DNA of 21,066 nucleotides from a candidate division WOR-3 bacterium (GCA_039801885.1 JBDRVN010000029.1:1-21066); one strand, 5' to 3'. Numbered from the stretch's first letter, positions 1 through 21,066 are shown. Numbers and translations are program-made. The notes: generated from the sequence alone by a model not told the origin.

Positions 1-499
1 CATTATTATAAAATACCTTTCCTTTTCCCAAAAGGACTAAGGCGATTTGTGCCAATGGTGATAAATCACCAGATGCACCGACTGAACCTTTCTTTTGGAC
101 ACAAGGAATAATATCTTTGTTGATGAGATTTAATAAGGCTTCTATTAGCTCCTCTCTTACTCCGGAATATCCTTTACTAAGCATATTTGCCCTTAAAAAG
201 ATTGCCAACCGAACAATATCTTTATCAAAATATTCACCCTCGCCTAAGGCGTGAGAAACAATTAAGTTATATTGTAATTTTTTTATCTCTTCTTTTGATA
301 TCTCTTTATTGACCAAAGCACCAAAACCGGTATTCACTCCGTAAATTATTCTTCCTTCTTCAATTATCTTTTTTAAAGTATTATGGGTCTTTAAAATCTT
401 ATTTCTTGCCTTATCTTTAATTTTTACAGTACCTTTTGATAATAAAAATTTTTTAATAAGATCTAAATTTAAATTTCCAACAGGTATTTTAATAATCAT
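1..499 (-). CDS. hutH: Histidine ammonia-lyase, 5' part (runs off window edge; not in ORF track)
   Basis: Manual translation from ATG at 499: MIIKIPVGNLNLDL...IYGVNTGFGALVN...LQYNLIVSHALGEG...LSKGYSGVR...KGSVGASGDLSPLAQ. MIO-forming Ala142-Ser-Gly at 76-68; 'SH' in NLIVSHA is the histidase-type specificity motif. Overlaps upstream gene by 11 nt. Confidence 0.93.
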   Translation of the reverse strand, partial: MIIKIPVGNLNLDLIKKFLLSKGTVKIKDKARNKILKTHNTLKKIIEEGRIIYGVNTGFGALVNKEISKEEIKKLQYNLIVSHALGEGEYFDKDIVRLAIFLRANMLSKGYSGVREELIEALLNLINKDIIPCVQKKGSVGASGDLSPLAQIALVLLGKGKVFYNN

Positions 500-1550
500 C
501 TTCACAAACAAAATTTATTTTTGGATTATCAATATGATTTACTGTCTCTTTTAATGCCTCTTCCATTCGCAAAATATTCTCTTTGGTTAAATATTTAATT
601 TTTCCTTCTTTATAAAGTTTTAAAAATTTCTTTATTGGCAAAACTTTGAATTTGTATTTTTCTCCTTCTTTATATTTTGCTATCCAACAAGGAATATAAC
701 TTATTTCTTTTAAGAATACTTTATTATCTCTTTTATCAATAATATATTTAAGCATAATACCAGTATCAGTATACCTTTTTCTTTGGCCACAAAAGAAATT
801 ACCTAAAGAATAGGCAACAAATACTTTTTTATTATCAATTTCAACTATTTCTACTGGTTGAATAACATGGGGATGCGAAGCGATAATCATATCAGCACCA
901 AATTTAATAACCTCTCTTACAATCCTTTTCTGTTCTTTGTTGGGATACCTCTCATATTCATTACCAAAATGTAAAGCAACAATTACAAAATCACTTATTC
1001 TTTTTGCCTTTTCAATATCCCTTTTTATCTTTTCTAAATCAATTAAATTAACCATCCAAGGTTTGGGAATTGGTATTCCATTTGTGCCATAGGTATAACT
1101 TAAAAAAGATATTTTAATATTATCCTTTTCAAAAACATAAATATTTTCACTCTCTTCTTCATTATCATAAGCACCGATTTGTATTAAATTATATTTCTTT
1201 AAAATATGAGTAGTTGTTTTTAGTCCTTTTTCTCCATAATCCATAGTATGATTTGTTCGAAAAGTTATTTTAAAGCCAACTTTTTCTAAAACTTCTGCTA
1301 GATTTTTCGGTGTTTTAAAACAGGGATAACCAGTATAAGGTCCAATTGTATCTAACACACCACCAAACCAACAGGTAACAATATCTGCATTCTTTAAATA
1401 AGGCTCCGCTTCTTCAAAACAGGGATAGAAATTATATATTTTACTTTCCTTTTGATAAACACTTTTCAATACCGATTCGTGAATAAATATATCTCCAACA
1501 GAAATAATTTCTATCTTGTTTAAAAATAAGATTATTAGTAAGAAATTCAA
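489..1550 (-). CDS. CapA/PGA_cap-family secreted metallophosphoesterase-like protein
   Basis: Motifs VGDIFIH, TNHTMDYG, SYTYGTNG, LHFGNEY, SHPHVIQP, AYSLGNF; hydrophobic N-terminus; TTG start directly after the upstream stop (TAATTG). Confidence 0.85.
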   Translation of the reverse strand: MNFLLIILFLNKIEIISVGDIFIHESVLKSVYQKESKIYNFYPCFEEAEPYLKNADIVTCWFGGVLDTIGPYTGYPCFKTPKNLAEVLEKVGFKITFRTNHTMDYGEKGLKTTTHILKKYNLIQIGAYDNEEESENIYVFEKDNIKISFLSYTYGTNGIPIPKPWMVNLIDLEKIKRDIEKAKRISDFVIVALHFGNEYERYPNKEQKRIVREVIKFGADMIIASHPHVIQPVEIVEIDNKKVFVAYSLGNFFCGQRKRYTDTGIMLKYIIDKRDNKVFLKEISYIPCWIAKYKEGEKYKFKVLPIKKFLKLYKEGKIKYLTKENILRMEEALKETVNHIDNPKINFVCEDDY

Positions 1551-2627
1551 TTACTCAATAACCTCGCCTTCCAAACTTCCCTTTGCCCTTAAATATAATA
1601 TCAACCCGTTAGAAAAATCTTTACTTAAAATATGGAGATTTTCCAAAAGAAATAGAGCACTTTTATAATCTTTCTGCTCAAAATATTTCAAGGCATCCGC
1701 ATAATATCCTTTTGTCTTCTCTTCAACCTTGGGCAAGGTATTAGTCAATTCTTTTTCTAAATAAGTTTCAATACCCCTTTTCAATTCCGAAAGATAATCA
1801 TTTAACTTATTGATATTGATACTAACTTCGCTTAATGCCTTTCTTTGTGCCTCTTCTTTGGAATTGCTTACACCTTTTCCTTCGGAAGAGGATATTTTAC
1901 CAATAATATTTCCCTTCTTATCTTTTAAATAAATAATATAATATGCCTTTATTGTCCAAAGCGGTCCACCTAATGACGCCAGTTTACTTACTGTCTCATA
2001 AGAAGGCGTACCGATAATTTGGGCAAAATATTTCTCATTATCAATAATAAAATTATTGCCTTCTAAAATTGATTTAATCTCCTCATAATAATCGGAAGAA
2101 ACCCTTACCCGATAGATCTCTTCATTCTCTTTTAATAGGTTAACAAGATTTTCCTTTTCATAAATCTTTGCCAAATTTTCATTAAGCATTTTCAAAAACC
2201 TTTCTGATTGAATTCCACCAAGGATATAATACTTTTTCTCTCTCTTATTCTCATATTTATCCCGAACCTCAAAGTATTCACTCACCTTATCAAGAACATT
2301 CTTAATCTCTTTCGCTACCAAATCTTTTAGAATAAAATCAAACTCAGTCTTAACCGGTGGATTAAGGCGGCTCAAATATTCACTTGTTAAATTATAGAGC
2401 AAAGCACTTAACTCTTCCTTACATTTTGCTTCGGCATCACTAAGAGAGGTTTGCGAGACCGAAACAGTTGTAAAATAACCTTCACTACCAATTCCCAATT
2501 TCTTAGTCGGCAATTTTACCCAATCTGGCTCCTTTTTTTGAGAAACTTTTTGAGCACAAGAAAAATCTAACTTCTCACAAAAGATGAAAAGAAGAAAAAG
2601 GAAAATAATAAAAAAAACCTTTTTCAT
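1551..2627 (-). CDS. Hypothetical exported protein/lipoprotein (LPP20-like N-terminus), 358 aa
   Basis: Start re-assigned to ATG at 2627 (MKKVFFIIFLFLLFIFC), preceded by GGGGG SD; the track start at 2660 lies inside the promoter. Signal peptide with Cys, then EPDWVK motif; short TPR-like helix pair at the C-terminus. Confidence 0.7.
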   Translation of the reverse strand: MKKVFFIIFLFLLFIFCEKLDFSCAQKVSQKKEPDWVKLPTKKLGIGSEGYFTTVSVSQTSLSDAEAKCKEELSALLYNLTSEYLSRLNPPVKTEFDFILKDLVAKEIKNVLDKVSEYFEVRDKYENKREKKYYILGGIQSERFLKMLNENLAKIYEKENLVNLLKENEEIYRVRVSSDYYEEIKSILEGNNFIIDNEKYFAQIIGTPSYETVSKLASLGGPLWTIKAYYIIYLKDKKGNIIGKISSSEGKGVSNSKEEAQRKALSEVSININKLNDYLSELKRGIETYLEKELTNTLPKVEEKTKGYYADALKYFEQKDYKSALFLLENLHILSKDFSNGLILYLRAKGSLEGEVIE

Positions 2628-2650
2628 AATACCCCCGTATTTAATTTTAA

Positions 2651-2679
2651 AATATAGCAAAAAATATTTAAAATGTCAA
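2651..2679 (-). promoter_or_regulatory. Sigma70-type promoter for the lipoprotein-capA-hutH operon
   Basis: On the minus strand: TTGACA-17 nt-TATATT with TG extended -10 element. Confidence 0.7.
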
Positions 2680-2769
2680 TTATTATCAAAATTAAAAAAT
2701 TCGTAATAAATTATATACGACTCATTTATTAAACTTGGCAACTACTTTCCACCTATTTACTATTTTTCC

Positions 2770-2797
2770 TTGACATTTCAAAATTTTTGAATATATT
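2770..2797 (+). promoter_or_regulatory. Divergent sigma70-type promoter with no long ORF downstream
   Basis: TTGACA (2770-2775)-16 nt-TATATT (2792-2797); a TATAAT follows at 2798-2803. AT-rich context weakens the call. Confidence 0.45.
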
Positions 2798-2919
2798 TAT
2801 AATAGTTAAAATTAGTTTTTAGGTGTTTAATTGATGAATTTGGTTATTAGAATGAATAGAAACCTAAATTATATTAATAAAATGGAAAAAAATTACACAT
2901 AAGGGAAGGAGAAACCCCG

Positions 2920-3096
2920 TTGAGGGAACGGTACAGGGAATTGCTCTATTGTATTAATAATAAAAATCTTATTAATGCGAATAATAATAGCTCTATTAAC
3001 GATAATAATTATCGCTTTATTAGTAATTATAGTGAAATTACTATTAACTGCCTTAATAATAATTCCATCTTTAAGAATTGTGTAGGGCTTAAATGA
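2920..3096 (+). other. Low-complexity AAT/ATT-rich tract containing overlapping small ORFs
   Basis: TTG ORF 2920-3096 (58 aa, Asn-rich, AAGGAG SD 8 nt upstream) and ATG ORF 2975-3085 (36 aa, hydrophobic); degenerate 12-nt units ATAGCTCTATTA / ATCGCTTTATTA / ACTGCCTTAATA. Confidence 0.3.
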
Positions 3097-3653
3097 CCTC
3101 TCGGAGATGGACTATAGGTCTTAGATACTCGATAAATAAATAGCAGATTAAATTAAAGCAAGATATAATAAATAAGACTTATGGAATAATAATTTATAAA
3201 AACTTCATGCATTTAGATAAAAAGAGTGCTGATAACAGAGTTTATGACAAATCACACCCAGATGATTACTAACGACTCCGGCAATTAAAGCGAAATCAAT
3301 ATATAAAATTACTCCAAAAGTGTGAGAGTTACCAAAATAAATAATGACGAGTTTAATGTGTGAGAATTCAAAAAATCGTTGAGATAATTGATAAATAAAG
3401 AAATTTATTTTATGAAGTAAAAAAAATTCTTTTCCAAAATTGGCTTAAGAAATCCTTAGAAGAGAGAGTTATTTGGTTCATAATCAAAAGGCAGAAGTAA
3501 GTTGGTTAAGAATTTCTGCAAAATACTGGTAAGTATTTTTTAAGATTATTTAAATAATTTCAAACTATTTTTATTTACCTTGATATCTTTATTAATTATT
3601 AATCTGGTAACTATTTTTAAACACATTTACTAAAAATATTGAGTTTGTAATAC

Positions 3654-3682
3654 TTGACTTTACAATAAATTTTTTTTACACT
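3654..3682 (+). promoter_or_regulatory. Sigma70-type promoter for the leader RNA/fibre operon
   Basis: TTGACT-17 nt-TACACT; predicted start ~3689-3690 coincides with the first base of the closing stem of the structured leader. Confidence 0.65.
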
Positions 3683-3689
3683 AAATTAA

Positions 3690-3890
3690 CCAATGGAACC
3701 TGGTAGGAAGATGACGGAGTGGAGAATACGGATAAGTGCCTGTTCTTGGGTCAGAAAAGGTAAATATGACTTAAGGACCTGGAAAAAAGAAATTATAATC
3801 TATCCTGCGCTGGGCACTTCTGGAATTTTAAAATAAGGGTGGAATAAGGTTCTATTGGCTCTACCTTTTTCCCCCAGAAAAAAGAGCCAA
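3690..3890 (+). ncRNA. Unassigned structured 5' leader RNA (candidate cis-regulatory element or sRNA)
   Basis: Nested stems 3690-3701/3847-3858 (12 bp), 3734-3741/3812-3819 (8 bp), 3742-3753/3767-3778 (12 bp); competing hairpin 3855-3862/3883-3890. Confidence 0.55.
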
Positions 3891-3904
3891 AAAGAGAGGC
3901 AGTA

Positions 3905-6553
3905 ATGAAAGTATTATTAAAAGTTATTTTGTTAGTAATTGTATTTCAGTTTTTTATTATAATCCTTCCAACTGCTTGGGCTACAAAAGATGTGGTAATC
4001 AATTCTCAAACTTCAATAATTAGTCCTCAAGGACAATCAAACACGACTGATGCACCGGAAGCAATAGCAATTCCGCGAATGTTCAATTATCAAGGCAAAC
4101 TGACTGATGCAACAGGTAATCCAGTAAGAGATAGCACTTATTCAATAACCTTTCGGTTCTTTAAGGTTTCCAGTGGTGGTACCGCCTTTTGGAATGAAAC
4201 ACAAAATGTTCAGACTAATAGTGGACTTTTTAATGTCCTTTTAGGTTCACTAACTCCGATTGATTCCATACCGCAAGATGGTAACTGTTACCTTGAGATG
4301 CAGGTGAATCCCAATCCAGCGATGACACCAAGGATCAGAATTGTCAGTTCCGCTTATGCCTATCTATCAAAAAAAGCTGATAGTGCTGGTTATGCGGCAA
4401 GTGCTCCAATCATAAGACCAATCACACCACCAGTTTATAGTGCTGAGATTAGAGATACAACGATTATTGCTGGTAAGATAAAAGATGGTGCGGTGACGAT
4501 GGCAAAGATAGACCAATCAGGTGCAACAACTGGGCAAGTGATAAAGTGGACCGGAACTGCTTGGGCACCGAGGAATGATAGTGCTGGTGGTCCGCCCACA
4601 GGTCCAGCAGGCGGTGACTTGACTGGGACTTATCCCAATCCGACGATTGCCAATAATGCGGTCAATTCGGCAAAGATTGCTGACCGTGAGGTTACTAATG
4701 CTGACCTTGCCGAAAATGCGGTTACCACTTCAAAGATTACTGATGCTAATGTTACTCTGGCTAAAATCAGTCCGACTGGTTCTTCAGCAGGTCAAGCGAT
4801 TATTTCTACTGGTTCTTCAACACCGCCGACTTGGGGAAATGTAGCGCCTGGTCCGCACAATCATCTTGGCGAGACTTGGACAACTACTACCATTGACCGG
4901 GGCCTTTTGATGAAACTTGACCGTAATACATCATCCATAATTAACGGATTAGTTGATTCAGTGCTCAATGCTGGAACTGGTTTTGCTTACGGTGCCCAAT
5001 TTTATGTTAGTGGCACTGGCACCGGTCCCAGATATGGTATCTATACCCAAGCATCCTGCCCATCAGGCTCGGGTAGTGGTGCGACGGGTATCTATAGCAG
5101 TGGGTCGAGCGAAGGGACCGGAATAGTTTATGGTGGTTATTTTTATGCTGGTGGTAGTGGCACTGGAACTAAATACGGTGTCAATAGCTTTGTGGCAGGT
5201 CCTAGTAAAATGTACGGCGTTCGTAGTTCCGCTTCACTTTCTTCGGCGGCGACTGATTCAGGCTTTGGAGTTTATGGTTCTTGTTCTAATAGTGGTTCGG
5301 GCAAAACCTTTGGCGGATTCTTCAATGCTGGTGGTTCTGGTGCGGGTGCGAAATATGGAGTAATAAGTAGCGCTTCGGGTTCATTGTCAGATACTGTCTT
5401 CGGTGTCTACACAACAAGTTCAAACTCAGGTTCTGGTCCCGGTTATGCCTTCTATGGAAAAACTTCAGTTCCCTCTGGAAATGGCTGGGGCTATGGTGGC
5501 TACTTCAATGTCGCTGGTTATAGGAGTAGGCTATATGGAGTTTATAGCGATGTCTCGGCTTCAGATGTTTCTACCGACCCAGCATATGGATACTACGGAC
5601 AGGTTTACCACTCTGGTAGCGGTTATGTGTACGGCGGTAGTTTTGAGGCAACCGGCACCGGTACCGGCGAGAGGGTGGGTGTTCGTGGCTCGGCATACAT
5701 ATCATCGGGTTCAAGTTCAATTTATGGTGTATATGGTTATGCTACACACAGTAGTGTTGGTGCTGCATACGGCGGTAGGTTCAGTGTATCTGGTGGCACT
5801 GGCATTAGATACGGCGTTTATAGCGACGCTAATGGTTCAGGTTCAGTCTATGGGGTCTATGCAACTACTTACAATTCTTCTGGAAGTGGCACTTCATACG
5901 GCGGTTATTTCAAGGTTACTAATACCACTGGTAATAATACCGGCGTTTATGGCGAGGCTTCTGGTTCAAATTCTAACGGAGTTTATGGAACTGCAAGCGG
6001 GACTTATTCTGCTGGCGGATATTTCAGTGGAAATTATTGGGCCGGTGTTTTTGAAGGCGATGTGCATGTCACTGATTTTCTCAGGGTAGAAGGAGATTGT
6101 TGGATAGGCGGAGATTTTTATGTAGTTGGGTCAAAATCAGCTGTGGTTAAAATTGATGAAAACGACCAGCGACTGGTCTACTGTCAAGAAAGCCCGGAAG
6201 TCTGGTTTGAAGATTTCGGCGAAGGTCAGTTGAGAGATGGTAAAGCAGATATTCAACTCGACCCAACCTTTCTTAAAACCGTAACTATCTCCGAAGAACA
6301 TCCAATGAAGGTATTTATCCAACTGAATGATGATTGCAATGGTGTCTACGTTAAACGAGGAAACACCGGTTTTTCGGTGGTTGAACTTAATAATGGCAAA
6401 TCAGATGCCCATTTCACCTATCGGGTAGTAGCAAAACGTAAAGGATATGAAAATGTGCGATTAGAGAAAATAGAGCCAGATATAAATCCTAATGAAATTA
6501 TACCCGAAAGTCTGAAATACCGCGTCAAAATGAAGGTACGGAGAAATAAATAA
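3905..6553 (+). CDS. Secreted fibre/adhesin-like repeat protein (tail-fibre-like), 882 aa
   Basis: Signal peptide (…PTAWA); N-terminal IPRMFNYQGKLTD domain; GDLTGTYPNPTI motif and AVTxAKI decad repeats; long Gly/Ser-rich YG(V/G)Y repeat region; C-terminal ESPEVWFEDFG…VAKRKGYE domain resembling phage tail protein C-termini. Confidence 0.8.
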   Translation: MKVLLKVILLVIVFQFFIIILPTAWATKDVVINSQTSIISPQGQSNTTDAPEAIAIPRMFNYQGKLTDATGNPVRDSTYSITFRFFKVSSGGTAFWNETQNVQTNSGLFNVLLGSLTPIDSIPQDGNCYLEMQVNPNPAMTPRIRIVSSAYAYLSKKADSAGYAASAPIIRPITPPVYSAEIRDTTIIAGKIKDGAVTMAKIDQSGATTGQVIKWTGTAWAPRNDSAGGPPTGPAGGDLTGTYPNPTIANNAVNSAKIADREVTNADLAENAVTTSKITDANVTLAKISPTGSSAGQAIISTGSSTPPTWGNVAPGPHNHLGETWTTTTIDRGLLMKLDRNTSSIINGLVDSVLNAGTGFAYGAQFYVSGTGTGPRYGIYTQASCPSGSGSGATGIYSSGSSEGTGIVYGGYFYAGGSGTGTKYGVNSFVAGPSKMYGVRSSASLSSAATDSGFGVYGSCSNSGSGKTFGGFFNAGGSGAGAKYGVISSASGSLSDTVFGVYTTSSNSGSGPGYAFYGKTSVPSGNGWGYGGYFNVAGYRSRLYGVYSDVSASDVSTDPAYGYYGQVYHSGSGYVYGGSFEATGTGTGERVGVRGSAYISSGSSSIYGVYGYATHSSVGAAYGGRFSVSGGTGIRYGVYSDANGSGSVYGVYATTYNSSGSGTSYGGYFKVTNTTGNNTGVYGEASGSNSNGVYGTASGTYSAGGYFSGNYWAGVFEGDVHVTDFLRVEGDCWIGGDFYVVGSKSAVVKIDENDQRLVYCQESPEVWFEDFGEGQLRDGKADIQLDPTFLKTVTISEEHPMKVFIQLNDDCNGVYVKRGNTGFSVVELNNGKSDAHFTYRVVAKRKGYENVRLEKIEPDINPNEIIPESLKYRVKMKVRRNK
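4646..4768 (+). repeat. Four ~10-aa coding repeats (IAxxAVTxAK)
   Basis: IANNAVNSAK IADREVTNAD LAENAVTTSK ITDANVTLAK. Confidence 0.8.
4988..6058 (+). repeat. Degenerate 11-17-aa coding repeats, core (Y/F/T)G(V/G/I)Y, roughly two dozen copies
   Basis: e.g. GTGPRYGIYTQA, GTGIVYGGYFYA, SDTVFGVYTTS, SSSIYGVYGYA, GSVYGVYATT; recurrent TATGG/TACGG in the DNA. Confidence 0.85.
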
Positions 6554-6575
6554 CAAGAACTTTAAAGGAGGAGTT

Positions 6576-7151
6576 ATGAGTAGAATATGGAATTTTTTAC
6601 ATGAACAGCCACAAGGGATATTTATTTTTTTCTACTGCTTAATTCTTACTGCTTTCTGCTCACTATCTTTTGGACAATACCACTGCGATTGGAATGTTTT
6701 TGATGCCAGTGGTGGATTTTTAAGTTCAACTGATTTTCAAACCAATACTTCATTTAGTCAACCAGCAATCGGTTATTTAACCACAACCAACTTACAAGCA
6801 TTTATCGGCTTCTGGCAAGTTGGACCATTAGTTGGAATTGAAGAATCGGAAGAAATGCCAAATCTCATTAAATTAGAAACAAAACTCTTTAACCCCCAAC
6901 CCAACCCTTTTACCTATAAGACACGGATTATATTCTCCCTTAAGAATCAAACAAATGTTAAACTTTTCATCTACGACTTAACCGGCCGAGTTGTAAAAAA
7001 TCTAATTAACGGTAATATGAAGCCCGGAGTTTACTCAATAGACTGGCGAGGCGACGATAATCAGAGTAAGAAATTGGGAAAAGGTATTTACTTCCTGAAA
7101 TTTGAGACCGAGGGTTACCAAAAGATAAAAAAACTACTTCCTGTCCGATAA
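6576..7151 (+). CDS. Small secreted protein with C-terminal FlgD-Ig/T9SS type A-like sorting domain
   Basis: AAGGAGGAG SD; signal peptide ending SFG-Q; ~50-aa domain DWNVFDASGG…SQPAIG…IGFWQ; CTD PNPF…IYDLTGRVVK…WRGDD…GIYFLKF. Confidence 0.85.
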   Translation: MSRIWNFLHEQPQGIFIFFYCLILTAFCSLSFGQYHCDWNVFDASGGFLSSTDFQTNTSFSQPAIGYLTTTNLQAFIGFWQVGPLVGIEESEEMPNLIKLETKLFNPQPNPFTYKTRIIFSLKNQTNVKLFIYDLTGRVVKNLINGNMKPGVYSIDWRGDDNQSKKLGKGIYFLKFETEGYQKIKKLLPVR

Positions 7152-7220
7152 ATTGAGACAAAGGACTACAAAGAAAATAAGGTAATCAATAGTTAAGTAG
7201 TCCGATTTTTCTCCAACAGT

Positions 7221-7252
7221 AGACGCCCCCATAATTCTTGGGGGCGTTTTTT
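7221..7252 (+). terminator. Rho-independent terminator
   Basis: ACGCCCCCA-TAATTCT-TGGGGGCGT followed by a T run. Confidence 0.9.
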
Positions 7253-7632
7253 ATTTAAATCCATATTTAGATGACGGCTACCAAAAGCACCAATAAATAA
7301 TAAAAAGAAAAAGTTTTTTAAACCTCTTATTTATATAATTTTATTTTAAATATCCCTAATTATTTTATAATATTAAGTACTATGTACAACCGAATACCCA
7401 AAGAGGATAAATAGGTAGTAAAAAATATTGATTTAGGGATAAAAAAAATACCAAAAGGTAAGGTTTATACTGGTCTGTCTCCTGATGAATTATTGAAACG
7501 GAAAAGGGGACATTTTAAAAAGATACTTGATGCTGAAATATATCTAAATAATTAAAAGAAGTGAATAAAATTATTAATAAAAAGGGAACTAAAAAGGTAA
7601 GGGAAAATATTAATTTAAAAAAAACCCATTAT

Positions 7633-7660
7633 TTGACTTTTTAATTTTTCTATGTATAAT
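7633..7660 (+). promoter_or_regulatory. Sigma70-type promoter for the 7705 gene
   Basis: TTGACT-16 nt-TATAAT; small 5'-end hairpin GACGG-CTTAA-CCGTC (7668-7682); AGGAGG SD at 7695-7700. Confidence 0.7.
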
Positions 7661-7704
7661 ATAACAAGACGGCTTAACCGTCAAATAAAAACTTAGGAGG
7701 AATA

Positions 7705-9810
7705 ATGAAAGCAATAAAAACATTTTTTATATTTTTTATTTTTCTTTTCGCAAGTGAAACATCTTTTATCTCTTCTAATAATCCGATAGAAGACATTTAC
7801 GGAAAAGCGCCCAAAAGTTCTCCTTTTAATGCCCGATTAACCGATGATTCCCTTTGGATAAAAACTGACTCTATGCCTTTGCCTTCAATTGGTAGTAGTG
7901 ATGCTTGGACAGGTTTAAAAGTCTATGGTGATACAGTTTACATTGTCTTAAATCAAGCTAATATGGCTTTCCAAGTACAAAAAAGAAATCGTTTAACCGG
8001 TGCCCTAATCTCTTCTTTTAATGGTAATACTACGCCTTCTTACGCAATGAGCGCAGTAAGGGTTGATGATTCAATATTTGTTTCGGTATTTTATCCGTCG
8101 CCAGAACATATTGAAGTTTATTCAGCAAACGGAACCTATGTCCGTTCTTTTAATGCTCCATCAGGATTTCGTTGTCGGGGAATGGATTGGGATGGTTCAA
8201 AACTTTGGGCCTGTAATACTCAAGAGTATGGAAATACTATTTACACAATGACAAGAGAAGGAACTTTATTAAGAAACTTAACAAATACCGGACCAATTAC
8301 CTGCTATTGGTTTTTTGATATGACATTAGATAGAATGATTCCCAACCGATTATGGGTAAATGACCAAGAATCTCCTTTTGTTACCCGTTATATCTCTTTT
8401 GATACGATAGCAAATACCTATCAAGTAAATGCCACTTTTACCCATCCGGGAAGTCCAAGTTATTATCCCGAAGGAATTGGCTTTTATGGTCCGGAAGGCG
8501 GAAATGGTTATATTTATACAGTAGGACACGCTTCTCTTTGGGCTTGGAAGATGATGGTTCATACTTATACCGGAACATCGGATGTTGGTGTGGCGGCAAT
8601 AAGAAATCCTTCAGCAATTGTTGACCCGAATTCCAGTATTACACCAATAGCCGTGATAAAAAATTTTGGTGCCCAATCTCAATCAAATATCCCTGTTTAT
8701 TTTTGGATTGATTCAAGCAATGTAAGGATTTATAATCGGGATATAAACTTTCCTGGTCCACTAAATCCCGGTGAAACTGCTCGTGTCACTTTTCCCAATT
8801 GGTTTACTGGTCCAGCAGGAATAAACTATCAAATCACTTGCTTTACTAATTTAGGCAATGATACTAATAGAACAAATGATACTTTAAAACAAAGAACCAC
8901 CACTTTTTTAGTAAGAGATACCTTAATCGCACCTTTTGCTCAGGTTTCACCAAACATTGATGGTAATATTCAACAATCGGAATGGTATGATGCCTTAAAA
9001 TGGGATATTTCTGATGTTTTAAATATGCAAGGTAGCGGTCCCCGACCTGCTGGTAGTGTCTTTCTTTATGTGAAGCACGATTCTAATAATGTCTACTGGG
9101 CGCTTGATTTTGTGGCAAAAAATACAAGGGATAACTATGACCAATTTGGTTGTTATTTAGATGAAAATTATAGCCGAACTTGGGCAACCGATTCTTCCGA
9201 AGGTAATCATTGGTTTGTCTGGCTAAATCAAGATACTGTTGTCTATCGTGCCTTAATTGGACCAGGAAATATTCCCAGTGCTTATTGGGTAAGATGGGCA
9301 AGCGGTAATGGTATTTCTCGGGCAAGTACCGTTTCCGGTCATCTCCAATTTGAAGCAGTCGTTGCTAAAGGAACGCAAAAATGGAATTATAATATCAACA
9401 CAATTTGTGATACGGTAGGTTTTTATGTTTATGCTTCTGCCGGACCAACCGGAAATGATATGTGGGGAACTTGGCCAACAACAATGCCAGGTAGTAATTG
9501 GAATAATGCTGCTACTTATGGGACTCTGATATTTGGTAGCCAACCATCAGCAATTAGCGAAACACAAATCATTACCTTTAAAAAATCAAAAAATAATATT
9601 TTTAGAATGCCTCTTATCTTAAAAGATGTTGAAAATATCTCAATCTATGATGCTACCGGAAAATTATTAAGAAGAATTAATAAGATAGATAAAGAACTTA
9701 TTTGGGATGGCAAGGATAATAAAGGCAACTTTCTTTCTTATGGTATCTATTTTCTTAAATTAAAAACCAAGGACGGCTTACTAACAGAAAAAATAATAAT
9801 CACAAGATAA
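7705..9810 (+). CDS. Secreted multidomain protein: beta-propeller-like region, CARDB-like Ig domain, CBM9/DOMON-like domain, FlgD/T9SS-like C-terminal domain
   Basis: Signal peptide; GMDWDGSKLW blade-like motif; DVGVAAIRNP…VIKNFG…D TNRTNDT; PNIDGNIQQSEW…VKHDSNNVYWA; IYDATGKLLR…WDGKDNKG…GIYFLKL. Confidence 0.75.
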   Translation: MKAIKTFFIFFIFLFASETSFISSNNPIEDIYGKAPKSSPFNARLTDDSLWIKTDSMPLPSIGSSDAWTGLKVYGDTVYIVLNQANMAFQVQKRNRLTGALISSFNGNTTPSYAMSAVRVDDSIFVSVFYPSPEHIEVYSANGTYVRSFNAPSGFRCRGMDWDGSKLWACNTQEYGNTIYTMTREGTLLRNLTNTGPITCYWFFDMTLDRMIPNRLWVNDQESPFVTRYISFDTIANTYQVNATFTHPGSPSYYPEGIGFYGPEGGNGYIYTVGHASLWAWKMMVHTYTGTSDVGVAAIRNPSAIVDPNSSITPIAVIKNFGAQSQSNIPVYFWIDSSNVRIYNRDINFPGPLNPGETARVTFPNWFTGPAGINYQITCFTNLGNDTNRTNDTLKQRTTTFLVRDTLIAPFAQVSPNIDGNIQQSEWYDALKWDISDVLNMQGSGPRPAGSVFLYVKHDSNNVYWALDFVAKNTRDNYDQFGCYLDENYSRTWATDSSEGNHWFVWLNQDTVVYRALIGPGNIPSAYWVRWASGNGISRASTVSGHLQFEAVVAKGTQKWNYNINTICDTVGFYVYASAGPTGNDMWGTWPTTMPGSNWNNAATYGTLIFGSQPSAISETQIITFKKSKNNIFRMPLILKDVENISIYDATGKLLRRINKIDKELIWDGKDNKGNFLSYGIYFLKLKTKDGLLTEKIIITR

Positions 9811-9826
9811 AAATCTAAAAGTAGAG

Positions 9827-9860
9827 GGGCAGAGAGAAAAAAATCTTTCTGCCCATATTT
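9827..9860 (+). terminator. Probable intrinsic terminator
   Basis: GGGCAGAGAGA-A6-TCTTTCTGCCC (11 bp, one G-U) followed by an imperfect T-rich tail. Confidence 0.65.
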
Positions 9861-9885
9861 CTTATATAAAGTTCTCTTTTTAAGA

Positions 9886-9913
9886 TTGACTTCTTTTATT
9901 TAATTATTAAAAT
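9886..9913 (+). promoter_or_regulatory. Sigma70-type promoter of the divIVA operon (probably leaderless)
   Basis: TTGACT-16 nt-TAAAAT, ATG 6 nt further on, no SD. Confidence 0.6.
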
Positions 9914-9919
9914 TATTCT

Positions 9920-10396
9920 ATGAAAATAACACCATTAGATATTAGAAGGAGAGATTTTTTAATTCGTTTTCGTGGGTATGATAAAAAAGAGGTAAAGGAA
10001 TTTTTAGAAATTATTGCCAAAGAATGGGAAGAACTAATTAAGGAGCGAGAGGAACTAATCAATCGAATATCTCTTTTGGAAGAAAAAGTAGCAAATTACC
10101 AAAGACAAGAGAAACTTTTGCAAGAAACTCTAATGACCGTTCAAAAACAGGTTGAAGATTTAAAAAATAACGCCCAAAAAGAAGCCGAAAATATCTTAGA
10201 AAGGGCGAAATTGGAAGCAAAAGAAATGATAATGAATGCCCAAAAAGCGATTGATAAACTAAGAGAAGAGTTTAATACCCTAAATTTGCGAAAAAAGGTT
10301 TTTCTTTCTAATTTAAAAGGGTTAATTGAAGGTTTAAATAATTTTATCAAAGAATGGGAGAAGGAAAATGAAAGAGAAGATAAAGGAAGCAGTTAG
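9920..10396 (+). CDS. divIVA: DivIVA-domain protein
   Basis: MKITPLDIRRRDF…FRGYDKKEVKEFL N-terminal signature followed by a coiled coil. Confidence 0.92.
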   Translation: MKITPLDIRRRDFLIRFRGYDKKEVKEFLEIIAKEWEELIKEREELINRISLLEEKVANYQRQEKLLQETLMTVQKQVEDLKNNAQKEAENILERAKLEAKEMIMNAQKAIDKLREEFNTLNLRKKVFLSNLKGLIEGLNNFIKEWEKENEREDKGSS

Positions 10397-11186
10397 TTTT
10401 ATTAAAAAAGAATGCGATTTTAAACCGAAGATTGGAATTATTTTAGGCACCGGCTTAGGAAAACTTGCGGAAGAGATTGAAATTACTAAAGTTATCTCCT
10501 ATTCGGAAATTCCCCACTTTCCTATGCCGACAGTGGTTACCCATGAAGGAAGACTTATTTTTGGTTATATAAATAATAAAAAAGTCTGTGCCTTTCAAGG
10601 TCGTTTCCATTATTATGAAGGCTATTCAATGTTTGAAATCACTTTACCAGTAAGGGTAATGAAGGAATTGGGGGTAGAAGTTCTTATTGTCTCCAATGCC
10701 AGTGGTGGTTTAAATCCCTTATTTTCACCTGGTGATATTATGGCAATCACTGACCATATCAATTTTCTTTTTGATAATCCTTTAAGAGGTTTAATTGATC
10801 CCGATTTTGGACCAAGATTTCCCGATATGTATAATTGCTATGACAAAAATCTAATAAAACTTGTTGAAGAAATTGCCTTAGACTTAAAAATTCCGATAAA
10901 AAAGGGAGTTTATATTGCAGTAATGGGACCAAATTTAGAGACCGCTGCCGAATATCGGGCGTTTAGAATTTTAGGTGCTGATGCGGTTGGTATGTCAACA
11001 GTACCAGAAGTAATTGTTGCCCGACAAGTTGGAATAAAAGTAATTGGTTTTTCGGTAATAACTGATATGGGATTGCCTGATGCTTTAAAACCAGTTAATT
11101 TAGCGGAAATATTAAGAATTGCTAAGGAAACTGAACCAAAATTAACTATGCTAATAAAAGAATTTATCAAAAGATTAAATGTTTAA
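10368..11186 (+). CDS. punA: Purine-nucleoside phosphorylase, trimeric (NP-I) type
   Basis: GIILGTGLG, QGRFHYYEG, SNASGG, DHIN, GPNLET, VGMSTVPE motifs. Confidence 0.93.
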   Translation: MKEKIKEAVSFIKKECDFKPKIGIILGTGLGKLAEEIEITKVISYSEIPHFPMPTVVTHEGRLIFGYINNKKVCAFQGRFHYYEGYSMFEITLPVRVMKELGVEVLIVSNASGGLNPLFSPGDIMAITDHINFLFDNPLRGLIDPDFGPRFPDMYNCYDKNLIKLVEEIALDLKIPIKKGVYIAVMGPNLETAAEYRAFRILGADAVGMSTVPEVIVARQVGIKVIGFSVITDMGLPDALKPVNLAEILRIAKETEPKLTMLIKEFIKRLNV

Positions 11187-11913
11187 AAGATTTCTTATCC
11201 TTCTTTCTCTTTTTCTTCTTTTTGCCTGTGCTAAAAGAGCTATTATAAAAGAAGAAAATGTCGAAGAATTATTTAATACCGCTCTTAAATCAATGGCTGA
11301 AAATAAATATGAGATAGCAATAAAATATTTCAATAAAATCGTTAGCGAATATCCCCATACCAGTTATCTTATAAAATCTCAATTTCTCTTAGCTGAATGC
11401 TATTTTCAAAAAGGGGATTATGAAAAGGCAAAATTGGAATACGAATTTTATATAAAAACCTTTCCTTATGCTGAAGATTATGAAAATGCCTTATATAAAA
11501 GCTTAGTCTGTGATTTAAAGCTATTAAAAAAATCTCAAAATATTTTTGCCTTACAAGAGTTAAAAGAAAATTTTTTAGAATTTCAAGAAAATTATCCGGA
11601 AAGTCAATTTTCCAAAGAAGTGCAAAATTATATAAATAGTATTGATTCTCTGATTGCCCAAAATTTCTTTGATATTGCCGTCTTATATTACAAAAATGGC
11701 GAATTAAAAGGCGCGGAAGCCTATTTTGAATATATAAAAAATAATTTTCCCAATACTTCTTTTAAATTTCATTCTTTATATTATTTAGCCGAGATTTCTT
11801 ACAAAAATAGTGAGATAGAAAAGGCAGAAAATTATCTAAAAGAGATTATTAAAGAAGGCGAGGATGATTTAAAATTGAAAGCCCAAAAGTTGTTAGCAAA
11901 ATGGAAAAAATAG
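11179..11913 (+). CDS. bamD: Outer-membrane protein assembly factor BamD-like TPR lipoprotein
   Basis: Lipobox LFAC; TPR repeats with YP/FP turns (EYPHT, TFPYA, NYPES, NFPNT); IAVLYYK motif. Confidence 0.8.
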   Translation: MFKRFLILLSLFLLFACAKRAIIKEENVEELFNTALKSMAENKYEIAIKYFNKIVSEYPHTSYLIKSQFLLAECYFQKGDYEKAKLEYEFYIKTFPYAEDYENALYKSLVCDLKLLKKSQNIFALQELKENFLEFQENYPESQFSKEVQNYINSIDSLIAQNFFDIAVLYYKNGELKGAEAYFEYIKNNFPNTSFKFHSLYYLAEISYKNSEIEKAENYLKEIIKEGEDDLKLKAQKLLAKWKK

Positions 11914-12488
11914 GCATCTTTGGTGGCGCCTTTGACCCTCCCCATATTGCTCATTTAATAATTGCCGAAGAAGTCCTTTTTTCTCTTTCTCTATCAAAAA
12001 TCCTTTTTATCCCAACTTATTATCCACCCCATAAAACAACCCTAACCTCCTTTGAACATCGTTTTAATATGCTCAGTTTGGCAATTGAAAACAATGAAAA
12101 ATTTATTATTTCTGATATTGAAAAAAAGATAAAAGAGAATTATAATATTGAAAGTTCTTATAGCATTTATACGATAAGAGAATTGAAAAAAATTTATCCT
12201 GATAAAGAGTTATATTTTATTATTGGTTCTGACCAATATATAGAATTTAAAAACTGGTATCAATCGGAAGAGATTTTAAAAGAGATAAAAATTTGTGTGC
12301 TTTTACGATATGGTTATCCTTTACCAAAAGAAGAATATAAAGAAAATTTAATATTTTTACCGGTTTCCCAATTGGCAATAAAATCAAGCGAGATTAGAGA
12401 AAGAGTTAAAAATAATAAACCTTTTAGGTATTTTTTGCCTGAGAAGGTTTATAAATATATTATTGAAAATAAATTATATTTAATTTAA
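11901..12488 (+). CDS. nadD: Nicotinate-nucleotide adenylyltransferase
   Basis: GIFGGAFDPPHIAH, PPHK, FIIGSD, SSEIRER motifs. Confidence 0.95.
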   Translation: MEKIGIFGGAFDPPHIAHLIIAEEVLFSLSLSKILFIPTYYPPHKTTLTSFEHRFNMLSLAIENNEKFIISDIEKKIKENYNIESSYSIYTIRELKKIYPDKELYFIIGSDQYIEFKNWYQSEEILKEIKICVLLRYGYPLPKEEYKENLIFLPVSQLAIKSSEIRERVKNNKPFRYFLPEKVYKYIIENKLYLI

Positions 12489-12498
12489 AGGAGGAAAA

Positions 12499-12795
12499 AT
12501 GTTTGATTTACTTTATGCAACAAATGGTCAACAAGTTAATCCTTTGGCTTCTTTTTTACCTTTAATTTTAATTATTTTGGTTTTTTATTTTTTATTAGTT
12601 ATTCCTCAGCAAAGAAGACAGAAAAAACATCAAGAAATGATCAACAATTTAAAAAGAGGTGATAAAGTTGTAACTACTGGCGGAATCCACGGTGTGATTT
12701 CTGATATTAAAGAGACCACTTTTATTTTAAAAGTTGATGAAAACACTAAAATTGAAATTGAAAAGACATCTATTGCCTACAAAAAACAAGGTTAA
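12499..12795 (+). CDS. yajC: Preprotein translocase subunit YajC
   Basis: TM helix, FYFLLVIPQQRRQK, LKRGDKVVTTGGIHG; AAGGAGG SD. Confidence 0.96.
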   Translation: MFDLLYATNGQQVNPLASFLPLILIILVFYFLLVIPQQRRQKKHQEMINNLKRGDKVVTTGGIHGVISDIKETTFILKVDENTKIEIEKTSIAYKKQG

Positions 12796-12803
12796 TTTTA
12801 ATT

Positions 12804-13295
12804 ATGGGAGAAAAACCAAAACTGATAACTTATCCTAATCCTCTTCTGAAAAAGAAGGCATCCAAGATCAAGAAAATTGATGAGAAAATTTTTCAATTAG
12901 TCAAAGAAATGGAAAAGACCCTTTTCTATTATGAAGGTTTAGGACTAGCAGCTAACCAAATTGGTGTTTTAAAATCCCTTTTTATTGTTAATTTGAGCGC
13001 TGATAAAGAAAAACCAAGAATCTTAACAATAGTTAACCCCGAAATTATCCACCAAGAAGGAGAAATCGAAGAATACGAAGGCTGCCTCTCAATTCCTAAT
13101 ATTCGGGAAATTGTTTTGCGACCAAAAATTGTTATTGTAAAAGGAATTACTTTGGATGAAAAAGAGATAACTTTAGAAGGGAAAAATCTTCTGGCTCGGT
13201 GCTTTCTTCATGAATATGACCATCTCCAAGGAATACTTTTTATTGACCATTTAAGTGAAATAAGAAAAAAGTTTATTCTTAACCAAATCAAATGA
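12804..13295 (+). CDS. def: Peptide deformylase
   Basis: GLGLAANQIG, EGCLS, HEYDH motifs. Confidence 0.97.
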   Translation: MGEKPKLITYPNPLLKKKASKIKKIDEKIFQLVKEMEKTLFYYEGLGLAANQIGVLKSLFIVNLSADKEKPRILTIVNPEIIHQEGEIEEYEGCLSIPNIREIVLRPKIVIVKGITLDEKEITLEGKNLLARCFLHEYDHLQGILFIDHLSEIRKKFILNQIK

Positions 13296-14230
13296 AAATC
13301 ATTTTTTTTAGTAGCGATGATTTAGGAATTCCTGGTTTAGAGGGCTTATTAGAAAATAATTATGAAATTATTGGTGTAATCACCACTCCAGATAAACCAA
13401 AAGGAAGAGGATTGAAAATCTTACCAAATCCAATAAAAGAAAAGGCAGAAAAATTATTTCTTAAAATTTTTCAACCGGTAGATCCAAATGATAAAGATTT
13501 CATTGCTGTTCTAAAAGAATTAAAAACTGACTTAGGAATATTAATTAGTTACGGAAAGATTTTAAAAAGGGAATTGATCGAAATCTTTGAAAAAGGGATT
13601 ATTAATATCCATTTCTCTCTATTGCCAAAATACCGTGGTGCCGCACCAATCCAAAGAGCCCTAATAAATGGCGAAAAAGAAACCGGCCTTTCTGCCTTTC
13701 TTGTTAATGAAAAATTGGATGCTGGACCGATTATCTACCAGGAAAAAATTGAAATAAAAGAAGAAGATAACTATGGCACTCTTAAAGAGAAGTTAAAAGA
13801 ATTAAGTAAAAATTTTCTTATTAAGGCGATTGAAAAATACTTAAATAAAGGACCGATTATCTATCAAGATGATAAATTGGCAACCTATGCACCTAAAATC
13901 AAAAAGGAAGAGAGAAAAATAAACTGGGAAAAAGGAAAAGAAGATATTTTCAACCAAATCCGTGCCCTCTCACCTGTACCAGGTGCTTATACTTTTTTTC
14001 GTAATGAACAATTAATTATATTAAAATCAGAAATATCTCAAAATGAACCAAAAGAGAGATTAAAACTTCCTTGCGGAGGAATTTTAATTTTAAACAAAGG
14101 CTTATATGTAAAATGTGGCGACTCTTTTTTAAGAATTAAAGAACTAAAACCAAGTGGGAAAAAGATAATTAGTGATTTAGATTTCATTAATGGTTATCGA
14201 ATAAAAACCGGCGATGCGTTTAATAATTAA
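13292..14230 (+). CDS. fmt: Methionyl-tRNA formyltransferase
   Basis: PDKPKGRG, INIHFSLLPKYRGAAPIQRAL, LDAGPI, ATYAPKI; ATGA overlap with def. Confidence 0.96.
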   Translation: MKIIFFSSDDLGIPGLEGLLENNYEIIGVITTPDKPKGRGLKILPNPIKEKAEKLFLKIFQPVDPNDKDFIAVLKELKTDLGILISYGKILKRELIEIFEKGIINIHFSLLPKYRGAAPIQRALINGEKETGLSAFLVNEKLDAGPIIYQEKIEIKEEDNYGTLKEKLKELSKNFLIKAIEKYLNKGPIIYQDDKLATYAPKIKKEERKINWEKGKEDIFNQIRALSPVPGAYTFFRNEQLIILKSEISQNEPKERLKLPCGGILILNKGLYVKCGDSFLRIKELKPSGKKIISDLDFINGYRIKTGDAFNN

Positions 14231-14936
14231 TATTTTAATAGTAGTAACAACAATATTTTTGGGCTTTCTTGTTAATCTATTTTTTTACGGATTTTTAATC
14301 ATACCAATATTTGTCAAAACGTCTTGGGAAGTGAAAGTCCCTAATTTAATTGGCTTAACTCCCAAAGAAGCAAAGGAATTACTAAAAAAAGTTAATTTAA
14401 AATTGGATGAGAAAATTATCTATGAGGAAAGTGATTTCTCAGAGGGGAAAATCTTTAAACAAAAACCAGAACCAAATAGCAAAATAAAAAGGGGCCAATA
14501 TGTGAAGATAATTGTTTCTTCCGGACCCAAATTTATTAGAGTACCAGAAATCTACGAAACCGATTTAGAGAAAAGTATTCAACTGCTCATTCAATATGAT
14601 TTAAAAGTAGAAGTGGAATCAATCTTTTCTTCAGAAAAGGATGGAAAAATTATTGGAATTGAGCCTGCTTCTAATACCAAAGTCCGCAAGGGAAGTATCA
14701 TAAAAATTTATTTTGCTACAAAGGAGGCGAAAACTTTTCCAATACCCAATCTTTATGGTTTAGAAATTAACCAAGCCAAAAAACTTCTTGAAGAATATTC
14801 TCTTTATATTAAAGAGATTAGAGAAACGGAAAGTAATGAAAAAATTGGTACCGTTATCTTTCAATATCCCGAAGAAGGCACCCTTGTAAAACCCGCTGAT
14901 TCAGTTATAATAATTATTTCTAAAGGAAAGGAATAA
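14214..14936 (+). CDS. Membrane-anchored protein with three PASTA domains, no kinase domain
   Basis: N-terminal TM segment; VPNLIG…, VPEIYE…, IPNLYG… repeats with GxI/VxxQxP-like motifs. Confidence 0.88.
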   Translation: MRLIINILIVVTTIFLGFLVNLFFYGFLIIPIFVKTSWEVKVPNLIGLTPKEAKELLKKVNLKLDEKIIYEESDFSEGKIFKQKPEPNSKIKRGQYVKIIVSSGPKFIRVPEIYETDLEKSIQLLIQYDLKVEVESIFSSEKDGKIIGIEPASNTKVRKGSIIKIYFATKEAKTFPIPNLYGLEINQAKKLLEEYSLYIKEIRETESNEKIGTVIFQYPEEGTLVKPADSVIIIISKGKE

Positions 14937-15586
14937 TGCATATTTCGGCTTCTATATTAAATTGTAATTTTTTAAAATTAGAAGAAGAGATTAAAAAAAT
15001 AGAAGAGGCTGGAATTGATTCTTTTCACTTGGATGTAATGGATGGTCATTTTGTTCCAAACTTAAGTTTTGGTACACCAATTTTTAATGCTTTAAAAAAG
15101 GTAGCCCAAAAACCAATCATTACCCATTTGATGGTTTTTTCACCAATTAAAATGATTGAATGGTTTATTCCCGGTTCTTTTGGAATACTTTTTCATTACG
15201 AAGCAATGAAAGATGAAAGGGAATTAAAAGAAACAATTAATAAAATTAAAGAGAATAATTTAGAATGCGGAATTGCTTTAAATCCGCCAACACCGATTGA
15301 AAATATTTTCTCTTATCTTTCCGAATTTGATGAAATCTTAATAATGAGTGTCTATCCCGGTTTTGGTGGTCAAAAGTTTATTCCGGAAGTTATCAAAAAG
15401 ATTGAAAATTTAAAAAATTTGATTAATAAAAAAAATCTAAAAATAACTATTTCAGTAGACGGTGGTGTAGGACCGGAAAACAGTAAAAAATTGATTTTAG
15501 CCGGTGTCGATAAATTAATAGTAGGTAGTGCCATTTTTAAAGAAGAAGATTACTCTTTAATAGTAAAAAAAATTAAAAATGTTTGA
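14936..15586 (+). CDS. rpe: Ribulose-phosphate 3-epimerase
   Basis: HLDVMDGHFVPNLSFG, HLMV, MSVYPGFGGQKF, VDGG, VGSAIF. Confidence 0.97.
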   Translation: MHISASILNCNFLKLEEEIKKIEEAGIDSFHLDVMDGHFVPNLSFGTPIFNALKKVAQKPIITHLMVFSPIKMIEWFIPGSFGILFHYEAMKDERELKETINKIKENNLECGIALNPPTPIENIFSYLSEFDEILIMSVYPGFGGQKFIPEVIKKIENLKNLINKKNLKITISVDGGVGPENSKKLILAGVDKLIVGSAIFKEEDYSLIVKKIKNV

Positions 15587-16859
15587 TATAATTGCTGACC
15601 GTTTTGTAAAATTGCAAAGAAAACTTTTAGGCTATGGCCGCCTTTCTCAAAAAGAGATTTCTGATACTTTAAGAGAAATCAGAATTTTGCTTTTGGATGC
15701 TGATGTTAATTATAAAGTGGTTGGAGAATTTTTACGCTCCTTAGAAGAAAAGTTAAAATCAGAAAAAATCACCTCGGCTTTAAAACCCGGTGAATTAGTA
15801 ATTGTTGAATTATACAAAGAAATGGTAAAATTGCTTGGTGAAAAGCCAGCAAAACTTAATTTAACTGAACAATTTAATACAATTTCTCTATTTGGTTTGC
15901 AGGGAACAGGTAAAACAACAACTGCTGCGAAGCTAGCTTATTATTATAAACAGAAAAAACCTTTATTGGTTGCTTGCGACCCCAAAAGACCCGCCGCCTC
16001 TTTACAATTACAAATGCTCGCAGAAAGGGTGAAAACAGATTTCATTCCGGTAAAAGAAGATGTATTTATTACTGCTAAAGCCGCATTAGAATTTGCTAAA
16101 AAGAATAATAACCAATTAGTCATTTTTGATACTGCCGGTCGGCTTCATATTGATAAAGAACTGATGGAAGAGTTGAAAGAATTTAAAGAGAAAATAAAGC
16201 CCAATTATAATCTTTTAGTGGTTGATGGAATGGTGGGGCAAGATGCCGTTAATCAGGCAAAAGAATTTAATGAAAAGATCGGTATCGACGGTGTAATTGT
16301 TACCAAAATGGATGGCGATGCCAAAGGCGGTGCCTGTCTCTCGATAAGAACAGTAAGTAAGGCACCAATAATTTTTATTGGTGTCGGTGAAAAGGTTGAA
16401 GATTTGCAAGAATTTTATCCTGATAGAATCGCTAGCCGTATTTTGGGAAGAGGGGATATAAAAACTTTAATCGAAAAGGTTGAAAGTGCGGTTAATCGAG
16501 AAGAACAAGAGAAACTGGCAAAAAAATTTATAAAAGGGGAATTAAATTTAGAAGATTTTCTAAATCAAATAAAAATGATAAAAAAAATGGGAAGCTTACA
16601 AAAAATCCTCTCAATGGTGCCGATTCCGGAATTGAAAGGAGTAAATTTTGATGAAAAAGAGATTATAAAAATGGAGGCAATTATTTTATCAATGACCAAA
16701 GAAGAGAGAAGAAACCCAAAAATTATTGATGGTAGTAGGAAAAGAAGAATTGCTCTGGGCAGCGGCACAACTGTCACCGATGTCAATCGGCTACTTAATG
16801 AATTTTTCCAAGCCCAAAAATTGGCAAAGATTTTTAAAGATAAAAAAAGAATATTTTAA
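15579..16859 (+). CDS. ffh: Signal recognition particle protein Ffh
   Basis: LLDADVN, GLQGTGKTTTAAKLA, DTAGR, TKMDGDAKGG, M-domain SMTKEER…SRKRRIALGSG. Confidence 0.98.
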   Translation: MFDIIADRFVKLQRKLLGYGRLSQKEISDTLREIRILLLDADVNYKVVGEFLRSLEEKLKSEKITSALKPGELVIVELYKEMVKLLGEKPAKLNLTEQFNTISLFGLQGTGKTTTAAKLAYYYKQKKPLLVACDPKRPAASLQLQMLAERVKTDFIPVKEDVFITAKAALEFAKKNNNQLVIFDTAGRLHIDKELMEELKEFKEKIKPNYNLLVVDGMVGQDAVNQAKEFNEKIGIDGVIVTKMDGDAKGGACLSIRTVSKAPIIFIGVGEKVEDLQEFYPDRIASRILGRGDIKTLIEKVESAVNREEQEKLAKKFIKGELNLEDFLNQIKMIKKMGSLQKILSMVPIPELKGVNFDEKEIIKMEAIILSMTKEERRNPKIIDGSRKRRIALGSGTTVTDVNRLLNEFFQAQKLAKIFKDKKRIF

Positions 16860-16870
16860 AAGGAGGAAAA

Positions 16871-17350
16871 ATGATTTTTTATTCAATAAATGAAGTATTA
16901 GAAATGGCAATCCAAATTGAGAAAAGTGGTTATCAATTTTATTTAAACTCAAAAGAAAAAACTAATGACAATAACTTAAAAGAACTTTTTGATTTCTTAT
17001 CAAGTGAGGAATTAAAACATATGGAAACATTTAATAGGATTAAAAACCGATTAAAAACAACACCTTATAACTTACCTTTTGATTGGGAAGAAGTAAAACT
17101 ATATTTAAAAGTAATCACCGACTCTCATTTCTTTGCCGGTGAAGATAAAGTTTTAAATTTAATGGAAAGAGCCAAAAATGAGAAAGAGCTGATTGACTTG
17201 GCAATTGCTTTTGAAAAGGAGACATTGCTCTTTTATTATGAAATATTAAATTTAGTTGCCCAAGAAGAAACACCTGTGGTGTTAAAGTTAATTAATGAAG
17301 AGAAGGCACATATTAAAAAATTAGAAACTATAAAAGGAGAAATTAAATGA
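16871..17350 (+). CDS. Ferritin-like (rubrerythrin di-iron domain) protein 1
   Basis: AIQIE…FY…EELKH / AIAFE…FY…EEKAH duplicated di-iron motifs; no rubredoxin CxxC domain; AAGGAGG SD. Confidence 0.88.
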   Translation: MIFYSINEVLEMAIQIEKSGYQFYLNSKEKTNDNNLKELFDFLSSEELKHMETFNRIKNRLKTTPYNLPFDWEEVKLYLKVITDSHFFAGEDKVLNLMERAKNEKELIDLAIAFEKETLLFYYEILNLVAQEETPVVLKLINEEKAHIKKLETIKGEIK

Positions 17351-17847
17351 AAGAAATCTTTCAATTAGCAATCAATTTGGAAAAAGAAGCACTCTCTTCA
17401 TATCTTCGTTTTGGACACCAGATAGAAGACTTAAAAGGGAAAAACCTTTTTATCCGTTTAGCAATGGATGAATTTGAACACATTGAGATCTTAGAAAGAG
17501 AATTAGAATATTTTGAAAAAGAAAAAAAATTTAAAGATGTAGAAATCCCTTTAACGGAGATTGAAAAAACGGTTATCAATTTAAAACCCTTATTACCCAA
17601 AGAGAAAAAGGTATCGGATTTGAATGAATTAAATATCTTACAAATGGCTTTATCCTTAGAAAGTAAAAGTATTGATTTCTATCAAACACAAGAGAAAGAG
17701 AGCAGCGACGAGATTGCTAAAAAAATTTGGCAAAGATTAAAAGAGATTGAAGAAGGTCATTATAAGTTAATTCAGGCAGAAATCGATTCTCTAACAAAAA
17801 CTGGTTTTTGGTTTGATTTTCGTGAATTTACTTTAGAAGAATATTAA
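17347..17847 (+). CDS. Ferritin-like (rubrerythrin di-iron domain) protein 2
   Basis: AINLE…DEFEH / ALSLE…FY…EEGH; aromatic tail GFWFDFREFTLE. Confidence 0.88.
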   Translation: MKEIFQLAINLEKEALSSYLRFGHQIEDLKGKNLFIRLAMDEFEHIEILERELEYFEKEKKFKDVEIPLTEIEKTVINLKPLLPKEKKVSDLNELNILQMALSLESKSIDFYQTQEKESSDEIAKKIWQRLKEIEEGHYKLIQAEIDSLTKTGFWFDFREFTLEEY

Positions 17848-17874
17848 ACTACTTTTAATAGTAAAGGAGGAATT

Positions 17875-18366
17875 ATGGGAGAAACATTAACTCCCTTAGA
17901 AATATTACAAAAGGCAATAAAATCGGAAATTGAGGCTTATCAATTTTATAATAAATTGGAAAAAGTGGCAGAGAATAAAGTTTTAGAGAAGAAATTAAAC
18001 TTCTTAAAAAAAGAAGAGAAAAAGCATGAGAGATTATTACGAAATATCTTTAAAAATCAATTTCCCAAAGAAAAAATCAAATTACCAGAAAAAGGTTTTA
18101 CTCCTTTACCGGCAATTGATATGATTGAAAAATTATCTTTAGAATCTCTTTTAGAAGCAGCAATGGAAGCGGAAGAGGCTTCCGAAAAATTCTATCGGGA
18201 AAATTCAATATTAATTAACGATGAAAATAGCAAAAGATTATTGATTTATCTTTCTTCCATGGAAAAGTCTCATTATCAAATTTTAAAGACCGAATATGAT
18301 TTATTAACCAGTTTCACTTCTTATGAGGCATATAAAAAATTCTCCTTAGAACATTTAGGACCATGA
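17875..18366 (+). CDS. Ferritin-like (rubrerythrin di-iron domain) protein 3
   Basis: AIKSE…FY…EEKKH / AMEAE…FY…MEKSH; tail HLGP; AAGGAGG SD. Confidence 0.88.
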   Translation: MGETLTPLEILQKAIKSEIEAYQFYNKLEKVAENKVLEKKLNFLKKEEKKHERLLRNIFKNQFPKEKIKLPEKGFTPLPAIDMIEKLSLESLLEAAMEAEEASEKFYRENSILINDENSKRLLIYLSSMEKSHYQILKTEYDLLTSFTSYEAYKKFSLEHLGP

Positions 18367-19526
18367 AAAGAATATATCTGGACCACCAAGCAACCACTCC
18401 TATCCATCCAGAAGTTTTATCCTTAATGGAAAATCTACAAAAAGAAGTATTTGGTAATCCTCAAAGTTCCCATTCTTTTGGTTTTGAAGCAAAAAAATTA
18501 TTAGAAGAAGCAAGAGAAAAAATTGCTTCCCTTTTGAATGTTTCGCCTACCGAAATCTATTTCACTTCCTCCGGTACTGAAAGTAATAATTGGGCAATTA
18601 AAGGAATTGCCTTTGCCAATCAAGATAAAGGCAACCATATTATCGTTTCAGCAATTGAACATTCCTCAATAATTCAACCAGCAAAAAGGTTAGAGAAAAT
18701 GGGATTTGAAATCACCTATTTACTGGTTGATAAATACGGCACTATTGATTTGGATGAGTTAAAAAAGAAGATAAAAAAAGGAACAATTCTTATTTCTATA
18801 ATGCATGCCAATTATGAGGTAGGCACAATTGAGCCAATAAAAGAAATCGCTGAAATAGCCAAAGAGAATAAGATTATCTTCCACTCTGATGGTGTGGCGG
18901 CGGCTGGTCAATTAAAAATTGATTTAAAGGAATTAGGCGTTGACCTTTATACTATTTCTTCCCATACTTTTTATGGTCCAAAAGGTGTTGCCTTATTATA
19001 TATCAAAAAGGGGACAAAAATCCAACCATTGATTGAAGGTGGAATCCAAGAAAATAATCGACGAGCAGGAACAGAAAATTTAATTGGTATTATTGGTATG
19101 GCAAAGGCTTATGAAATTGCTCAAAAAGAAAGGGAAGAAAGAAAAAATACATTAGAAAGATTAAGAAATATATTGATAGAAGAATTACCTAAAAAGATTG
19201 AAAATGTTTATTTAACCGGTCATCCACAAAATCGTTTGCCTAACCATGCCAGTTTTTGTGTGTATTATGTGGAAGGTGAAGCAATGGTTTTATATTTAAA
19301 TCAATATGGAATCGCCTGCGCCTCTGGTTCAGCCTGTTCTTCTAAACAGTTAAAAGCGTCTCATGTTCTTTGGGCAATGGGCATACCTCCGGTTTTAGCC
19401 CAAGGCTCTATTGTTTTCACCTTAGGAATTGATAATAAAGAAGAAGATATCAACTATCTTTTAGAAGTATTTCCATCGATCGTAAAAAAACTAAGAGAAA
19501 TTTCACCATTGTATAAAACTTCTTGA
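18363..19526 (+). CDS. iscS: Group I cysteine desulfurase (IscS/NifS) homologue, non-canonical active site
   Basis: IYLDHQATT, GNPQS, FTSSGTESNN, IEHSS, RAGTEN, SGSACSS; but SSHTFYGPKG instead of SxHKxxGPKG. Confidence 0.85.
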   Translation: MKRIYLDHQATTPIHPEVLSLMENLQKEVFGNPQSSHSFGFEAKKLLEEAREKIASLLNVSPTEIYFTSSGTESNNWAIKGIAFANQDKGNHIIVSAIEHSSIIQPAKRLEKMGFEITYLLVDKYGTIDLDELKKKIKKGTILISIMHANYEVGTIEPIKEIAEIAKENKIIFHSDGVAAAGQLKIDLKELGVDLYTISSHTFYGPKGVALLYIKKGTKIQPLIEGGIQENNRRAGTENLIGIIGMAKAYEIAQKEREERKNTLERLRNILIEELPKKIENVYLTGHPQNRLPNHASFCVYYVEGEAMVLYLNQYGIACASGSACSSKQLKASHVLWAMGIPPVLAQGSIVFTLGIDNKEEDINYLLEVFPSIVKKLREISPLYKTS

Positions 19527-19551
19527 TTTAAAAATTATTCTTAATTATAAT
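19523..19551 (+). promoter_or_regulatory. Sigma70-type promoter (probably leaderless) for the selenoprotein operon
   Basis: TTGATT-17 nt-TATAAT, then 7 nt to ATG 19559; no SD; -35 overlaps the iscS stop codon. Confidence 0.65.
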
Positions 19552-19558
19552 AACCTTT

Positions 19559-20287
19559 ATGGATAGATTATTTTTCTTACTCAGTGCCTTAAATTTTGTT
19601 TTTTTAATTTCTTGTTCCGAAGCACCAAAAATTGAATTTAAAAAAGGAAATAAGAAAGTCTTGGTTGAAATCTTTACTCAAGCAGGTTGACCTTTTTGTA
19701 TGGCTGCGGAGCAGTCTTTATTAAATTTAAAAGAAGAATATCAAGATAGTTTATCAATAATTGCTTATCATTTAGGTGACGAATTCCAAAACGAAATATG
19801 TGAAAACCGTTATAATTTATACCAAATAAATCGAATACCAACCGCAGTCTTTAATGGAAGATATAAGGTCTTCTTAGAAGAAGTGTCAAATATTGACTCA
19901 ATCTATAACTACTATATTTTAAATACCCTTTCGGAAAGCACTTATTATAACATTCTTTTAAATCAATTAAATAACAGCACCATAAATCTTAAAGTTATTT
20001 CTAATAGCGAAAATCCAACTCTCCAAGAATATCGGTTATTTGTCTTTCTTACCGAAGATAGTGTGTTTTCGGAAATAGCTCCCTTTTTTGAAAACAATTG
20101 GGTTTTTAAAGAAAATCTTTTCCCCTTAGAAGGTATTAATTTTAATGCCACGATTTTTGATACCTTTGATACTACTTTTAATATTTCTTTAAATCAAAGA
20201 AATCTAAATGTTGTTGCCTTTATCCAAAATGTTAATAACTTAGAAATCATTCAAGGTAAAAGTCTAAAATTGGGAGGTGAAAGATGA
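19559..20287 (+). CDS. Probable selenocysteine-containing thioredoxin-fold (Omp28-like) lipoprotein, 242 aa, U44-P-F-C47
   Basis: MDRLFFLLSALNFVFLISC (lipobox) SEAPKIEFKKGNKKVLVEIFTQAG[TGA 19688-19690]PFC, in frame with the track ORF 19700..20287; IIAYHL, IPTAVFNG (cis-Pro), FLTED and NVVAFIQN motifs match my recollection of Omp28-related proteins. Confidence 0.85.
19691..19725 (+). promoter_or_regulatory. Candidate bacterial SECIS element
   Basis: GGCTGC-GGA-GCAGTC hairpin (19702-19716) starting 11 nt after the TGA; G-initiated apical loop 17 nt from the TGA; weak AU-rich lower stem. Confidence 0.7.
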
Positions 20288-20805
20288 AATTAAGGAATTT
20301 AATTTTTATCTTAATTTTATTTTTCTTTATTTATGCCCAAGAAAAAGCGGATACTTTAAAATCTTATAAGAAAGCACCTAGTTTTTCTCTATATAATATT
20401 AATAAAGAAAAAACCTATATTGATTCCCTTTTAGGAAAAGGACCAATTTTTATTAGTTTCTGGGCATTGTGGTGTAAACTTTGTATCCAAGAACTTGATG
20501 CCTTTAAAAAGATTTATGACCAATACGAAACATTAGGGCTTAAAGTATTAGCTATATCTGAAGATGGACCAAGGGCAATAAATAATGTGAAATCCTTTGT
20601 GAAAGGGAAGAAATGGAAATACGAAATCTTATTGGACCCTGATGGAAAAGTGAGAGAACTTTTTGGTGTTGGTTCAACGATGCCCACAAGTTTTATTCTT
20701 GACAAAAAGGGAAACATCCGTTTAGTTTCTCGGGGTTATAAAAAGGGCGATGAAAAGAAATTTATAAGAGTTATCGAAGAAATAATAAATGAAGAGAAAA
20801 AGTAA
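20284..20805 (+). CDS. TlpA/ResA-family exported thiol-disulfide reductase
   Basis: Signal peptide (…IYA-Q), APSFSL, FWALWCKLCIQE, AISED, MPTSFILDKKG; GGAGG SD, ATGA overlap. Confidence 0.92.
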   Translation: MKLRNLIFILILFFFIYAQEKADTLKSYKKAPSFSLYNINKEKTYIDSLLGKGPIFISFWALWCKLCIQELDAFKKIYDQYETLGLKVLAISEDGPRAINNVKSFVKGKKWKYEILLDPDGKVRELFGVGSTMPTSFILDKKGNIRLVSRGYKKGDEKKFIRVIEEIINEEKK

Positions 20806-21066
20806 ATTTTTCTTATTTTTCTTTTTTTTCTTTTATCTCTATTCTCAAGAAGAACTCCCCACGGAAAATAAATTAAATATCTCCGGTGAAATTAAAGGAG
20901 AGTATTGGTTTTGGACAAAGAAAGATACCAATTTCAAATTTTCTGACCATTTTGAAGGCAAAACTAGGGTTTTAGTCAACTATGAAAATATTTACTTACG
21001 AGCAGGTATTTTCCTTTATCAACCAAGTTTACCTAAAAAGAGTTTAAAAGAATATTATTACAATTT
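20789..21066 (+). CDS. Exported, probably outer-membrane beta-rich protein, 5' part (possibly DUF6029-like; runs off window edge)
   Basis: Open frame from ATG 20789: MKRKSKFFLFFFFFFYLYS-QEELPTENKLNISGEIKGEYWFW…VNYENIYLRAGIFLYQP; amphipathic beta-strand pattern; overlaps tlpA by 17 nt. Family guess rests on recalled gene context. Confidence 0.65.
   Translation, partial: MKRKSKFFLFFFFFFYLYSQEELPTENKLNISGEIKGEYWFWTKKDTNFKFSDHFEGKTRVLVNYENIYLRAGIFLYQPSLPKKSLKEYYYN

Follow-up and report, generated by a model that had tools for sequence, protein, structure and literature searches.

The stretch of DNA analysed here, hereafter the window, is 21,066 nucleotides long and comes from a candidate division WOR-3 bacterium (GCA_039801885.1 JBDRVN010000029.1:1-21066). 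It encodes a NifS/IscS-like protein in which the PLP Schiff-base lysine and the substrate-binding arginine of cysteine desulfurases are both replaced and the mobile-loop cysteine is kept. This protein is probably a non-catalytic type I desulfurase homologue working with IscU, in which Cys325 would act as a cluster ligand and/or a sulfur hand-over residue, the pocket would be kept for a structural PLP or PMP, and sulfur would come from sulfide or another donor. Lys-less NifS/IscS-like proteins are a very large cross-phylum family and not a rare oddity. The kind is already known from Archaeoglobus fulgidus IscS2, and the WOR-3 gene is one more member of this family. The relevant features of the window are the following.

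16871..17350, + strand: erythrin/ferritin-like di-iron protein 1, 159 aa (Pfam Rubrerythrin, E 2.4e-9; di-iron ligands kept)
17347..17847, + strand: erythrin/ferritin-like di-iron protein 2, 166 aa (Pfam Rubrerythrin; conserved C-terminal tail GFWFxxREF[ST]LE)
17875..18366, + strand: erythrin/ferritin-like di-iron protein 3, 163 aa (PDB 2fzf, E 6.5e-25; conserved tail KKFSLEH[LI]GP)
18363..19526, + strand: Lys-less, Arg-less NifS/IscS-like protein, 387 aa (T202, V351, A179 and Y151; loop Cys325 kept)
18966..18968, + strand: Thr202 codon ACT, at the site of the PLP Schiff-base lysine (E. coli K206), from the E. coli IscS alignment and codon reading
19335..19337, + strand: codon of Cys325 (E. 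coli Cys328) in the mobile loop SGSACSSKQLK, from the alignment; Cys in 82/82 and 120/120 aligned relatives

The open reading frame at 18363-19526 (+) is uninterrupted and full length, with an ATG start, a TAA-type stop and 387 codons for amino acids. E. coli K-12 IscS served as the reference for residue numbering. In that enzyme K206 is the Schiff-base and general-base lysine, Gln183 contacts the cofactor and Arg354 binds the substrate carboxylate. When the two proteins were aligned, T202 was found at the position of K206, Y151 at N155, A179 at Q183, V351 at R354 and C325 at C328, and the residues H100 (E. coli H104), D176 (D180), S199 (S203) and H201 (H205) were kept. The first-pass annotation of this DNA had described these motifs, their positions, a full-length ORF and an intact SGSAC; translation and the E. 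coli IscS alignment recovered all of them, with HANYE starting at residue 148, DGVAAAG at 176, SSHTFYGPKG at 199, SGSAC at 321 and SIVFTLG at 349.

The class V aminotransferase fold is present, as indicated by a 268-bit match of Pfam PF00266 (Aminotran_5) to residues 4-366. The best NCBIfam model was TIGR03402 NifS with 495.6 bits, under its curated cut-off of 530.75, and TIGR02006 IscS gave 377.5 bits, under a cut-off of 643.2. An AF2 model reached a pLDDT of 89.2, and its only low-confidence stretches were loop 226-237 and the Cys loop 324-330. Its top PDB matches were the A. fulgidus IscS-IscU entries 4eb7, 4hvk and 4eb5 (TM 0.91-0.93), and comparison with IscS and NFS1 structures gave TM values of 0.92-0.94. 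By sequence, the closest solved chain was the Lys-bearing 9wep (E 1.3e-125). Compared with a catalytic type I desulfurase (EC 2.8.1.7), the protein therefore has the fold and the persulfide-forming cysteine of the mobile loop, and is without the Schiff-base lysine, Arg354, Gln183 and an equivalog score. Because the Schiff-base lysine and the substrate-carboxylate arginine are lost, formation of a persulfide from free cysteine is most likely impossible.

Canonical NifS/IscS proteins (E. coli IscS 1p3w, the 9wep series and the NifS encoded on contig C50 of the source genome) are of the same family and length and 41-55% identical to the WOR-3 protein. GTESNN, HxS, the D of DAxQ, GPKG and SGSAC are common to both. 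Unlike them, the WOR-3 protein is devoid of K206, R354 and Q183, does not reach the NifS equivalog cut-off and has an altered Cys loop, with E334 changed to K, A331 to K/R and P335 to A.

To our knowledge, A. fulgidus IscS2 is the only characterised member of the Lys-less group. This protein (AF0564; structures 4eb5, 4eb7 and 4hvk, D199K variant 4r5f) has the same type I fold, is the best structural match and is 44-47% identical to the WOR-3 protein (phmmer E 1e-113). In both proteins the Schiff-base lysine and Arg354 are replaced (the latter by Leu in A. fulgidus), Gln183 is Ala, the loop cysteine is followed three positions on by a basic residue (SACSSK) and the pocket His and Asp are kept; the corresponding A. 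fulgidus motifs read SSNDIYGPKG, DATAS, HGTLLLTLG and GSACSSK. They differ in that the archaeal protein has Asp at the lysine position where the bacterial one has Thr202, retains Asn (HANNE) in place of Tyr151 and has Gln in place of K331. They also differ in context, the gene of the source genus being preceded by three ferritin-like genes and not adjacent to iscU. The combination that marks the IscS2 type, namely replacement of Lys, Arg354 and Gln183 with retention of the loop Cys and of the pocket His and Asp, is thus found in the WOR-3 protein, and an adjoining IscU is missing in the source genome and present in relatives.

A. fulgidus IscS, which has Asp199 at the lysine position, has no desulfurase activity; PMP is present in 4hvk and PLP in 4eb5, the loop cysteine is a ligand of the [2Fe-2S] cluster on IscU D35A, sulfide is proposed as the sulfur source, and M. 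acetivorans IscS1 likewise has no such lysine (PMC8918507, PMC7585200). These reports agree with the first-pass annotation, which gave the archaeal protein as lysine-free, inactive and supplying a Cys ligand. A 2022 review presents the Lys-less A. fulgidus IscS as an unusual archaeal case (PMC8918507).

The probable WOR-3 pseudo-desulfurase has retained the fold of NifS/IscS together with a dimer-type architecture, the greater part of the cofactor pocket and the cysteine of the mobile loop. By analogy with A. fulgidus IscS2, it would most likely be a platform for an IscU/NifU-type scaffold, and Cys325 on the flexible loop may be a cluster ligand and/or hand sulfur over to IscU. Candidate sulfur sources would be environmental sulfide or the C50 NifS in the source genome, and neighbouring TusA/DsrE2 carriers in many other lineages. 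In IscS-deficient E. coli, H2S can supply sulfur for Fe-S synthesis (PMC13015791). The minimal iron-sulfur (MIS) system, composed of MisS and MisU, resembles this arrangement in pairing a desulfurase homologue with an IscU-type scaffold, and SufBD and A-type carrier were not found in the source genome, which is 91% complete. The MIS system differs in that MisS is described as a cysteine desulfurase (PMC13066941), whereas the WOR-3 protein is without the catalytic residues.

The extent of the Lys-less family was evaluated in several samples. The WOR-3 order was represented by 41 genomes, the source genome included, 40 of which gave matches; 28 of the 30 best-hit loci examined were Lys-less and Arg-less with the Cys kept, and the best matches of G035 and G004 had Lys and Arg. 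For other phyla, one genome from each species was scanned with patterns derived from the Lys-less alignment, and at least 594 confirmed relatives were identified among 599 stretches; the origin of the patterns biases this sample toward the Lys-less group. At the best 80 of these loci the main match was both Lys-less and Arg-less in 80/80, and Cys325 was present in 82/82 aligned proteins, two canonical second copies included. The record titles name Dehalococcoidia, Anaerolineae, Nitrospirota/Thermodesulfovibrionia and Aminicenantes/Acidobacteriota, as well as Archaeoglobaceae, Omnitrophota, Planctomycetia, Desulfomonilaceae and Coriobacteriia. Representatives clustered at 50% identity were also searched exhaustively and the best 150 matches tallied: Lys and Arg were both present in 132 and both absent in 17, Arg without Lys was seen in 2, and Lys without Arg in 1 (P0122).

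Among the best 120 database matches of the WOR-3 protein, Lys202 and Arg351 are absent and Cys325 is kept in 120/120. Column 202 is occupied by Q, T, S, A, R, G, L or M and column 351 by V, L or I. The loss of Lys and Arg with retention of Cys325, claimed earlier for the single protein, is thus borne out by the E. coli alignment and by all of these matches. The finding is the opposite of the situation in which close homologues would all have K, as a sequencing error would have it.

The columns that best separate 75 Lys-less from 125 Lys-bearing rows, in a comparison that is descriptive only because the rows are related and partly hand-picked, are K206, R354 and Q183. The next best are G234, replaced by I/V, and the Cys-loop changes of E334 to K, A331 to K/R and P335 to A. 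R is found at 354 in 124/125 Lys-bearing rows and Q at 183 in 118/125. Ala at the Gln183 position alone is not diagnostic, because the Lys-bearing C50 NifS has Ala there too (DAVAS). Column 151 holds S, N, G or P across the Lys-less group; Tyr151 is a lineage-specific residue and N155 is merely relaxed. Of the "four coordinated losses" proposed at first, those of K206, R354 and Q183 are accordingly family-wide and that of N155 does not belong with them.

The number of lysine losses was addressed with trees. FastTree (200 rows) and a quick IQ-TREE run (76 rows) placed the A. fulgidus-type group apart from the main Lys-less group, which suggested an independent lysine loss in the former. An AU test did not reject a single clade: the tree with all 40 Lys-less rows as one clade had a p-AU of 0.877 and scored 50 lnL above the free tree. 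Once 12 trait columns were masked, a tree of 50 rows grouped both Lys-less groups with 4 Lys-bearing rows in one weakly supported set. The proposal of an independent loss was dropped in view of these results, and the Lys-less proteins may stem from one loss or from more than one.

Gene neighbourhoods point to IscU as the putative partner. IscU is encoded directly downstream at 68/80 loci of other phyla and at 17/28 Lys-less WOR-3 loci. Within the source genus the two genes are not adjacent (C33 for IscU and C29 for the NifS-like gene in the source genome), so that the pairing is deduced from relatives. The earlier suggestion of an Fe-S scaffold partner or S/Se carrier is supported in its first part, IscU being the usual neighbour of relatives, and found no specific support in its second. 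In a neighbour tally of 110 loci, with one representative annotated per cluster, the recurrent genes were those for TusA (45), an Rrf2-type regulator (27), a DsrE2-like protein (19), glutaredoxin (12) and a fusion of ferredoxin-thioredoxin-reductase-beta and rubredoxin (FTR-beta/rubredoxin, 11).

Except for the Rrf2-type regulator, these neighbours would also suit a protein that serves for persulfide relay only, with Cys325 accepting a persulfide from another donor (NifS here, TusA/DsrE2 elsewhere) and passing it to IscU or others without ligating a cluster. The enrichment of basic residues in the Cys loop of Lys-less rows (K/R328 in 59/75 and K331 in 66/75) is in line with such a relay. Against it, neither TusA nor DsrE2 was found in the 91% complete source genome, and in the sole structural precedent the cysteine is a cluster ligand (PMC8918507). 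We consider a pure relay unlikely, while noting that relay and the preferred role as a non-catalytic IscU partner are compatible and not mutually exclusive.

The source genome (1.56 Mb, 70 contigs, 91% complete), in which the NifS-like gene lies on C29, has other Fe-S genes. A search for a canonical iscS/sufS and iscU, as advised at first, gave the following matches. C50 encodes a canonical NifS with the motifs ISGHKIHAPKG, HSNNE and SPVRFSLG, which scores 535.7 bits with TIGR03402, above the cut-off, and C4 encodes a distant SufS/CsdA-like class V protein. The one IscU/NifU-type scaffold, on C33, has its CGD, C and HC ligand motifs intact, passes TIGR03419 and is linked to neither NifS homologue. 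No SufBD (PF01458), A-type carrier (PF01521), TusA or DsrE2 was found in this 91% complete genome. With a canonical NifS also present, Fe-S assembly in this organism can be explained without the Lys-less copy. The genome also has SelD with an in-frame TGA; nothing ties the NifS-like gene to it, and a Se-carrier reading was set aside.

The coexistence of the C50 NifS and the Lys-less copy, which are ~51% identical, is in keeping with a regulatory pseudoenzyme, that is, a Lys-less paralogue that heterodimerises with NifS or competes for IscU and so tunes sulfur flux. Chloroflexota contig L044, on which canonical NifS-IscU and Lys-less NifS-IscU pairs lie in tandem, can be read in the same way. 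However, the Lys-less protein is usually paired with an IscU of its own, and in G008 (96% complete) and G015 (94% complete) it is the only type I homologue, with no canonical copy beside it. A regulatory role is therefore quite improbable, and the preferred reading of an IscU partner without catalysis is retained.

The cofactor pocket is well preserved. H100, D176 and E152 are invariant among aligned relatives, and T237 is at least 90% conserved. In the same best 120 matches, H100, D176, E152 and N75-N76 are retained in all and K207 in all but 3. Since the pocket is retained, non-covalent binding of PLP or PMP, as in A. fulgidus, is likely, and the pocket leaves room for some cofactor-dependent role. 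One could thus imagine that the protein is still an enzyme, in which non-covalent PLP/PMP or another lysine (K207 of GPKG, or K328/K331 of the loop) supports transamination or an altered desulfuration. The invariant pocket residues, the PMP or PLP bound by A. fulgidus IscS (PMC8918507) and the nearly family-specific K331 speak for it. On the other hand, K331 also occurs in 17/125 Lys-bearing rows, the losses extend to Arg354 and Gln183, there is no conservation at position 202 (Q, T, S, A, R, G, L, M), and PMP is found in the A. fulgidus D199K variant too (PMC8918507). Lys-bearing enzymes conserve K207 (E. coli K211) just as well, and some Lys-less relatives have L, N, Q, H or P in its place; a takeover by the GPKG lysine was rejected on these grounds. 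Retained enzymatic activity is very improbable.

The NifS-like gene is under strong purifying selection, with dN/dS values of 0.055-0.107 in 6 pairs from four same-genus genomes, like those of the adjoining ferritin-like genes. The 19 closest relatives (82-93% identical) all have H-T at 201-202, Y151, A179 and V, L or I at 351. No variation is seen at Cys325, H100, D176 or E152, whereas the Lys and Arg positions are free to vary. A decaying pseudogene or an assembly error, for which the loss of catalytic residues is the sole argument, has a negligible probability and is refuted by the residues shared among relatives and the low dN/dS, the ORF being intact, the assemblies independent and the ACT codon two substitutions away from one for Lys. 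The initial view of a repurposed pseudo-desulfurase rather than decay is upheld by this selection and these invariant residues, by IscU beside relatives and by the TM values of 0.91-0.93 to A. fulgidus IscS-IscU.

The three genes preceding the NifS-like gene encode paralogous proteins of Pfam PF02915 (Rubrerythrin), each with the E...ExxH...E...ExxH di-iron ligands. In the third, E18, E47, E48, H51, E100, E130 and H133 are invariant in 17 sequences. The spacing of the genes is tight: ferritin-like genes 1 and 2 overlap by 4 bp, 2 and 3 are separated by 27 bp, and the stop of 3 overlaps the start of the NifS-like gene (ATGA). A scan for promoters and terminators gave site counts no higher than in shuffled sequence. 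The block of the trio and the NifS-like gene is kept in the four genomes of the genus that have the NifS-like gene, and in two sister WOR-3 families it runs on into IscU. The order is fer1-fer2-fer3-pNifS-IscU in L014 to L016, with a DsrE2-like gene after IscU in L014, and L017 and L018 each have two ferritin-like ORFs followed by pNifS-IscU. Within 1.5 kb flanks, ferritin-like genes were found at 9/30 WOR-3 loci, in three of five families. Outside WOR-3, ferritin-like ORFs lie within 5 kb at 13/80 loci; in L041, L050 and L059 they immediately precede the NifS-like gene, and L069 is a weak case of the same. Three WOR-3 families thus share the arrangement of the trio with the NifS-like gene, and it is seen again in Dehalococcoidia.

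As judged from synteny, the trio most plausibly serves as an iron supply or as an O2/peroxide guard for the assembly step, and a rubrerythrin-type guard role is equally plausible as that of an iron donor. A precedent for an iron-donor role of the trio, though not evidence of that role, is YtfE, a di-iron protein that binds both IscS and IscU and acts as an iron donor (PMC8117158). RIC/YtfE and the trio are alike as four-helix-bundle di-iron proteins, RIC/YtfE being functionally linked to IscS and IscU (PMC8117158); they differ in that RIC is hemerythrin-like, whereas the trio is rubrerythrin/erythrin-like (PF02915). A complex prediction with two copies of the NifS-like protein and ferritin-like protein 3 gave scores of 0.00 and 0.00 (mark 0.32), which bears neither way on binding. 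No erythrin-IscS operon appeared among the titles and abstract openings listed for ferritin-like/rubrerythrin proteins and IscS/IscU operons, and a search combining WOR-3, iron-sulfur cluster and cysteine desulfurase found no paper.

More tentatively, and with the odds rather against it, the trio and the Lys-less NifS-like protein might form one cysteine-independent Fe-S assembly module, in which IscU, docked on the pseudo-desulfurase, would receive its iron from the di-iron proteins and its sulfur, in the form of sulfide or of a carrier persulfide, via Cys325.

What is noteworthy in the present case is the bacterial breadth of the family, its status as sole type I homologue in some genomes and the conserved link to three di-iron proteins, a link for which the titles and abstract openings listed contain no report. 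These data bear on how strict anaerobes build Fe-S clusters without cysteine as the sulfur source and on what donates the iron. In many uncultured bacterial phyla, the protein usually paired with IscU is of the A. fulgidus design; it is strongly selected there and, in some genomes, the sole type I homologue. Its recurrent operon link to di-iron ferritin-like proteins offers a concrete candidate for the iron-delivery step. If the proposed module is correct, the trio would serve the ancestral-type ISC/MIS machinery of anaerobes as its dedicated source of iron.

By sequence search, the solved chain closest to the Lys-less NifS-like protein still carries the Lys; it is annotated as a "cysteine desulfurase" and exists in the PDB as a variant series (9wep, 9wer, 9wew, 9wf8, 9wfb, 9wfe and 9wfy). 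The aligned variants have Leu in place of Lys, Val in place of Arg, Pro in place of Gln and Arg in place of Asn, and these replaced residues are those that the Lys-less family has lost naturally. A publication describing these entries was not found in the literature search. Among natural relatives, P0122, a representative of a 50%-identity cluster, keeps the Schiff-base Lys and carries Leu for Arg354 and Ala for Gln183 (E. coli IscS numbering). It clusters with the Lys-less proteins in trees and may be an intermediate form.

Canonical NifS copies were located both in the source genome and beside Lys-less genes elsewhere:

Source genome, contig C50, locus L001:1432–2607, (−) strand: canonical NifS
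Locus L044:2442–4039 (Chloroflexota MAG contig): canonical NifS (Lys and Arg) and IscU pair
Locus L044:5001–6579, same strand: Lys-less NifS-like and IscU pair

In the C50 protein, Ala occupies the site of Gln183 and HKIHAPKG stands in place of HKxYGPKG; its gene neighbours a signal-peptidase-II-like gene, not IscU. About 1 kb separates the two pairs on L044; likewise, at locus L104, the Lys-less pair has a canonical copy 2 kb upstream.

Among the 80 best loci outside WOR-3, an Rrf2-type regulator and TusA usually precede the Lys-less gene (L073:4270–4998 and many other loci), and a DsrE2-like protein, a glutaredoxin or a ferredoxin-thioredoxin-reductase-beta/rubredoxin fusion often accompanies it. 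None of these was found beside the gene in the genus of the source genome, where the following downstream gene pair is kept:

Window 19700–20805, after a 173-bp gap: Omp28-like ORF and TlpA/ResA-like thiol-disulfide oxidoreductase

The Omp28-like ORF scores 34.0 bits with Pfam, slightly below the 34.9 cut-off, and the oxidoreductase has a WCKLC motif.

Upstream, two of the ferritin-like proteins carry strongly conserved C-terminal tails beyond the four-helix bundle, GFWFxxREF[ST]LE in protein 2 (window 17347–17847) and KKFSLEH[LI]GP in protein 3 (window 17875–18366). The homologues end in xVGP or xIGP in Aminicenantes and in HPSL[DN]GG in Dehalococcoidia. The tails of proteins 2 and 3 may be docking peptides.

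The source genome also contains a match to selenophosphate synthetase (SelD):

Contig C23:825–1736, locus L126, (−) strand: SelD match, 320 bits

This match contains a single in-frame TGA, which is probably a selenocysteine codon, so that the organism appears to use selenium.

Follow-up and report, generated by a model that had tools for sequence, protein, structure and literature searches.

The DNA analysed here, called the window below, is a stretch of 21,066 nucleotides from a candidate division WOR-3 bacterium (GCA_039801885.1 JBDRVN010000029.1:1-21066). Near its end lies a putative selenoprotein gene on the plus strand (19559..20287), which comprises 242 codons and a stop and contains one in-frame UGA (Sec44). 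The ATG at 19559 is the first start codon past an in-frame TAA (19529-19531), and the frame that it opens has a single internal TGA (19688-19690) ahead of the terminal stop TGA at 20285-20287. The read-through product of 242 aa begins with MDRLFFLLSALNFVFLISC19SEAP... and then runs KKVLVEIFTQAG-U44-PF-C47-MAAEQS.... Read as selenocysteine (Sec, U44), the UGA (19688..19690, plus strand) occupies position 1 of a thioredoxin-type U-P-F-C motif; the codon for Cys47, the candidate resolving residue, is at 19697-19699. A signal peptide and lipobox L-I-S-C19 (19559..19615, plus strand) precede the UGA, with a CSEAP motif in which C19, S20, A22, and P23 are invariant in 43/43 aligned members. The initial annotation, which rendered the site as VLVEIFTQAG-U-PF-C, had described a frame running from ATG 19559 through a single TGA, a signal peptide and lipobox (LISC19) ahead of that TGA, and a TGA at the first Cys position of a thioredoxin motif, and all of these are borne out. 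Directly downstream, a gene for an exported TlpA/ResA-like thiol-disulfide oxidoreductase (20284..20805, plus strand; AhpC/TSA fold, W-C-K-L-C motif, signal peptide) overlaps the selenoprotein stop (ATGA). The 5' part of a gene for a DUF6029 outer-membrane beta-barrel (20789..21064, plus strand) comes next and is cut by the contig end.

A sigma-70-like promoter, TTGATT-17-TATAAT (19523..19551, plus strand), has 10/12 matches, the best in the region, and the end of its -10 box is 7 nt from ATG 19559. No Shine-Dalgarno sequence was seen before this ATG (the next gene has GGAGGTG), and together with the short distance to the -10 box this suggests that the selenoprotein mRNA may be leaderless. The promoter proposed in the initial annotation is thus present as a sequence, but promoter-like sites are no more numerous than chance would give (6 found versus 7.2 expected in shuffles). 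Its retention in the orthologue of a sister species (genome G005) adds little, since the two sequences are nearly identical. Both this site and the hairpin described below derive their weight from comparison with relatives and not from the window sequence alone.

Gene callers start the product at ATG 19700, which sits within the hairpin, and so report a protein of 195 aa. A word-indexed protein search returned no distant relatives, only six near-identical shortened products; 6/6 are 195 aa long, and those that have a name are called "hypothetical protein" of candidate division WOR-3 bacteria. The expectation that gene callers would shorten the protein to a hypothetical one lacking its motif is therefore correct. 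Distant relatives were obtained from a six-frame genome search, which covered 41 genomes (own, genus, and order).

Homologues are present in 39/41 of these genomes, and 29 matches in 28 genomes have exactly one TGA. The 30 best matches returned and the 20 remaining TGA matches were aligned as loci; the other TGA-free rows, mostly paralogs of ~600 aa, were left out of this comparison. At the column of residue 44, all 29 TGA-bearing loci have the TGA (29/29, as U-x-[FY]-C) and all 21 TGA-free loci examined have Cys (21/21, as C-x-Y-C-P-[YH]-A), although the relatives compared are kin and these counts overstate their independence. The TGA-bearing loci span four families of the order, and 27/29 have the lipoprotein layout; L052 and L058 represent a longer TGA subtype with a plain signal peptide and the motif UPYCPG. 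We aligned 43 lipoprotein-type members, having dropped L027, L040, L041, L046, L052, L058, and L068. Invariant positions in this alignment are C19, S20, A22, P23, E37, U/C44, C47, A50, and L57, and P94, where a thioredoxin would have its cis-proline, is almost invariant. Conservation thus extends over both sides of the TGA, and the proposal that homologues should align Cys or TGA at residue 44 with conserved flanks agrees with what was found. A maximum-likelihood tree has one branch (support 92/99) that parts Sec from Cys forms, and places the window gene and its sister-species counterpart as a pair on a long branch.

The genome (1.56 Mb, 91% complete) has the complete set of genes for Sec insertion that the initial annotation proposed looking for (selA, selB, selC, and selD). 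Scores for selA (564.8 bits), selB (366.8 bits), selD (320 bits), and tRNA-Sec (72.7 bits, anticodon tca) all exceed the curated cut-offs, and selD has its own in-frame TGA at ...LCPGUASKF. Across the 41 genomes, selB is above cut-off in 37. Two near-complete genomes without selB, G003 (98%) and G035 (92%), have no TGA form; in G031 (76% complete) a TGA form is present and selB was not found.

Contigs from sequencing runs of two studies carry the TGA with no other letters at that site (X1, covering 19300-20115, and X14, covering 19598-19776), in agreement with the suggestion to confirm the codon in raw data, although X1 is a possible source sample of the window assembly and may not be independent support. 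The contigs of X4 and X2 gave no useful bridging of the TGA. All runs in which much of the stretch is found bear the label hot-spring metagenome. The stretch was found in none of the runs recorded as RNA; X14 has a metatranscriptomic label but also the flag "probably DNA", and because of this flag no conclusion on expression is drawn from it. In the window, TGA terminates 6/21 ORFs whose stop falls inside it, which indicates a standard code; the possibility that TGA is a sense codon in this organism was dismissed on these grounds.

A SECIS-type hairpin (19700..19718, plus strand) follows the UGA. Its core is the 6-bp hairpin GGCUGC-GGA-GCAGUC (19702-19716), which starts 11 nt past the UGA and has its GGA loop at 19708-19710, giving a UGA-to-loop spacing of 17 nt. 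We compared this region in 26 Sec-type sequences (24 distinct; without L052, L058, and L068), which align gap-free from the UGA. Positions 13-20 pair with 24-31 to form a family helix of 8 pairs, closed by a 3-nt loop that is mostly GGA; 7/8 are paired in the window. Over the 26 sequences, 94.8% of cells are paired versus 24.0-52.1% in controls with the partner strand displaced by 1-3 columns, and both-sided changes are found in 6/8 hairpin pairs (37 cells). The covariation score is 0.498 versus 0.204 +/- 0.026 for shuffles, and 0/500 shuffles reach it. Conservation of the hairpin among homologues, which the initial annotation had named as a point to check, is thus evident and is accompanied by compensatory changes. 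Sec-type genes (n = 28) have a mean of 7.36/8 pairs and a mean local energy of -11.9 kcal/mol, whereas the same columns in Cys-type genes (n = 21) have means of 3.33/8 pairs and -3.4 kcal/mol; the hairpin is missing from the Cys paralogs. It overlaps the sequence encoding the conserved peptide C-x-A-A-E-Q, and coding for this peptide could explain part of the hairpin conservation.

Taken by itself, the window hairpin is weak, with 6 bp and one A-U pair. Its energy is -7.4 kcal/mol in a 25-nt stretch and -8.3 to -8.6 kcal/mol in 60-61 nt, compared with -8.5 to -16.3 kcal/mol reached by the hairpins of relatives. The hairpin reported in the initial annotation, GGCUGC-GGA-GCAGUC beginning 11 nt past the UGA, is where it was said to be, but the stretch alone folds no better than shuffled sequence (61-nt fold, z = 0.15; 113/200 shuffles fold as well). 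In the bacterial SECIS (bSECIS) model as given in a 2026 review, the loop is 3-9 nt with a G in positions 1-2, the upper stem is 4-16 bp, the UGA-to-loop distance is 16-37 nt, and the energy is -7.5 kcal/mol or lower (PMC13188914). The window hairpin fits this model in its loop (3-nt GGA), its stem, and its 17-nt spacing, and is borderline in energy relative to the -7.5 kcal/mol value. An Rfam scan of 19500-19900 with E up to 10 gave 5 chance-level matches and no SECIS family.

The read-through protein does not reach the curated cut-off of any of the three Omp28 models. Pfam Omp28 (PF11551) matches residues 85-240 with 33.0 bits (gathering score 34.9), and a precomputed database annotation assigns PF11551 to the 195-aa product. 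NF033782, "Omp28 family outer membrane lipoprotein", gives 51.1 bits (cut-off 150), and NF045500, "Omp28-related selenoprotein", gives 47.6 bits (cut-off 200), with residues 30-236 aligned to profile positions 37-266 of 377. The NF045500 cut-off is reached in 0/41 genomes of the order, where the best match has 80.8 bits. Weak thioredoxin-type matches in Pfam cover residues 29-98. An AlphaFold2 model built on a 43-row alignment (pLDDT 91.7, pTM 0.85) places a strand at 34-40, the U/C-x-x-C motif at the start of a helix (45-64), and P94 ahead of a strand at 95-98, and predicts a thioredoxin domain with an Omp28-type beta-sandwich after it. The strand-CxxC-helix element, the cis-proline loop, and the fold matches in this model are all consistent with a thioredoxin fold. 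A Foldseek search of the PDB ranks HBP35 of P. gingivalis first (5y1a; E 1.4e-10, TMq 0.71, 245 columns), followed by the DUF1223 protein Atu2684 (2axo; E 9e-10), the Omp28 domain 2r2c (E 6.5e-5), and thioredoxin chains (E ~1e-3). A profile search of PDB sequences found the same set, with thioredoxin 1nho at 9e-5.

Bacterial lipoboxes follow the pattern [LVI][ASTVI][GAS]C, which L-I-S-C19 fits, and the genome has genes for Lgt (194.7 bits) and LspA (101.5 bits); lipidation of the protein is therefore predicted. These two genes, along with a BamD/YfiO-like gene in the window, make a lipoprotein of a two-membrane envelope plausible.

Whether this family had been catalogued was left open in the initial annotation, and its kind can now be named. 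A "hypothetical protein GOS_C" was predicted from ocean metagenomes by Zhang and Gladyshev in 2008; they described 74 sequences with Sec and 312 homologues with Cys, a UxxC motif, and a Trx-like fold (PMC2398784). The 2026 review equates GOS_C with NCBIfam NF045500, again with the motif UxxC (PMC13188914). As GOS_C is described in these sources, the window protein resembles it in being exported, in its thioredoxin-like fold, in a UxxC motif with Sec at the first Cys, in having Cys homologues, and in a bSECIS after the UGA. By eye, two GOS_C sequences from Dataset S2 share with it the ...VV.VE.FT...U-P-Y-C... site and the ...IP...NG and ...VQN... blocks. However, the window protein has a lipobox (CSEAP) where these two GOS_C sequences have a plain signal peptide, and its motif is followed by A-A-E-Q, whereas in these two a Pro comes directly after the second Cys (UPYCP). 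The window protein is also shorter (242 aa versus a 377-position NF045500 model) and scores 47.6 bits against a cut-off of 200, and its gene shares a fixed operon with one for a TlpA-like protein. Because the score is so far below the NF045500 cut-off, we place the protein in a divergent WOR-3 lipoprotein branch of the known GOS_C kind. On sequence grounds the selenoprotein can thus be classed as a divergent member of a family predicted in 2008, with the lipobox and the fixed operon setting its branch apart, and because the family has been known since then, the picture of selenium use is unchanged. A search of one literature collection found no paper joining Omp28 with selenoprotein, and among the matches listed for WOR-3 and selenocysteine none was related, judged by title and abstract.

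The structurally closest protein, HBP35, is a cell-envelope protein with the same order of domains, in which a beta-sandwich follows a thioredoxin-like domain that bears a CxxC-type site. It differs in having Cys in place of Sec, in its low sequence identity (13%), in being no lipoprotein but a cargo of type IX secretion that has a C-terminal sorting domain, and in binding hemin. In a study of HBP35, in vitro thioredoxin activity was lost when the two active-site Cys were mutated (PMC2907840). Omp28 of P. gingivalis (PF11551; 2r2c; NF033782) is a lipoprotein, and its beta-sandwich matches window protein residues 85-240; the solved fragment is, however, the C-terminal domain alone, and the window protein falls below both the PF11551 and NF033782 cut-offs. 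DUF1223 (PF06764; Atu2684, 2axo) is the second-best fold match and has a profile match at the ...ELFT..C..C... site, but the sequence match, at 20.1 bits, is weak (cut-off 30.7), and the structures superpose with an rmsd of 9.5 A.

Several other explanations of the internal TGA must be weighed against translation as Sec. The TGA might be a nonsense mutation or an assembly error, leaving a pseudogene or a truncated remnant, and public records that treat the gene as a 195-aa product in 6/6 matches, as well as a fold around the hairpin that is by itself no more stable than shuffles, would be in keeping with such decay. However, this account is scarcely credible given a TGA at the same column in 29/29 loci from 28 genomes and four families, and conservation of both flanks, including an invariant lipobox upstream of the TGA. 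The orthologue in the sister species, which is 94.5% identical in DNA, retains the TGA, and the two genes differ in similar ways on either side of it, by 3 synonymous and 2 non-synonymous changes over the 43 upstream codons and by 17 and 14, respectively, over the 198 downstream codons. An assembly error is further opposed by the presence of the TGA in contigs of two studies.

The locus might also yield two products, a 43-residue lipopeptide and a 195-aa cytoplasmic protein, with the hairpin acting as an intrinsic terminator or attenuator. The hairpin and its TTTATT tail do match a terminator-like pattern, and an ATG lies 9 nt past the TGA. However, just 2/26 Sec-type sequences have ATG at the 19700 codon, which together with the invariant lipobox upstream of the TGA argues strongly against the 195-aa reading, and the T-run is absent in most relatives while the hairpin is kept. 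In the structural model, such a split would sever the thioredoxin fold between strand 1 and the active-site helix; it would also leave the larger part without a signal peptide, and the Cys-type paralogs are each encoded by one continuous ORF with this layout. Two separate products are thus very unlikely. UGA is the leakiest stop codon, and the frame might instead be read through by near-cognate or suppressor decoding that places Cys, Trp, or Gly, each a standard amino acid, at this position. This is very improbable in a genome that has complete Sec machinery and, as judged from the stops in the window, a standard code. Such decoding also does not account for a covarying bSECIS-like hairpin at a fixed distance that is absent from the Cys paralogs, nor for the lack of a TGA form in the two near-complete relatives without selB.

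Taken together, the alignment, the hairpin covariation, and the Sec machinery support the earlier reading of a lipid-anchored envelope selenoprotein, and we consider it very probable from these comparisons that the gene is a genuine selenoprotein gene with Sec at U44. Translation would start at ATG 19559, and SelB with Sec-tRNA(Sec), recruited by the hairpin at 19700-19718, would insert selenocysteine at UGA 19688. The precursor would then be exported and lipidated at the lipobox Cys19. The mature protein would consist of a thioredoxin-fold domain with the active site U44-P-F-C47, followed by the Omp28-type beta-sandwich, and would most probably act as a selenol/thiol-disulfide oxidoreductase in which Sec44 is the attacking nucleophile and Cys47 the resolving residue. 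The adjacent exported TlpA/ResA-like protein would be its likely redox partner, and the selenoprotein would serve as the client in, or the last member of, an envelope thiol/selenol relay. Which way electrons move in this relay, and onto what substrate, is inferred.

The selenoprotein gene stands first in a conserved operon. In 26/26 main-type Sec loci with downstream DNA (L068, at a contig end, is outside this count), the next gene, on the same strand, is TlpA-like; this is so in 0/21 Cys-type loci. In the window, the TlpA-like protein matches AhpC/TSA with 83.5 bits and the ResA model with 87.9 bits, which is below the cut-off of 170. In G005 the DUF6029 protein is full-length (486 aa, 85.5 bits) and ends in ...CSGGVCRYEAPF...; the operon continues with a 44-aa single-helix peptide and a 327-aa membrane protein that matches Fer4_5 (77.7 bits) and the NapH/MauN type (62.4 bits, below cut-off). 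The order TlpA-like, DUF6029, small peptide ORF (36-53 aa), NapH-like is found on the same strand in 12/12 further genomes, sampled from three other families. A Cys pair is present at the DUF6029 C-terminus in 8/13 loci, and in the other 5 the sequence inspected is too short to include the first Cys. DUF6029 resembles Wzi-type outer-membrane barrels, and the literature passages on it concern polysaccharide export, not redox (PMC9603273). Upstream of the selenoprotein gene are a NifS-like gene and three rubrerythrin genes, in an arrangement shared with the sister species only; because synteny is limited in this way, the NifS-like gene was given no functional weight.

The TlpA-like neighbour (20284-20805) is of the same type as the TlpA/ResA/CcmG-type reductases that have dedicated clients, an analogy which suggests that it forms a reductase-client pair with the selenoprotein. 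In the textbook TlpA/ResA/CcmG pathways, cytochrome c or copper proteins are the clients, and DsbD/CcdA delivers the electrons. Operons of the window type differ from these in having a NapH-like Fe-S protein and a DUF6029 barrel; a CcdA-like gene is located elsewhere in the genome. The combination of a TlpA-like protein, a DUF6029 barrel, a membrane peptide, and a NapH-like Fe-S protein in one operon suggests that the selenoprotein may be part of an envelope redox relay. It is possible, if rather doubtful, that this relay spans the envelope, is conserved across the WOR-3 order, and has the selenoprotein as its outward-facing member. In such a relay, the NapH-like Fe-S protein and the membrane peptide of 36-53 aa would take electrons at the inner membrane, the TlpA-like periplasmic reductase would carry them, and the UxxC lipoprotein would pass them to, or through, the DUF6029 outer-membrane barrel. 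If this is true, the relay would supply reducing equivalents to the cell surface or the outer membrane without depending on DsbD/CcdA. The fixed operon gives GOS_C/Omp28-like selenoproteins, DUF6029 barrels, and the NapH-like protein a testable shared role in envelope redox chemistry.

Every public copy found is cut to 195 aa and so lacks both the signal peptide and the active site, which means that the selenoproteins and envelope redox proteins of WOR-3 bacteria appear to be under-counted. The 26 natural variants of the hairpin define a compact bSECIS (8 bp, a triloop with G first, 17 nt from the UGA), and this set could help train selenoprotein gene finders. Elsewhere in the same genome, comparable small G+C-rich hairpins follow the UGA in selD and in a second Omp28-like gene; their loops are AGUUG and GUG, respectively, each with a G within loop positions 1-2.

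SelD of the genome that carries the window is a selenoprotein, because its gene (contig C23, locus L001, reverse strand) has an in-frame TGA (...LCPGUASKF...) that is followed by a hairpin, GACGC-AGUUG-GCGUC. A candidate for a second Omp28-related selenoprotein of this genome is encoded on the forward strand of contig C43 (locus L069, about 1330-2436), where the in-frame UGA lies in the motif ...YQEG-U-GSC and has the hairpin CCAGCA-GUG-UGCUGG on its 3' side. This candidate has a plain signal peptide at the N-terminus, an Omp28 domain scoring above the cut-off (64.3 bits), and a C-terminal type IX secretion tail that scores slightly below its cut-off (24.9 bits versus 27). In two relatives, G019 (contig C37) and G021 (contig C59), selB and Omp28-like genes with a TGA are no more than about 10 kb apart.

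In two relatives, G039 (contig C102, locus L052) and G033 (contig C18, locus L058), the Sec protein belongs to a longer subtype that exceeds 440 aa. It carries a plain signal peptide and the Sec motif U-P-Y-C-P-G, and its gene has a different hairpin that is positioned later. The Sec surroundings of this subtype are closer to those of GOS_C, the known Omp28-related selenoprotein family with a UxxC motif, than are those of the protein encoded in the window.

Directly 5' of the selenoprotein gene in the window are three tandem rubrerythrin-family genes (16871-17350, 17347-17847, and 17875-18366) and a gene for a NifS-like class V aminotransferase (18363-19526), all on the forward strand. Among relatives, the NifS-like gene was found upstream of the selenoprotein gene in the sister species only. 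A -10 box (TATAAT) ends 7 nt 5' of the selenoprotein ATG and no Shine-Dalgarno sequence precedes this codon (19546-19561), therefore the mRNA may be leaderless.

The DUF6029 barrel of the operon (reverse strand, 5254-6714 in L084, the locus of the sister species) has a conserved C-terminal motif, ...C-S-G-G-V-C-R-[FY]-E-x-P-F..., in L084 and the 12 further loci, L085-L096. The Cys pair is visible in 8 of the 13; in the other five, the stretch inspected ended short of the first Cys. Between the DUF6029 and NapH-like genes, these loci encode a small membrane peptide (L084, 5120-5254, reverse strand) that matched no family in Pfam or NCBIfam and occurs in two forms. Form one ends in ...VGSVMCLSCMGLQ in family f5, and the peptide of the sister species (f1), placed with this form, ends in ...GILLCLSCMGLG. 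Form two, in families f2 and f3, ends in ...GDPETIHRFAAQI or a near variant.

Elsewhere on the forward strand of the window, two large ORFs of 882 aa (3905-6553) and 701 aa (7705-9810) matched nothing in Pfam at E 1e-5. The gene that separates these ORFs (6576-7151) encodes a protein of 191 aa, which has a type IX secretion tail (33.2 bits).
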